Shown here: in pieces, positions 1 through 64,000 of the stretch | How positions within the stretch are numbered: the first letter of the stretch is position 1 | Layout of the letters: each line of letters opens with the position of its first letter | NCBI GenBank assembly: GCA_041697335.1 | Contig: JBGUGD010000007.1 | Coordinates: forward strand, 64,001 to 128,000 | Reading direction: 5' to 3' | DNA length: 64,000 nucleotides | Source: Vampirovibrionaceae bacterium NZW_1234 | GTDB lineage: Bacteria; Cyanobacteriota; Vampirovibrionia; Vampirovibrionales; JAGQHJ01 | Position numbers and translations under genes: made by a program | The notes under the pieces: generated by a model | The model's input: only the letters and a program-made list of their open reading frames with translations | Told to the model about the DNA's origin: nothing | Database searches by the model: none

Positions 1-160
1 GGACTCTGATTCTGACTCTTCCAGGTTCCACCGGTGGTGTTGAAGATGCCTTAAATGCTGTCTTTCCAGCAGTACTGCACGCGTATAAAATGCTCTGGGG
101 AGGAGGCCATGGTGAGGCTGCTTCTTCTACGCAAGAACCATCTGAGGTGTCTACTGTTCA

Positions 161-1384
161 ATGATTTCCTATGAGGAAGCCCTTCAGATAGTGCAAGACG
201 CCATTTCTCCTTTGGGTGAAACGGTATTGCCACTCGACTTGGCATTGGGGGCTGTTTTGTCTAAGCCGGTTGTTGCACCGTTTGATATTCCTCTGTTTGA
301 TAACTCGGCTGTGGATGGTTATGGGATTCGTGTTGAGGATGTCCCAGGGGCTTCGTCGGAAGCGCCGGTTTCTCTGACCTTGGCCGGAAAAGTCCCTGCG
401 GGTCATTTACAAGCAGAGGCTTTTGAAGCGGGTACCTCGGTTCAGATATTAACGGGGGCCCCGGTCCCACCCGGTGTTGACGCTGTGGTGATGCAAGAGT
501 ATACCGCTGTGCAAGATGGTGTTGTTGTCTTTCGACGAGGTGCCAATTTGGGAGAAAATATTCGTCTCCGGGGCGAGGAGTTTTCTCAAGGCAGTGTTGT
601 TATGCCCGCCGGAACACCGTTGAATCCAGCCGGTATTGGGATGTTGTCAACCTTAGGACTTACCAAAGTCAGCGCGTATCGCAAGCCCAAGGTTGCCCTT
701 GTGATTACGGGCAACGAATTAATACCGCCGGGTCAACCTCTTGAGCCTGGGAAGATTTATGAATCAAACACGGTTACATTGAAGGCTGCACTCGCCCTTC
801 TAGGTTTAACGGACATTTCTGTTTTTACGGTTCAGGATGATTCTGAAGCGACTCAGGCGATCCTTCGCCAGGCGATGGACTATGCTGATGTCACTATTTC
901 CAGTGGCGGGGTTTCCGTGGGGGAGTTCGATTTTGTGAAGGAAGGGTTTCTCTCGCTGGGCATTCAGCCACACTTTTGGAAAGTTGCGATTAAGCCTGGC
1001 AAACCTGTGTTTTTCGGTACCTCGCCTGGCAAGGTGGTGTTTGGCTTGCCTGGGAATCCTGTTGCAGTCCTTTTAACATTTCATTTTTTGGTGCGTCCTG
1101 CCTTATTAAAAATGATGGGGTACACTCCAGCGCCACCCTTACCTATTCAAGCTCGTTTGGCTAAAACGTTAAAAAAACGTCCAGGAAGGATGGAATGGGT
1201 TCGAGGACATTTATCGGCGGATCACTTGGGTGAGTACACAGTTACACCAACACTAGGGCAAGGTTCTCATATGTTGGGTGGTTTGGCTACAGCGAATGCT
1301 ATTATTGTTTTTCCTGAGAACGACGCTCTTTTGCCTGAAGGCTCCGTTGTACTCGTATATCCTTTACATTGGGGGATTTGTTGA
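161..1384 (+). CDS. moeA: molybdopterin molybdotransferase MoeA (gephyrin-like)
   Basis: 407 aa; FDNSAVDGYG, ILTGAPVPPGVDAVVMQE, TGNEL, SSGGVSVGEFD, IKPGKP and GLPGNP motifs. Confidence 0.96.
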   Translation: MISYEEALQIVQDAISPLGETVLPLDLALGAVLSKPVVAPFDIPLFDNSAVDGYGIRVEDVPGASSEAPVSLTLAGKVPAGHLQAEAFEAGTSVQILTGAPVPPGVDAVVMQEYTAVQDGVVVFRRGANLGENIRLRGEEFSQGSVVMPAGTPLNPAGIGMLSTLGLTKVSAYRKPKVALVITGNELIPPGQPLEPGKIYESNTVTLKAALALLGLTDISVFTVQDDSEATQAILRQAMDYADVTISSGGVSVGEFDFVKEGFLSLGIQPHFWKVAIKPGKPVFFGTSPGKVVFGLPGNPVAVLLTFHFLVRPALLKMMGYTPAPPLPIQARLAKTLKKRPGRMEWVRGHLSADHLGEYTVTPTLGQGSHMLGGLATANAIIVFPENDALLPEGSVVLVYPLHWGIC

Positions 1385-1638
1385 TGTCACCGGCGTTAAA
1401 GACAATCCATATTCACTATTTTGCAATTTTGCGAGAACAACGAGGTGTTAGTCACGAAAGTCTGCAAACGGCTGCGGTCACGGCAAAAGATCTGTATGAG
1501 ACCTTACAAAAACAGTTCTCGTTTACGTTGTCTCTCGACATGGTTAAAGTGGCCATCAACCAATGCTTTCAACCTATGGAGACACCTTTGAAAGAGGCGG
1601 ATCATGTGGTGTTTATTCCACCCGTAGCCGGAGGCTGA
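1384..1638 (+). CDS. moaD: molybdopterin synthase sulfur carrier MoaD/ThiS
   Basis: ATG at 1384 overlaps the moeA TGA; YFAILRE N-terminus; ends FIPPVAGG (di-Gly). Confidence 0.93.
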   Translation: MSPALKTIHIHYFAILREQRGVSHESLQTAAVTAKDLYETLQKQFSFTLSLDMVKVAINQCFQPMETPLKEADHVVFIPPVAGG

Positions 1639-1640
1639 GC

Positions 1641-3161
1641 ATGTTTGAACTGACTGAGACCTTATTGGATCCTGAGCAACTCAAATCTCGGTTAACAGAC
1701 CCGAGGGCAGGAGCCTGTGTGACCTTTGAGGGTTGGGTGCGGAACCATAATGAAGGACGCCAAGTCATTTCCTTGGAGTATGAAGCCTTTACAGAGCTTG
1801 CCAAAATTGAAGCCACAAGAATATTAGAAGAAGCCAAAGACCGCTTTTCGCTCTTACAGGTCTATGCTGTCCATCGAACTGGTACATTGGCTATTGGTGA
1901 TATGGCTGTGTGGGTTGGGGTGAGCGCCCCACATCGAAAGGAAGCTTTTGATGGGTGTCGCTATATTATTGATGAAATTAAGCATCGTTTACCGATTTGG
2001 AAGAAAGAGACTTATATTGAAGGCGATTCCGGCTGGGTTAACTGTGAGCACTGTGTGAATACTCAGGGGCATTCTCATGTTTCCATTACCCCTGAACTGT
2101 ATTATTCTCGCCAAGAACAATTGCCAGACATGTCGAAAAGCGGATCTGAGCGCTTGCGAGGGTCAAAGGTCCTTGTGGTTGGAGCTGGTGGACTGGGATC
2201 TCCAGTGCTGGTGGCTTTGGCGCAAGCGGGTGTTGGCACTCTGGGAATTTGTGACTTTGATGTCGTCGCGGTTTCTAATCTTCATCGCCAATGCTTGTAC
2301 ACGGTCGAGCAGGTGGGCCTTCCTAAAGTGACGGCAGCACAAGAGACTCTCAGCTCAATCAATCCCTTTATTCAGCTTCATCTTCATGAGATGCACCTGG
2401 CGCCAGATAATGCCGCCAATCTGTTCCGTCAGTACGATCTGGTTTTAGGGTGCACCGATAATTTTGATACTCAGTTTCTCTTGAGTGACATGGCACTCTT
2501 GACGGGCACGCCCGTGATTCAGGCCAGTGTGTATCAATACGAAGGGTGGCTTCATGGCATTTTTCCACGTGAACAGGAGGCGTGTTTGCGTTGCTTGTGG
2601 CCTATACAGCCAATGCCTGGATGTACAGGTGTTTGCAGTGATGTAGGAACACTTGGAGCGGTCGTGAATACGCTAGGCTCGCTTCAAGCCATGGAAGCCT
2701 TGAAGTTTCTCCTGAATATGCCTCGGAGCCTCACTTCAGATACCTTACTACTTGTTGATTTACTGAGTATGTCCATTCAGACAATTCGGCAGCCTGGCAA
2801 TGACGCTTGTCCTTTGTGTCGTCAACATTCGGATTTAAAATCCGTTGATAAATTCCATTCGGTGCTCAGGGATGAATCTATAGAAATAAATGTTGAGCAG
2901 CTGTCTAACGGGATTTTGATTGATATCCGAGAATTGCATGAACGGCATAGACCAATTCCGGATGGCTGCAACGTGCTCTGGATGCCTCTAAGCCAATTTT
3001 CGCCTGACGCCCTTGAGCCTCAAAAATCTTATATATTATGCTGTTCTCACGGTGTGCGCAGTCGCTATTTGGCCCGTCAGCTCCGAGGACAAGGAATTGA
3101 CGCATATTCGTTACGTGGTGGTCTGCTTGCCTTAGACAACGGCAGCACCGTTTCCTGTTGA
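1641..3161 (+). CDS. moaE-moeB: fused MoaE (molybdopterin synthase catalytic subunit) / MoeB-ThiF adenylyltransferase / rhodanese
   Basis: ATG at 1641 just after the moaD stop; MoaE motifs GACVTFEGWVR, LEYEA, HRTG, PIWKKE; MoeB motifs VVGAGGLG, SNLHRQ, CLRC...CPLC; C-terminal rhodanese DIRE...CSHGVRS...SLRGGL; one continuous frame. Confidence 0.9.
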   Translation: MFELTETLLDPEQLKSRLTDPRAGACVTFEGWVRNHNEGRQVISLEYEAFTELAKIEATRILEEAKDRFSLLQVYAVHRTGTLAIGDMAVWVGVSAPHRKEAFDGCRYIIDEIKHRLPIWKKETYIEGDSGWVNCEHCVNTQGHSHVSITPELYYSRQEQLPDMSKSGSERLRGSKVLVVGAGGLGSPVLVALAQAGVGTLGICDFDVVAVSNLHRQCLYTVEQVGLPKVTAAQETLSSINPFIQLHLHEMHLAPDNAANLFRQYDLVLGCTDNFDTQFLLSDMALLTGTPVIQASVYQYEGWLHGIFPREQEACLRCLWPIQPMPGCTGVCSDVGTLGAVVNTLGSLQAMEALKFLLNMPRSLTSDTLLLVDLLSMSIQTIRQPGNDACPLCRQHSDLKSVDKFHSVLRDESIEINVEQLSNGILIDIRELHERHRPIPDGCNVLWMPLSQFSPDALEPQKSYILCCSHGVRSRYLARQLRGQGIDAYSLRGGLLALDNGSTVSC

Positions 3162-3176
3162 TTTGAGAGTACCGGA

Positions 3177-3917
3177 GTGGAAGGATTCGTTTATAGCTTG
3201 ATTTTTTGTGTCGCTGCTTTGTATGCGTCGGTGGGTCATGGCGGCGCTTCGGGTTATTTGGCGGTTATGTCCACTTTAACAATAGTATCACCTCAGGAAA
3301 TGGCAACGACTGCATTAGTTCTGAATCTGGTTGTATCTGGTATTGCTTTTTTCAACTATGCTCAAGCCGGTTTCTTTAGACTTGGATTGACATGGCCTTT
3401 TTTAATATTGTCTATTCCATTGGCGTTTTTAGGTGGGTTGATGCCATTAAAAGATTCACATTATTATGCTCTATTAGCATTGGTCTTGGCCTTTGTCGCG
3501 ATTCGCTTAATTGTACCGTCCACACTTTCTGTCATTGACACAGACACGAAAGCACCATCAAAGCCCTTGGCTTTAGGGGCAGGTGCTGCCATTGGTTTGC
3601 TTTCGGGGATGATTGGGATTGGTGGGGGCATTTTTTTAAGCCCGCTTATGGTGATGTGTCGTTGGGCCAAGACCAAAGAGATAAGCGCCACGGCAGCATG
3701 TTTTATCCTGGTAAACTCTATAGCAGGTCTGGCAGGACGTCAGGTGCAGCACTACGTTGCAATGTCGGATATTTTGTTTTATTTACTCCCAGCACTTTTG
3801 GGTGGTATTATCGGTTCGTATTTTGGTGCTCGAAAATTACCAAGCCCTCGGTTGAAACAGCTTTTAGGGCTTGTATTATTGATTGCCGTAGCAAAAATGC
3901 TCACTCGAGTTTTCTAG
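3177..3917 (+). CDS. sulfite exporter TauE/SafE family membrane protein
   Basis: YASVGHGGASGY and SGMIGIGGGIFLSP repeats; about 8 hydrophobic segments. Confidence 0.9.
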   Translation: MEGFVYSLIFCVAALYASVGHGGASGYLAVMSTLTIVSPQEMATTALVLNLVVSGIAFFNYAQAGFFRLGLTWPFLILSIPLAFLGGLMPLKDSHYYALLALVLAFVAIRLIVPSTLSVIDTDTKAPSKPLALGAGAAIGLLSGMIGIGGGIFLSPLMVMCRWAKTKEISATAACFILVNSIAGLAGRQVQHYVAMSDILFYLLPALLGGIIGSYFGARKLPSPRLKQLLGLVLLIAVAKMLTRVF

Positions 3918-5683
3918 GCTCTGGCATTAACCCGTTCATAAGTGCGTACAAAACCGGCTTGGGTGAGTTGGCAGTCCGGCTCCAATTCCAGGGTTTGATG
4001 ATAATAATCCAGCGCTTCCTGGTCTTGACCCATCACCTCATAGCAAGCGGCAATATAATACAAGGCATGGCTGTCCGGCCCAAACAAGGCAATGGCTTGT
4101 TGATACGATGCAAGGCATTCTTCAAACCGATCCAAACCGTAATAGAGTTTGCCTAACCAATACAATGTATTGAAATCTTTCCGAATCAGGAAAAAGTTGT
4201 CTTGGACCATGCTCATGGCATCAATCAGGGTTTGGCGCTGTTGCATGTCCAGATGAGGCAAGATGGTATCCAGATAAGGACCAATAAAGTAGAAGACAAT
4301 GGGATCGCAGTTGCAGAGTTTGAGGAGGGACATGCACCCCCGAAATACGCTCACCGGGTTTGATACTTGAAGAGAGTGAATCAAATCTTGCGAAAAATAC
4401 AAGTTATTGATTGGGTTTTCTCGATCGACTTTCTCTGAAAAATAATAGCGACTGTGACTGAATGACGGTTTTTCGTTTTCTGGAGCTAAAATTCCGAAAA
4501 CAGTTGATAGACAGACATCTTTGTCTTGTGTCGCGAAAAAGAGCCCACCCTGGTTGGTAAAAAATTGTCCAATGGCATGGTAGTTCACCATGAAGGAAAA
4601 TGACCCGTGTAGCGCATAGTTTTGGTCCCAATGGTCCAACATGTATTCAGGGTAGGTAAAGCCTTTATCAGACGAAATTAGTGCCAGTTTATTCTGGCCG
4701 ATGGCTTGTAAATTTCGGAGGCACTTAAACGAGCTGATGGGAAACAGAACGCTGGCGTTGCGGTATGTATCTTGATACTGCCGCAAGATGGTATTAAGTA
4801 CAGGGTCAGGGTAATAATTGCTGGAGACTTTGACGAAGTGTTCTGTCTTACGGATCTCTTGCAGTGTGGGGGCTTTATAGCGGTTTTCATCGTTTACGGG
4901 GCGATAGAAATTGACACGCCCTTCCATTAACTGCCCGTTTTCAATGCGGAACAGATCGTGGCGAATGGTGTCGAAAAAGTAGTTGGCAACAGCAACAACG
5001 GGATTGGATACTTCGCCCTGTTTCAGCGTTCGTTTTGTGCGGCGTAAGTAAAGCTCGGTGTCATCTTCAGGGCGGAAAACGGCAAAATCAATGAGCCCCT
5101 GCTCGGCATAAGGCTTGAACTTAGGGTTCGCTTCCCAAGCTTGGACGTTATTTTCCGTAAAGTCAGTCATCACATAGACCACCTGAAAGGGCCCTAGCTC
5201 GGGATAATAGGCTTTGCGCTTGGCCAACTCCTTGGTGACATAAAAACTCAATCCACCAGATCCGGCTGCTAACTCAATAACATACACCGGCTGGCTGGCA
5301 TCCAGTGTTTGGTAAGTGTCTAGCAGGAACGACAGAATGAGTTCGGCATACGTTCGCCCGATGAAGGCGTTACAGGTGGGGTAAAAGGGCACCTGATTCC
5401 AGGCTTCAATCCCGGCATTGCTGTAAAAGTCTTCCTGCATTTTCCACAGCAAGCATTCAGACAGGCGTTTGTCCGATTCCAGTACTTCATAATCCGGATT
5501 TGACAAGGCCCGTGTAAATGTTGCCGTCGCCCGATCATGCCCGCTTATCTGACTCAATGGGCTTAAGGGAATATACTGCGGCACTTCTCCCGGCTGTAAC
5601 AGAGGTTTGCTGATCGTTACCTGATCGCTATCAGTATTTTTTACTGTTTTGGATGCCCGCTTCTTTTTCTTTTGCTGTCCCAT
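3914..5683 (-). CDS. SAM-dependent methyltransferase-like (MidA/NDUFAF7-type) protein with C-terminal TPR repeats
   Basis: VIELAAGSGG SAM-binding-like motif, ANYFFD, C-terminal TPRs (LYWLGKLYY..., ALYYIAACYEVMG); start uncertain (5683, 5692 or further upstream). Confidence 0.7.
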   Translation of the reverse strand: MGQQKKKKRASKTVKNTDSDQVTISKPLLQPGEVPQYIPLSPLSQISGHDRATATFTRALSNPDYEVLESDKRLSECLLWKMQEDFYSNAGIEAWNQVPFYPTCNAFIGRTYAELILSFLLDTYQTLDASQPVYVIELAAGSGGLSFYVTKELAKRKAYYPELGPFQVVYVMTDFTENNVQAWEANPKFKPYAEQGLIDFAVFRPEDDTELYLRRTKRTLKQGEVSNPVVAVANYFFDTIRHDLFRIENGQLMEGRVNFYRPVNDENRYKAPTLQEIRKTEHFVKVSSNYYPDPVLNTILRQYQDTYRNASVLFPISSFKCLRNLQAIGQNKLALISSDKGFTYPEYMLDHWDQNYALHGSFSFMVNYHAIGQFFTNQGGLFFATQDKDVCLSTVFGILAPENEKPSFSHSRYYFSEKVDRENPINNLYFSQDLIHSLQVSNPVSVFRGCMSLLKLCNCDPIVFYFIGPYLDTILPHLDMQQRQTLIDAMSMVQDNFFLIRKDFNTLYWLGKLYYGLDRFEECLASYQQAIALFGPDSHALYYIAACYEVMGQDQEALDYYHQTLELEPDCQLTQAGFVRTYERVNARA

Positions 5684-5917
5684 GGGTCTCATTTTCCCGT
5701 AAGATGCCGTTGCTATTTTGACATAGCTGCTCCTGCAACAGATCATGCAGATAAGGGAGGTCTGCATTTTCAGTGGCAAAATCATCCGTTGCTGGCAATT
5801 GGTGATGCATTTGAGGAGAAAGCAAGCAAACTCAGTGAATTTTTAGTCTAAAGCAATTTTCGGAAGGATTGGGTTTTAATGAAATAGAAGTCGATACCAA
5901 TAATTTGAGTGACACAG

Positions 5918-6295
5918 ATGAACAACTCGGTTTCATTTTCTTCAAATACCCGTTTTGCAGGCACATTCTCCCAAATTCCTGTTCGTCACCATCAGCGGAA
6001 ATTACAGCCAACATGGATTATATTGAATCGTGAGGCTGAATTTCGAGCACCAACTCGCTTAAAGCCCAAACAACTACGGGCGTTGCTAAAATCCATGGCT
6101 CAAAAGTGGCCAAATCTTCGCATGAACCTTGAAATCAATAAAAAAATGCCGCTGCAACATTGGGCTAAAATCCAGATTGTTCCTAGCAATACTTCGGAAC
6201 AGGCACTTCTTGAGGAAACCCAGGCGGATCAGTATTTAAGGGGGCGATTGGAAAAGGTTAAGTCCCAGTTTGTTTATCACCATGGTGCTGTATGA
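5918..6295 (+). CDS. hypothetical protein with N-terminal SF...RFAG leader
   Basis: MNNSVSFSSNTRFAG start; 3' end overlaps the 3' end of the giant gene by 19 nt (convergent). Confidence 0.6.
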   Translation: MNNSVSFSSNTRFAGTFSQIPVRHHQRKLQPTWIILNREAEFRAPTRLKPKQLRALLKSMAQKWPNLRMNLEINKKMPLQHWAKIQIVPSNTSEQALLEETQADQYLRGRLEKVKSQFVYHHGAV

Positions 6296-9200
6296 TTTCT
6301 GTCGTTATAGCGTATTCTTGGCATTTGGAATTGTGTAGGAACGTTGTATCTATTTCCTTCGCCTTGTAAGTGGCTTGGTAATGCATACCCGTCAACCGTT
6401 CCATACCAGCGAGAACCTCGATCGCCTGCGAAGGCTTGAGCTTCTGACTCAAATAACTTAATTACACCTCCGACACGGGCTTGGTGAGGTATAGAGGCGC
6501 CGGCTTGCTGATTGCCTCTGTCATAACTCATAAAAAAGGTTGAACCATCGGGCCGTGTGACTTCATAAACCATCCCAAAGCCGTTATCTCGAATCTCACG
6601 TAACTCAAAGCCTCGTTGACGGAAATGATCAAGCACTTGAGCTTCCGTAGGTCGATGCGCGAGTAAGAAATTATTGGCATAGGTTTCTGCTTGGCTTCTG
6701 GTTAATCTAGCGGCCGCTTCCGGCGGGATTTCATGATAAGCCCGTTGGTCCCTTCCAGCCGGTTGCCCATGAGGCGTTGATGGACTTGGTATCGGATTCT
6801 GTGTGCGGCCCGTTGGATATATACGAATACTCCCATCCGGCATCTGAATAAAGTAGGTTCCTTGGAAGTGGGTGTTGCTACCGGTGGCATAAGTGGAGGT
6901 AATATCTTGTCCACCTACTAGCGTCGCCACATTAGCAGAAGTCATGTTTGGATGGACTCGTAAGGTTTCACCGATCACACGGGTCAGCCTGGCCTGCTCT
7001 GCCGCTGTAAACGTTGGATGCGCCCCAGAGTCAGCATAGGTTTGAGCGTTCGGGCCATGGTTACCACTTCTAAGGTTTTGAATTGCCGTGACATCCCCGC
7101 GAGCCATGGCCTCCCATAATTCCGTCATATAGGCTTCTCGGGCTCGTAGGTTTTGTAGTGTATCACCATTTAAACGTGAGCCGTGAGTATCGAGAGCCAT
7201 TGCTCTTTCCATGGCACTGTCTTGTGCTGCTCCAGAAAGACCATCAGCACGCGTCACTTCACTATCCGAAGCCTGTCTATAGCGTCTGGAAAGGGCCTGT
7301 AGTTCTGCTTGTTGTGCTCTTAGGGCTACTGGGTTGTTGCTTGCGGCAAACTCCAGAGTTTCACGCAATTGAAGTAATTCCCGTGGAACGGTTTGCCCAC
7401 CGCTTTCCAAGTTTCGAATCTGATTTCGGACACGCTGTAGGTCGGCTCGCGTCTGGTCAAAGTGTGCCATTTGCTGCGATAACTGGGAGTTTCCTTCTGA
7501 AGCCAAACGTTGTCGTGCAATAGAGACTTCAAAGGCTAGGTCGCCCGCATGAATCCGGCTGGCATTTGCCGGAATTTCAACGGTAATTGAGCCATCATTA
7601 TTGATGCGAACAGCCAGTCGGGCATTTGCATCGGAGTTTTGACGCACCTGAATTTCCCGGTTCGCAAACACATCAGAACCATTGGTAGGAATGGTGTCTT
7701 GAATAACCTGATTCACGTGATCAATAGTAGGCTTACTTAATTGACTGCTTTCACGGGCCACTGGGAACTCTTCAACGGCCCTTTGAATGGGCTCCGTCAG
7801 ATCGCTACTCCGTCTGGCCGCTTCATTGGCTCTGGGTTGGTTAGTGCGCGCTGCCGGGTCTGTTGGCTCTGTCAGGTTCATTAATCCACGACCCGCAGGG
7901 CTTGCAGTTCGGCCATTACGAATGACAGTCTCATGGTCTAAGCCTAAGCGTGTGGCTAGAGTGTCAGCCAGTTCGTTGAGACGGGTAGTATTATTTGCTC
8001 GGCGAGCTGCCATCATGTCTCGAATGAGCTGAGCGCCTTGCGTGTCACCAGTGGCTTCAAACTGAGCCAAGCGAGCCATAAGCTCTTCAGGAGCACTTAG
8101 ATAGCGGCGTACTGCCTCTTGATATTCCTGAGTAGCACGTTGTGTCTGTGCATCAACTGCTGATGATTTTGATTTCGCTTGTATTTCTCGTGTTCGGAGC
8201 AAGGCTTCTCGAGCGACGTTCAGCCGTTCTCCAGCTTGGGTTGCTTCGCGGAACATTTGATCAAAACTGGTTCCCAATTGAACGGCTTCAGGATTATTTT
8301 GCAGCCCGGACCGTCTTACGGCTTCAATCACGTCAGGGTGAATCGGTGTAGAAACCGAACGGCCATTCAACTTTGCAGCGGCAATATACGGTAACCCTTG
8401 TGCATGGGTCATCTCGTGAACGAGATGACTGTGAACTGTTGCTGCAGTAGTCTCTGAGGTGATGCCAACGCGGACAACATTTTGTGCCGGGTCATATGTG
8501 GCACCGGTCACGCCTTCAACATATTCAACTCTAGGGGCCGGTAAGGTATTTTCCATCCCTGCAGAGCGCCAAGCCTGCTCCCATTGCTGGCGGATGGTTT
8601 GCTCTGCCATGTTACGAACGGGTTCCGGTACTCTGGCAGGGTCCATCACACGTGGGCCTGAGGCGGTTTTAGCAGGAGGAGTAAGTTTACCCTTTGGTGC
8701 AATAGGCTTCTCAGCAGGAACCGTTTTGACATTTTTACCTTTTGGGGTTGTCGTTTCTGTCTCAGTCGGTTTTACTGTATCTTTGACTTTAGGTGTCGTT
8801 GTTTCTGTTTCGACTGTTGTGGTCTTACCTTTTCCTCCGGGAATGGTTTCCTCCACAGGAGTGGCGGTTTTTCCTTTGGCGATGGGTGTTTTGCCTTCTG
8901 GAGTTTCGATTACCACCGGTTTTTTCGGCACCAATACTTCTGGAGCAGTCATGCCTTTTGGTGTGGTACCTTTGGCAGGCACGGTTTCGGTAGGCTTGAC
9001 CCCGTAGGCGTCCATTAAGTGCTGCACATGAGATGGCACTTGTGGCGTAGACGGTTTGGATAAATACGCCTTTCCTGCACTTGCCAGACTATGGCCGTAG
9101 CCCAAGCCCATGTTGTAAGCGAACAGGGCGAAGTCCTCTGAGCTCATGAAGGGGCGCTCGTTGAGTTCTTTCATTTGATGGTTAATATCTGCAAGAGAGG

Positions 9201-12200
9201 CTTCCAGACGTTCTCGTTCTTGCGGGGGCAAGGTCACCTTGCTTAATTGGGCCTCAATGTCGCTGCGTTTTGCCTGAAGATGGGTCGCGGTAATCATGTA
9301 GTTGCTGGCGTATCCGGCCGTGTGACCCGCCATACCGGCTGCCAACGGATTTAAGACACCATGGCCGCCGATGTTGACGATGCCCTTGGCCAGCGGAGAT
9401 GCTTCTAGGCTCTTGGCTGCAGCCATTTTTCCAAAGGCAGCGCCTCCTAGCCTGGCTGCGCCGAACCCGGCACCACCGGCAATCCCGGCCACGGCGGTTT
9501 GGGTCCAGTTGTGATTTTGGAAGTCACCGTCAAAGTTCAGGGCAAAGTCGATAGCCATGCCGCCAAGGATAGCCAAGGGAAGACTTTGTGGCATCATAAC
9601 ACCCATCATAAAGGCCGCGGTAGCTTGAACCCAAGGTTCAAAGGCTTGGTGCTCCTTCAACATGGAACCCATTTCACGCATGGCGTTATCCATGTCACCA
9701 CTTTGATGCTCTAATGTTGCATCTCGGGTTTGGTACTCCCGCTCTTCCAGACGACGGGCGCCAGGTGGCAGAGAAGCACGCTGATCAGGCGTGACCACTA
9801 TCAACTGGTGGGTTTGCCCGGCAGGCATCATGCCGTTTTGTGGCACTGGTACGGAGTACACCTCATAATTGCTGATTGGATTGCCGCGCTCATCAAAGGG
9901 CACGGCGACAGGTTTCGCACCGTCCATTTGCACATACTTTACACTGGGCTTTTCAATGCTGTTAACATCCTTGCCTTGCGACAAAGCCGTAATATACTGG
10001 CGTAGATAGGTTTGCGGTGGCTGTACCCGGACTTTTTCGCCGTTGACCGTAATGTGGTACGAACCGAACATTTCATCGTAATGTTGCTGAACCTTGGCAA
10101 TGCCTTTTTGAAGTTCTTTTGGCGAGGACACGCCATGCAGGTCTTGGAGTGCCTCCTGCATCTGCTGGAAGTGGGTTGGCTTTTCACCAGGCTTGGCGAT
10201 GCGTTCCAGGCCAAACGGGTCTCTCCGGCCACTGCCGAACAAGATACCTTTTTCACTGGGTGCAAAGGCCTTCCAGCGGTTCTGGTTAAACAGATCTTTG
10301 CGATCCATGATAAAGTTGACGTCAATGCCGAGGTTATCCAGAGCCTTGAACAGGTTGCGGCGTCCTTCAAAGGGATCTTCCCCACTGAGGTCCTTGTACG
10401 CATGAATCGTCATTTTGGTTAGCTGCTTGCCCAAGGTGGACTCTGTTTGTTTAAAGAAGTCGTTGACCTGCTTTTCCAAATCTTGCAGACGGGGGGCAAT
10501 GGATTTCACCATGCCTTTGGCAACCTGGGCGCCTTGGCCTTGAGCAATGTATGACTCAAATCCATGTTGATCGCTTAATTCGTTATACTGGCTTTGAGTC
10601 ATGATGGGGCCGCGGGCCAACTGCTGCAACTGCATCATCATGGCGTTGAATCGACCCTTGAGTTGCTGTCCTTCCGGCGTGGTAGGGCTCCATGGAGCGC
10701 CTTCCCCACCACCGTTTATAGCCAGCCACAGGCGGTTCAATTTTTCCCCGCGTTGGCCTGGGTCTGTAGTCGCGATGGCCTGCTGTGCCAATTCCCGAAT
10801 GGGTTGTGGCACACTGGTGTTGTCGCCGATATCTTTGGCCAGCAAGACCATTCCTTCGGCGATGGCATCTGGGTTTAGGCTGACTTCCTTGGCAATCGCA
10901 CCTAATAGAAGTTGGTGTTCATGGACTGCCGGGGCATCTGCCCCACTGGGGGATGCAGGTTTCCACTCAGCCAGAAGATGTGCCGCCTTTGCTAGGTTTT
11001 TGGCCTGTTGATTGGCATTGACACCTGGCTTTTGCAATTCTTTGAGCTGATCTGTGGTGGCCTTAGGAAGAGCTTTAAAGAGTGGGCCGCCGTCCAGTTG
11101 CTTCAGTAAATTGCCTCGAAGGCTGGGGTTGTTCACCACATGGCTCTGGATGAGATGTTGGGTGATCTGTTTAGTCCAATCATCGCTGCTGCCGGGTGTG
11201 GTGGTGAATTTTGACAGATCGCCGCTAATGCCGGTCAGTGTGGATCCAATGGCCTGAACATCGGCTTGGCTGTATTGAGGCAGCTGGCTCAGGATGCCAT
11301 TAATTTGAGTCGCCATTTCCGGATCGGACTGGGCGGCATGTTGCAGGACAAGACGTAATTGAGCCACATCACTGTGGGTCATTTGATAATTCGGCTTAGA
11401 CATCCGCTCCATCAGACCGGCGGTCATCTCCCGGATTTCTGGGTTGCTCGTGGTGGACTGGCCGGAGCCTTTGCCCGACCACAAGCGGTCTTTAGCTTTA
11501 TAGAAGTCTGGGCGCAAGTTCGATGAATAGATGGTTTTGTCATCGGCCTTGGGCTTGGGTGCAGGTGCCTCAAAGCTTGGCAGTTTAAAGCTTAACCGTT
11601 TCGAGGGCAGTTCCGGGGTATCATCAACCACGGTGATGTCCTCTCGGACCTGGGTGTCCGGATTCACCCTGAAGAAACGGCCATCTGCTGTCTGGTAGAT
11701 TGGTGCATAGCTGTCTCGGGTCGTAAATGACTGCGCTACCTGGACAAATTCCATGGGGCCGTCGGCACGGGTACGAACTACAATACTGTCAGGATTGCCG
11801 ATCCGGACTTCACCGGTCTGGCTATCCACAATCACCGGGTGCCCATCCAGCTGACCGGAGCGAATGCGGGGTTTCTCCTTGGCTGCGGCTTTCTCCTCGA
11901 GTTTAAACAACATCTTACCAGACGGTTTTGCATCCAGGTCAATCTTGTCCAGCCGGATTTTCCCAAGCTTAACCATTCCTGAAAATTCGTCATCGTAGCG
12001 AATGACGTTTTGCGGCAAGTCATTCAACTTGACCGTTACCGGGGTTCCAGGTTCCTGGTTGAGTTTGTCCAGGACGCCGTCCAGGTTATGCTGTTTGGTA
12101 AGCTTGCCAAGGGTATCGGTTATAGCCTTGCCTTGTGTTTTTTGCAAGTGCTTTAGGTCCGGGATAATGCCCTTGGCGTCAATGGCTTTATCAATGGTTT

Positions 12201-14742
12201 TTTGGAGATCCTTGGGAAGGGTGCCGGATTTGCTCAAGGATTCTAGCCCATTTCGAATGTCGTTTAGGGAGCTATGCTGTCCCAGATGGCTCATCAACTG
12301 GGTTTGTAGCGTGCCAGCCATCCGCTGAATGGCCGGATCGCTTCCAGATTCATTCACATACGCATGAATTTGTCGGCTTAATTCCAAGAGCTGGCGGGTA
12401 ATTTCTTGTGCTTGCTCGGGACCAGCCTCCATCGCATCGGGCCGATCCATCAAGGCCTTAGCAGCCTGACGCAGCGGTGAATTTTCAGCCACGCCTTTTT
12501 GCTCCAGGGCGCGATCCAGACGCTGCATATTCAATAGCAGGCTTAACGGTACGGTTCCAGGTGCTTGAACCCGATCGTATTCCTGAGCCATTTGATCCAA
12601 GGTCATGGCCTGGGTCAGGATGCTGTTCTGCATGGCCGGATCTGTGGGATCCATGGCCCCAAGCTGTTTTTCGAGGTTTAGAATCTGCCGGCGGTTGCGA
12701 ACAAATTCCTCGTTGCTCAAATTCAGGACTTTGACCTGAGGCATATCCTTGAAGAAATCGCCACGGTCACCCTTGCTCATTCTTGCCCACATTTTTGGCG
12801 TAATAAGGATCTCTTTATCGAGAGCTTTGCTTTTGCTGACACCTTTTTTCTCCATGTCAGCCAGGACTTTTGGGGACACCAGGCTGGGGAAAACCATCTT
12901 ATCTGAGGACTTCAGCTGGACTTTTTCCAGTTCTTTCTGAAAGTCTTTGAAGAAAGGCAAATCGGGTTTTTCCGTCAGAATGTCGACTTGGCCGTTTTTA
13001 TCTTTCAAGTTGTGTTTGCCGACATACTCTTTCAGCCATGGATCAAAATCACCGCCTTTTTCCTTGGGCTTGGCTTTGATGTTGTTGTAGTCCATGACCG
13101 CAATCATGGATTGAGTGCTGCGTTCAGCAATCTCATAGCTTTTCTGCACAAATTTATGGGCTTGTTCCGCACCGGCTTCGGGCGTGGATTTCGTGACCAC
13201 TTCTTTCAGGAAACGAATTTGTTCGAGGTATTCTTCAAGACGGTGGCCAGATTTCTCAATGTCTTTGGTATCCATGTAATGCTTGCGCAGTTGGCTGATG
13301 TGCTCATCAAGCTGCTTATAATCTTCTTTCTTACTAGGAAGCTTCGTCAGAGAGAATGGCACTGATGGTGCGTTATCAACGGTTTTTTCTTTCCCGGAAG
13401 GTTTGCCGCTGGGGGTTAGCCATTCGCTGTGGGTCTGCAAAATCTTGGAGAAATGCTTATAAGCATCCTCGCGTTTGGAGGCCAGATCTGTTCCGTCTTG
13501 GCCTTTGACACCCTCAAGACCGCTTTCCCGAAGTTTTTGCTGAACGTAGATGGCTTTAATATCGGAGTTCAGTTTCGGCAGCACAGCGTTCTTCATGTAG
13601 TTCTTCACTTGGGTGTCGGCTTTCGGATCCGCCAACGTTTCCTTAACGTTCTTCATGCCGGTTTCGACATGCTTGAGATTGAAGGACGGATTTTTAACGG
13701 CTTTCAACTGTGTCAGCATTTCATCCGGCGACAAGGTGGGCGAGATGATTTCGTTGTATTTTTCCCGGTACTTGTCCATTGCCTTTGTCACGGCCTTGTC
13801 AGTGGCCACTTCGTCAGGTTGGGTTTCCAGTAATTTCTTTTCCATGCTGGGCCAGTCTTTTGCCAGTTCGCTAGGAACTTTCATGGTGGCCTTGTTCTGG
13901 TTTAACAGCTCGCTCAATTGCTGATCCAATTGCAGGCTGTTCACCCATACTTCCGCCAGCTGAAAGGGATAATTGCTCATCTGGCCCTGATTAATGGCTT
14001 CCGTGGCTTCACCGGCTTGCTGGCTGATAAACGTCGCTAGTTGCTGACGAAACGCGAGGTAGTCGGCAATAACCTGGGCCAAGCCTTCCGGGTTGTCACG
14101 CAGTTGTGCAATCCGCTCGGAAAATTCGGCAATCTGCTGTTGAAGGGAGTCGTATGTTTTGGCTGGGGTCAGACTGCCCAAATCCACGTTCTTGGATTTA
14201 GACACCGGCTTTTTACCGAGTTCGGAGGTTTTAACAACCGGACTGGCATCAGCCTTGCCTTTGGGTGCTACTGGTAACGGCTTGTCGGAACCGGTTAGTG
14301 CTTTGTAGACCTCTTCAAGGCTTGGAGGTGGAGTATACTTGGCCTTGGCTTTTCCATCTCGTGCGTCAGAGCCGCCTTCGCCACTTTCTTTGCCGCCGCT
14401 GCCTTTGTCTTCAATTCGGTCTTTGTAATCTGAGCCCTTAACAGCCATCTTGCCGTCGCCCCCAGTGGGGCTGTCAACGGTAGATTTTTCAGAAGTGGAC
14501 TTGTCTTTGGCTTTCGCAGGGGTTACCTCTGTGCCTATAGGCATATAGGGACCTGCCTTACCCTGGAGAATATACCGCAGAACAGGTTCGGAGTTACCCG
14601 TCATTTTGGCCAGCATTTTAATCATGTCATCTTGTGACACCGGCATGTCTTTCTTGCCGGCTTGTGGCGAGCTCTTGCTCCCTGCAAGCGGAGGTGTCTC
14701 AAAACCAGTTATCCGTTTTGGGTCTGGTATCACCACGATCAA
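6277..14742 (-). CDS. giant (about 2820 aa) putative polymorphic toxin/effector with translocation-like hydrophobic segment, HExxH zincin motif and C-terminal nuclease-like domain
   Basis: 8.4-kb uninterrupted ORF; GAGG upstream of TTG 14742/GTG 14736; Gly/Ala hydrophobic stretch about 9290-9640; TPKGK-rich linker about 8690-8990; HEMTH at 8404-8418; C-terminal SYD...H...GGVIK...R-x-x-GT-x-D. Confidence 0.8.
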   Translation of the reverse strand: MIVVIPDPKRITGFETPPLAGSKSSPQAGKKDMPVSQDDMIKMLAKMTGNSEPVLRYILQGKAGPYMPIGTEVTPAKAKDKSTSEKSTVDSPTGGDGKMAVKGSDYKDRIEDKGSGGKESGEGGSDARDGKAKAKYTPPPSLEEVYKALTGSDKPLPVAPKGKADASPVVKTSELGKKPVSKSKNVDLGSLTPAKTYDSLQQQIAEFSERIAQLRDNPEGLAQVIADYLAFRQQLATFISQQAGEATEAINQGQMSNYPFQLAEVWVNSLQLDQQLSELLNQNKATMKVPSELAKDWPSMEKKLLETQPDEVATDKAVTKAMDKYREKYNEIISPTLSPDEMLTQLKAVKNPSFNLKHVETGMKNVKETLADPKADTQVKNYMKNAVLPKLNSDIKAIYVQQKLRESGLEGVKGQDGTDLASKREDAYKHFSKILQTHSEWLTPSGKPSGKEKTVDNAPSVPFSLTKLPSKKEDYKQLDEHISQLRKHYMDTKDIEKSGHRLEEYLEQIRFLKEVVTKSTPEAGAEQAHKFVQKSYEIAERSTQSMIAVMDYNNIKAKPKEKGGDFDPWLKEYVGKHNLKDKNGQVDILTEKPDLPFFKDFQKELEKVQLKSSDKMVFPSLVSPKVLADMEKKGVSKSKALDKEILITPKMWARMSKGDRGDFFKDMPQVKVLNLSNEEFVRNRRQILNLEKQLGAMDPTDPAMQNSILTQAMTLDQMAQEYDRVQAPGTVPLSLLLNMQRLDRALEQKGVAENSPLRQAAKALMDRPDAMEAGPEQAQEITRQLLELSRQIHAYVNESGSDPAIQRMAGTLQTQLMSHLGQHSSLNDIRNGLESLSKSGTLPKDLQKTIDKAIDAKGIIPDLKHLQKTQGKAITDTLGKLTKQHNLDGVLDKLNQEPGTPVTVKLNDLPQNVIRYDDEFSGMVKLGKIRLDKIDLDAKPSGKMLFKLEEKAAAKEKPRIRSGQLDGHPVIVDSQTGEVRIGNPDSIVVRTRADGPMEFVQVAQSFTTRDSYAPIYQTADGRFFRVNPDTQVREDITVVDDTPELPSKRLSFKLPSFEAPAPKPKADDKTIYSSNLRPDFYKAKDRLWSGKGSGQSTTSNPEIREMTAGLMERMSKPNYQMTHSDVAQLRLVLQHAAQSDPEMATQINGILSQLPQYSQADVQAIGSTLTGISGDLSKFTTTPGSSDDWTKQITQHLIQSHVVNNPSLRGNLLKQLDGGPLFKALPKATTDQLKELQKPGVNANQQAKNLAKAAHLLAEWKPASPSGADAPAVHEHQLLLGAIAKEVSLNPDAIAEGMVLLAKDIGDNTSVPQPIRELAQQAIATTDPGQRGEKLNRLWLAINGGGEGAPWSPTTPEGQQLKGRFNAMMMQLQQLARGPIMTQSQYNELSDQHGFESYIAQGQGAQVAKGMVKSIAPRLQDLEKQVNDFFKQTESTLGKQLTKMTIHAYKDLSGEDPFEGRRNLFKALDNLGIDVNFIMDRKDLFNQNRWKAFAPSEKGILFGSGRRDPFGLERIAKPGEKPTHFQQMQEALQDLHGVSSPKELQKGIAKVQQHYDEMFGSYHITVNGEKVRVQPPQTYLRQYITALSQGKDVNSIEKPSVKYVQMDGAKPVAVPFDERGNPISNYEVYSVPVPQNGMMPAGQTHQLIVVTPDQRASLPPGARRLEEREYQTRDATLEHQSGDMDNAMREMGSMLKEHQAFEPWVQATAAFMMGVMMPQSLPLAILGGMAIDFALNFDGDFQNHNWTQTAVAGIAGGAGFGAARLGGAAFGKMAAAKSLEASPLAKGIVNIGGHGVLNPLAAGMAGHTAGYASNYMITATHLQAKRSDIEAQLSKVTLPPQERERLEASLADINHQMKELNERPFMSSEDFALFAYNMGLGYGHSLASAGKAYLSKPSTPQVPSHVQHLMDAYGVKPTETVPAKGTTPKGMTAPEVLVPKKPVVIETPEGKTPIAKGKTATPVEETIPGGKGKTTTVETETTTPKVKDTVKPTETETTTPKGKNVKTVPAEKPIAPKGKLTPPAKTASGPRVMDPARVPEPVRNMAEQTIRQQWEQAWRSAGMENTLPAPRVEYVEGVTGATYDPAQNVVRVGITSETTAATVHSHLVHEMTHAQGLPYIAAAKLNGRSVSTPIHPDVIEAVRRSGLQNNPEAVQLGTSFDQMFREATQAGERLNVAREALLRTREIQAKSKSSAVDAQTQRATQEYQEAVRRYLSAPEELMARLAQFEATGDTQGAQLIRDMMAARRANNTTRLNELADTLATRLGLDHETVIRNGRTASPAGRGLMNLTEPTDPAARTNQPRANEAARRSSDLTEPIQRAVEEFPVARESSQLSKPTIDHVNQVIQDTIPTNGSDVFANREIQVRQNSDANARLAVRINNDGSITVEIPANASRIHAGDLAFEVSIARQRLASEGNSQLSQQMAHFDQTRADLQRVRNQIRNLESGGQTVPRELLQLRETLEFAASNNPVALRAQQAELQALSRRYRQASDSEVTRADGLSGAAQDSAMERAMALDTHGSRLNGDTLQNLRAREAYMTELWEAMARGDVTAIQNLRSGNHGPNAQTYADSGAHPTFTAAEQARLTRVIGETLRVHPNMTSANVATLVGGQDITSTYATGSNTHFQGTYFIQMPDGSIRIYPTGRTQNPIPSPSTPHGQPAGRDQRAYHEIPPEAAARLTRSQAETYANNFLLAHRPTEAQVLDHFRQRGFELREIRDNGFGMVYEVTRPDGSTFFMSYDRGNQQAGASIPHQARVGGVIKLFESEAQAFAGDRGSRWYGTVDGYALPSHLQGEGNRYNVPTQFQMPRIRYNDRNHTAPW

Positions 14743-15137
14743 CGACCTCAGTCACTCATACACAACATACGGGTGTTTTCAGAGCACAAGCGCAGCAAAT
14801 ACTTATCGATTCGGACAGGTATCCGCGTCGATGTGAACTCATGAATTAGCCAAAGTACATAGCGAGAAAAGAAGAACTATAAATATAAAAACATTATAAA
14901 GATGAGTGATGCGTAAATTTTTGTAAAACCCTATCCGTTTCGGATTTTTTTCGATTTATGAAGTTATGTTGAAGCCACTGATCGACTTTCCTTTTGTGGA
15001 ATTAAGCTCAGTAAAGTGGCTAGCTTGTAGTTTGATAGCCAAGTCAGTAGGATGCCAAAAATTCAATAGATCCCTCGCTACTTGAGACTGTTTGTGATGA
15101 GAGCGCGTTTCAAATAACCAACTTAGGAGATAGTTTT

Positions 15138-15500
15138 ATGCAATATTTAAACCGTTTCTTTTTATTGGGTATGGCTTTGTTCGCTGTTATAGGCTTATCG
15201 GCCTGTACCGGAGCCAACCGTCCTCAACAGGGCATGGATGATACCATGTCGCCTCAGGAAACAAATACAAGTGGTACAGGTACTGCTGACAATGCAGAAA
15301 TTCCTTCGGGAACATCTTCAACGGGTACTCAATCTAGTCCGTCTACAAATACGGGGGGAATCGATACGACAGGAACCCAGTCCGGATCTACAGAAACCGG
15401 AACGGGGAGCAGTGGTATGGGTGTAGGCAGTCCGTCTCCTTCTGGGACTGCAGGTCCACCTGCTGGAGGGAGAGGGAATGCATCTTCTGGCGGACAATAA
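15138..15500 (+). CDS. low-complexity Gly/Ser/Thr-rich lipoprotein
   Basis: AGGAG RBS; signal peptide with lipobox LSA-C; disordered G/S/T-rich body. Confidence 0.8.
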   Translation: MQYLNRFFLLGMALFAVIGLSACTGANRPQQGMDDTMSPQETNTSGTGTADNAEIPSGTSSTGTQSSPSTNTGGIDTTGTQSGSTETGTGSSGMGVGSPSPSGTAGPPAGGRGNASSGGQ

Positions 15501-15560
15501 CTTCGATTATTCTCTTTTTTTATCGGTCTAGAAAATTATCCAGCGAGCGTTTAATGTGTG

Positions 15561-15599
15561 TTTAGCAGGCTCATAGGTTATCTCATGGAGCCTGCTAAA
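15561..15599. terminator. stem-loop downstream of the lipoprotein gene
   Basis: 12-bp inverted repeat TTTAGCAGGCTC / GAGCCTGCTAAA. Confidence 0.5.
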
Positions 15600-16022
15600 A
15601 CGCGTGGTTCGCTCTCCTTTGAGTCCAGAGTGTTCAAGTACAAGTCATCGTAGTTTGAGGTGTTAACCTGGCCGAATCGCTCCCAGGTTAATTGGTTTCC
15701 ATTAAACCCACATAAACGTTGTGTATCTTGTATCATTGGCGATTTCATACTTGTTCCCTCCGAAAAATAACACCCTAAATTGCATGGGCTTGCTTACACT
15801 GCTTATATGAATAATGCGAAGGAAACCGCCTCATCAATTACCCAGAATGCTTAAATTTCATCTCTGGACGGAGAGTTCAGGTAGCACTTATTATAGCTGT
15901 GATCGCTTAGAATGGCTCTTCTGAGACATATCACGATAAGAATATGCAAGAGGTTGTTTGCAGGATAGCTCAGTTTGGTTTATTTTAATCAGGTTTAATG
16001 AGGGTTTGGGGGCTATCAAATT

Positions 16023-17669
16023 ATGGTTCATATTTCACATCTTTCTTTTGAAAGAACACGATTTGTGTCTTCAAATACCAAGCGATTTTCTCCGTCTTCA
16101 TTCAATGAGGCTGCATTTCGATTTTCCGGTCGACAACAAGTCAGCTTGTCCAAGCAGGTTGATAATTTTATGTCCTGGGTGAGCGATTCTCATTTATCAA
16201 ACGTTTTCAGCGCGAATGGAGTCGAGTATTATGCACCACCTATCCCAAGCCAAATATCAGGACTAACGCCGCAGCAGAACTCGGAAAACAATCGTACGCT
16301 GGCTTTGTTTAAAAGAACGTTTCCCAACTTTTTATGGACAGGTATTGAGTGTAGTAATCCAGTTAATGCCAAAGGTGAGCGGTGGGATCAATTAGCGATG
16401 ACTCGGTTTTATGCTCCCAAAGAACGTCAGCGGCAGGTCAAGTTGATGCGCTCACTTGGGTTTTATAATGTTCGCTTGGGGATTCCGAATCATAAAGTAG
16501 CGCAGCAGAAAAGCTGGCGGCAAATGGATTCTATTCTTTCTTCCTTTCAGCAAGGTAATGAAAAGTATCCACCGGAGGAACAGATTAAAATCAGCTTGGA
16601 TCTCCAGCATTTTGGTTTGCCCGACTCACTCAATAATGTAGCCGATCGGTCGAAGAGTTTCTATTTGAACCCGCAGTGGCCTAAGCAATTTGCTCGCTAG
16701 GCAAAATGGGTCCTGCAACGCTATCTTAAACAAGTTGATGCGATTACCATTATTAATGAACCGTTGATCACCAACCAGTTTTCGAGCACCCACCTGAACG
16801 AATCCTTTCCTGGGCATGGGCACAAAGCGTTTAACCGCTATTTCATCGAGCGTGCTTTTCTCATCGCCAAGGCTGCTTTGATGGGTCGGTACAATATTGA
16901 GACTCTTTTACAAGCCCAGCCCCAGGGGCAGAATCGTAAGATTTTTATTCATAATGAAAGCTGTGAGCAGACCGTTGGGGATGAAGATTTCAATCGATTC
17001 CGTCGCTTTCTGACCAGTGATTTGATTTTGGGACATGACTGGTTGCTCAAGGGGAATTTTGTTCAGTCCGACATGTTTCAGTGGATGCTGCGCCAGATGG
17101 AAGAAGGGGGCCATCCTCAAGGTCGTGATTTCCTGGTGAAAGGCTTAACCGAAATCCGGGATATGCACCATTCTTTTCAGCGCCGATTTAAAAAATCCAT
17201 GAAGGCGGATACGGTTTTTGGAATTGATTATTATCTGACCAACGAACGTGGCTCTGGCATTAGTGGGCGACTTGAGGAATACAGTCAGGAGCTTCGGCAA
17301 GGCACCAGAAGAGGCTTATTTGGTATGGGCATTGATTATTGGGAGCGCTATCATTTGCCTTTGCTTCATACAGAAACTAATTTTCGGCATGAGTCTAGTG
17401 ATGTTTGGGGATTTCAGCAGTTAGTCGAGCTGGCTCAATTGGCTAAGGCTAAAATTCCGGTTTTAGGGTTTACCTGGTATAGCCTGATGGATCAATTTGG
17501 CTGGGAACGTGGGTTAGACTGTTCCCCTGAAGCAGCGGCTCACTACCCGGTTGGATTGGTCAGTACCCAGAATCATGAGTTACGGAAATTTTCTTCTCGT
17601 ATTTTGCCAGACTTACGCCATGCCTTGTTGTTTCGCAGGGCGGAATCTACCGCATCCTTATCGCCTTAA
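16023..17669 (+). pseudogene. GH1-like (beta-glucosidase/galactosidase) gene interrupted by one in-frame TAG at 16698-16700
   Basis: ORFs 16023-16700 and 16764-17669 share a frame; read-through gives YLNPQWPKQFAR*AKWVLQRYLKQVDAITIINEPLITN, collinear with the intact paralog at 36630-38291; LWTGIECSNP, NEP, HTET and GFTWYSLMDQF motifs present. Confidence 0.85.
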
Positions 17670-17779
17670 ATTGCCAATTTTGGTAACTGAAAAACGAGAG
17701 AACATCATGAACGATATTCTTGGCACATTGTGGCAATTTGGGGGGCTTGTATTTGCAGGCCGAACGGAGGACTTGTTTT

Positions 17780-18001
17780 ATGGCGGATGAGCTTAAGGGG
17801 ACTGATGAGCAGACTGCTCAAACCCAAGATGCGGCTATGATCCGAACGAAAAAAGATGAAGATGGCCAACCGGCGCCGGTCACTCCTCAACAAGTGAAGA
17901 ATATCCCGACGCCAGAGGCTGGTAGTATTGATACAGGTCAAACGGCTGGAAAAGATCCACATCAACGTCTTCATGCCAGTCACGAAGACAAGGCGGGATA
18001 G
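17780..18001 (+). CDS. small hydrophilic hypothetical protein
   Basis: GGAGGA RBS before ATG 17780; 73 aa rich in D/E/K/Q/T. Confidence 0.65.
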   Translation: MADELKGTDEQTAQTQDAAMIRTKKDEDGQPAPVTPQQVKNIPTPEAGSIDTGQTAGKDPHQRLHASHEDKAG

Positions 18002-18031
18002 GTTTTTAGTTGACCTGTGAGTTTGTTCCGC

Positions 18032-18622
18032 TTATCGGTCGAGTTGGGTTAAGGCGGCTCGAATTTGGTTCCGGTGTGATTCGAGAACGGGGAGACTGTT
18101 CGTGGCATAAGCTTTTAAGCTGGCATTTTTGCCAGTTTGAATGTGTCGCTGATAGAGTGAGATAGCCATATTATGTTCTGTCAACTGACTGTTTAAAAAA
18201 GCATGATCAAATGTACGTCCCGACAGTTGTGATAACTGAGTCATCAAGGCTTGGTGTCTTTGTTCTATTGTTGTTGGCATTGTTAAATTATATTGTTGTG
18301 CGATGCTGGCCAGGGACTGGTTGGCATTTTGATGTTCTTGAATCATATGTTGGGCAATGGCTTTCACTTGATTATTTTGTGACTTCGTTAAAGCGAGTTT
18401 GCCCAGTTGTATTTCAGCGAGGTTTCCTCTTGCGGCAGCGGTAAAAAACTGTTGATCCTGAGGGCTCAGTGTTGAGGTGTTCATGCCCATCGGTGACATT
18501 GACTGAGGCTGTCCTGTTCTGATTGGTTGTTGGGCATCTACCGCATTATTTATTTGAAGAAACAGGCAAAATCCTGCACTCACTATTATACCGGCAATCA
18601 ATGGAAGCGATTTCTGCATCAT
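18032..18622 (-). CDS. DUF4142 domain secreted protein
   Basis: N-terminal signal; QDQQFFTAAARGNLAEIQLGKLA...HMIQEH...FDHAF...EH...LPVLESH pattern. Confidence 0.88.
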   Translation of the reverse strand: MMQKSLPLIAGIIVSAGFCLFLQINNAVDAQQPIRTGQPQSMSPMGMNTSTLSPQDQQFFTAAARGNLAEIQLGKLALTKSQNNQVKAIAQHMIQEHQNANQSLASIAQQYNLTMPTTIEQRHQALMTQLSQLSGRTFDHAFLNSQLTEHNMAISLYQRHIQTGKNASLKAYATNSLPVLESHRNQIRAALTQLDR

Positions 18623-18925
18623 TGTTCTCCTTATCTTCTTCTGATTTTGAATCCTATTTTTTGGGCTGGATGACTATGGAGGGCCCTCATCGGACCATGA
18701 TCACGAGTGTCTCTCTATTCACCAAAATACGGATATTCGTAGATGTCCTTGCTTTATGAAAAGGTAGAAATTTGGAACAGCTTACTTCCAGCAGACTTAA
18801 CTGTTGAAAAACTTAGGTGAATCAGGGCATCTGTCAGAGCGGTGAATTGAGTATAGTACACAGTGGTATTGCAGCAATTTGGAAATTGCTGGGCTCGAAG
18901 AGACAGTAGAGATAGGTTTTTAGCG

Positions 18926-20338
18926 ATGACGACGACTTTTAATCGTTCCTTTGATTTGATTATTCTGGGCGGAGGCACCGCCGCGTTGGCCGCTGTGAGT
19001 GAAGCTTTGGATCAGGGTGTAGAGAGAATTCTCCTCATTGAGAAGCAATCGCTTTTAGGGGGCGAATGTGCGTTAAATGCTTGTGTACCCTTGCATTCTT
19101 TAGCCACGGCTGCAACCACACTCCGCGAAATGGAGCACAAGGCACCGGATTATGGCATTACTGTTGAGCAGATGACGTTAGATTATTCATTGCTTCGGGA
19201 AAAAGTGGAGCGCATTGTCAAGGAACGAGTCTCTCGGGGGCAGGATGAATCGGACGAGCGGGTGACAATAATTCAAGGGGAAGCCTCCTTTGTTTCAAGG
19301 CGGGAAGTTCTTGTAGGAGATACTGTTTACCGCGGCGAAATAATTTTCATTGCAACAGGCACACAACCGAGAGTACCTGTCATACCGGGTTTAGAAGAGA
19401 GCGGTTATTTATTGTATCCTCAGGCAACGCATTTAGAATCCCTGCCCATGTCACTCATTGTCCTGGGGGCTGGTCGCATTGGGGTCGAATTTGCCCAGAT
19501 ATTTCATGGGTTAGGGTGTCAGGTTGATCTGGTTGAAGAGCAGGCCAGCATTCTTCCCCGAGTTGATCCGGATGTCAGCTGTGAATTGAATCGCTTGTTT
19601 ACTCATGAATTTATTCATACCTATACCGGGTGTCGTGTCGTAAAAGTTTCACGAAACTCTGATCTCAAGCAGGTGTATCTCGAAGATGGCACTGTGCTTG
19701 AGGCTGAAGAGATCTTGGTGACCACTGGAAGGTGGGGCGTTACCGAAGGGCTTAATTTACAGAATGCGGGTGTTGAAACAGATGAGAATGGTATTATCGT
19801 AGACACGATGCTTCGCACCACGGCGGAAAATATATGGGCCATTGGCGATGTGGTTGGGCCTTATCGGTATACGCATATTGCAAACTATCATGCGGTTATT
19901 GCTGTTCAAAATGCCTTTAAAGAAGCCGAGCGCGCCGTCAATTATAAAACCATTCCCTTTGTTATCTTTACTGAACCTCAGGTGGCCTTTGTGGGCTTGA
20001 CGGAGGAGATGGCGCATCGACAATGTTTATCTGTCATGGTGATGAAAAGCTCTGCAACAGAACCCACCCGGTTTAAAACGGATTCCGATTCGATGGGGTT
20101 TACCAAAGTTATTATTGATGCGGAGAATGATCAGATTGTTGGGGCCCATATTATTGCAAGCCAAGCGGGTGAAATGATTCACTTATTGTCACTGGCCATG
20201 GAGAACCAGCTGTCGGTGTCTCAAATCACCAAGATGGTTTATGCCTACCCCACCAAAATGCAGTTAATTCAAAAGACACTTGAACCCTATCCCAGGGAAA
20301 AAGCCCGAATTCTGGAGTTTGCTCGCACGCAAGCCTAA
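18926..20338 (+). CDS. pyridine nucleotide-disulfide oxidoreductase (dihydrolipoamide dehydrogenase/mercuric reductase-like family)
   Basis: GGGTAA FAD motif, GGECALNACVP redox disulfide, GAGRIGVE, WAIGD; C-terminal AYPT instead of HPT. Confidence 0.88.
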   Translation: MTTTFNRSFDLIILGGGTAALAAVSEALDQGVERILLIEKQSLLGGECALNACVPLHSLATAATTLREMEHKAPDYGITVEQMTLDYSLLREKVERIVKERVSRGQDESDERVTIIQGEASFVSRREVLVGDTVYRGEIIFIATGTQPRVPVIPGLEESGYLLYPQATHLESLPMSLIVLGAGRIGVEFAQIFHGLGCQVDLVEEQASILPRVDPDVSCELNRLFTHEFIHTYTGCRVVKVSRNSDLKQVYLEDGTVLEAEEILVTTGRWGVTEGLNLQNAGVETDENGIIVDTMLRTTAENIWAIGDVVGPYRYTHIANYHAVIAVQNAFKEAERAVNYKTIPFVIFTEPQVAFVGLTEEMAHRQCLSVMVMKSSATEPTRFKTDSDSMGFTKVIIDAENDQIVGAHIIASQAGEMIHLLSLAMENQLSVSQITKMVYAYPTKMQLIQKTLEPYPREKARILEFARTQA

Positions 20339-20368
20339 CCGTTTTGGTTAACGAAAGAGGATGAATGC

Positions 20369-21025
20369 ATGATGATGAGCACTGTTTTATGGAATGTGGC
20401 GAAGCGCTCCCGTCGAACCGTAAGGCCGGGAGTACTGACGGGCGCTGTAGCAACAGGGTTGTTGGGAGTCGCATTGTATCAGTCGTTTAAAATGTACCAT
20501 AACTGGTACGCCACTCGTCCCACGGATTTACCGAAGAAAATGGGAGCACAGTGGGGAGATGCACATCAGGCAATTACAATTCGATGTTCTCCAGATCAGG
20601 TCTTCAGTCTGTTTCAGAATCCGGAATCCTTGGCCGAGATTTTTTCTCACCTTAGTGCGGTTGAGTCTATTGATGCTGAACGTTCTCGTTGGACGGCTTC
20701 TGGGCTCAATGGCGTGGAGATTAGCTGGGATGTCATGATGACAGAGGATATCCCCGGTCGAAAGTTGACTTGGCAGTCCGTTGATACAGAGACATCCAGT
20801 GTTCGGATGTCGGGTAGTGTCACGCTTGTTGATGCCCCTCGCGAGCAGGGAACAGAGGTTCACGTGGATCTTCGGCATAAGCCCTCTGCAGCAGTTACCC
20901 GGGCAGGAATATTTCGATACAAACCTGAAGCCCAACTTGCGGATGACTTGAGGCGGCTCAAGCAACGCCTGGAGTTGGGTACCAGCCCCACAATTGAAGG
21001 TCAGCCTGCCGGTAGCGTCAGTTAG
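20369..21025 (+). CDS. SRPBCC (cyclase/dehydrase-like) family protein
   Basis: ITIRCSPDQVF...SRWTA...ISWD...PGRKLTWQS...GTEVHV...DDLRRLKQRLELG...TIEGQPAG. Confidence 0.88.
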   Translation: MMMSTVLWNVAKRSRRTVRPGVLTGAVATGLLGVALYQSFKMYHNWYATRPTDLPKKMGAQWGDAHQAITIRCSPDQVFSLFQNPESLAEIFSHLSAVESIDAERSRWTASGLNGVEISWDVMMTEDIPGRKLTWQSVDTETSSVRMSGSVTLVDAPREQGTEVHVDLRHKPSAAVTRAGIFRYKPEAQLADDLRRLKQRLELGTSPTIEGQPAGSVS

Positions 21026-21073
21026 GTACGCCACACCTAGATTTAAAATAGTAGAAAGAAGGAGAAGGGCGAG

Positions 21074-22252
21074 ATGAAAGCACTTTGCTGGAACGGCATT
21101 AATGATCTGCGTGTGGAAACCGTGAGCGATCCGGAAATTTTACAGCCTACCGATGCCATCGTCAGGGTGATCTTATCAACCACGTGTGGATCTGACTTAC
21201 ATCTGCTCCATGGGTTTGTTCCGACCATGAAACCGGGCGATATTATCGGTCATGAATTTATGGGGGAGGTGGTTGAGGTTGGCGCTGAGGTTCAGCGTTT
21301 GAAGAAAGGAGATCGGGTTACGGTTATTTCAATCATTGGTTGTGGCCAATGTACTCATTGTCAAAATGAGCAATGGTCCTTGTGTGACAATTCCAACATC
21401 AATCGAGAGCCGTTGGATACCATGCTGGGTCATACGACGGCTGGAATTTACGGGTATTCCCATGCCTTTGGCGGCTATGCCGGCAGTCATGCCGAATACA
21501 TCCGGGTTCCTTTTGCGGACTATGGGGCTGTTAAGATCCCGGATGGCGTTACGGATGAACAGGCATTATTTGTCTCGGATGCAGTTCCCACCGGATACAT
21601 GGGGGCCGATCTGTGCGATATAAAGCCGGGTGATGTGGTGGCCGTTTGGGGCGCCGGTGGCGTAGGCCAAATGGCAGCTAAAAGTGCGTTCTTAAAAGGT
21701 GCTGAACGAGTAATTGTTATCGATCAGGTCCAACATCGTCTGGATCTGGCCCAACAGATGTTAGGGGTCGAGACATTAAACACGCGTGACAATAACTATA
21801 TGCACAGCTTGGAGGAAATGACCGGTGGCCGTGGCCCAGATGCCTGTATTGACGCCGTGGGCATGGAGTCTGACTCCAATAACCGACTTGAGGACATCTA
21901 TGACAAGGTGGAACAGTCGCTTCGCATGCAGTCGGATAGGCCATCTGTTTTGCGTCATGCCATTTTAGCCTGCCGTAAGGGTGGGACAATCTCGATTATG
22001 GGGGTGTATGGCGGCTTGGTTGATAAACTACCCATTGGGGCGGCGATGAACAAAGGGTTGACCTTTAAGATGGGACAGCAATTCGGGCAAAAATATGCCC
22101 CTGTATTATTTGAGCATATCCAGCGGGGTGAGCTGGATCCATCTTATATGATAACCCACAAAATAACTCTGGATGAGGCTCCTGAAGGATATAAGACTTT
22201 TTCAAAAAGAAAGGACAATTGTCTGAGAGTTGTCATTTCTCCATCATCTTAG
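21074..22252 (+). CDS. zinc-dependent alcohol dehydrogenase (glutathione-dependent formaldehyde dehydrogenase-like)
   Basis: CGSDLH, GHEFMGEV, CGQCTHC...C structural Zn site, GRGPDACIDAVGME. Confidence 0.93.
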   Translation: MKALCWNGINDLRVETVSDPEILQPTDAIVRVILSTTCGSDLHLLHGFVPTMKPGDIIGHEFMGEVVEVGAEVQRLKKGDRVTVISIIGCGQCTHCQNEQWSLCDNSNINREPLDTMLGHTTAGIYGYSHAFGGYAGSHAEYIRVPFADYGAVKIPDGVTDEQALFVSDAVPTGYMGADLCDIKPGDVVAVWGAGGVGQMAAKSAFLKGAERVIVIDQVQHRLDLAQQMLGVETLNTRDNNYMHSLEEMTGGRGPDACIDAVGMESDSNNRLEDIYDKVEQSLRMQSDRPSVLRHAILACRKGGTISIMGVYGGLVDKLPIGAAMNKGLTFKMGQQFGQKYAPVLFEHIQRGELDPSYMITHKITLDEAPEGYKTFSKRKDNCLRVVISPSS

Positions 22253-22320
22253 CTTCAAGGCTCTCTAAATCATTTTATAATCTGTCTATTTCAGCCAGAG
22301 CCAAAAAATCAAATCCGTAA

Positions 22321-22351
22321 CTACCCACCTGACTAATAGCCAGGTGGGTAG
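22321..22351 (+). terminator. probable intrinsic terminator after the Zn-ADH operon
   Basis: 11-bp stem CTACCCACCTG / CAGGTGGGTAG with 9-nt loop followed by ATTTCT. Confidence 0.65.
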
Positions 22352-22485
22352 ATTTCTGTCATTGTCCAAGTAGGTTGGTGATAGTGAGAGCCTCGACTCT
22401 GAATTATTTTTCCCCCTGATTAATCCCGTTTTGGCTGGGTATTTTAGCCCAAATTGCGTAAGAGCATATCAAATGCAGGCAGAAC

Positions 22486-25400
22486 ATGTACATTGACGAA
22501 CATGTGCGTATAGCATCCAAGAGTAACGTTTCTGAGACCGTTTCGCAGCAGACAGCATCTGCAGCTCTACTTTTTCTGGATGCCGAGGGGCGTGTTCTGT
22601 CAGCGACTCCAGCTTGGACAAGGCTATCAGGCTATGGATTACGTGAGAGTCAGGGGCGGCTTCTCAGTGATTTAGTCCGTTCTAATACATCCATCCCTGG
22701 TTATAAACCATCGGTCTCGTCTGAAGGAGCCGTCATCGGCGTCCTATTGCGCGGTGAATCCAGTGAGTATCTGCCGGATGTGTTTGTCCATAAACTCGGT
22801 CATCATTACTCGGTGCTATGCTCTGTTCAACCCCTGGTTGAGCAGGGGCACACTCTCGGCAGCATGTTGGAAGTTCGCAAGGGAATGTCATTGCCTGGCC
22901 TGAATGAAGAGGACGTTTTGCCCTCGCCGGTCAACCTGAAGTTGTTTGATCAAACACAAGTAGGGATTGCCAGTACAGACCTGACCGGTCGGTTTTTGTA
23001 TGCTAATAAAGCCTATTGCCAGCTTGTAGAACGTTCCGAGAGTGACCTTCTTGACTTGCGGATGCAGGACATCACCCATCCAGAAGACTTGGCGGCCAAT
23101 TTACCTCTGTTTCAAAAAGCCGTCCAAGCCGGTGAAGCATTTTCAATTGTGAAACGGTATATTTTGCCCGATGGTCGTCATCGTTGGGTGAACAATCATG
23201 TTCATGCCCTTAAGGATAGCAAGGGACAATTTCGAGAGGTGGTTGCTCTTTCTGTCGATATCAGTGAGCAGAAACTTCTGGAAGAGCGGTTAGGCCGGCA
23301 GGAAGCAAGCTTACGGGAGTTAACCCATACTATTCCGTCGATTGTCTGGCGGGCAGATGCGACAGGTGCATGTACCTTTGTGAATCGCCAATGGGAAATC
23401 TTTAGCGGTGAGCCATTTGAAAGTGCTTCCGGCTGGAACTGGATGGCCTTTCTACACCCGGAAGATTTACACCTGTGTGACAGCATAAAACACAAATTCA
23501 GCAATGGGGAACCTTACGAATTAGAGTATCGCCTACGCCGTGCCGATGGGATTTATCGGTGGTTTATTGCGCGTAGTCAGCCTATATATAATTCACATGG
23601 GGAAATTTCTCACTGGTATGGATCATGTACCGATATTACAGAGCAAAAAGAAGCTCAAACAGCTCTTGAAGTAAGTGAAGAACGCTTAAAGCAAATTACC
23701 AATTCTGTACCGGCTATTGTTTGGGTCGCAGATTCAAGTGGTGCTGTTAGCTATATCAGTGAACGTTGGACGGAATATACCGGAGAACCCGTCATCAACG
23801 CCTTGGGTGCGGGGTGGGTTTCAATTCCCCATCCTGATGACTTGCCTAGCGTCAAAGCGGCTTGGCAGTATTCGCTTGAAACGGGGGAAGCTTTTGAGGT
23901 AGAAACCCGATTCAAGCATCATAGCGGACAGTATCGTTGGATGCGGGTCTGGGCACATCCAGCCAAAGATGCTAATGGTCGAGTTATTGCCTGGTATGGC
24001 TCTAACACCGATATTCATAAAAAGCGGATGATGTTGCAAGCCATCGAGCAAAGTGAGGCCCGCTATCGCCAGGTGTTTGAATCCGACTTGATTGGTATGG
24101 CCATCGGGTTTATCGATGGGACGTTGATCGAGGTTAACGAATGTTATGCCAAGATGGTTGGCTATTCCCGGGACGATGTTGTTTCCGGAAAAGTCAACTG
24201 GGCTGCTTTAACTCCGGCAGACTATTTAGACGTTGAAATGATGTATTTGGCCCGAATGCGAGAGACAGGAGAGCCGCAGACCTATGAAAAGCAATATATT
24301 CATCGTGATGGGCATCGGATTGATATTTTAATTTATGCGACGTTCATGGATGCGGATCAGCAAATTATCCTGGGGCTGGTTCAAAACATTACCGAGCGCA
24401 AACAATACGAGCGTGCGCTGGTGCAAAGCGAAACCCGCTTTCGACAGTTGGCCGAGAACCATGCGGTGGGCGTTATTTTCTGGGATTTGGATGGGGACAT
24501 TTGGGATGCCAATGACGTGCTTCTTAATTTATTAGGCTATACGCGAGAGGAGCTTCGAGCCGGAAAGCTGAATTGGAAGGCCATTACACCCGAGCAGTGG
24601 CAAGAACAGGATGCAAAAGCAGCCCAGGAAATTATTGACCTGGGAAAGCATGCGTCCTTCGAAAAGCAATACCGCCATAAAGATGGTTCCTTAATTGATG
24701 TCATGCTCAGCGGCGAACGCTTTGCTGGAGAGGAGCGTTGTGGCTTTTCATTGGTGGTAGATATTCGAGAGATTAAGCAGGCCAAGCGAGCCTTGGAGGA
24801 GAGTGAGCGTCAATTTCGGACGCTTGCGGATTCAATTCCGCAATTGGCCTGGATTGCTGATGGCGAAGGTTGGGTCTTTTGGTATAACCAACAATGGTAT
24901 GACTATACGGGGACAAATCCTGAAGAGGTGCATGGTTGCGGATGGAAGGCTGTTCATCATCCCGATTACCGGGATCGTGTTGTTGCCTTTTTATCCGATG
25001 CCTGGACCAAGCCTGAACCCTGGGAATTTGAATTTCCGCTGCGTCGTTACGATGGTCAATGGGGCTGGTTTCTTACCCGGGCAACCCCGGTCTTAGACCG
25101 GGAGGGCAAAATTGTTCGCTGGTTCGGGACCAATACCGATATTACTGCTCAAAAAGAGAGCGAAAAGCGCTTTCAAGAATTATATGACTGGGAAAAGAAA
25201 ACGCTTCAAATTGTGGAAGCCCTTCGGGAGCCGCAACCACCGGATATGATGTTGCATTGTCTGGTTAATCAGCTAGGTGAGGCGCTTCATGTAGATCGGG
25301 TATTCCTCTTGGAGTTTGATCGCAACGGCCATGGCTTGCCAGTTAGCTTCGAATATTTAAGTCATCCGAATTTTCCATCAATCCAAGGGCGTATTCCTCC

Positions 25401-26466
25401 TTGGGAAGAATGTCCCTTTGCTCAACAGGCCATACAACTGCAACATCCTTTTTCGACCGATGTGTTGGTTAGTGATTGCTTGGACTCAATTCCGTCGGTT
25501 AAATACTTCGTCGAGGAATTTGGTATTCGCGGCATTATGGCCTCTCCCATTGTTTATCATAATGAATTATTGGCAATCGTCTTGGTTCATACGAATCAGC
25601 CACGCCAGTGGCATGAGCGTGAATTGTACTTTGTTCGCACAGTCTGTAATCAGGCTGCTATTAGTATTTATCAGGCTCGTGCCAAAGCCGAGCTGGAAAT
25701 ACTCTCTCGTCGAAAAAGTGAATTTGTCGCATTGATGAGCCATGAACTCAGAACACCGTTGAATTCAATATTGGGCTATTCCAAGATGATTGAAACGGAA
25801 GTGGCCGGTCCGATTAATGAAAAACAACGACGATTCGCTCAGAATGTGAGCATCAGCGGCCAACATTTGCTCAATATTATTAATGATCTCTTGGATGTGT
25901 CCAAAATCGAAGCTGGGAAAATGCAAATTAATCCAGAATGGTTGGATGTGCATGCGGTTATGGCCGAAGTCAACCAGATGATGACGCAACTGGCCAAAGA
26001 GAAGCAGGTACATTTAATGATTAATATCCAGCCTGAGCTGGATCGGGTTTTTGCGGATCAGGGACGGTTTCGTCAAATATTACTCAATCTGATCAATAAC
26101 GCCATTAAGTTCAATCGTCCTGGAGGTGAAGTATTGGTCCGGCTTTGTTGGCAGGAAGATGACTTTGTCGGTATTATTCAGGATACAGGTGCAGGCATTC
26201 CCGGGCACAAGCAGGCCGACTTATTTAAGCGCTTTCATCAAGTCGATGCTTCCTCCTCAAGAACCCAAGAGGGGACTGGCTTAGGGCTGGCATTGACAAA
26301 GGATTTATTGGAGTTGCATGGGGGCAGTATTCAGGTTGAAAGTGAAGAGGGTTCAGGCTCAACCTTTACGTTTCGCCTGCCGCGGGATGCTTCCAAGGTT
26401 GTAGAGGCAAGCCAAGCCCGTTTGGATGAGTCTGCTTCTCTGGTAATGCCTCAGTTGGCACAATAA
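22486..26466 (+). CDS. multi-PAS (about 7) + GAF sensor histidine kinase
   Basis: repeated HPED/HPDD...YRW...WYGSxTDI PAS/PAC units, GAF region, H-box SHELRTPL, N-box NLINNAIKF, G-boxes DTGAGI and GTGLGL. Confidence 0.95.
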   Translation: MYIDEHVRIASKSNVSETVSQQTASAALLFLDAEGRVLSATPAWTRLSGYGLRESQGRLLSDLVRSNTSIPGYKPSVSSEGAVIGVLLRGESSEYLPDVFVHKLGHHYSVLCSVQPLVEQGHTLGSMLEVRKGMSLPGLNEEDVLPSPVNLKLFDQTQVGIASTDLTGRFLYANKAYCQLVERSESDLLDLRMQDITHPEDLAANLPLFQKAVQAGEAFSIVKRYILPDGRHRWVNNHVHALKDSKGQFREVVALSVDISEQKLLEERLGRQEASLRELTHTIPSIVWRADATGACTFVNRQWEIFSGEPFESASGWNWMAFLHPEDLHLCDSIKHKFSNGEPYELEYRLRRADGIYRWFIARSQPIYNSHGEISHWYGSCTDITEQKEAQTALEVSEERLKQITNSVPAIVWVADSSGAVSYISERWTEYTGEPVINALGAGWVSIPHPDDLPSVKAAWQYSLETGEAFEVETRFKHHSGQYRWMRVWAHPAKDANGRVIAWYGSNTDIHKKRMMLQAIEQSEARYRQVFESDLIGMAIGFIDGTLIEVNECYAKMVGYSRDDVVSGKVNWAALTPADYLDVEMMYLARMRETGEPQTYEKQYIHRDGHRIDILIYATFMDADQQIILGLVQNITERKQYERALVQSETRFRQLAENHAVGVIFWDLDGDIWDANDVLLNLLGYTREELRAGKLNWKAITPEQWQEQDAKAAQEIIDLGKHASFEKQYRHKDGSLIDVMLSGERFAGEERCGFSLVVDIREIKQAKRALEESERQFRTLADSIPQLAWIADGEGWVFWYNQQWYDYTGTNPEEVHGCGWKAVHHPDYRDRVVAFLSDAWTKPEPWEFEFPLRRYDGQWGWFLTRATPVLDREGKIVRWFGTNTDITAQKESEKRFQELYDWEKKTLQIVEALREPQPPDMMLHCLVNQLGEALHVDRVFLLEFDRNGHGLPVSFEYLSHPNFPSIQGRIPPWEECPFAQQAIQLQHPFSTDVLVSDCLDSIPSVKYFVEEFGIRGIMASPIVYHNELLAIVLVHTNQPRQWHERELYFVRTVCNQAAISIYQARAKAELEILSRRKSEFVALMSHELRTPLNSILGYSKMIETEVAGPINEKQRRFAQNVSISGQHLLNIINDLLDVSKIEAGKMQINPEWLDVHAVMAEVNQMMTQLAKEKQVHLMINIQPELDRVFADQGRFRQILLNLINNAIKFNRPGGEVLVRLCWQEDDFVGIIQDTGAGIPGHKQADLFKRFHQVDASSSRTQEGTGLGLALTKDLLELHGGSIQVESEEGSGSTFTFRLPRDASKVVEASQARLDESASLVMPQLAQ

Positions 26467-26618
26467 ACCCGATGCCAATTTGCATGGCCAAAGCGTTTGC
26501 TCTGAACGACGAGCAAGGTTGCATCTGACCGTTACAATGCGTTGTAATCTCTTGTGTGTTGTGCTTTTTTTCGTCATATTTATACAAAATCAGAATGCTT
26601 ATTGCTCGGAGTTTTTGT

Positions 26619-27227
26619 ATGTCTTTCCCTCCTGTATCCTATACCCCGGTTCTCCCTCCTGTACGTTTTAAAGCCGCTCCGTCTCGTCCGACCACAGAGC
26701 TTATTCCCCAACCTCAGCCTCAACAAGCCCTTGGGCGTTTCGATTCTGAAAACCGACCTTTATTAAACCACTGGCTGCAAACCTTAACTCGGGAAGTAAA
26801 AGAATACAAGATCATTCCTGAGTCCTTGTGGAAAGACCCCGAGGTGCCTTTCGGCACCATGGTTAAACGAGTGTTAGCCAATGTCACCCAGCCCGGTAAT
26901 TACAAAAGTTGTGTGATGGTTCAGGTCGATACCCATCAAGACGGCTCGAAGTCATTTGTGATCACTGATCCTGGCATGTATACCAAGCATGTTTATCTCG
27001 CCGATCAGTACCGTCAGCATATTCGTTTTGACGCTCCGAAGAACAAACCTCCTCAAGCAATCGTGTTTCGCCAGGCTTGGTCCGGATCCACCTATGGTGT
27101 CAAAAAAGAATCTATTTTTGCGGATAAAGCAACCATGAAGCAAGTGGCGACCTTGGCCCGCCAACTCGAAGATCTGATTGAGCCGCCGACACGCTGGCAG
27201 CGTTTTACGCGCCTGTTTGGTTTCTAG
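26619..27227 (+). CDS. hypothetical protein with Pro/Ser-rich N-terminus
   Basis: GGAG RBS before ATG 26619; MSFPPVSYTPVLPPVRFKA start. Confidence 0.65.
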   Translation: MSFPPVSYTPVLPPVRFKAAPSRPTTELIPQPQPQQALGRFDSENRPLLNHWLQTLTREVKEYKIIPESLWKDPEVPFGTMVKRVLANVTQPGNYKSCVMVQVDTHQDGSKSFVITDPGMYTKHVYLADQYRQHIRFDAPKNKPPQAIVFRQAWSGSTYGVKKESIFADKATMKQVATLARQLEDLIEPPTRWQRFTRLFGF

Positions 27228-27554
27228 TCCTTTTTCGAAAAACAGAGAACCCTAAGGGAAGGCCTCTGTAATGTGAGGGCTTTTCTTGTTGGTGGCTTTG
27301 CAAACCCGGCAATCGTGACAGGGTATTGAGGAACACGAGATCGCGAGAGGGTTTAGAAACATCTTGAAATGGGAATAATAGCAAAAAACCACTTTAAAAA
27401 CCGAATATTCTCTTAGAAAGGCTCTTTGGCCTATCTGGAGGTCGACTGAAATTCGACAAAACGCGTCGAAACGCGGTAAATGAACTTTCGGGGGAGGTTC
27501 TTTAATCGGTAAAACATAGTCAGGGAAAGGGTTTTTTGGGTTTTGTGCCCTCGG

Positions 27555-27642
27555 AATCAACGCGAAATCGACGCGACACTAACGTGAAATTGACGGCGGA
27601 TTGTCGATCCTGCGTCGACATTTTGTCGACAAAATGTCGGAC
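27555..27642. promoter_or_regulatory. 11-bp-periodic degenerate repeat array ending in a perfect 24-bp palindrome, upstream of cydA
   Basis: units AATCAACGCGA, AATCGACGCGA, CACTAACGTGA, AATTGACGGCG, GATTGTCGATC, CTGCGTCGACA, TTTTGTCGACA, AAATGTCGGAC; palindrome CGACATTTTGTCGACAAAATGTCG at 27616-27639. Confidence 0.55.
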
Positions 27643-27754
27643 GACACAACCTGGTCATGTTCTTATCGCCTCATCACCCGCCTGGACAGTAGGCGCCGAC
27701 CACGCCCCCATGATACAACTCGAGGGTTAGCTTTGGTCGAGATGCCCCTGAACG

Positions 27755-29185
27755 ATGGCTATGGATCCTGTTACCCTCTCCCGAGTCCAGTTTGCATGGA
27801 CCATTATGTTTCATTATCTCTTTCCACCCCTTAGCATTGGTTTGGGCGGATTACTGGTGTTGATGGAGGGGATGTATCTTAAGACGAAGAACCCCCTGTA
27901 TGAAGCGATGACCAAATTCTGGGTAAAGGTTTTTGCCCTGAACTTTTCCATGGGGGTGGCAACCGGCATTGTCATGGAATTTCAGTTTGGGACGAATTGG
28001 GCAACCTACTCCCGGTTTGTGGGCGATGTCTTTGGCGCTGCTCTGGCGTCCGAGGGAATTTTTGCCTTCTTCTTGGAATCCGGCTTTTTAGCGGTTCTTT
28101 TGTTTGGCTGGAATAGGGTCTCTCCCAAGGTGCATTTCTTCGCAACCTGTATGGTGGCTTTTGGGGCCACGTTCAGTGCATTCTGGATTAACGTGGCCAA
28201 TAGCTGGCAACAGATTCCCGTGGGGCATCGCATTGTGGCGCACGCCGGAGAACTCCGGGCGGAAGTGGCCGACTTCTGGGCCGTCATATTGGGGCCAAGT
28301 ACCCTGGAGCGCTTCACTCATGCTGTTTTAGGCGGGTGGATTCAGGCCTCTTTCTTTGTCATGAGTATTGCCGCCTTCTACCTGTTAAAGCAGCGCCATC
28401 TGGATTTCGCGCGCCGGTCCTTTGTCATTGCACTAATTACGGCTGCTTTGGTGACGCCATTACAGGCCATGGTGGGGTCGCGTCAGGGGGAAATCGTGGG
28501 TGAGTATCAACCGGCAAAGTTAGCCGCGTTTGAGGCGCATTATCACACATCCCGACAAGCGCCGCTCTGGCTCATCGGCTTTCCGGATGAGGCTCACGAT
28601 ACGGTTCGGTTCGGAGTGCCTATTCCAGGACTGGTCAGCTTTTTATCAAAGGGGGATTTTAACGCCGAGGTCAAAGGATTATTGGACTTTCCAAAACAGG
28701 ATCGCCCGCCTGTGGCCGTACCGTTTTATTCCTTTCGCCTGATGGTGGGGATTGGGATGTACCTGATTGCCTTAAGCTGGCTTGGGCTTTACTTGTTCTG
28801 GAGAAAGACGCTTTTTCAAAAACGCTGGCTCTTGTGGGTTTTTGTTTTCTCGGTGCTGGGGCCCTATATTGCGAATCAGGCCGGCTGGGTGGCCGCTGAA
28901 GTCGGACGACAGCCCTGGATTGTCTATGGTATTCTCCGCACCCAGGAGGCTGCATCCAAAGTTGTTGTGGCTCAGGACATTTTGTGGTCTATCGCAATGT
29001 TTACAGCGATCTATGGGCTGCTGTTCCTGATTTTTCTGTACAGCTTGAATCGCAAGATTCAACATGGCCCCGACCCTGTTGCCGAGAGCCCACAGGCGCA
29101 TCATCGGCCCGTTCAGGAGTGGATGGAGTTGACGGGTGAGCGCAATGACCCGGCCGATAAAACAGATTGGGTGGATGAGGGCTAG
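27755..29185 (+). CDS. cydA: cytochrome bd ubiquinol oxidase subunit I
   Basis: SRVQFAWTIMFHYLFPPL, GVATGIVMEFQFGTNW, QPAKLAAFE, GWVAAEVGRQPW. Confidence 0.97.
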   Translation: MAMDPVTLSRVQFAWTIMFHYLFPPLSIGLGGLLVLMEGMYLKTKNPLYEAMTKFWVKVFALNFSMGVATGIVMEFQFGTNWATYSRFVGDVFGAALASEGIFAFFLESGFLAVLLFGWNRVSPKVHFFATCMVAFGATFSAFWINVANSWQQIPVGHRIVAHAGELRAEVADFWAVILGPSTLERFTHAVLGGWIQASFFVMSIAAFYLLKQRHLDFARRSFVIALITAALVTPLQAMVGSRQGEIVGEYQPAKLAAFEAHYHTSRQAPLWLIGFPDEAHDTVRFGVPIPGLVSFLSKGDFNAEVKGLLDFPKQDRPPVAVPFYSFRLMVGIGMYLIALSWLGLYLFWRKTLFQKRWLLWVFVFSVLGPYIANQAGWVAAEVGRQPWIVYGILRTQEAASKVVVAQDILWSIAMFTAIYGLLFLIFLYSLNRKIQHGPDPVAESPQAHHRPVQEWMELTGERNDPADKTDWVDEG

Positions 29186-29191
29186 AGAGCT

Positions 29192-30211
29192 ATGGACATT
29201 AACGTTATTTGGTTTTTGTTGGTGGGCATCCTGTTAACCGGTTATGCGGTTCTGGATGGCTTTGATCTGGGTGTGGGCGTCCTGCATTTGTTTATCCGCA
29301 ATGACGAATACCGACGGGTTTTTCTCAACGCCATTGGTCCGGTTTGGGATGGCAATGAAGTCTGGCTGGTTACAGGTGGTGGCGCCCTTTTTGCGGCCTT
29401 CCCGACGGTGTATGCTTCGGCTTTCTCCGGGTTTTATATGGCGTTTATGCTTCTCTTGGCCGCACTTATTTTTCGGGCCGTCGCTATTGAATTTCGGAGT
29501 AAAGAGCCTTGGGCCTGGTGGCGAAACCTGTGGGATGCTGTTTTTGCTCTGGGAAGTATTGTATCTACCGTGTTGTTTGGCATTGCGCTGGGCAACATTA
29601 TTGCCGGTTTGCCCATTGGTGAGGACACCTATTTCACCCAAACCGGTCTGTTGGGATTATTGGCGCCTTACCCTGTCCTGGTGGGATTATTTGTCCTGAG
29701 CTTGTTTACGTTGCATGGCGCGATTTATTTGAATCTTAAAACCGAAGGGGAACTTCAGGATCAGATTCGTCTTTGGGTCCTTCGGGGGTTTGGCTTTTTT
29801 AATGTTCTCTATATGATGACAACGGTTGCCACCATTGTCTGGTATCCGCATATGATTGACAATTTTAGCCGTTACCCGTGGGCATGGGTTATTGCTGGGC
29901 TCACGATGCTGGCCATTGCCAATATTCCTCGGACCATGCATAAAGGCCTCGAGTATCAGGCGTTATTTACCTCCGGTGCTGTTATCAGCGGAACCTTTGC
30001 CTTGTTTGGTCTCGGTTTGTTTCCTGATCTGCTTCCCTCACGACTGAACCCGGATTGGAGCCTGACTATTTATAATGCGGCATCGTCACCACAAACCTTG
30101 CACATTATGCTCATTATCGCTCTGATTGGGATGCCTTTCGTCCTGGCCTATACTGTCAGTATTTACTGGATGTTTCGAGGCAAGGTTAAAGTGGATAAGT
30201 TCAGCTATTGA
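29192..30211 (+). CDS. cydB: cytochrome bd ubiquinol oxidase subunit II
   Basis: LDGFDLGVG, IGPVWDGNEVWL, FRAVAIEFRSK, SLTIYNAASS. Confidence 0.97.
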   Translation: MDINVIWFLLVGILLTGYAVLDGFDLGVGVLHLFIRNDEYRRVFLNAIGPVWDGNEVWLVTGGGALFAAFPTVYASAFSGFYMAFMLLLAALIFRAVAIEFRSKEPWAWWRNLWDAVFALGSIVSTVLFGIALGNIIAGLPIGEDTYFTQTGLLGLLAPYPVLVGLFVLSLFTLHGAIYLNLKTEGELQDQIRLWVLRGFGFFNVLYMMTTVATIVWYPHMIDNFSRYPWAWVIAGLTMLAIANIPRTMHKGLEYQALFTSGAVISGTFALFGLGLFPDLLPSRLNPDWSLTIYNAASSPQTLHIMLIIALIGMPFVLAYTVSIYWMFRGKVKVDKFSY

Positions 30212-30217
30212 GGCTGT

Positions 30218-32449
30218 TTACATCCGTCCTGCCAATGCTGGCATCTTGAGCGACGCTTCCGATAAATAGCGCTCCAAGGCATGCTCCAGTGCAGGTAATA
30301 AGATGCCGCGCTCGGATCCCAGTACACTGTAGCCGGGGCGAATTGCGGCCATAGAAATCTCTTGTGCTGTGCAAGGACGAATATAGCGTGTTTCCAGTCC
30401 ATGAGCTTTGGCGGCCATGGTGGCAAAGTCGGCCCAGGAAAGTTCGCTGGGGTTACTCAGATGCCACAGCCCCGATTCGCCATCAATGAGGAGATCCAAC
30501 GAGGCATTCACCAAGTCGGGTACATAGGTGGGTGAAACGATCATGTCGCTTGGGACATCCAGCATCCGCTGCAACATTACTTCTTGCAGTGACTTTGTGA
30601 CGAAGTTGTATTCATCCCAAGGGCCAAAGAAGGCACTGGTACGAATGACCAGGGATTTTTCGCTAATCGCCAGTACCCGATTTTCTGCTTCGACCTTGGT
30701 TTGACCATACACATTTAAGGGGCTTACCGGGTCGCTCTCGATATACGGTTTCAGCGATTCGCCATTAAAGACCAGATCCGACGAGAAGGTCACGAGCGGG
30801 ATACCCATTTCCTGACAAACCGAGGCCAGGTTAGCCGGACCCACCACGTTGGAAAGCCAGCAGATATGGGCATCGGATTCGGCATCATCCACCCGGACAT
30901 ACCCGGCGGCATTCACAACAGCCCACGGATTCAGTTGCCTCAAGGTCTCCTCGACTGAAGCAAAATGGTGAATGTCCATATCCCGACGACTTAAAAGATA
31001 ATAGGGAATTCCCCGAATGTCACAAATTCGAGCAAAGGCTTTGCCCAGGGTTCCGTTGGCACCAACAATGACTAGGGGCTGAATATGTTGGCACCGTTGG
31101 GTCACCTCGCAATTCTCCGTGCCCACAAGACCGAAATTACAGACCGAGGCTTTCGGGTAGTGCAAGCGATCGCTTCTGCGCCACCAGCCTTCGATGTCCA
31201 GGATCGGGTGATGATAGGGCTTTCCTGTGGCAAAATGCGTGATCATTTTTGTAAGTGCAGTAGGACGTGGGCTATCGCCTCGAAGATCATAGGCCCCCGA
31301 TTCATAGAAGCCGTTATCCTGGGTGACCAGACTGTTCCAGTCAAACGCTCCCAAGAGAGACCAGACCGTCACAGCACGAACATCAACCCCTTCGGCTCGT
31401 AATTTTTCAGCTGCACCCCAAATTTCCCAGAGCCATCGCATCTGCTCATCTCTCGTACAGCCGAGATGGGCCTCCGTTACTGCGACAGGAAGCCCATAGC
31501 GATCGAACGCTTCTCTTAACAATGTCTGGTGCCCGGCATAGTCTTCCGGATGGACACGAACCGCTTCAACGTCGGCGTAGGCATCTTTGCCGTTTCCGCC
31601 ATGAAAATGGGACGGATAGCACTCCAAATTTTCATCCAGGAACCGATCACTGGTGAGATAGTGATTAATGCCGAGAATATCAGGTGGGCAGGGATTTTCC
31701 TCAAACCAGGCCAGTTCAGTTGGGTTAATACCGGCATGGATAAAGTAATCCCACAACCGATGCTGTGAATTGATGCGTCCACAGAGGAGGTCAAAAGACA
31801 GCCAACGACGCTCGTTTTCCAACTCGGCCTGATAGGCAAGTTTCGGCGTACTATAGATCTTCCCCAAGTCTTCCGTTTGAATCAATTGGGCCTCAGGATT
31901 AATTTGCCGAATCCGCTTCATCGCGAGAATCGTGCCCTTGCACTCATGCATCAACGCGAGCAGGAATGTTTTGTCATCTTGGCCATGGGGGTACCAATGC
32001 CCATATAAGCCGCTAAATCGTGCTGTTGTCAGCGGCTCGTTAACGGGTGTATACCGATTGGCCCAAGGGTATCGGGATGCCACCGCTTCAGCGTAATCGG
32101 CAAGTTTCTCTGGAAAAGCAGGATCGATGAGACTGGTTGAGCGGGGGCCGCTGCCATGATGGACCAGGCCGATGATAGGGTTAATATTTCGCTCTCGAAG
32201 GCCAGAAAGGCGTTCGTCCGGCCATGACCAATCGGCAGATTCGAGGCCTTCAGGTGCGATATGCTCCCACAGCACCGGGTAGCGTAGCGTCCGGATGCCG
32301 AGTTCGGCAAACAAGTCCAGATCGCTCTGTCGGTAGAGATGTCCATTGCGTTCGAGTTGATTGAAATAGATATCACCAACCCGGTTGATGGTGCATTCTA
32401 ATCCACCCCAAATCTCGAGGGCGGATCCTCGCGTGGCGATTGGAGCCAT
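30218..32449 (-). CDS. fusion: GH1-like glycoside hydrolase + dTDP-4-dehydrorhamnose reductase (RmlD-like SDR)
   Basis: WGGLECTINRV, VNEP, VTEAH in the N-terminal GH1 part; GANGTLG, NAAGYVRVD, FSSDLVF, YGQTK, SPTYVPDL in the C-terminal RmlD part; ATG at 32449. Confidence 0.9.
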   Translation of the reverse strand: MAPIATRGSALEIWGGLECTINRVGDIYFNQLERNGHLYRQSDLDLFAELGIRTLRYPVLWEHIAPEGLESADWSWPDERLSGLRERNINPIIGLVHHGSGPRSTSLIDPAFPEKLADYAEAVASRYPWANRYTPVNEPLTTARFSGLYGHWYPHGQDDKTFLLALMHECKGTILAMKRIRQINPEAQLIQTEDLGKIYSTPKLAYQAELENERRWLSFDLLCGRINSQHRLWDYFIHAGINPTELAWFEENPCPPDILGINHYLTSDRFLDENLECYPSHFHGGNGKDAYADVEAVRVHPEDYAGHQTLLREAFDRYGLPVAVTEAHLGCTRDEQMRWLWEIWGAAEKLRAEGVDVRAVTVWSLLGAFDWNSLVTQDNGFYESGAYDLRGDSPRPTALTKMITHFATGKPYHHPILDIEGWWRRSDRLHYPKASVCNFGLVGTENCEVTQRCQHIQPLVIVGANGTLGKAFARICDIRGIPYYLLSRRDMDIHHFASVEETLRQLNPWAVVNAAGYVRVDDAESDAHICWLSNVVGPANLASVCQEMGIPLVTFSSDLVFNGESLKPYIESDPVSPLNVYGQTKVEAENRVLAISEKSLVIRTSAFFGPWDEYNFVTKSLQEVMLQRMLDVPSDMIVSPTYVPDLVNASLDLLIDGESGLWHLSNPSELSWADFATMAAKAHGLETRYIRPCTAQEISMAAIRPGYSVLGSERGILLPALEHALERYLSEASLKMPALAGRM

Positions 32450-32471
32450 AACGCTATACCCCCTTGGTTGT

Positions 32472-34823
32472 TTATGCCTGTACCAGTTGTACTTTGCTTT
32501 TGCTGGTTTTTTCTCCCTTGAGCTGTTTATAGGTGGCCAGCGCCTGTGCCACAACCTGGTCCATGTTGTAATATTTATAGGTCCCCAGGCGCCCTACAAA
32601 ATGTACGTTTGGTAAGGCATCCGCCAGGAGCTTATAACGGTTATACAACACGTTGTTTTCGGGTCGAGGAATGGGATAGTAAGGATCGCCCTCTGAGCGG
32701 GAGTATTCATACACGATGCTGGTTTTTGGGTGCTGCTGACCCGTGCAGTGCTTGAATTCCGTCACGCGGGTGTAGTCATAATTATTGGGATAGTTGACTA
32801 CCGCCACCGGCTGGTGCCATTCCTTGTTTAACGTCTCATGACGAAACTCCAGCGAACGATAAGGCAGTTTGCCATATTTAAAATTGAAAAACTCATCAAT
32901 GGGTCCTGTATAAATGAGCTCCTGATAGGGGATCATCTGGATGATGTCCTTGTAATTGGTGTTCAGCATAATTTTAATGTTTGGATGCGACAGCATGTTT
33001 TGAAACATCCGGGTATACCCATGCAACGGCATTGCCTGATAGGTGTCCCCAAAATATCGATCGTCGTCATTGGTTCGCGTGGGGACTCGTGCCGTGACGC
33101 ATTTGTCTAACTCGTGCGGGTAAATTCCCCATTGTTTTTTCGTGTAGCCTTTAAAGAATTTCTCGTACAAGTCCCGTCCCACGACATTTAAGACAACATC
33201 TTCCGATGTCAGGATGGGATCGCGCTTTTCGGCGACGTTTTCCAAAAACGCCTTGGCCCCGTCCTGATCCAGGTTCAGATTATAAAGTGTATTAATGGTG
33301 GTCAGGTTAATGGGAATCGGAACAAGTTGACCGTCCACGTAGGCCAAAACCCGATGCTCATAATCCCACCACAAGGTGAATTTCGAAAGATAATCGAAGA
33401 CCTCTTTTGAATTGGTGTGAAACAGGTGGGGGCCATAGCGATGCACTAAAAGCCCTGCTTCATCATACTCATCGTAAGCGTTTCCCCCAATATGAGAGCG
33501 ACGATCCACGATCAATACCTTATTGCCTGCAGTGGCCAGGCGCTCTGCCAAAACACTACCTGCAAAACCTGCACCGACAATTAAGTAGTCAAACCCCTTG
33601 TATTCATGGATTTTAATAATGCTGTTATTGGTAATGACTTTATAATTGGGGTATTTTTGCTTGTGTTCAATGGTCTCTCGGATATGCTGTTTCATCGATG
33701 CCCAGGTTTTATCCCACGAAGTGCGCGATAAAAATGCTTCTACGGCCTGGCTCCATTGGGTGTTATCCTGACTTTCCTCCAATGACGAGGCAATGGCGTC
33801 GACAAACCCCTCTGGTGTGTCGGCTATTTTAACCAGGTTCAAGGCTTCATAGGGTACCACAACATCCTGAATCGGTGTCGAAACGACTCGCTTACCCGCC
33901 GCTAAAAACTCGGGCGTCTTGGTCGGGCTAATGAACCGGGTGGATTCATTGAGGGCAAAAGGCATCATGGCTACATCCCATCCCGCAATATATTGGGGCA
34001 GCTCTTCGTAATGTTTGCCTCCTAAATAATGGATGTTTGGCATATTGGGCAAGATTGCCGGATCAATCTTGACCACGGGGCCAATAACCACCAGTTGCCA
34101 GTCAGGGCGCATTTCGGCCATGCCCTTTAAGAGATCAATGTCCATGCGCTCATCGATAACACCAAAGAAGCCGATACGCGGATGCGGAATATGGGCTTGA
34201 TCCGCAGGCTCCTCATGGTGTGATTTGGCTTTGGCAAAGTGGTGAACATCTACGCTACTGGGAAACGCATGGACATTGTGATGACATTCTTTTTTGGCTT
34301 CGTAGAGACTCTGGCCACCGGTAAAGATGATGTCCGCAATTCCAAATAGCTCTCTTTCCCGATCCACTAATTCCGGTGGGGCCCCTTTAAAGGCAGATAA
34401 CTGATCCATGCAATCGTATACAGTTGCCAATGGCTCCAGGTGTGACGAAAAGGGCAACGCCATGGGCGTATAATACCAGGTCACATAGTGGGTAATATTT
34501 TCACGCTCCAGAAGCTCATCTACCAGCTTTGTCAGAGCTTCATGCCTTTCAGGTTCATCTAACGTATCGGGTAAGTGCGGAATCACCACAATGACACCGT
34601 CCTGATTCGGAAAACTGACATGCAGCAACGGTTCTGGATGGGTGTGGATGACGGGCTCCTCAACATAAAAAACCCGATGCTCTTTGGCATAGCGGCTTAA
34701 TAAGTGTTGTGGACGCTGGAAAACAAAGTTCCAGCGCAGGTGTGAAAAACAAATCAAGTCATACGATTGCGGGAGGTGTCGATTGCCCAAAGGGCCGTGT
34801 GTTGACATATCAAAATCAGCCAT
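32472..34823 (-). CDS. glf: fusion: GT-B glycosyltransferase + UDP-galactopyranose mutase
   Basis: N-terminal FSHLRWNFVFQRPQHL...YDCMD...ISPTKTPEFLAAG; C-terminal VGAGFAG, HIGGNAYD, YGPHLFHT, GRLGTYKYYNMDQ. Confidence 0.93.
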   Translation of the reverse strand: MADFDMSTHGPLGNRHLPQSYDLICFSHLRWNFVFQRPQHLLSRYAKEHRVFYVEEPVIHTHPEPLLHVSFPNQDGVIVVIPHLPDTLDEPERHEALTKLVDELLERENITHYVTWYYTPMALPFSSHLEPLATVYDCMDQLSAFKGAPPELVDRERELFGIADIIFTGGQSLYEAKKECHHNVHAFPSSVDVHHFAKAKSHHEEPADQAHIPHPRIGFFGVIDERMDIDLLKGMAEMRPDWQLVVIGPVVKIDPAILPNMPNIHYLGGKHYEELPQYIAGWDVAMMPFALNESTRFISPTKTPEFLAAGKRVVSTPIQDVVVPYEALNLVKIADTPEGFVDAIASSLEESQDNTQWSQAVEAFLSRTSWDKTWASMKQHIRETIEHKQKYPNYKVITNNSIIKIHEYKGFDYLIVGAGFAGSVLAERLATAGNKVLIVDRRSHIGGNAYDEYDEAGLLVHRYGPHLFHTNSKEVFDYLSKFTLWWDYEHRVLAYVDGQLVPIPINLTTINTLYNLNLDQDGAKAFLENVAEKRDPILTSEDVVLNVVGRDLYEKFFKGYTKKQWGIYPHELDKCVTARVPTRTNDDDRYFGDTYQAMPLHGYTRMFQNMLSHPNIKIMLNTNYKDIIQMIPYQELIYTGPIDEFFNFKYGKLPYRSLEFRHETLNKEWHQPVAVVNYPNNYDYTRVTEFKHCTGQQHPKTSIVYEYSRSEGDPYYPIPRPENNVLYNRYKLLADALPNVHFVGRLGTYKYYNMDQVVAQALATYKQLKGEKTSKSKVQLVQA

Positions 34824-34827
34824 CGTC

Positions 34828-35064
34828 TTAATTTTCCGTATTCTTTGCTAATAATGTTTCGAGTTCCTCAAAGAGGGTCTGAATGCTTTCAAATGATTGA
34901 GGAGAATCTTTGGACAAAACGTTATTCAGCAAGACCGGTTCTTCCTGATACCAGAACATGGCAGTTTCGCCATGCTTCTCCAGAAGTTCCATGGACGAAA
35001 TGGGAAACTGAAGCTCAAGAACTCCTAACGAGGCGGTTAACCCCTGAGCGGCTTTTCTAATCAT
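34828..35064 (-). CDS. small hypothetical protein (weakly DUF2795-like)
   Basis: AAGGAG RBS before ATG 35064; LQFPISSMELLEKHG; stop lies 4 nt upstream of the GT-glf start. Confidence 0.6.
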   Translation of the reverse strand: MIRKAAQGLTASLGVLELQFPISSMELLEKHGETAMFWYQEEPVLLNNVLSKDSPQSFESIQTLFEELETLLAKNTEN

Positions 35065-35307
35065 GCATTCTCTCTCCTTTGCCAAAATACATGTTGGCTC
35101 TATCTTGAGCCCAACCCTGCGTGGCAAACGATACCTTTCGAATGTGTCCATTGATTCCGTTTATGGACAGTGATTATGGCTTAACCGCATTCAACAAGGA
35201 ATTGCCCATGGTGCTATTTATAAAATAGTCATCTGGACAGTGACAGTTTGAGATAAATTCTCGTCGTTTTATAGGCTGAAAGGCTTTTTGGGAGAGAAGG
35301 ATAGCTT

Positions 35308-36546
35308 TTAGAAAATTTCATGAACACCTTGGCTTGCCCGTGTGGTAAAAAAACGAGGCACACGGGAAAAATGTTGATGATAGGCTTCAGAAAGGGTCTG
35401 TTTAAACGACCCAATGGCATCGTTGGCCACGAGGTTGATGGTGCATCCCCCAAATCCTCCTCCAGTCATCCGGGCACCCAAAACCCCAGGGATTGTGAAG
35501 GCCGTGGATACCAGAACATCCAACTCGTCACAGCTCACCTGATAATCATCTCTCAGCGATGCATGTGAGGCACCCATCAGCTCCCCCAGTTGGGGAATAT
35601 TCCCAAGTCGAAGCGCTTCGGCTGCCCGGAGCGTCCGATCGTTTTCACTGACGACATGATGAACGCGCTGGCGAATGATGGGATCGGGAATTATTGCTGC
35701 GTATTCTTCAAGCTGAGTCAAACTCACTTCTCTCAATGATTGCAGACCCGGAAGAACGGAAGACAGGAACTCAACCCCGGTTCGACATTCTTGTCGGCGC
35801 TGATTATAGGCTGACGAAGCCAGGTTGTGCTTTACTCCTGAATCGCACACCACAAGGGCATGGTTGCCCAGTTGCATGGGAATCGGGGTGGGCGTTAGAC
35901 TCTGGCAATCAATCAAGAGGGCATGATCTTCAATGCCCAACGCACTGATAAATTGATCCATAATTCCGCACTGGGTTCCCACATAGCGATGTTCTGCTGC
36001 TTGCCCAGCCAGCGCCATTTTGATCCGATCAATCTCGTCATAGCCCGAAAGTTTTAATAGCGTGTAGGCCACCGCATTTTCCAATGCCGCCGAGGAAGAT
36101 AATCCCGCCCCGGAGGGGACGTTGCTGTCGATAAGAAGATTTGCCCCCTTGAGCTGCCAGCCGGCTTCTTCCAGACTGTAGGCTACGCCACGGACATAAT
36201 TGCGCCACGAGCTTTTTTCGGCAGCCTCTGGGGTATCCAGTGAGAAAATATCCCCTTGGGAACGGCTGATAGAATGGACCTGAATCGTCCGATCCGAGCG
36301 GGGGGTTGCTACAATCAGCGTTCCCCACTCGATGGCCATGGGCAGGACAAAGCCGTCATTATAGTCGGTATGTTCACCAATCAGGTTTACCCGGCCTGGG
36401 GCTTTAAAAAAACGAGGGGCGCAGTCGGTTTCAAACAACCCAGCAAAGAGTTGCTGCAAAGCCGGAAGGTCGAAAGCCTTTTCTGGTTCTGCTAAAACCG
36501 AGGCTCCCTTTGACATCGATGTTGTTGGAGAACTGGGATTTTCCAT
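35308..36546 (-). CDS. galK: galactokinase
   Basis: APGRVNLIGEHTDYNDGFVLP, PSGAGLSSSAA, CGIMDQ, GARMTGGGFGGC. Confidence 0.97.
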   Translation of the reverse strand: MENPSSPTTSMSKGASVLAEPEKAFDLPALQQLFAGLFETDCAPRFFKAPGRVNLIGEHTDYNDGFVLPMAIEWGTLIVATPRSDRTIQVHSISRSQGDIFSLDTPEAAEKSSWRNYVRGVAYSLEEAGWQLKGANLLIDSNVPSGAGLSSSAALENAVAYTLLKLSGYDEIDRIKMALAGQAAEHRYVGTQCGIMDQFISALGIEDHALLIDCQSLTPTPIPMQLGNHALVVCDSGVKHNLASSAYNQRRQECRTGVEFLSSVLPGLQSLREVSLTQLEEYAAIIPDPIIRQRVHHVVSENDRTLRAAEALRLGNIPQLGELMGASHASLRDDYQVSCDELDVLVSTAFTIPGVLGARMTGGGFGGCTINLVANDAIGSFKQTLSEAYHQHFSRVPRFFTTRASQGVHEIF

Positions 36547-36629
36547 AGAACGGACTTCTTTCCAAACAGGCCAGATTCAGCCCTAGTTTCACTCACGTAG
36601 AGCTATGATAGCGTTCGAAGGACAAAATG

Positions 36630-38291
36630 CTATTGGTCGAAGTACCCAATTCGTTCAAGGGGATCCTCGTGCAATGTATCCAGTAAGTCCGGAAGAATCG
36701 TTTTGGTAAAATTCCGGGGCTCATAATCCGGCAACCGAATCAACCCAACGGGGTGAAGCCGTAAATCGTTAGGGGAGCCCATCATGGCGTCGTCCCAATT
36801 AAATTGATCCATGAGGCTGTACCAGGTAAAACCGAGGACCGGAATGCCAAACTTCATCAGTTGGGCCAGTTCCACCAATTGCTTTACGCCCCAGTCTTCA
36901 CTGCCATGATCAAAAAAGTTGGTTTCGGTATGGAGAATGGGCAATTGATAGCGGTTCCAATAGTCCACACACATCCGGGCCAGGCCCTTGCGGTGACCTG
37001 CCAGAATTTCTTTTTCGTAGGTATCGACACAGGTTTTGGTCAACGGAAACACATGATCCGGTTGCACGATTTCGCAGGCCAGATAGTAATCGACGCCAAA
37101 CACCGTGTCGGCCTTCATGGTTTTTTGAAATTCCTGTTGAAATCGCTGGTGGTATTCTCGAATCACTTCCAATTGGTGGACCAGCGATTCCACATCTTCC
37201 CGTAAATGGTCTTGGCGCACATATTGACGGGCCATCCATTTATACATATCCGAGCTTTGGTAATCGCCATCTAACAGCCAATCCTGCCCCAAAATCAAGT
37301 CACTGGTCAAAAAGCGCCGGTACTCGTTAAAGTTGAAATCATCGGGTTGATACTCGCAACTTTCGTTATGAATAAACAACAAACGCCGTTCTTCTTTTTG
37401 GAGCTTCAACTCAATGGCATAGCGTGTCGTCACGGCAGCTTTTGCGATGAGGAGAGCACGCTTGATAAAGTAATGATCGTACATGGGGTGATCGTAGCGT
37501 CCGGGCATGGCTTCATTCCAAACCACCGAACTAAAGCGGTTGGTGATCAGCGGTTCATTCACCAAGGTAACCGCATCCAGTTCATCCAGATAGCGATGGA
37601 TGACGCCCATGGAAAATTCGGTAAAATAAGTTGGCCATTTGGGGTTCAGATAAATACTTTCATCCGGGTGCGCATCGTTGCGAAACTCTGACGGGAGACC
37701 GAAATGCTGTAAGTCCAGGCTAATGCGGATGTTCTGCTCTCGAAATTCTCTTAAAATCGTATCGAATTCATTCCATTCTTCCGGTGTGTCGAGCTGATGG
37801 GTTGGCATACCCAGGCGAACGTTATGAATTTTTAACAGGGGAAGCAAATCCACTTGCTTGCGGCGATGATCGGGATCATAGATTCCGGCTAAAGCCAACT
37901 GATCCCAACGCTCACCCTCGGGGCTTTCAGGGTTGCTGCATTCAATGCCGGTCCAGAGAAAATCAGTAAAGGTTTTTTTAAATAGCGACAGCGTTTCCTG
38001 ATTTTCAGCTTGGCGGGTTTCATCCAGGTGCGTTATGGGATCCAAGGGGATGGAGGCTATGTAGCGGTACTCCGGCTGACGAAGCTTTTTTTCCGACCAG
38101 CGGAAGAAGTTATGAATCTGTCTGTCCAGCGCCGTATGCCCGGTCGGCAAGACGTTGATATGCAGCAATTCATCAGTGACTTCCTGAACAGGCTGAATAG
38201 TCGGAGGGACCGTTGACAGCACCACCGCGTTCGGTTCAGGCTGTTCAGCCTCCGGAGGAATGGAATTTAAGACGCTCTCCTTTTCAATCAT
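36630..38291 (-). CDS. GH1-like glycoside hydrolase (intact paralog of 16023-17669)
   Basis: LWTGIECSNP, DLQHFGLP, VNEP acid/base, HTET nucleophile, GFTWYSLMDQFNW. Confidence 0.85.
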   Translation of the reverse strand: MIEKESVLNSIPPEAEQPEPNAVVLSTVPPTIQPVQEVTDELLHINVLPTGHTALDRQIHNFFRWSEKKLRQPEYRYIASIPLDPITHLDETRQAENQETLSLFKKTFTDFLWTGIECSNPESPEGERWDQLALAGIYDPDHRRKQVDLLPLLKIHNVRLGMPTHQLDTPEEWNEFDTILREFREQNIRISLDLQHFGLPSEFRNDAHPDESIYLNPKWPTYFTEFSMGVIHRYLDELDAVTLVNEPLITNRFSSVVWNEAMPGRYDHPMYDHYFIKRALLIAKAAVTTRYAIELKLQKEERRLLFIHNESCEYQPDDFNFNEYRRFLTSDLILGQDWLLDGDYQSSDMYKWMARQYVRQDHLREDVESLVHQLEVIREYHQRFQQEFQKTMKADTVFGVDYYLACEIVQPDHVFPLTKTCVDTYEKEILAGHRKGLARMCVDYWNRYQLPILHTETNFFDHGSEDWGVKQLVELAQLMKFGIPVLGFTWYSLMDQFNWDDAMMGSPNDLRLHPVGLIRLPDYEPRNFTKTILPDLLDTLHEDPLERIGYFDQ

Positions 38292-38467
38292 GGTATGCCT
38301 TCTTCTCTTAGGTCGTTAAGTGTGGGGCCTCGGAAAAAAACGCTTATCTTAATGGATTATGCCATTTCTTTTTTCCAAGACTAGGGGTTTTTCAAAGAAT
38401 TTTTAGGGATCTCGCGGCGAATCTCGGAGGTCCCATTGAACTTGGCTTTGGAGCTTCAAAGTCCTGC

Positions 38468-39799
38468 TTATGGTGACGGTGTCCGAAGCACAACCATATT
38501 GCCTTTTAAACTGCCTCCCAGCGATTGAACCTGAGCCTTGGCATCGTGCCAATACACGACGCCTTGGTCATAGAATGCTTCAGGGTGAGGTGGGAGCGTC
38601 ATTCCCAGGAGGCCGCAATAAAGATCTTTCACCGTGGCCAGGTACTGATCGGGTCTGCCGATGTCGCTCCAGTAAAAGGGCTCTTTGAGCACATGAGCCC
38701 ACATGGCCGGGGACGAGGACGAATGGGGCGGGGTATGTTGCTTGCCCTCTACCAGACTGGGAAAGTAATCCATTGCGTAATCAAATTCCGGGCTTTTGTT
38801 CCATTTAGCCAACCCGGTTTGAACGAAGCCATCGTAGGCTTCTGGAGCAATGACGTAAAATCCGATGCTGCCGGTCCGGTTATCACCGGCTTCGGCCAAT
38901 GAGGGTTTTTCCTTGAAATACAAAATGGATCCCGACTGTTTGTCTTCGCCGGATTGATCCGTCACCACAATGGCCATCTGATTCACTTGTTGATCCGTGA
39001 TGGTTTTAACGCCGATGGTCACTTTGGCATGATGGGCCGCATGGGCTTCGAGCAATTCCGAGATGTCGGCGTTGGTTACCGCATCTCCTTGCATAATTAA
39101 GATAGGCTGGTTTTGATCGATCCACTGATTTTGCAAGGCTTTTACCAAGCCCCCTGCGGTTCCGGACGGGGCCTCCTCGTCAATAAATACAAAGCTGAGC
39201 CCGTCAATGGCCGTCAGCTGGGATTTAATGATGTGGGGTTTATAGTACGTGTTCACATAGATCCGTCGAATGCCGTGGGCATACAAATGTTTGGCCAGGA
39301 CGACAATCACGGAATCCTCTCCGAGCAACGGGACCCCGGGTTTGGGATAGCCGGTGATATCGCCGGATATGGGGACAAACCGGCTGGCCAGCCCGGCCCC
39401 CAGGATCATGGCCTGATCCGTGACCTGTTGAACGGAACGCCGCGCTGTGGGAATAAGCGGGGCTTGGCTGAATCCCTGGATTGGGTCTCCTGGCATATCG
39501 ACCTGGGTATCGGGCAGACGAATCTGACTGCCGGGCATGGCAATACAGGTAATGTCGCCTGTGCGCAGAATGCCGAAATAACCAGCTTTTTCTTTCCGAA
39601 ATTCGATGGTTGTTTTGGCATTGGTGGATTGCCGAACGCGTGCCAGAATCGGATGGGTCTCTGGCGGGGTGTCCGGCGATACGGGGAGCCAGATGGTGCT
39701 CTTCTGCCATCCTTTCTCATCGGCTTCCGTTTGCATGGTGAGAGGGCTTGAGCCTTGTCTGGCGGATGCTTCCAGCCGTACTGTTTCCGATACCGTCAT
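38468..39799 (-). CDS. sugar-phosphate nucleotidyltransferase (NTP_transferase) with N-terminal extension
   Basis: AMILGAGLASRF...PKP, GTAGG, MQGD, FKEKP, YWSDIG. Confidence 0.88.
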   Translation of the reverse strand: MTVSETVRLEASARQGSSPLTMQTEADEKGWQKSTIWLPVSPDTPPETHPILARVRQSTNAKTTIEFRKEKAGYFGILRTGDITCIAMPGSQIRLPDTQVDMPGDPIQGFSQAPLIPTARRSVQQVTDQAMILGAGLASRFVPISGDITGYPKPGVPLLGEDSVIVVLAKHLYAHGIRRIYVNTYYKPHIIKSQLTAIDGLSFVFIDEEAPSGTAGGLVKALQNQWIDQNQPILIMQGDAVTNADISELLEAHAAHHAKVTIGVKTITDQQVNQMAIVVTDQSGEDKQSGSILYFKEKPSLAEAGDNRTGSIGFYVIAPEAYDGFVQTGLAKWNKSPEFDYAMDYFPSLVEGKQHTPPHSSSSPAMWAHVLKEPFYWSDIGRPDQYLATVKDLYCGLLGMTLPPHPEAFYDQGVVYWHDAKAQVQSLGGSLKGNMVVLRTPSP

Positions 39800-40121
39800 T
39801 GTCTTCTCTATCCTTTGTTATCCCTTTGTTCGCTCCCGGATGTCGAATGTTTCTTTTCATCAATGTCATCCGTCTCTGCAAAGAATCATTTTGGGACGAG
39901 TACTCGCCTCTGGCTATTGCCCGCTCCGGTGTGATTTGAAGTGATGGCCATGTTTTTTTCGGATGAGTCTGCTGTGATATGGAAACTCAGTCTGTCAATG
40001 GGAAAAATACGGCTCCTCAAATTTTTTGTCCTAACTTTTGAAATTGGTCGTTCAGGATGCAATTGGGCAAGTGGCTAACTTTCATACTCAACGTTTTATG
40101 ACACAGTAGCGTTATGTATTC

Positions 40122-41162
40122 ATGTCAACAGGAGCAATGCCTATGATTCTCGTCACCGGTGGTGCTGGCTATATCGGCAGCCATTTTGTGAAAACCTACT
40201 TGGATACTCACCCGGATGAATCGGTTGTAGTGGTGGATAACCTGTCCGAGGGCCATCGTGATGCGGTGTCCTATTCTGATCGCATTCAACTGATTCAGGA
40301 AGATATTGGCGATGCACGCGGCATGCATGCCGTGTTTGCTCAATACCCCATTGATGCCGTCGTTCACTTTGCGGCCAGTTGCTATGTGGGCGAATCGCAA
40401 GTAAATCCCACCAAATATTTTCAAAATAATGTGGTCCAATCCTTGCATCTGTTTAAAGCCATGGATGAGGCCGGGATTAAGCGCATCGTCTTTTCTTCGA
40501 CCTGTGCCACCTATGGTCACCCGGTACGTCTGCCCCTGGATGAAACCCATCCGCAAGCACCGATCAATATCTATGGTCTCACCAAGTTGATGATTGAACA
40601 GGCCTTGCAAGGGTACTGTAGTTCATTAGGCTGGTCTGCTGTTGCGCTTCGCTATTTTAATGCTGCCGGTGCCGATTCAAGCGGGTTGCTGGGTGAAGCC
40701 CATGAGCCGGAAACCCATTTGGTTCCTCTGGTGCTTCAGGCTGCTTTGGGAAAACGCCCCAGTATTGATGTCTATGGCGATGACTATGATACGCCCGATG
40801 GCACCTGTATTCGTGATTACATTCATGTGACGGATCTGGCTTATGCGCACTGTCGCGCTCTGGAACATCTATCTGAGCAGCAGGGCTTTGATGCCATTAA
40901 TCTTGGAACCACCTACGGTACTTCGGTTAAAGAGATTATTGCTCTGTGTGAAGAGGTGACCGGACATTCTATTCCTGTCAAAGTCGTCCCCCGTCGTCCG
41001 GGAGACCCGGCCCGCCTGGTCGCGAATGCGGATAAAGCCTTGACGCGTCTGGGATGGCAAACCCAAATTTCCATGAAAACCATTATTGAAACCGCATGGC
41101 AGTGGGAAACCAATCGGAAGTATTCAGGTCATGACTCACTTGTCGCCACACCTCGGGCTTGA
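40122..41162 (+). CDS. galE: UDP-glucose 4-epimerase
   Basis: TGGAGYIGSH, HFAA...VGES, FSSTCATYG, YGLTK, LRYFNAAG, DGTCIRDYIHVTDLA, RRPGDP. Confidence 0.96.
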   Translation: MSTGAMPMILVTGGAGYIGSHFVKTYLDTHPDESVVVVDNLSEGHRDAVSYSDRIQLIQEDIGDARGMHAVFAQYPIDAVVHFAASCYVGESQVNPTKYFQNNVVQSLHLFKAMDEAGIKRIVFSSTCATYGHPVRLPLDETHPQAPINIYGLTKLMIEQALQGYCSSLGWSAVALRYFNAAGADSSGLLGEAHEPETHLVPLVLQAALGKRPSIDVYGDDYDTPDGTCIRDYIHVTDLAYAHCRALEHLSEQQGFDAINLGTTYGTSVKEIIALCEEVTGHSIPVKVVPRRPGDPARLVANADKALTRLGWQTQISMKTIIETAWQWETNRKYSGHDSLVATPRA

Positions 41163-42339
41163 ACGACGATTAAACGAGCAGTTTGATGGGGTCTTTGATT
41201 CGGGACGCCTGGGTGCGTTTATGGCATTTGCTCAGCAAGTGCTGCCCTCGCTGGTTCCAATTCCCGATCCCCATCCGGTTGAGGCGCTTGTGATCCGGGA
41301 TACGTCAGAGGTTCTTCCGGAACGAGCCCAACTGCATAGTGGTCAACTGACACTGGTTGTCACGCGGGAATTGGGAATTCGCCTGGTGTATCAAGGCCAG
41401 CAAGTGACAACGGACACGGTAAATATTCCCTTTCACTATCCCTGGTTTTGCCCCGATCCCACCGATCAAGAGCGGGTGGCCGAATTTGCGGCGAAACACG
41501 TAGCCCGAGGAACACGGGCCGATACCTGGCCGGAAGATCAATGGCCACAGGTGGGGGGTGTCAAGCAGGGGGAACAAAATTGGCCGCCTCGTAGCGTGGC
41601 CTTTGGCCCTTATAATTTAATGCTCCTGACGGATGGGCCAGCCCGGGCAATCTCCGTGACCTTGCCACCGGATTCAACGGGCCGCATTGCTCCAAATGCC
41701 TATGGCGTCATCCCTCGGGGATTGTTTTCGGTGACCCCGGAAGGGCAAGTGCTGTTGGCCTGGCAGAACGATAACCAGTCAGAACTTGGCCTGCACTGGG
41801 CAGCCTGGTTAATTTTAGGCTTTGCCATGCCCAAGGTGGCCCCCTCATACCACAATCCTTCAGTTATTTTTGCCTTTCCCGACGATGAGAGCCCGGATCC
41901 GGTGACGAATCGCATGGGACGGGTATGGAACTACTATGAGGTCGAGGGGCAGACGATAGCCCTGATCAATCCCCATATCAAGACCTTGAACGAGCCCTTC
42001 AAGAAGTTTTATCGCAATACCAACTGGGCTATGGTTGCAGTCAAAGGGGCAGACCATGTGATTGTGGCACGGAGCATCTTGCAGCATGAGGAGCAGTTTT
42101 TTCCGTTTCTCGAGCACGGGGCTTATTTTATCGAGGCTGAGTTCACTGGTCCGCGGGTGCCTCCGGGAGAAAAAAGTACCGTTTTGAGCCAATACGATTT
42201 TCTTTCCGTACATCGACTGACGCAAGGAAGTATGACACGATTGTCTACCGAGGACGGCCTGTTTGAAAGGGATGTGCTGGCTATTTTACGATGCCTGATT
42301 CAGGCATTTCATGTCGGTAATGTTTCTGCAGACTCTTGA
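41131..42339 (+). CDS. hypothetical protein, possibly galactose-mutarotase-like beta-sandwich (DUF4380-like)
   Basis: overlaps the galE 3' end; N...WAAW and YFIEAEFTGP..PPGE segments resemble that fold. Confidence 0.55.
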   Translation: MTHLSPHLGLERRLNEQFDGVFDSGRLGAFMAFAQQVLPSLVPIPDPHPVEALVIRDTSEVLPERAQLHSGQLTLVVTRELGIRLVYQGQQVTTDTVNIPFHYPWFCPDPTDQERVAEFAAKHVARGTRADTWPEDQWPQVGGVKQGEQNWPPRSVAFGPYNLMLLTDGPARAISVTLPPDSTGRIAPNAYGVIPRGLFSVTPEGQVLLAWQNDNQSELGLHWAAWLILGFAMPKVAPSYHNPSVIFAFPDDESPDPVTNRMGRVWNYYEVEGQTIALINPHIKTLNEPFKKFYRNTNWAMVAVKGADHVIVARSILQHEEQFFPFLEHGAYFIEAEFTGPRVPPGEKSTVLSQYDFLSVHRLTQGSMTRLSTEDGLFERDVLAILRCLIQAFHVGNVSADS

Positions 42340-42522
42340 GAGGCGCAACTCGGCCAACATATCCGTATTGCTTGAACTTGCCCCTAAGCTCGAAATTTAC
42401 ATCGGGTCAGCCTAAATGCCCGATATCCGGGCAATGTCGAAGTCTAGAAATCCTGGGTACACTAATTAACATGGGGATTAACCAAAAAGTACAATTATAA
42501 ATACGTAATTAGGAGAGGGACC

Positions 42523-42918
42523 ATGGCAACCACAATGGGTGTTACTCGGGTCGATCCGGCCAAAGCCAAAGCGTTTTTTGAAGCCGAGATGGCTTTTACA
42601 ACCGGACCTGTTGAATTAGATCGTCTTCGCAGGCAGCATCCCGATGATATTGTGATTGTGGATGTTCGAGAGGCCGAGGATTATTTACAAGGCCATATTC
42701 CGGGTGCCGTTAACTTACCCAAAGAAAAATGGGCCACGCTGGAGGGATTGAGCAAAGACAAGCAGAACATTTTGTATTGTTATTCCGCAGTTTGCCACTT
42801 AGCGAAAACGGCGGCCGTTGAATTTGCCAATCAAGGCTATCCTGTCATGGAAATGGATGGAGGCTTCCGCTCCTGGAAAGAGCATGACCTCGATATTGAA
42901 TCTATTACCCAGCGCTAA
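42523..42918 (+). CDS. rhodanese-like domain protein
   Basis: VDVRE...GHIPGAVNLP...YCYSAVCHLA...MDGGFRSW. Confidence 0.92.
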   Translation: MATTMGVTRVDPAKAKAFFEAEMAFTTGPVELDRLRRQHPDDIVIVDVREAEDYLQGHIPGAVNLPKEKWATLEGLSKDKQNILYCYSAVCHLAKTAAVEFANQGYPVMEMDGGFRSWKEHDLDIESITQR

Positions 42919-42930
42919 CGAGGGTGATGC

Positions 42931-43368
42931 ATGACGGCTCAAAAGAAAACATATTCCTTTGGGCAGGTGTTCCTAATTGGAATCTTGTTTTTAATTGGGT
43001 TGCGGATTGTGTCCGGGGTATTGTGGATGCTGATTGTGACTTTTCAGCCTTCACCAGGACAGATCCATGCATTTGAGCAGGTTACGCAACGGGTTCCAGT
43101 GCCGTTTCTGTTTTTGCTGATTCCCTTTGTGTTGGCGGCAATCATTATTTTTGTTTCCAGGCCAAAGCCTCAACGACCCTACTCGTTGCATTCCGTGCCA
43201 ACGGTCCCGCTTGATGAAACGGAGACTCAACTGAATGAGCGCTTATTTCGTCCTACCTACTCGCAGGCCCATTTGCTGCAAATTTTAAAAATCATAACCA
43301 TTCTTTGGAGCGTTATTTTCTTAACCCAGCTGATGTTTTATTTCGCCTTTAGTAGCTATCGCAACTAA
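42931..43368 (+). CDS. hypothetical membrane protein (3 TM)
   Basis: three hydrophobic segments; GAGGG RBS. Confidence 0.7.
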   Translation: MTAQKKTYSFGQVFLIGILFLIGLRIVSGVLWMLIVTFQPSPGQIHAFEQVTQRVPVPFLFLLIPFVLAAIIIFVSRPKPQRPYSLHSVPTVPLDETETQLNERLFRPTYSQAHLLQILKIITILWSVIFLTQLMFYFAFSSYRN

Positions 43369-43692
43369 ATTCACGGAGTTCTGTCCTCCCAGATGTTTTT
43401 ATCACGCTAAAAGTGCTATCCAGAGAAAATTCTATTAAAACACGGTCGTGTCAGGCTGATCTCATAGGGGGGCTCGAAAAACTAAACAGCAAGGCAGTTG
43501 TGATGCCGTGGAAAGACCTTCTATTATCTTAAGACACGGACTCAAAATACCGATGCTATGCTTCGGGAGTATCTCATAGGTGACTCGGGTTGGAGATTAA
43601 AATCCTGTTTCAGCCTCTGCAAATACATCATTCTTATGGGATTTATAGTTGGTGATCTCAGATTCTAATAATGAGGTAAAGGAGAAATAGCG

Positions 43693-44142
43693 ATGACCAT
43701 GAAACTGTTTACCTTGCTTAAAGACGATCATGAAACCGTCAAACGTGGCTTTAAAGATCTGATGAGCGAGGAGGAAATCAATGTCCAGGATCTTGAGGTA
43801 ATCTGTAACCAGTTGACCTTGCATATGCAATTAGAAGAGAAATTCCTCTATCCAGTGATGCAGGAGCAGGAGTCGGCCCGAGAGTTAACCGAAGAGGCTA
43901 TTTTGGAGCATAAAGAAGCTGAACGTATTATGAAGGAAATTCAGGGCGGCAAACTGGATCCGATGGAACTGAAAGTCAAAGCCGAAATGTTGCAGTTGGC
44001 CATCGAACATCATGTTGAGGAAGAAGAATCAACATTTTTTGAGGAAGTTCGAAATTGTTTGTCTGAAGATCAAATAGATGAAATTTCTCAGCAAATGGTT
44101 GCCTTTAAGCAACAAGCCGAGAAGAAATCGGTTCGCAAGTAA
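43693..44142 (+). CDS. hemerythrin (HHE) domain protein
   Basis: DDH, HMQLEEKFLYP, EH, HHVEEEE motifs. Confidence 0.92.
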   Translation: MTMKLFTLLKDDHETVKRGFKDLMSEEEINVQDLEVICNQLTLHMQLEEKFLYPVMQEQESARELTEEAILEHKEAERIMKEIQGGKLDPMELKVKAEMLQLAIEHHVEEEESTFFEEVRNCLSEDQIDEISQQMVAFKQQAEKKSVRK

Positions 44143-44170
44143 CACGATCTATTCCAGTCTTAGTGCAAGG

Positions 44171-44210
44171 AACCTACTGTGTCTTTTTAATGCACAGTAG
44201 GTTTTTTGTT
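44171..44210 (+). terminator. intrinsic terminator
   Basis: AACCTACTGTG / CACAGTAGGTT stem followed by a T-tract. Confidence 0.8.
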
Positions 44211-44377
44211 ACTCCTTTCCTATCAAGGGTAATCAGGCTTAATGTATATTCATGACAGAGTTGGGATGCCTGTGAAGTAGATCTGGTATTTCTGGTAATG
44301 CTTAATGGTTTAGAACCCGATAGGGTATACATAAGGGGTTTTTAAGAAGAGATTTGAAGACAAGAGGAGAGGTATTG

Positions 44378-44836
44378 ATGAATGCGTTTTTACACGAGAT
44401 TGTGCAGCGGACTCACCCGGCTTTAGTGCATTTTCCGATTACTCTCTTTCCGGTGAGCCTGTTTTTTTTGCTCCTCTACTGGTGGCGTCAAGATGGGACC
44501 TGGCTGGAGTCGAGCTATGCGTGTTACATGATTGCCGTGGTTTTTATCATTCCCGTGGCCATTACAGGGATAATGGATTATGTACGGCTGAAGCCGCATG
44601 ATGATAAAGCCCATGGGGCCCTGATGTGGCATGTGTATAATGGGGTTTTAATTACACTCATCAGTTTGGTTTCAGGGATTTATTTCTGGCAACGGTCGCC
44701 TATCGAGAATGAGTTTCAGCTGCCGGGCTACACCTTGTGTACCGTTGTTCTAAGTGCCCTGGTGCTCATTCAAGGGGCCATTGCGGCTCTTATGATTTAT
44801 CAACACAAGTTGGGCGTCGAAGGCGAGACTCGCTAA
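44378..44836 (+). CDS. DUF2231 family membrane protein
   Basis: HPALVHFPI, AITGIMD, WH...N, C-terminal LMIYQHKLGV; GAGGAG RBS. Confidence 0.85.
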   Translation: MNAFLHEIVQRTHPALVHFPITLFPVSLFFLLLYWWRQDGTWLESSYACYMIAVVFIIPVAITGIMDYVRLKPHDDKAHGALMWHVYNGVLITLISLVSGIYFWQRSPIENEFQLPGYTLCTVVLSALVLIQGAIAALMIYQHKLGVEGETR

Positions 44837-44840
44837 ACTG

Positions 44841-45560
44841 CTATTCGGCCAAACAAGATTTTCGATAAAGACCGGCTGTGTTGTGAGCAATTCTTGTGGG
44901 CTCCGGCAAACGGTATTGTTTAAGACAGCGTAAAACCCATTCGATGGCTGTGGGTAGGGAAACCTTGTGCCCAATGGAAATATAGACCGGATTCGCCCGT
45001 GGCCTCGTACGCAGGCACATCGCAATTTCCTGTTTTTTCCAGATCAAAGGGACTGTGCTTCCGGGTTCTTCCGGGAGCGGTCCTGCAGGTTTGCCGACCA
45101 ATATAGATTTTGCAACGCCAATGGTTGGACAATCCAAGACCACGCCCAAGTGGCTGGCGATTCCCAATTGCCGCGGATGGCTGATGCCATGCCCATCCAC
45201 CAAAATCAGATCGGGTTTGGGGATGAGTTTCTTATAGGCCTCAACCAGGGCCGGAACTTCTCGAAATGCCAGAAATCCCGGAATATATGCCAAGGTGCTT
45301 TTGCCGGTCACCGTCGCCGAATTTAACATGGCAAGCCCTGTGACATCGAGACTGACCATGGCCGCATAAATCTGGTTTTCCGGGTCAAACCGCGTGGTAC
45401 TCACATCTGCTCCGCCGATATAGGCGACTGTCGCCGGGAGTGCGTCATGCCGAATCACCCGCTGAGCCAACTCCTGTTGAATCCGCATAGCCTGATCCAG
45501 CGAGGTGGGATATAACCACTCTTTCGGGAACGGTTTTAAGATGGGCATGATATGAGACAT
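44841..45560 (-). CDS. nfi: endonuclease V (deoxyinosine 3' endonuclease)
   Basis: GADVS, YIPGFLAFRE, LVDGHGISHPRQLGIASH, IGVAKS, YISIGH, YRLPEPTR. Confidence 0.96.
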   Translation of the reverse strand: MSHIMPILKPFPKEWLYPTSLDQAMRIQQELAQRVIRHDALPATVAYIGGADVSTTRFDPENQIYAAMVSLDVTGLAMLNSATVTGKSTLAYIPGFLAFREVPALVEAYKKLIPKPDLILVDGHGISHPRQLGIASHLGVVLDCPTIGVAKSILVGKPAGPLPEEPGSTVPLIWKKQEIAMCLRTRPRANPVYISIGHKVSLPTAIEWVLRCLKQYRLPEPTRIAHNTAGLYRKSCLAE

Positions 45561-45598
45561 AACCAGACTCGATCGTTTTTTGGGAGTGTATCAGGGCA

Positions 45599-46432
45599 TC
45601 AGGTGCACCGGAAGCGCCCACCATTGGGGTGAAGAATCTGCCCGAGCAGGTAGGAGGATTCTTCACTGGCCAGAAACAGAAAGCAATGGGCCACTTCCAG
45701 TGGCTCTCCGGCACGTTTGAGCAGCGTATTTTTACCGAAGGTTTCCAGATGCTCCGGCGTAAAGGTGGATACGACCAAAGGTGTCCAAATCGGGCCAGGA
45801 GCAACCCCGTTAACCCGGATTCCTCGTTCGGCCAAATTTTCAGCCAAGGAGCGAGTAAAGGCTACGATAGCCCCTTTGGTTGAGGCATAGTCCATTAAAT
45901 GCGCAGAGCCTTCATAAGCCGTAATCGAGGTGGTATTAATAATGCTGCTCCCTGCTTTCATGTGCGGCAGAGCGGCCTTCGTCAAGAAAAACATGGAAAA
46001 GATATTGGCCTCAAAGGTTTTTCTCAGCTGGTCTTCGCTAATATCTTCCAATCGCTGCTGTTCAACATGGGTTCCGGCATTATTAATCAGGATATCGATT
46101 TTACCATAGTGCTTCACAACATCGTCGATGACCTGGCGACAAAAGGCTTCGCTGCCTAAATCTCCGGCAATGGAAATGCAATCTCTGCCCATGTCCGTAA
46201 CGGTGTGTTTGACCTCGTTGGCATCGGCATGCTCTTCCATGTAGACAAAGGCAATATCGGCGCCCTCTTTGGCAAAAAGCGTGCAGATGGCTTTTCCAAT
46301 CCCACTATCGCCACCCGTCACCAAGGCGACTTTATTTTTTAATTTATCTGACGGACGATACCGAGGGTCATCGGTAATGGGTTTGGGATGCATGGTTTGT
46401 TCCGAGCCTGAGGGTTTCAGTTTGGTTGACAT
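45599..46432 (-). CDS. SDR oxidoreductase (YhdF/YghA general-stress type)
   Basis: TGGDSGIG, NNAG, DYASTKGAIVAFTRSLA, VNGVAPGPIWTPL. Confidence 0.93.
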   Translation of the reverse strand: MSTKLKPSGSEQTMHPKPITDDPRYRPSDKLKNKVALVTGGDSGIGKAICTLFAKEGADIAFVYMEEHADANEVKHTVTDMGRDCISIAGDLGSEAFCRQVIDDVVKHYGKIDILINNAGTHVEQQRLEDISEDQLRKTFEANIFSMFFLTKAALPHMKAGSSIINTTSITAYEGSAHLMDYASTKGAIVAFTRSLAENLAERGIRVNGVAPGPIWTPLVVSTFTPEHLETFGKNTLLKRAGEPLEVAHCFLFLASEESSYLLGQILHPNGGRFRCT

Positions 46433-46473
46433 GGGGTCTTCCTCCTGACCGTTGCTACAGACATGGCTTTTTA

Positions 46474-46884
46474 TTAGTGATTGGATTTGTCGCGGTTTTT
46501 CGCTTCATGTGGCGGGAGCTGTGTTGTTTCCTCCGAGGCTCCTCCTCCGGCATAGACTGTATCATCAGGATCCACAGGCGCCCGACTGTGCTTACTTCCT
46601 AGATTACCGCTGGAACCGGCACCCATGCCGCGCTCTTCGTTCAGGCCAAGTTCTTTGGTGCGCTGTCCGGTGGCCAAATCAGAAATCCGGCCGCCAGGTG
46701 TGCCGCGTCCGGTTAGGTCAGGAACGGTGTCATTCACTTTTTTAAGGCTGGCTGTTACTGCTTCGGCATCCAGGTTTTCTTCAGGCAGATCAATATCCAA
46801 GACATCATCCGTGCCTTCCGTGCGATTCGATACGGTTCCACCGCCTGGGGCACCGGGATTTGATTTATGGGCTTTTCCAACCAT
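46474..46884 (-). CDS. hydrophilic low-complexity hypothetical protein
   Basis: GGAGGGAAGGAG RBS; G/D/E/T-rich, apparently disordered. Confidence 0.7.
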   Translation of the reverse strand: MVGKAHKSNPGAPGGGTVSNRTEGTDDVLDIDLPEENLDAEAVTASLKKVNDTVPDLTGRGTPGGRISDLATGQRTKELGLNEERGMGAGSSGNLGSKHSRAPVDPDDTVYAGGGASEETTQLPPHEAKNRDKSNH

Positions 46885-47041
46885 GGGACTCCTTCCCTCC
46901 TTCTCTGTTTTAAAGTGCCATAGGTAGTATAGAGTGTTTTTTAGCGGGCGTTATGCCTCCGTGTGGCTATTCCGTTTTCTTCCCTATACAAGCAACGATG
47001 ACATTAGTGACGGCATACAGATGCTGATGTGTGATTCCAAA

Positions 47042-47788
47042 TTACGGGGACTCGATGCCCCAAGAAGCCGCTGTGTTTCGAGGTACAACCGTTCGGGGCT
47101 GTGCAAACCGAGGGGCTTTTCTTGGGGTGACCCCAACCTGCTGGCAGAGGTGGCTGACGGGGCAGATATCGCATTTGGGAAAATTGGCCACGCAAATGTC
47201 TTGCCCATGACGGACCAGGACGCGATTGATGGTGTTCCAGTATCGACGCGGCAAAATGGCTTCCAGGGCTTCTTGGGTGGCTTCCGGTGTCCGTGTCAGG
47301 ACGTAGCCCAGCCGATTGCAAATACGGTGCACATGGGTATCCACGCTGATGGCTGGTAACCCAAAGCCCATAGATAGCACCAGACTGGCAGTTTTTGGTC
47401 CCACCCCACGAATGGAGAGCAATGCCTCTCGTGTATCAGGAACCTGCCCATCAAACCGGGTCAGCAACTCATGGCACACATGCTTTAAGGTTCCCACTTT
47501 GCCTTGCCAGAACTGAACCGGTCTGATGAGCTGTCCCAGAGTTTCGTCAGACATGGCGATCAGATCTGCCGGTGTTTGGACTTGCCTGAACAACTTGCCA
47601 CAGACCGGCATCGTTGCTCTATCCGGACTGCGGATGCTGAGCAGGCAACAGATGAGAACTTTAAAGGGTTCCTGCTGGGTCACGTCGGCCATGGGATGAT
47701 ACGGATACACCTTTTCCAGAATCTCCATCAGGGCATCAATGGGATAGGATGTGGAGAGAACGGGAGTATTTTCATCAAATGGCAACAT
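47042..47788 (-). CDS. nth: endonuclease III (HhH-GPD, 4Fe-4S)
   Basis: PFKVLICCLLS, GVGPKTA, VDTHVHRICNRLG, C-x6-C-x2-C-x5-C. Confidence 0.93.
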   Translation of the reverse strand: MLPFDENTPVLSTSYPIDALMEILEKVYPYHPMADVTQQEPFKVLICCLLSIRSPDRATMPVCGKLFRQVQTPADLIAMSDETLGQLIRPVQFWQGKVGTLKHVCHELLTRFDGQVPDTREALLSIRGVGPKTASLVLSMGFGLPAISVDTHVHRICNRLGYVLTRTPEATQEALEAILPRRYWNTINRVLVRHGQDICVANFPKCDICPVSHLCQQVGVTPRKAPRFAQPRTVVPRNTAASWGIESP

Positions 47789-47809
47789 AACCCCCCCAAG
47801 GGACGCGGC

Positions 47810-49042
47810 TTAACGGCCACGTCCCTGTAATGCCATTGGGCGTTGAAAATTCGGGACCGGGTGTTCACCGTTGATTTCCAGCCGGTAATCGGACCCGGAT
47901 ACCCGGACAATTTCATCAATAACGGCTTCGCTCGGTACAAACCCGTCCCCATTGACCATTTGCTGGTACATCCGATAGCGCTCTGGGGCCTGCTCCATGG
48001 GGACCACGTTTTCCAGGTCGGCCGTCAGGTTCACCTGTTCAGCCAGGACCCGTCGCACATAGTCTTTGTTGGATTGAAATACCAGAGGCTGTGGCATGGT
48101 TTTGGGCAGAAATTCCGCCGGATCGCGATTTTCAATCTGTTTCATCAACTCGCATGCCATCCGCAGGTGCTCGATTTCCATCATCAGGTGAATTTCCCAC
48201 ATCCGGCGCAAGCGGCTATCGGACTCCTGGTTCATAAAGGAGTGGTACAAATAGCATTCGTTATATTCGTGCCACACGAGGCCTTCGGCCCAACTGGTCG
48301 TGGGATCCAGGAGTGATTCGTAGTGAGTGACGTGCTGTTCTTCGATCTGGGCAATCTCCTGATACAAGGCTCGGGCAATGGGTTCCGTTGGGCGGTTGCC
48401 AACGTTCATATAGTAGTTCATGGTCTGCTGCTCTGCGCCCAGAATGGTTAAGGCATGCAACACGGATTCGGGTGCGGCTGTTTTGGCATCCATGGGCATG
48501 CGCACATCGTCATACGGGTGTCGGTGTTCCATGATGGTCGGACGCCCCGGCATGATTTCAGTCAAGGTGTCCACGATTTTTTCGGCTTTTTTATGCTCCA
48601 ACAGATCCATCAAGTCGGCATAGCGATACAAATGATCAAAATCTTCCAGTAAGCCAAATTCATAGGCCTGGCGCAAATAGGCGTCGGGTTCTTTTTGTGC
48701 AACGGCGGCAGTCAGATCTACGGCCACTTGTTCATAGCCGATGGTCACTTCCAGGTTGCTGGCATCGCCCGGAGTCAGCCAGTTAACAGCTTTTTGCTGC
48801 TGCTGCTCGACACGGCGAACGAGGGCCAGCTGTCGCCGAATCTCGTTGCTGGGGCAATGACGTGCAAATTGGTGGGAATAGACGATGCTCTCCATTTCGA
48901 GGCCATTTAACGTAATGACCCGGGTTTGGGTGTAAGGGTCTACTTTTTCCTTGTCGTAGGGCATGACGTTCAGTTCGGCCCAATTACGGAATTGCTTTTC
49001 CATGGGCATGCCTTTTTCTTCAAGCGGGTTAAAGCTCGTCAT
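47810..49042 (-). CDS. ferritin-like (double four-helix bundle) hypothetical protein
   Basis: multiple E-x-x-H-type motifs (EDFDH, EEQH, EIEH); GAGGAG RBS. Confidence 0.7.
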   Translation of the reverse strand: MTSFNPLEEKGMPMEKQFRNWAELNVMPYDKEKVDPYTQTRVITLNGLEMESIVYSHQFARHCPSNEIRRQLALVRRVEQQQQKAVNWLTPGDASNLEVTIGYEQVAVDLTAAVAQKEPDAYLRQAYEFGLLEDFDHLYRYADLMDLLEHKKAEKIVDTLTEIMPGRPTIMEHRHPYDDVRMPMDAKTAAPESVLHALTILGAEQQTMNYYMNVGNRPTEPIARALYQEIAQIEEQHVTHYESLLDPTTSWAEGLVWHEYNECYLYHSFMNQESDSRLRRMWEIHLMMEIEHLRMACELMKQIENRDPAEFLPKTMPQPLVFQSNKDYVRRVLAEQVNLTADLENVVPMEQAPERYRMYQQMVNGDGFVPSEAVIDEIVRVSGSDYRLEINGEHPVPNFQRPMALQGRGR

Positions 49043-49191
49043 GACAGTTACTCCTCATTCATTCTCTATCATTCTCTATCGCCAGCAATTTTTAGCGGAT
49101 ACGGACACGGCTATCCAGGTAGGTTTGGTGTGTCTTACCTTCGCGTGTCTTTTCGAATTCCACCATCCCTCAACGGAGGATGGATTCGTTT

Positions 49192-50916
49192 TTAACGACG
49201 TCGCCGCAAGGTTCTTTCGAGCTCGGTCCATGTCAGCGTGTTTAAAATGTCCTGGGCTTCTAACCAACCCCGTCGGGCCTGGTCGAGCCCGTAGGAAATA
49301 TTATGAAGCCCTTTAACCGTGTGGGCATCGCTGGAGAGCACCAGCTTGACGCGATGGTCTTTGGCCAGTTTGCAGTAAATGTCGTTTAAATCCAATCGCT
49401 TGGGTTGGGCGTTTAATTCTAAAAAACAGCCTCGTTGGGCGGCAGCCTCAATCACTTTGTCCAGATGAACATCGTACCCGTCTCGTTCGTCAATGAGCCT
49501 GCCTGTTGGATGGCCGAGAATGTGAAAAAAAGGATTGTCCATGGCGCGAAGTATGCGCTCGGTCTGTTGTTGGGCAGGCAGGTGAAAGTTGGAGTGGATG
49601 GAGCACAGAACCACATCCAGCTCCTTCAGGAGCCAATCGGGGAGATCCAAGGAGCCATCTTCCAGAATGTCGACTTCGGCTGACTTGAGAACAACAATTT
49701 TGTCAAAGCGCTTGTTGACAGAGTCAATTTTTCGCAAGTGCTCTACCATGCGGTTTTCATCCAGCCCGTGGGCTATGGTGGTCTGTTTCGTATGATCCGT
49801 GATGGCTACGTATTCATACCCTTTGTCCTGGGCTGCTTGGACCATTTCTTCCAGCCGGTGGCGCCCGTCACTGGCACGGGTGTGAGTATGCAAATCGCCA
49901 CGAAGCTGCCTTAAGTTCACCAGGTGTGGTAAACGGCCCTCTTGGGCCGCCTCGATTTCGCCGCGATTTTCTCGCAGTTCCGGTACCACATAGGCGAGGC
50001 CCAGTTCACGATAGAGCGCTTCTTCACTATTGATGCCCATTCTCTTGCGCGCACGATACAACCCATATTCATTGAGCTTTAAGCCCTGTTGTTGCGCCAT
50101 GGTTCGAAGAACAATGGTATGGGCTTTTGAACCCGTAAAGTAGAGTAGTGCCGCCCCGTAGCTCTGGGGAGGCACCACGCGAAAATCCACCTGAAGACCG
50201 GCCTTCAGGATGACTGAGGCGCGGGTTGGGCCTTGCCATAAAATTTCATGAATATCCTCGTATTTTAAAATGCGAGGCATCAGTTTTGCTCGGGTCTTGC
50301 CTGTAATTAAAATGTCCAGGTCGCCGACGGTTTCTTTTCGGCGTCGATAACTTCCTGCCACAACAGCTTGTTCGACACCAGGAAGTGTTTGAATATAGCG
50401 CAGTAACGGTTGTGCCAGCTGATCGGCCACGGTCAGAAGAATGCGCTTAGGGGCAAGGGCCCTCTTCTCCAGTTCGTTTCGGATTTTGTCTTCCATCTTG
50501 GGGCCAAAGCCCTGGAGCGTCTGGATTTTATGTTTTCGGGCCGCTTGTCTGAGATCGGCTAGTGTATTGATTCCCAACTGATGGTGCAGAATGCTCACTC
50601 GCTTGGGACCCAATCCGGCAATCTGTGTCAGTTCGAACAGAGTTGGCGGCAGTTGATGCTCTAGTTCGTCCAGTGCCTGTATATGGCCTGTGACGACGAG
50701 CTCTGTAATTTTTTCGGAAATGCTTTCGCCAATTCCGGGTAAATGTGGCAGTGTTTGCCCTTCTAAAATAACTTCGGCCACGGGAATGGGACTATCTTCA
50801 ATGGTTTGTGCCGCATTTCGGTATGCGCGCACTTTAAAGGGATTCTCGCCGGCAATATCGAGTAAATCGGCCAGGGTTTCCAATTTATTGGCAATATCCA
50901 CATTGGCGAGTGCCAT
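49192..50916 (-). CDS. polX: DNA polymerase/3'-5' exonuclease PolX with PHP domain
   Basis: GENPFKVRAY, AGSYRRRKETVGDLD, VDFR, YFTGSKAH, PELRE, GDLHTHT, ITDH, HPTGR, SSDAH. Confidence 0.96.
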   Translation of the reverse strand: MALANVDIANKLETLADLLDIAGENPFKVRAYRNAAQTIEDSPIPVAEVILEGQTLPHLPGIGESISEKITELVVTGHIQALDELEHQLPPTLFELTQIAGLGPKRVSILHHQLGINTLADLRQAARKHKIQTLQGFGPKMEDKIRNELEKRALAPKRILLTVADQLAQPLLRYIQTLPGVEQAVVAGSYRRRKETVGDLDILITGKTRAKLMPRILKYEDIHEILWQGPTRASVILKAGLQVDFRVVPPQSYGAALLYFTGSKAHTIVLRTMAQQQGLKLNEYGLYRARKRMGINSEEALYRELGLAYVVPELRENRGEIEAAQEGRLPHLVNLRQLRGDLHTHTRASDGRHRLEEMVQAAQDKGYEYVAITDHTKQTTIAHGLDENRMVEHLRKIDSVNKRFDKIVVLKSAEVDILEDGSLDLPDWLLKELDVVLCSIHSNFHLPAQQQTERILRAMDNPFFHILGHPTGRLIDERDGYDVHLDKVIEAAAQRGCFLELNAQPKRLDLNDIYCKLAKDHRVKLVLSSDAHTVKGLHNISYGLDQARRGWLEAQDILNTLTWTELERTLRRRR

Positions 50917-51080
50917 GGCTGTTTACCCCTTGCGGTTGTGTCATCGCAAACTCTTTTTAAATGGCTGGATGACTCTGGTCACACCGAAGTTGCTCATTTC
51001 CAATTACCGATATTTTGGAAGTGATGTGGCCCAGAATTCAACTGCTCGTTTGGCCAGTTTCGAGGGGATTGGGGCGGATC

Positions 51081-51821
51081 TTAGCCGGGTTCAATAAACA
51101 GGGAATTGCCCAGGACTTCCGGAAATCGGAGGCTGATGGGATCGCCCGGCCTGAGGTGGGCATTGGGATAGACATGGAAGAAACTGACAAGGGTTGGCAC
51201 ACCCAGCGGTGATAATAAGCCCAAGGCAATGCGTTGGGTTGTTGTACTGTTTTCCAGGGTGGGGGAATAGAGTTGGGTAAGGACCCCGGCTGCGGCTGTA
51301 ACCGGAGTTGTCAGGGCCCAAGTTTGAAACCCGCTTAAATCGGTTGTACTGTGTAAAATAATGGCTGTGGTTGATCCGGCAAGGAGGGGGGGTAAGCTAC
51401 GTAATACTGCTCTTTGGCCGGTAATGGCACTTTTGTCGTGCATGGTTTTGCTACTCAAGTGAGCTACGGTTTGATCGATCTGAAGTCGGTTCCGATTGGG
51501 GAAGATGACTTCGCGAATTTCAATGGTGAGATACCCGGGGCGCCAATAGCGGCGAGAAGCGTCAGCCTTGATGATTTGGCCTTTAAATTGGGTTTGTGCT
51601 GGAATGCAATGATGATGGACACAGTGGCGTTCCTGAGTGATGGCAGAGAAGCTTTCTCCTGTTTGACTGGTTTGAGAGTGATGCTCGGTCTGCATCACCA
51701 TGCGAATGGGACGGTCCATGGCTTTCAGCTCAACATCAGCCCAACTGGCTTGAGCCCTAAAGAAACAAAGCAATAACGACATGGCAATGACGATTTTTGT
51801 AACTGGCTGGGTGCGATTCAT
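51081..51821 (-). CDS. secreted/membrane hypothetical protein
   Basis: signal peptide; S-x-T-x-x-x-GE-x-F...IPA-x-T-x-F-x-G beta-rich pattern and hydrophobic hairpin. Confidence 0.65.
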   Translation of the reverse strand: MNRTQPVTKIVIAMSLLLCFFRAQASWADVELKAMDRPIRMVMQTEHHSQTSQTGESFSAITQERHCVHHHCIPAQTQFKGQIIKADASRRYWRPGYLTIEIREVIFPNRNRLQIDQTVAHLSSKTMHDKSAITGQRAVLRSLPPLLAGSTTAIILHSTTDLSGFQTWALTTPVTAAAGVLTQLYSPTLENSTTTQRIALGLLSPLGVPTLVSFFHVYPNAHLRPGDPISLRFPEVLGNSLFIEPG

Positions 51822-52000
51822 TTGGCCACGCTCCTCGACCGATGCTAAAGCACCCTTCTAACATGACCAGCTGATGTGCCCTATAGCCACGTCGACTAAA
51901 GCCTTTGTCGAGGATCGGATCGCAAGCCTGTTCTTGCGAGTTACGAGTGTTTTTGATACCGTAGCGCTGTTGGAGCATTTGGTTTGGGAGTTCTTGTTCG

Positions 52001-52390
52001 ATGCGCATCCATCCACCAGCACCCCGGTTTGGGAGTCGCTATTCCTTTCCAGTCGATATTTTTAAAACCAATGTGAACCCATTGACCCAGGATCTCTATG
52101 ATCGGGTCTGGTACCCCCACACCCACCACTGGAGCAGTGAAGATAACTTCGTGACCCTTGATTTGATATCGGGCAAGCGCATCACCACGAAAGTAGAGCC
52201 CAAGGTATTTTACGTTCACAGCGGGGTGCTAAACGATCGTCCCTGGTTGCGCCGCCTCTCCAAGCTATTGCCGGGAGGCATCGCAAGGAAGCTTGAAGCC
52301 GCAGCCGATCGCCAGGTAGAGTCGGTTCTGCATCGGCATCGCATTGAATTTAAAAAAGAAGCCTTTTCGGATCTAAGAACCATTCCATAG
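52001..52390 (+). CDS. hypothetical protein with N-terminal PRFG leader
   Basis: GGAG RBS; MRIHPPAPRFG start. Confidence 0.65.
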   Translation: MRIHPPAPRFGSRYSFPVDIFKTNVNPLTQDLYDRVWYPHTHHWSSEDNFVTLDLISGKRITTKVEPKVFYVHSGVLNDRPWLRRLSKLLPGGIARKLEAAADRQVESVLHRHRIEFKKEAFSDLRTIP

Positions 52391-52593
52391 CCCTGACCCG
52401 AACAATAGCGAACAGGTGTTAGTGCAGGGATGCCAGAGTCTGTTGGAACAGTTCCAATTGCGGAAGAATGCCGTACTGGATAATCAGCCAAGTCAAGGCC
52501 CCGAGGAGGACAGCGGTGAAAAGTTGCTTTCGGGCTTGGGCGATATGTCTCATGCGTGGGTATTCTCCCAGGGGTTATCTTTCAACAGAGTGA

Positions 52594-53604
52594 CTAGTGG
52601 CCGAAATAGTGATTAAACCCGTATAGTAATGAGAAGACGGTCACCGATCCTATCAGGCCAAGGGTGCTGAGCTTCATGCACAAGGCGGGCAGAACCGGAC
52701 GATAGTTGACATAGGGGACTTTTTCGAACTGCTCCTGGATGGGGATAATGTCGGGGGTGTCCATAAAATTCCAGTTCAGGGGAAAGGTAAATTCGCTTTT
52801 GAGGGCGCTGCCCAATGCCGCGATAATGGGTGGCTCATGATGGGACCCATAGAGCGGACTCAGTTTCATAGGGGATGCTGGGGCGCCCAGTGTTTGCGAT
52901 GTCAGAGCAATCAAGGGCTTTTCGGAGGCTTCTTGCCAGGTCAGCCAATGGGCAATGCCATAGCGTTTTGATTTTTCTTGAGCCAGGGTTGTGATCTGCT
53001 GTGGTGAAATTTCAGCGGGGAATTGCTGGAACTCAATCAATGTGTTGCCTTGCCAGATCATCCACCAGGCGTGTTCATCTGAACCATGAACACAGCCCCA
53101 ATAGGCTTGGGAGCCAATCGTCTGAATTAATTTGTCCAATACGCCTGAGGCGGCTAAAGCCCGCACGCCACACAGAGGGGTTAGCTCGATGGCAGAGAGC
53201 TTATAGCCCACTTCATAAAAGAGGGTCATCAGTTCCAGAATCAGAGATTGGGGTAGCTCGCTATAAATCTCCTGTTGGCGGTGAACCTCATGCGCACACA
53301 GTGTGCTTTGCTTCACCACGGTATTTTCGAATGCTGATGAACCGGGTCGTTCGTGACCCACGGCAAGTGGGGAGAGGTTGAGGTAAATGTTCTGATAGAA
53401 ATCCGGGTAACCCAGCGACAGCATCAAGGCTTCCAATTGATGCTTGAAATAGTCCGGTGCCGTTAAGCCGCTGAGGTCGTGTTTAAACAGGGGCTGTGTG
53501 AGTGAAATGCTGACCGTGTTCAGGATGGAAAAATTCTGCATCGAAACCACCACCGCTTCTAAGCGGCGTGGCAGTAAGGTAATGCCAATTGAAATCTTTT
53601 CCAT
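52594..53604 (-). CDS. divergent PilM-like protein
   Basis: N-terminal SIGI...LEAVVV, GYKLSAIELTP...RAL, ALGSAL patterns reminiscent of PilM; C-terminal hydrophobic segment. Confidence 0.45.
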   Translation of the reverse strand: MEKISIGITLLPRRLEAVVVSMQNFSILNTVSISLTQPLFKHDLSGLTAPDYFKHQLEALMLSLGYPDFYQNIYLNLSPLAVGHERPGSSAFENTVVKQSTLCAHEVHRQQEIYSELPQSLILELMTLFYEVGYKLSAIELTPLCGVRALAASGVLDKLIQTIGSQAYWGCVHGSDEHAWWMIWQGNTLIEFQQFPAEISPQQITTLAQEKSKRYGIAHWLTWQEASEKPLIALTSQTLGAPASPMKLSPLYGSHHEPPIIAALGSALKSEFTFPLNWNFMDTPDIIPIQEQFEKVPYVNYRPVLPALCMKLSTLGLIGSVTVFSLLYGFNHYFGH

Positions 53605-53787
53605 GGGCCTTGCGCCATTCCTCTTCTCTCACCAATGGAGCGGACCCCACGCGACCAGGGTACTCCACCAATACAATAGTCAATTTCTACCGAAGGGAGA
53701 TCAATTGTTAAGTGGACATCGGCGGTTTAACTCAAAATCTCCGGTGGATGGAGTAGCCTTTCCGGAGGAGTGTGGATGGTGTCGGGA

Positions 53788-54915
53788 TTAAAAGTCGCGA
53801 ATCAGATAATTGGCCAGGCTGCGTGGGGCTGCCAGAGACACACCGCAGAGTTTTTTACCTGTTTGAATCCGGGGAGAAGACAGTTCGGATGCCGTTGTGT
53901 CGGCCTGCCCGTCGCCAGTATAGTCGGCGCCGGTCAAGGTGTTGGTATCGGGATTCAACAGTGGTGTGACGACGAACTCGCCGCGTTCGCGTTCGGTGTC
54001 TAAGGATGAATTGCTGGCCCATCCCAAGGGCCGTCCGGCGGCATCAACTCCTCCAACCACGTGGATATGCGGTCCTTGGGCTAGACTCAGGAGATTGATA
54101 TGATCCCGGCTGTTACCGGCTCCGATAAAGATGGCTGTGGTGGGGCCAAACCCTTCCAGCTGCTCTACCAGCTTTTTCCCTGGGCCTCGCCACAAGTGGA
54201 CTATGCTTTGGGCCTCAGTACTTAGCCCCGAAAGGTCCTGCTGGGCCGACCAGCTATCCAGCTTTTGCCTTAAAGTGGCCTGGTGTTGTTTTAAGGTTGA
54301 GGCTGTCATGCTTGGAATGCCTGCAATTTCGGCCAGTGAATCTATTGGCAGATAAACGGCAAGCGAGAGGTTCACGGCTTTCCAGGGGCCGGATGTTTTT
54401 AACCTGGTCAAGGCCTGCTGTATTTCCCACACCGACTGTTGCGGGACATGAATTTCGGCAATGTCAACCCGGGGGACGTGGGGGCCAAGTTGGCTTTTCA
54501 GATGGTCGACCACCGTGCGTCCGTGGGTTAAATCGCCGTGCCCGTCGCCATCGATGTCCTCATCCCGATCCTCGAAATTATCCAGCACTGCCACGCGAAC
54601 CTTGAATGGCCCCTGGGGTGCAAGTTTGGATGGAGACACCTCTGCCGAATCTCTTGCAGCCGGTTTTGTCGGTGCAAGTGGAGTTGATTCATCCCCTCGC
54701 AAGGTTCCTAAGAGCAAGGCCACGGGGAGCAAAAGCCATCGAAATCGCTGGGGCGAGATGCGTGCTTCTGAGCGATTTGCATGGTCAAGACCCTGACCGA
54801 AACGAGTGAAGCCGGGCGCAAAACTCACCGTGTTTGCACCGCCTCTCAGTGGGAGGTGCCCCGCCATGGCGTTGCTCCTACCATAGTACCCGCCTTGTAC
54901 CGGCTGAATCGTCAT
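53788..54915 (-). CDS. minimal S8 (subtilisin-like) serine peptidase with N-terminal leader and TM segment
   Basis: catalytic D (VAVLD), H (HGRTV), oxyanion N (AGN), S (GVSLAAP); VNLSL; DxDGDG-type loops. Confidence 0.8.
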   Translation of the reverse strand: MTIQPVQGGYYGRSNAMAGHLPLRGGANTVSFAPGFTRFGQGLDHANRSEARISPQRFRWLLLPVALLLGTLRGDESTPLAPTKPAARDSAEVSPSKLAPQGPFKVRVAVLDNFEDRDEDIDGDGHGDLTHGRTVVDHLKSQLGPHVPRVDIAEIHVPQQSVWEIQQALTRLKTSGPWKAVNLSLAVYLPIDSLAEIAGIPSMTASTLKQHQATLRQKLDSWSAQQDLSGLSTEAQSIVHLWRGPGKKLVEQLEGFGPTTAIFIGAGNSRDHINLLSLAQGPHIHVVGGVDAAGRPLGWASNSSLDTERERGEFVVTPLLNPDTNTLTGADYTGDGQADTTASELSSPRIQTGKKLCGVSLAAPRSLANYLIRDF

Positions 54916-55032
54916 ACCAAACTCCCGAATAGGTATCAGAGGATCTGGCTTTAAACCTCTGTCTGCTTCCCTGAGGGTAGCTCAGCGGTACCGGTGTGTC
55001 AATGACACTTGTAGGAGTAAAAAGGCTGTGTT

Positions 55033-55812
55033 TTAGAAAAATTTGGCAAACTCAAACGTGAGACCTGGTTTTCCATACACCCGGCCGCTGTTGGGGATTT
55101 GGTAGCCCAGATACATCGTGGCTGAAATTTTGGGAAAGGCATAACTAAAGCCAGATGTTAACAAGCCCAGTCCATGAGAGCCGGAGTACCAGTCCGTGAT
55201 GAGGCTGAATCTTGACGTCAGGGGTTGCTCAATGCCTCCGATAAAATGGATCGTATCTCGCCCGAAGAGCTGGTTGGTCCCGGCGCTGATTCCTGCTGTC
55301 AGGCGGGTTTTCAATTTAGGTACACGGCCGCTCAGGTGTCCGTAGGACCAATTGCCCACACCTTGGCCGTCCAGAGACGTCAGTATCTGGCTACCCGTGG
55401 TCAATTTGAATTCGCGCTCAGGAAAGGTTTTTTGAAGCAGCGGCCATGCGGTTTTAAATCCCACCCCCACAGACACATTATCAGACGGGGGGGAGCTGAG
55501 GTTGTATTGCGAGATATTGAGATCCGTGTTGTGGCCCAGGCCATAGGCAAAATAGTGAGTGCCGTTCCAATAAGCTCCCGGGCCATAAGGCCGGGTCTGG
55601 GTTTCATGTTCCAGGTAAATGACCCCGCGCTCGGTTACATCGGCCGATGGGACATTAAAAATCGTCTGCTGGGCCAGCCCTGGCGTTCCGGTCGTCAGGG
55701 CGCTCATCAGAAATGTGCCCCCTAGAATTTTGGCGCAACAACGTTGGTGTCGGGACAAAGTACCTTTTGAGAGAAGCATCTTTTGTAAACAATCAGCTAT
55801 CAGTGACATCAA
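55033..55812 (-). CDS. putative outer-membrane beta-barrel hypothetical protein
   Basis: signal-like N-terminus then QQTIFNVPSAD; alternating beta-strand pattern; ends in F; start uncertain. Confidence 0.6.
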   Translation of the reverse strand: MMSLIADCLQKMLLSKGTLSRHQRCCAKILGGTFLMSALTTGTPGLAQQTIFNVPSADVTERGVIYLEHETQTRPYGPGAYWNGTHYFAYGLGHNTDLNISQYNLSSPPSDNVSVGVGFKTAWPLLQKTFPEREFKLTTGSQILTSLDGQGVGNWSYGHLSGRVPKLKTRLTAGISAGTNQLFGRDTIHFIGGIEQPLTSRFSLITDWYSGSHGLGLLTSGFSYAFPKISATMYLGYQIPNSGRVYGKPGLTFEFAKFF

Positions 55813-56001
55813 CGCCCTTTAAAACGAACTCAACAGCGCTAAGCCCAGTGTAAGGCCCGGTATTTCATAGTCAGTGATTCAGAGAGTCATCCTACATATC
55901 ATCCCCGATTTTACACCAGTGGCCAATGACATTCTGGGTAATATCCATTAGTCTAGGGCAGTCCAGGGAATGGGGCTGAATCAACCTATCGGAGCAGCAA
56001 C

Positions 56002-56784
56002 ATGTGGAGCCGCAAGACACCTCTGTCGATTACCTCGTTTGATGCCAATCGAGTCTATATCGGGACATCCGGCTGCTCCTACGATGACTGGCATGGGCGG
56101 TTTTATCCGGAATCGATCCGTTCGGACCGCTATTTAGCCTATTATGCTCGTTATTTTCAGTCGGTGGAGGTGAACCGGACATTCTATCGCCTGCCTTCGG
56201 TAGAGCAGGTAGAAGACTGGGCTGCCAGTGTGCCTCGGGATTTTGTGTTTTCAATCAAGGCCAGTCGCTTTATTACCCACATGAAGAAGTTATCCGACCC
56301 CGAGGAACCCCTAGAACGGCTTTTTCATTGTCTTCAAGGCTTAGGCCCCTCTCAGGTGGGTCCCATATTGTTTCAGTTGCCTCCGCGCTGGCACATCAAT
56401 CCGGAGCGACTTGAGTCGTTTCTGACGTCTTTGCCCGATACCTATCGCTATGTGTTCGAGTTTCGGGACCCCAGTTGGGTGGTGCCAGAAATCGAAGCAC
56501 TTCTGGCGCAGTATCACTGTGCTTTTTGTTTGTATGATTTGGCTGAGGAGGCCACGCCATTTATTCGCACAACGGACTTTGTCTATTGGCGACTTCATGG
56601 GACGCAAAGCCTTGGCCATGGGGTCTATTCCAAGAGTCGGCTTCAGCAGGTAGCGCGCCAGATTCGGGCCTGGCAATCGGAGGGGATTGCCGTATTCTGC
56701 TACTTCAACAACGATGCCCATGGGGCAGCACTTGAAAATGCTCAAACGTTGCAAAATCTTTTGGAACAGGCGGTCCTGATATAG
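56002..56784 (+). CDS. DUF72 domain protein
   Basis: IGTSG..Y..W.G.FYP, VEVNRTFYRLP, KASRFITH, LFQLPP, EFRDPSW, RLHG, YFNND. Confidence 0.95.
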   Translation: MWSRKTPLSITSFDANRVYIGTSGCSYDDWHGRFYPESIRSDRYLAYYARYFQSVEVNRTFYRLPSVEQVEDWAASVPRDFVFSIKASRFITHMKKLSDPEEPLERLFHCLQGLGPSQVGPILFQLPPRWHINPERLESFLTSLPDTYRYVFEFRDPSWVVPEIEALLAQYHCAFCLYDLAEEATPFIRTTDFVYWRLHGTQSLGHGVYSKSRLQQVARQIRAWQSEGIAVFCYFNNDAHGAALENAQTLQNLLEQAVLI

Positions 56785-56809
56785 ACTGCTCCTTGCCTCC
56801 TTGGCGGTA

Positions 56810-56833
56810 AGTGCTGCAAATATTTGCAGCACT
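56810..56833. terminator. perfect 24-bp palindrome between convergent genes (probable bidirectional terminator)
   Basis: AGTGCTGCAAATATTTGCAGCACT is self-complementary. Confidence 0.6.
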
Positions 56834-56881
56834 CCGGCTCAAGCGGCTGCTGTCTTTCTCGGGGGATTCAATAATACGGCA

Positions 56882-57091
56882 TTAGGCCAGTGGGCTTGAC
56901 CCCCATGGGTTAAGGGCGCTCATACAGAACGAGTCCACCTTCGGGGCTGACATACCTGAAAAAGACAACCCGCTATCACGGCCACTGAAAGGTATAGGCG
57001 CTTGTGGGTCCGACCAAGCGGCCGATGCGCTTTGTGACGCGCCGAACGCGCCGGAACTTAAAATTTGGCTTGCAAGTGATAAATTTGACAA
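56882..57091 (-). CDS. small Ser-rich hypothetical protein
   Basis: GAGGAGAG RBS before TTG; AFG/PFSG/SFSG and KVDSF motifs. Confidence 0.55.
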   Translation of the reverse strand: MSNLSLASQILSSGAFGASQSASAAWSDPQAPIPFSGRDSGLSFSGMSAPKVDSFCMSALNPWGSSPLA

Positions 57092-57208
57092 TGCTGTTCT
57101 CTCCTCAATCCTCTTCCGCTGCTTTAATAAAAAATTTGAGATCGTAAAAATTGATTGTCTTTTTCGTAATTGTTACATTTTTTTATCGAGTCCGATTTAT
57201 TGCAGAGG

Positions 57209-57237
57209 AGAGGAACGGAAAACTTTTCCGTTCCTCT
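57209..57237. promoter_or_regulatory. 29-bp palindrome between divergent small ORFs
   Basis: AGAGGAACGGAAAA-C-TTTTCCGTTCCTCT (14-bp arms, 1-nt spacer). Confidence 0.5.
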
Positions 57238-57416
57238 TGCATCGCTTTAATGATGGAGGCCGGAAATCTTAAGGTTTTGTGAATTGCCGCTCGGAATAGC
57301 AATGGTGTCCAGGCCAACGTTTTTATTGAAGTAGTTCCAACCGATTCGGAACGTCATGAAGACAATAAAAAAGACAGAAAAGACACAGAGAAGAGAAGAC
57401 GCGAGAGAGGAACGAG

Positions 57417-57620
57417 ATGGACCCAGGTTTAATGCAATCCATATCTTGGCATTCCGGTGTGACCAGTCGGGAGATGGTCTCGGTCATTCGCCAGGTGCAA
57501 GATAATGCGTTGTCTGCGTTTCATCGGCAGCAACAAGGCAACCCCCTGCATCAGGTGGATACCTTTCATCTGAGCTCGTTTCAAGATCTGCCTCAACCCA
57601 AGCCATCCCCATTTCGTTGA
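57417..57620 (+). CDS. small hypothetical protein
   Basis: purine-rich leader with GAGG RBS; QVDTF motif. Confidence 0.55.
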   Translation: MDPGLMQSISWHSGVTSREMVSVIRQVQDNALSAFHRQQQGNPLHQVDTFHLSSFQDLPQPKPSPFR

Positions 57621-57669
57621 TTCTCAAGGTTTTGCTAAATAAAGCACAATTCAGTTTTGTTTTTAATCC

Positions 57670-57708
57670 GGTTTCTCCGTACGCGCAATTTGCGCGTACG
57701 GAGAAACC
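57670..57708. repeat. 39-bp palindrome (19-bp arms)
   Basis: GGTTTCTCCGTACGCGCAA-T-TTGCGCGTACGGAGAAACC. Confidence 0.75.
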
Positions 57709-57961
57709 CAACCAAAGGTTCACCCATGTGTCATTTGGTTAGAGCCCTATGTAGAGTTTGACTTTAAAATCCGCCACTTGGTCAGGCTTCTGATTTGGTG
57801 TAATTGAGTATTTTAAAGTAGATCAATTGATCCCTTGTCGCTCTCAGGTGTTGCGTAGTTACCAAGTTCACTCGCAAGGCTGTCGTAACGGCATCGATTG
57901 ATGACAATGGGGTTCAACGGAAATATATCCGAAAAAGCAGACACGATAGGAGGAGTGGGCA

Positions 57962-58180
57962 ATGTCCAAACGACGCCATTATCAGAATATGCCGGCGACG
58001 GATGCTCCCCAGCAAAAGCCCGGGACAGAACACCAGGCTCAAACCACACAAGAGCACATCGATGCTGCGCTTCATGCCGAACCCGGGCATCTGGTGTTTC
58101 GAAAGGCCAATCGGGCCGGACACCGGGGCCATGTGGGTGAAGAAGGGCCTGAATTTATCGATGACATTGAAATGCCTTAG
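57962..58180 (+). CDS. small hydrophilic hypothetical protein
   Basis: AGGAGGAG RBS before ATG; 72 aa. Confidence 0.55.
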   Translation: MSKRRHYQNMPATDAPQQKPGTEHQAQTTQEHIDAALHAEPGHLVFRKANRAGHRGHVGEEGPEFIDDIEMP

Positions 58181-58530
58181 GAAACGTGCTCTTCGTTGGA
58201 TTTATCACACCACTTTTTAGCCACGTCGTACAATTGATCCAACGCCCCGACAATATCCTGGCCTTTTTCGGAGAGTCCGTATCCGACCTGTGGCGGGGTT
58301 GAAGGGATGACGTTACGGTAAATGATGCCGCTTTCTTCCAGCAGGCGAAGCCGTTCTGTCAGGACCTTGGCTGAAATACCATGGATGGCCCGCTTGAGTT
58401 CACCAAAACGGGTTTCGCCGTGACGGCTTAAGATCCAAAGTATATGGATGGTCCATTGTCCCATTAACAGGCGTAAAAGCGAATCCATGGGGCAACCAAT
58501 GGGACTATTGGGAAGCTGAAGCCGATTCAT
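58177..58530 (-). CDS. HxlR-family winged-helix transcriptional regulator
   Basis: GCP N-terminal Cys, QWTIHIL, RFGELKR, ISAKVLTERLRLLE, PPQVGYGLSEKG. Confidence 0.93.
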   Translation of the reverse strand: MNRLQLPNSPIGCPMDSLLRLLMGQWTIHILWILSRHGETRFGELKRAIHGISAKVLTERLRLLEESGIIYRNVIPSTPPQVGYGLSEKGQDIVGALDQLYDVAKKWCDKSNEEHVS

Positions 58531-58675
58531 GGTGTGGTTACCTGAAAGTACCTACTTACAATTCGAAACCAGATTTAGTATGGTAATAACGATAGTTACT
58601 TATAGTTACTAATGTACTTCAGACTGTCCAAAAAAGAAAGCGGCCTCAAAGGCTACAACAAAGGAGAACAGTGCA

Positions 58676-59140
58676 ATGGCAACACACACGGTATCCGACA
58701 CTTTAAAACATCTGGCCAAGGATTTGACCCGGGATTTTCCGCGCAGCCCTCGGGAAACCTTGGGTGGGTATGTCCTGGCGGCTCGCATGCTGGACAAGTG
58801 CCGAGCGGTCATCAATGAAACCAACGGTGAATATCACTTCAACTGCCCCTTGGATCGTATCATTTTGGATTTTACCGGCATTGATGCTGAAGAGTTGAGG
58901 GCCTATGTCGCAACCGGGGCGTCTGACCAAGAAGTGGGCGAATGGATCAAGACCCATTCTAAAGTGCAGGATCGCACCGAAATCGTCAAGTGGAACAACA
59001 AGTTGCGTGACACCCGCCTCAGCGATTTACCGGAGAACCTGCAGGTTTATATGGAAGACTACATCGACCAGTATGTTCCCAAGGGCAAGGTGGTGTATCA
59101 CTGGTTTGATGTGTATGACTACGAGGAGCAACGCCTTTAG
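58676..59140 (+). CDS. DUF5069 domain protein
   Basis: DLTRDFPRSPRETLGG...RMLDKCRA...GEYHFNCPLD. Confidence 0.88.
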   Translation: MATHTVSDTLKHLAKDLTRDFPRSPRETLGGYVLAARMLDKCRAVINETNGEYHFNCPLDRIILDFTGIDAEELRAYVATGASDQEVGEWIKTHSKVQDRTEIVKWNNKLRDTRLSDLPENLQVYMEDYIDQYVPKGKVVYHWFDVYDYEEQRL

Positions 59141-59196
59141 TTTCAGATACCCTGTTCTTGGTTGAATTGTCATTGTTGTTCGAAGGAGACATGGTA

Positions 59197-59664
59197 ATGT
59201 CGCAATCGACCCCTGCTGTTACAAAAGCGCCCCATGCCAGCGTCATGCACACGGGTGCCATGGCCGACTGGGGCCAGTACAGCTTTAGTATCCCCAATAC
59301 CCCCATTACGGCCCCGGGGAAATTATTTTTAAAAGAAGCCCTGGGGCTAACCGGGTGTGAAATTTCCTTGAATCAACTGCCTCCTGGAGGGAAAGTCCCC
59401 TTCTGGCACCGGCATGAAGCCAGCGAAGAAGTCTACCTGTTTCTGGGTGGCGAAGGTGAGTTTTATGTCGATGACGATATGATTGCGGTGACGCAAGGCA
59501 CCGTCATTCGTGTGGCCCCTCAAGCCCGCCGAACCTGGCGCAACACGTCGGCCACTGAGCCCCTCTATTACATCGTGCTTCAGACGGTTGATGGTTCGTT
59601 TTCGCAAACCACCATCGGAGATGGCCAGATTGTTCAGCTTGCTTTGCCCTGGGATAACGAATAA
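59197..59664 (+). CDS. cupin domain protein
   Basis: GKLFLKEALGLTGCEISLN, PFWHRH..EEVY, IRVAP..RRTWRN; AAGGAG RBS (start 59191 or 59197). Confidence 0.88.
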   Translation: MSQSTPAVTKAPHASVMHTGAMADWGQYSFSIPNTPITAPGKLFLKEALGLTGCEISLNQLPPGGKVPFWHRHEASEEVYLFLGGEGEFYVDDDMIAVTQGTVIRVAPQARRTWRNTSATEPLYYIVLQTVDGSFSQTTIGDGQIVQLALPWDNE

Positions 59665-59670
59665 GGCCTG

Positions 59671-60594
59671 CTAGGCCCAATCCGAAGGATTTTGAGCGGA
59701 CCACACGTCGCATTCGCCTTCTTGGGTTTCACAAACCATGCCCTTGTGTCTGGGATCGAAGCCCATGGGAAACCGGGTATTCATATTGTATTTGGACCCG
59801 CTTAACCGGGCTCCGTTCAACAAGGCATCGGTGAGTAAGGCACCTTTAAGGATGGCTCCCTGCAAGTTTGAACCTTGTAAGTTGGCCCCTCGAAGATCGG
59901 CCCCGTAAAGATTAGCGCCCTGCAAGTTGGCTCCCTCAAAATTGATGCCTTGAAGTTGGGCAGCTTCCAGTTCGGCATGTGGCATTTCAGCTTGGCTGAA
60001 GTCGCTGTTGATTGTTTCTGTTGCGGTTTCGTAGGCCATCGTGGTCAGTTGAATCTGGGATAGATTGGTGCCCTTCAGGTTGGCGTCGGCAAACTTGGCA
60101 CCTTCCAAATCGGCGTTGGTCAAGTTTGCATTTTCCAGATCGGCGCCATCGAAGACAGCTTGAAACAGGTTCGTTCCCTGGAGGTTCGCCCCGCGCAGAT
60201 TGGCATTGGCAAAGCAGGTCCCGTTCAGTTGGGCTCCCTCTAATATGGCGCCCTCCAGATTCGCATGGCCGAAGTTGGCTGCCGGCATCTCCGCATGGGT
60301 TAGGTTTGCGCCTTGCAAAAACGCACCCTGAAAGTTAGTGGCCTGTCCGACGGCTGATTCCAGATTCGCACCTTCCAAATGAGCTTCCTGAAGTTGAGTC
60401 TCTCTCATTGAGGAGCCTTTCAGAACAGCTTGTCTCAGATCCGTGTAGCTTAGGTCGGCCTGGGTCAAGTCCTGAGATGCAAAACTTTGGCCTGGAAAAG
60501 ACCGATACCGATAAACTCCAGAGGCTTCAACTTCTCGCGGGGAAAACTCTTGAGAAGTATCAACGTAGTTATGTTCATTCTCGTGGTTGTGCAT
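59671..60594 (-). CDS. pentapeptide repeat protein
   Basis: long A(N/D)LxG repeat tract; C-terminal YNMNTRFPMGFDP. Confidence 0.95.
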   Translation of the reverse strand: MHNHENEHNYVDTSQEFSPREVEASGVYRYRSFPGQSFASQDLTQADLSYTDLRQAVLKGSSMRETQLQEAHLEGANLESAVGQATNFQGAFLQGANLTHAEMPAANFGHANLEGAILEGAQLNGTCFANANLRGANLQGTNLFQAVFDGADLENANLTNADLEGAKFADANLKGTNLSQIQLTTMAYETATETINSDFSQAEMPHAELEAAQLQGINFEGANLQGANLYGADLRGANLQGSNLQGAILKGALLTDALLNGARLSGSKYNMNTRFPMGFDPRHKGMVCETQEGECDVWSAQNPSDWA

Positions 60595-60808
60595 GACGCT
60601 GCTAATCTCCTCCCGATACTGGATTTTTCATAAAAATCAGAATGCCTGGTTTTGGTATTTTGACGGATGTCTTCGCCTTGTCCCACCCACCGGATGTCTA
60701 ATTCTCGTTCTGACTTTCCGAAGCAGGCTTATTGGTATAATGGCCTTATAGAAGGGTGTCTGGGCTTATGCCCTGACGTTTTGTTGAAATCAATAGGGAG
60801 ATTGCTGT

Positions 60809-61141
60809 ATGACTCATTTGACCGCTGTTCTCACATTAAGTGTTTACCTGACCTTGTGTCTTCAGGGTATTGCTTCGGCTGCTGGAGCACACCAGGACAA
60901 TATTCCGGCCCATCATCATGATGCCCAGGAGGCGCACCATCACGATGCCGATCCTGCTCATCATCATGATGCCAATCCGGATCACCATCATGATTGCAAC
61001 CCCAAGCATCATCATGATTCCGATCCGTCCCATCATCACGACTGTGACCCCTCACACCATCATGATGCCAAACCCGGCCATCATCACGATGCGGATGCCG
61101 GGCATCACCATGACCAGGTTCCTGAGCACAAGCATCAATAA
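60809..61141 (+). CDS. secreted His-rich repeat peptide
   Basis: GGGAGA RBS; signal peptide ending IASA; nine HHHD-x-x-(P)-x octamers. Confidence 0.75.
   Translation: MTHLTAVLTLSVYLTLCLQGIASAAGAHQDNIPAHHHDAQEAHHHDADPAHHHDANPDHHHDCNPKHHHDSDPSHHHDCDPSHHHDAKPGHHHDADAGHHHDQVPEHKHQ
60911..61126 (+). repeat. 24-nt degenerate coding tandem repeat (9 units)
   Basis: CAYCAYCAYGAY recurring every 24 nt. Confidence 0.85.
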
Positions 61142-61187
61142 GCTGTCGCTTATTCGGCCGTTGCCGAAAACTTCTTTTGGACGGGCC

Positions 61188-61595
61188 CTAGCTGTTTAGC
61201 GGGGCCCGTACTTTGGGTTCTAACAGTTCAATGGGGATGCCGTTAGGGTCTTCAATAAAAGCAATGGCCCGGCTCCCCCCGGGAGAGCGCTTGGGTTCCT
61301 TGATAATTCTGACCCCCTGTGACCGGAGCCGTTCGATAACCTCTACCAGGTTGGATTCATCCAATTCAATGGCAAGGTGTTCATAGCGATTACCCAATGC
61401 GTAGGGATCGTGTTCCTCCAGGTCGTAGACCAGTTCAATATAAGAATTCCAATCGGCCCCGACAAAAGCCATGTCGGCGTTGCCCGGATAATGGTTGGGG
61501 CCTTCCAGAAGCTTGAGTCCCAACTTTTGGGTGTAAAATTCAATGGACTCGGCCATATTGTTGACGAAAATCGAGGTGTGCAAATAGCGTGGCAT
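61188..61595 (-). CDS. gloA: VOC family protein / lactoylglutathione lyase (glyoxalase I)
   Basis: YLHTSI...ESIEFYT..LGL, IELVY, YEHLAI, AFIEDPNGIPIELL; GGAGA RBS before ATG 61595. Confidence 0.8.
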   Translation of the reverse strand: MPRYLHTSIFVNNMAESIEFYTQKLGLKLLEGPNHYPGNADMAFVGADWNSYIELVYDLEEHDPYALGNRYEHLAIELDESNLVEVIERLRSQGVRIIKEPKRSPGGSRAIAFIEDPNGIPIELLEPKVRAPLNS

Positions 61596-61816
61596 GGGGC
61601 TTCTCTCCGCTGATCTGACCATGGTGTAATCCATGTTTTCGTATTCTATAGAAAAGGCATCCTCCACAAAAGAGCCGTGTGCCTGATCGCGCTTCAGGCG
61701 GCATAGGTTGCTTGTGATAGTCCGTTTGGATACTAGTAAAGCCGGTTTTGGTTCGACACAATTTTAGTTTAGAGTATCGACATACATAGAAGCCTTACTT
61801 ATAAGAGGAGAAAGAG

Positions 61817-61996
61817 ATGGTATCTCATACGGACCGAAGCAAAACCCGCTTGAAGCCCGGCGAGATTGTGACTGACTCGGGGATTTATGAAGATGTGCAG
61901 ACGGGGCAACGGGCCACACTAGTTAAAGGTGAACATGCCCCACCCACGCAGGAAGCTGAGAGCGCATGGCAGTTGATTCTGGCCACTCACACGTGA
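61817..61996 (+). CDS. YjzC-like small protein (59 aa, below the ORF-track cutoff)
   Basis: GAGGAG RBS; MVSHTDRSKTRLKPGEIVTDSGIYEDVQTGQRATLVKGEHAPPTQEAESAWQLILATHT. Confidence 0.8.
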   Translation: MVSHTDRSKTRLKPGEIVTDSGIYEDVQTGQRATLVKGEHAPPTQEAESAWQLILATHT

Positions 61997-62280
61997 CTGA
62001 CCACCGACCCGTCTGAGGCGGATGATACTCTGAACATCGTTTTATACCCGACAGCGTTATTTTGGGTTTGGCAGGAACAGGTTGCCCGGTTTTGGGGACA
62101 GAGTTCACTGTTGTTTATGATGCCTTGGACCTGGTCCGGCCCAGCCGACGGATGATGCACAAAAATAGCATGGCTTCGGGGATACGGGTCTCACACGCTT
62201 GATATTGAAAGTACCTGGAAGATGTGTTTTCGGTTTTGGAAAGGATGGCCCATTCCGGACGCTTTGCTTACAATAGCACC

Positions 62281-63129
62281 ATGAGCTATGCCGTTGCCAT
62301 CGTATCCCCGGAAGGGTATGTGCACAGCCTGGCCTTTCAGGAGGTGGCTGAGTCGATTCATTATGCGCTGTTGGCTTTGGGATACGACTCGGTGATGACA
62401 ACCAATTTCGATGACCCTACACGGCGCTATATCGTGTTTGGAAGCAACTTGGTGTCTATGGTGCCTGGATTGACCTTGCCTGCCAATGCCATTTTGTTCA
62501 ATCTGGAGCAGTTTAGCCCGGAGTCTACGTGGATTGAGCCTTCCCTGCTGGATCTGTTCCGGTCGTATGCCGTATGGGATTATAGCCCGGTTAATATCGG
62601 GTTGTTGGCCGAGCAGGGCATTACCCACGTGCGCCATGTTCCCATTGGGTATGTTCCCGAGTTGACCCGGATTCCTCAGGATGTTCCCCAGGACATCGAT
62701 GTCTTGTTCTATGGCTCCTATAACGATCGCCGCCGGGCCATTTTAGTGGCTCTTGAAGAGCGAGGGGTCAATGTTCAAACCTTGTTTGCCGTTTATGGCG
62801 CAGAGCGGGATGCTATGATTGCTCGATCCCGCATTGTGTTGAATCTTCACTTTTTCGAGTCCAAGATCTTCGAGATTGTGCGGGTCTCGTATTTGTTGGC
62901 TAATGGCCGCTTTGTGGTCTCCGAGCGTGGATCAGACGCCGCACATGAGGCCCTGTATGAATCGGCATTGGCGTTTTCTGAGTACGAAGACCTGGTGGAC
63001 ACGTGTATCCACTATCTGAATCATGAGGACCAACGCCAGGCGATTGCCCAGGCAGGATTTAATCTTATGCGAAATCACCTGCAGACCGAATTTCTGAAAC
63101 CGGTATTGGCAGCGTATCCGCCACACTAG
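62281..63129 (+). CDS. glycosyltransferase family protein (GT-B, CgeB-like C-terminus)
   Basis: FNLEQ, VWDYS, DIDVLFYGS, IVLNLH..FEIVRVSYLLAN..VVSE. Confidence 0.8.
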   Translation: MSYAVAIVSPEGYVHSLAFQEVAESIHYALLALGYDSVMTTNFDDPTRRYIVFGSNLVSMVPGLTLPANAILFNLEQFSPESTWIEPSLLDLFRSYAVWDYSPVNIGLLAEQGITHVRHVPIGYVPELTRIPQDVPQDIDVLFYGSYNDRRRAILVALEERGVNVQTLFAVYGAERDAMIARSRIVLNLHFFESKIFEIVRVSYLLANGRFVVSERGSDAAHEALYESALAFSEYEDLVDTCIHYLNHEDQRQAIAQAGFNLMRNHLQTEFLKPVLAAYPPH

Positions 63130-63144
63130 ACGTTAAATAGGGCT

Positions 63145-63354
63145 CTAGCAGTTGGGTGCCGGTCCCCGGTTCGGGTTGGGGCATTTTTCCCGTTTCGGCT
63201 CCGAGGGAACCGTCACGGGAAGGGGTGGATTGCGCCGAGGCTGAATGGGAGCGGGCTGATTCGGCGGTTTCTTTGGGGTTTCCGGTTTGGTTTCAGGCGG
63301 GGCTTTTGGGGGCGCAGAGGTATTGCTGGTAAAGCGCGTGAAACTAAGACGCAT
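63145..63354 (-). CDS. small Pro-rich hypothetical protein
   Basis: AAGGAG RBS before ATG 63354; MRLSFTRFTS then a Pro/Lys-rich tract with two C-terminal Cys. Confidence 0.6.
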   Translation of the reverse strand: MRLSFTRFTSNTSAPPKAPPETKPETPKKPPNQPAPIQPRRNPPLPVTVPSEPKREKCPNPNRGPAPNC

Positions 63355-64000
63355 GGGATTGGTCTCCTTGGGTTTTAGGGGGCTGAGGGGAAGTCTTTTT
63401 AGCATCAACAATGGTTAAAACAGAATCGGCGTAGGCTAGGCCACCGTTTAAAAAGCGGACCCACTGGGATTGGGGATATTTTTCATCGCTCCATGAGCCA
63501 TTCAAGCGATCGCTGATTTCGTCGAGGACAGCGTCGGTTAGCTCCAGTTGCGTGATCTCCTGATCGTCCACGTTGAGGAAGGGGAAGCCGCCATAGGGTG
63601 GGAAATTGCGGTTGCTGAACATCAGTGACGGGCGTCTGGAGGGGTGGGTATACTGCATTTCTTCCACAAATGCTGCCAACCCCGGGCTGGTTAAATCGCC
63701 ATCAAAGTTGCCGTCCCCATCGCGTGAGGCCAGGTTGAGCTTCCAATCGCCTTCGGCATTCAGCAGGTCTTGGAGTTGTCCGAGCAGTCCGCTCAGCTTG
63801 GCATTGAAGGCCAGCATCGACGGAGGGTATAGCCCGGACACGTCTGAGCTGGGGCCGAACACATATTTGTCTATTGCTGGAGATGATTTTGCCGAGTCGG
63901 ATGACCCCAAGACGGGCTTTTTGAGAATGTCCAGGAGGTCGCTCTCTATGTCGGGGACTTTAAAAAATTCGTCAAAAATCAGCCCCGATTTGGTGTCATA
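63344..64000 (-). CDS. hypothetical protein, 5'-truncated by the window edge
   Basis: frame stays open from 64000 down to the stop at 63344. Confidence 0.6.
   Translation of the reverse strand, partial: YDTKSGLIFDEFFKVPDIESDLLDILKKPVLGSSDSAKSSPAIDKYVFGPSSDVSGLYPPSMLAFNAKLSGLLGQLQDLLNAEGDWKLNLASRDGDGNFDGDLTSPGLAAFVEEMQYTHPSRRPSLMFSNRNFPPYGGFPFLNVDDQEITQLELTDAVLDEISDRLNGSWSDEKYPQSQWVRFLNGGLAYADSVLTIVDAKKTSPQPPKTQGDQSHAS

Follow-up and report, generated by a model that had tools for sequence, protein, structure and literature searches.

A giant gene and its convergent neighbor

The 64,000-nucleotide stretch analyzed here (the window) carries on its minus strand a single open frame of 2821 codons, with a small gene converging on it from the plus strand. 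Read on the plus strand, 6277-14742 has many stops. The start is uncertain: TTG at 14742 gives 2821 aa and the first ATG, at 14646, gives 2789 aa, and a database protein has 2819 aa. Independent sets of contigs, taken from four public runs that represent no more than 3 samples (one of them possibly the source), reproduce the stretch at 99% or higher match without indels or joints, and no tip exchange was seen among the near-identical strains of these runs. The host genome belongs to the Vampirovibrionia/Melainabacteria, a little-known relative of alga-eating bacteria. The features discussed below are:

6277..14742, minus strand: giant multidomain open frame
9643..14646, minus strand: N-terminal chassis, aa 33-1700 (9.4% Lys, GC3 0.57-0.58, no Sec signal seen)
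9298..9624, minus strand: block rich in Gly and Ala and of weak hydrophobicity, aa ~1707-1815; from hydropathy, a candidate for the membrane-crossing (pre-toxin) segment
8638..9042, minus strand: Thr/Pro/Lys-rich spacer, aa 1901-2035, with a codon-usage junction (GC3 0.59 to 0.40)
8053..8535, minus strand: zincin-like module 1, with an intact HExxH (H2109, E2110, H2113) and a downstream Glu motif, from motif and by-eye alignment
7273..7662, minus strand: zincin-like module 2, degenerate, homologous to modules of the paralogs C34, C26, C37 and C14
6373..6657, minus strand: C-terminal tip, aa ~2696-2790, putative divergent Ntox21-related domain, from paralog-mediated profiles, alignment and a model
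5909..6295, plus strand: 128-aa partner gene, candidate immunity protein or chaperone, convergent and overlapping the stop of the giant gene by 19 nt

A sequence-only reading had described the giant frame as an orphan with polymorphic-toxin architecture. The frame and every motif it quoted are real and lie where it placed them: Gly/Ala motifs at aa 1709-1810 (9618-9313), spacer motifs at aa 1978-2003, HExxH at aa 2109-2113 (8418-8404) with the downstream-Glu motif at aa 2217-2224, and tip motifs at aa 2723-2785 (6576-6388). It had overlooked the convergent partner gene. "Orphan" holds outside the genome, where no relatives that would allow a test of co-variation were found, but not within it, where the protein has paralogs. 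The whole protein matched nothing above cut-off in Pfam and nothing at E<=0.01 in NCBIfam. Neither database matched a known trafficking domain or repeat (RHS, FHA/haemagglutinin, VgrG/PAAR, LXG/WXG, MafB, signal peptide), in agreement with the reported lack of RHS, haemagglutinin, VgrG and LXG elements. The chassis has no family match and no paralog elsewhere in the genome.

A mosaic payload with one intact and one degenerate zincin

Codon usage in the payload differs from that of the chassis, and the query has a mosaic junction. Besides the predicted catalytic lysine, the payload is nearly Lys-free: aa 2036-2821 contain 0.6% Lys and 10.1% Arg, a bias confined to the payload, and the last 628 residues hold only 2 lysines, one being K2762. 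Windows with such a bias occur in 3 of 666 long ORFs, two of which belong to the tip/zincin family. After aa 1180, C26 likewise has 2 lysines, one at the aligned catalytic position. The payloads of C34, C14 and C6 are instead Lys-rich.

The sequence-only reading had also called a translocation-like segment and a zincin motif. The Gly/Ala block does lie where described, but it is weakly hydrophobic; a single 19-residue hydropathy peak in the query exceeds 1.2 (aa 1707-1739, maximum 1.45). Hydrophobic blocks are found at the corresponding position in C34, C26, C14 and the gene upstream of C6. Because no homology among these blocks is detectable, the designation comes down to the block's composition and position plus a weak lead from the atlas (DUF637 and PT-TG, both at 0.87), and the chance that the segment crosses a membrane is, in our view, slightly below even.

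The zincin motif is intact in module 1, and to it has to be added a second zincin-like module, which has lost its His ligands and third-ligand Glu. Module 1 aligns by eye with the family zincin module, and HHalign pairs the two over the Glu helix only (54.6%, E 1e-4). The HExxH and third-ligand pattern recurs in C26, C37 and C14, and the module matched nothing in Pfam or among library and PDB sequences. Self-processing, proposed earlier, is weakened because in the query the zincin closer to the tip is the dead one, C34 has a single zincin whose second His is missing, and C6 carries no zincin; we regard self-cleavage as unlikely. PVC-metallopeptidase toxins, with a releasing HExxHxxQ-E peptidase (PMC3482391), share with the query a three-strand-then-HExxH arrangement, a distant Glu and a position upstream of the toxin domain. 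In those toxins the peptidase is N-terminal and accompanied by PVC machinery, whereas the query has an internal HExxHxQ with no Pfam match and a duplicate with a dead copy, and no tail-sheath gene was found in the genome.

The C-terminal tip and Ntox21

The proposed relationship of the tip to Ntox21 is supported indirectly, through the paralogs, but not by the query itself. Ntox21 (PF15526) includes the Enterobacter cloacae CdiA-CT (PDB 4NTQ), a 16S rRNase of the colicin E3 type, and has a curated cut-off of 25 bits. The query tip gave no Pfam match to it at E<=10, none in the own-genome family search and -1.3 bits in the Ntox21 profile; it was also absent from the best 9 matches listed for a profile combining Ntox21, C26 and C6. 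For the C26 tip, Ntox21 was the top Pfam match (E 0.006, 17.4 bits), as it was for C6 (E 0.028, 15.2 bits), both below cut-off. Among 23,638 genome ORFs, C6 came first and C26 second against a profile built from 8 real Ntox21 tips, and C6 reached 91.6% against Ntox21. Five family tips aligned to the 8 Ntox21 tips by HHalign scored 29.8 (prob 67%, E 5e-5), compared with a mean of 9.9 and a maximum of 17.8 in 150 column shuffles; without C26 the score fell to 10.8, within this null. In the reverse direction, a profile of six family tips that excluded Ntox21 found a real Ntox21 sequence as its first non-member (E 0.015), and its first 4 non-members included 3 of the 8 references.

Like 4NTQ, the tip lies at the extreme C-terminus, and the two are collinear through a helix, G-aromatic, G, [ST]xD, H, G, K and R..GTxD. 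The active site of 4NTQ is D203/D205/H207/K214 (PMC9086364). D, H, G and K are invariant in 9 aligned sequences (6 family, 3 Ntox21), and the D, H and K, which correspond to D203, H207 and K214, stay so even though the tips are merely 24-38% identical. The predicted catalytic residues of the query are D2741, H2753 and K2762, the lysine after the His being present in 9/9. At the D205 position the query has Gly2743, and C34, C26, C14 and P0007 also have Gly. The Ntox21 motif is [DS]xDxxxH (PMC3482391); the query has S2739-x-D2741 and H2753, which are invariant, but an 8-residue insertion before the His makes the D-H spacing 12 rather than 4, as the sequence-only reading had observed in calling it longer than canonical. 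The query (R2778-xx-GTxD), C34 and P0007 carry RxxGTxD, one residue longer between R and G; the canonical RxGT occurs only in C6, and the terminal RxxD is missing in the query. The query is further unlike Ntox21/4NTQ in scoring below the Pfam cut-off and in having neither an FHA, RHS, MafB or LXG chassis nor a co-directional immunity gene.

The modelled tip (pLDDT 74.8) runs helix-strand-strand-strand-loop-strand-helix-strand, in keeping with the alpha-then-beta arrangement given for 4NTQ (PMC9086364). A search with this model, the fold comparison suggested earlier, retrieved neither 4NTQ nor colicin E3. On sequence evidence, we conclude that the tip's homology to Ntox21 is remote and transitive through paralogs, and we put RNase activity and its rRNA substrate at about an even chance. 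The lost D205, the altered spacing and the lack of a direct profile or fold match, together with the several enzyme modules of the family that are dead and the very large protein, would suit a binding domain that derives from Ntox21 but is catalytically inactive or has taken on another role (or that resembles it only by convergence), as part of a surface adhesin or attachment pad. We find this quite improbable given the invariant D, H and K and the retention of K2762 in a lysine desert, and a dedicated linked partner gene would be hard to explain.

A shared payload and its partner gene

The zincin-plus-tip end is common to three paralogs (C34, C26 and C14), each with an unrelated N-terminus; of two further genes, C6 has the tip only and C37 the zincin only, the one case of the zincin joined to a different C-terminus. 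The query matches C34 at 27% over 407 aa (E 1e-24), the C34-C26 match (E 4e-26) extends into the tip, and a tip profile made without the query recovers it at E 5e-9. The C6 tip is not significantly matched to the other family tips (0.6%). A common N-terminus with exchangeable tips, as predicted earlier and as in classical polymorphic toxins, is the reverse of what we found. Nor are the proteins conserved end to end like a structural protein, since the paralogs share the C-terminal part only. These alignments suggest that one zincin-tip payload has been used repeatedly in this genome, on several unlike chassis.

Partner homologs face 3 of 4 tip paralogs and occur nowhere else in the genome. All three lie tail-to-tail with a tip gene (-19, 26 and 9 nt) in unrelated neighborhoods, and tip and partner are thus linked. 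Neither C26 nor C6 has a partner homolog alongside, which counts against a toxin-antidote reading, as a live RNase should need one. The partner resembles no known immunity family, matches none in Pfam or NCBIfam, and gave a low-confidence ferredoxin-like model (pLDDT 52.7). On balance, we lean toward an antidote.

In colicin-A-like systems, immunity genes are convergent. The convergent partner and the hydrophobic blocks of the large family members could accordingly reflect a pore-forming, itself toxic Gly/Ala block that the partner neutralizes. This is highly improbable: the partner, a soluble protein, goes with the tip rather than with the block, the blocks of partner-bearing genes are not detectably homologous, and query hydropathy is low.

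Polymorphic toxin systems (Zhang et al. 2012, PMC3482391) likewise combine a region for trafficking, a pre-toxin segment, a peptidase-like module, a nuclease tip and an adjoining small gene, cognate there and a candidate antidote here, and share with this family mosaic junctions and an inactive transglutaminase-like domain, found in C14 without its Cys. The family differs in holding the tip while the N-terminus varies, in its convergent partner and in lacking a listed trafficking domain; no orphan tip-immunity cassettes were seen adjoining the gene. The Amoebophilus (APD1/APD2) and Microscilla effector expansions (PMC3482391) similarly comprise several dispersed paralogs per genome, absent from relatives and probably deployed in parallel, but they keep the N-terminus, vary the C-terminus and have signal peptides, the reverse of this family, in which no signal peptide was seen.

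The gene probably encodes an RNase toxin that is divergent but related to Ntox21, and its neighbor is a candidate antidote. The best explanation, which we favor modestly, is a secreted multi-module toxin with an Ntox21/colicin-E3-type RNase tip. Its long lineage-specific chassis would probably serve targeting or binding, and the Gly/Ala segment would then help the C-terminal payload (the spacer, two zincins of which one is live and the other dead, the linker and the tip) across the target membrane. The tip, a putative metal-independent RNase, would most likely cut small-subunit rRNA and stop translation, and the convergent gene, from its own promoter, would make the cognate antidote that protects the producer.

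Export, target and meaning

The genome contains a second complete type III export set. VirB4 has no match in it, nor does the tail-sheath family (94.75% complete genome); a plasmid type IV system was proposed for the cultured predator (PMC4451040). Export by the second flagellar-type apparatus seems rather unlikely, and a eukaryotic rather than bacterial target is conceivable but somewhat doubtful.

The protein could instead be MARTX-like in logic, if not in sequence: a eukaryote-directed multi-effector whose zincin is a second effector protease, whose tip is an RNase against host cytosolic or organellar ribosomes and whose partner, instead of being an antidote, is a chaperone or a helper exported with it. 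Chlorella is the prey of the only cultured relative (PMC4451040), and the payload-confined Arg-for-Lys bias resembles that of catalytic chains of cytosol-entering toxins (PMC13696103); C34, C14 and C6, however, do not share it. The zincin stands alone in C37 behind an RFG-type leader, the transglutaminase-like domain of C14 fits this reading, and all three partners begin with an RF[GSA] leader (N-terminal enrichment in the genome 82 vs 17 and 12 of 1514), but in the poor partner model RF-G forms the first strand rather than a free leader. Against it, Ntox21 members characterized so far cut bacterial 16S rRNA (PMC9086364). We judge this alternative to be unlikely.

New here are the partner gene, the dead second zincin copy, the codon-shifted lysine-poor payload and the second type III set. 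The boldest reading, which we hold to be a long shot, is an undescribed toxin system in which giant signal-less proteins leave through the second, flagellum-derived type III apparatus, use their Gly/Ala segment to get through the prey membrane and deliver a lysine-depleted (ubiquitin-evading) payload with an Ntox21 rRNase re-tuned against eukaryotic or plastid ribosomes, with N-termini rather than warheads swapped and a new convergent immunity family. The family offers a candidate RNase of 130 aa in which three residues are named, three cognate/non-cognate pairs of tip and partner, and a possible route of export. Should the favored explanation be true, Ntox21 would extend to a form without D205, a new immunity family would have a convergent layout and these toxins would have diversified at their targeting end. 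The zincin-tip family bears on how Vampirovibrionia kill or exploit other cells.

The giant gene and its relatives

Positions 6277-14742 of the window form, on the minus strand, a single open frame of 2821 codons, and contigs from four public runs match this region at ≥99% without indels or joints. The runs, labelled hot-spring or microbial-mat metagenomes, come from no more than three samples, of which one may be the source of the assembly; the giant gene is thus not an assembly artefact. Every motif quoted in the sequence-only reading was located in its place in the giant protein, no part of which was named by Pfam or NCBIfam in whole-protein searches. The protein had been called an orphan, a description that applies only outside its own genome: when every six-frame ORF of the genome (23,638 in total) was searched by BLAST and with profiles, paralogs were recovered, named here by contig.

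Family genes elsewhere in the genome
C34:123239-126676, paralog of 1135 aa, 27% over 407 aa to the giant protein (E 1e-24)
C26:74472-79214, paralog of 1575 aa carrying pentapeptide repeats
C14:81129-87245, paralog of 2026 aa with a transglutaminase-like domain (Pfam E 4e-4) that, by eye, lacks the catalytic Cys
C37:106266-108122, 615 aa, RFG leader, family zincin module (E 2e-13), unrelated C-terminus
C6:4013-5533, 500 aa, tip at the end, no zincin
Within C6:988-5533, 973 aa, Gly/Ala block, directly upstream of the C6 tip gene, co-directional in a different frame

Among the giant protein and the C34, C26 and C14 paralogs, homology is confined to the last 350-450 residues (zincin-like module, helical linker and C-terminal tip), and the N-termini are mutually unrelated. 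A tip profile made without the giant protein recovered it at E 5e-9. Thus, the family holds its tip and swaps its N-terminus, the reverse of the variation in classical polymorphic toxins. In a less likely reading, the giant protein would be a eukaryote-directed multi-effector with a logic like that of MARTX toxins. All large members carry a hydrophobic block ahead of the C-terminal payload; these blocks have no detectable homology to one another, and an atlas search with the Gly/Ala block of the giant protein pointed only weakly to two pre-toxin domains, DUF637 and PT-TG (0.87). Outside the genome, the only relative among 1.84 billion representatives was P0007, a 60-aa metagenome fragment, which retains the S-x-D-x-G, PH, K and R-x-x-GT-x-D residues of the giant protein.

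Several short proteins with Pro-rich repeats lie upstream of the C14 paralog (C14:87553-90655). One of them has a short TEV motif that also occurs in the N-termini of the giant protein, of the C14 paralog and of the protein encoded upstream of the C6 tip gene. The end of the C6 tip gene is overlapped convergently by a gene of 453 aa that belongs to no Pfam family.

The tip and Ntox21

The tip had been likened to Ntox21 ribonucleases. The giant protein itself has no Pfam Ntox21 match and scored -1.3 bits against a profile of eight natural Ntox21 tips whose anchor sequence matches 4NTQ at E 1e-8; this profile ranked C6 first and C26 second among the 23,638 ORFs. Ntox21 was also the top Pfam family of both tips, below the cut-off in each case (E 0.028 for C6, E 0.006 for C26), and the C6 tip, the nearest of the family to canonical Ntox21, aligned with it in HHalign at 91.6%. 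The five-tip family profile reached 67% with a score of 29.8, against 9.9 ± 1.9 (maximum 17.8) for 150 shuffles; without C26 the score was 10.8, inside the null, so the signal hinges on C26. Homology continuous from zincin to tip joins C26 to the clade of the giant protein (E 4e-26 with C34), and the C26 tip alone aligned with that clade at 84%. The C6 tip gave no significant alignment with the other family tips.

According to a review (PMC9086364), the active site of 4NTQ is D203, D205, H207 and K214, and the toxin cuts 16S at A1493/G1494. A joint alignment of the family with Ntox21 has four invariant columns, Asp, His, Gly and Lys. At the active-site positions the giant protein carries D2741, G2743, H2753 and K2762, with Gly where 4NTQ has D205. 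It also departs, in spacing and two motifs, from the Ntox21 definition (K, [DS]xDxxxH, K, RxG[ST], RxxD) of Zhang et al. (PMC3482391). The AlphaFold model of the tip (pLDDT 74.8, His loop 59) has the expected helix-then-meander order, and three fold searches with it returned no nuclease toxin among the matches listed. We conclude that the tip is probably linked to Ntox21, indirectly, through C26 and C6, and we term it Ntox21-related rather than a member.

A convergent partner gene

Beyond its stop, the giant gene is not followed by a gene in the same direction; it faces a small partner.

Window 5909-6295, + strand, 128 aa, tail-to-tail with the giant gene, 19-nt overlap

Homologs of the partner (34% and 26% identity) are convergent with the C34 gene, at a distance of 26 nt, and with the C14 gene, at 9 nt. 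A genome profile search found exactly three copies, all three at tip genes, and no homolog at the C26 and C6 loci. The flanking genes differ at each of the three loci, indicating that the tip and its partner move together. The simplest reading is that the partner is a putative antidote to the tip; alternatively, it would be a chaperone or co-exported helper. Pore-forming colicins have convergent immunity genes. It had no family hit above cut-off, and its low-confidence model (pLDDT 52.7) is ferredoxin/ACT-like.

Just past the partner, window 3914-5785(-) encodes a protein of 623 aa that has TPRs at its C-terminus and a region weakly resembling SAM methyltransferases; the other family loci lack a counterpart. 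Divergent from the giant gene, window 15138-15500(+) encodes a 120-aa Gly/Ser/Thr-rich protein with a lipoprotein-like N-terminus. Two adjacent ORFs at window 16023-17669(+) (225 and 301 aa, the first with an RF[GS] leader) had no Pfam hit and may be the two halves of one glycosidase-like protein.

Payload composition, zincins and export

GC3 of the giant gene is 0.57-0.59 over residues 33-1900 versus 0.40-0.43 over residues 1901-2821 (genome mean 0.57, s.d. 0.08), a shift consistent with recombination having joined payload to chassis at the spacer. The Lys content drops from 9.4% in residues 33-1700 to 0.6% in residues 2036-2821, with Arg up to 10.1%, and the last 628 residues hold two Lys, one of them K2762. 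C26 is likewise Lys-poor and again keeps the aligned Lys; 400-residue windows with ≤3 Lys and ≥25 Arg occur in 3 of 666 long ORFs, two being these. Such retention in the sequences supports a functional role for K2762. The scarcity recalls toxin catalytic chains that escape ubiquitination in the eukaryotic cytosol (PMC13696103), and makes only a modest argument about the target because C34, C14 and C6 are Lys-rich.

The giant protein has two zincin modules, one with an intact HExxH and one dead; it is the dead copy to which the paralogs align. C26, C37 and C14 retain the metal-binding His pair, which is disrupted in C34. Peptidase release of the tip is therefore not a family requirement, which weakens the self-processing proposed earlier. 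The family zincin may be a second effector, and the C37 protein, with its intact module, looks like a stand-alone one. The zincin of the giant protein is similar to PVC-metallopeptidases, yet falls outside their definition in PMC3482391. No sheath gene was found in the genome (3.70 Mb, 94.75% complete).

The giant protein shows no evident Sec signal. A type IV secretion system has been proposed for V. chlorellavorus (PMC4451040), whereas this genome has no VirB4 match. It does have two complete type III export sets. The first is flagellar, its FlhA passing the TIGR01398 cut-off; in the second, FlhA/SctV scores below both the FlhA and HrcV cut-offs, and there are separate FliI, FliH, FliF-like, rod, FlhB and FliPQR genes.

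Second, flagellum-derived type III export set: C32:10113-20950; C29:178709-179809; C8:66049-68093; C2:99140-104321

At least two FHIPEP matches, a few of them fragments, occur in 46 of the 49 genomes of the order, and the second set has near relatives in Gastranaerophilales records. A predatory habit is taken here to be general in the order. The closest named matches of one export-gate protein of the genome are Vampirovibrio, Gastranaerophilales and Melainabacteria records (62-67%), which places the genome in the Vampirovibrionia/Melainabacteria. At N-termini, the motif RF[GSA][GANS], preceded by a Ser/Pro-rich leader, is over-represented across the genome (e.g. window 5909-6295 and 16023-16700), occurring in the first 60 residues of 82 of 1514 ORFs of at least 300 aa, versus 17 and 12 in control windows; it may serve as a signal for export or for a chaperone. 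Our preferred guess is that the giant protein is exported via the second set and then self-translocates.

We conclude that the giant protein is a real, lineage-restricted candidate toxin and a strict member neither of Ntox21 nor of the classical polymorphic toxins; on balance, we lean slightly towards the prediction that it acts as an RNase in the manner of Ntox21 and colicin E3 and is paired with a cognate antidote. A literature search found no paper on the second export set, which is possibly a more important lead than the giant toxin.
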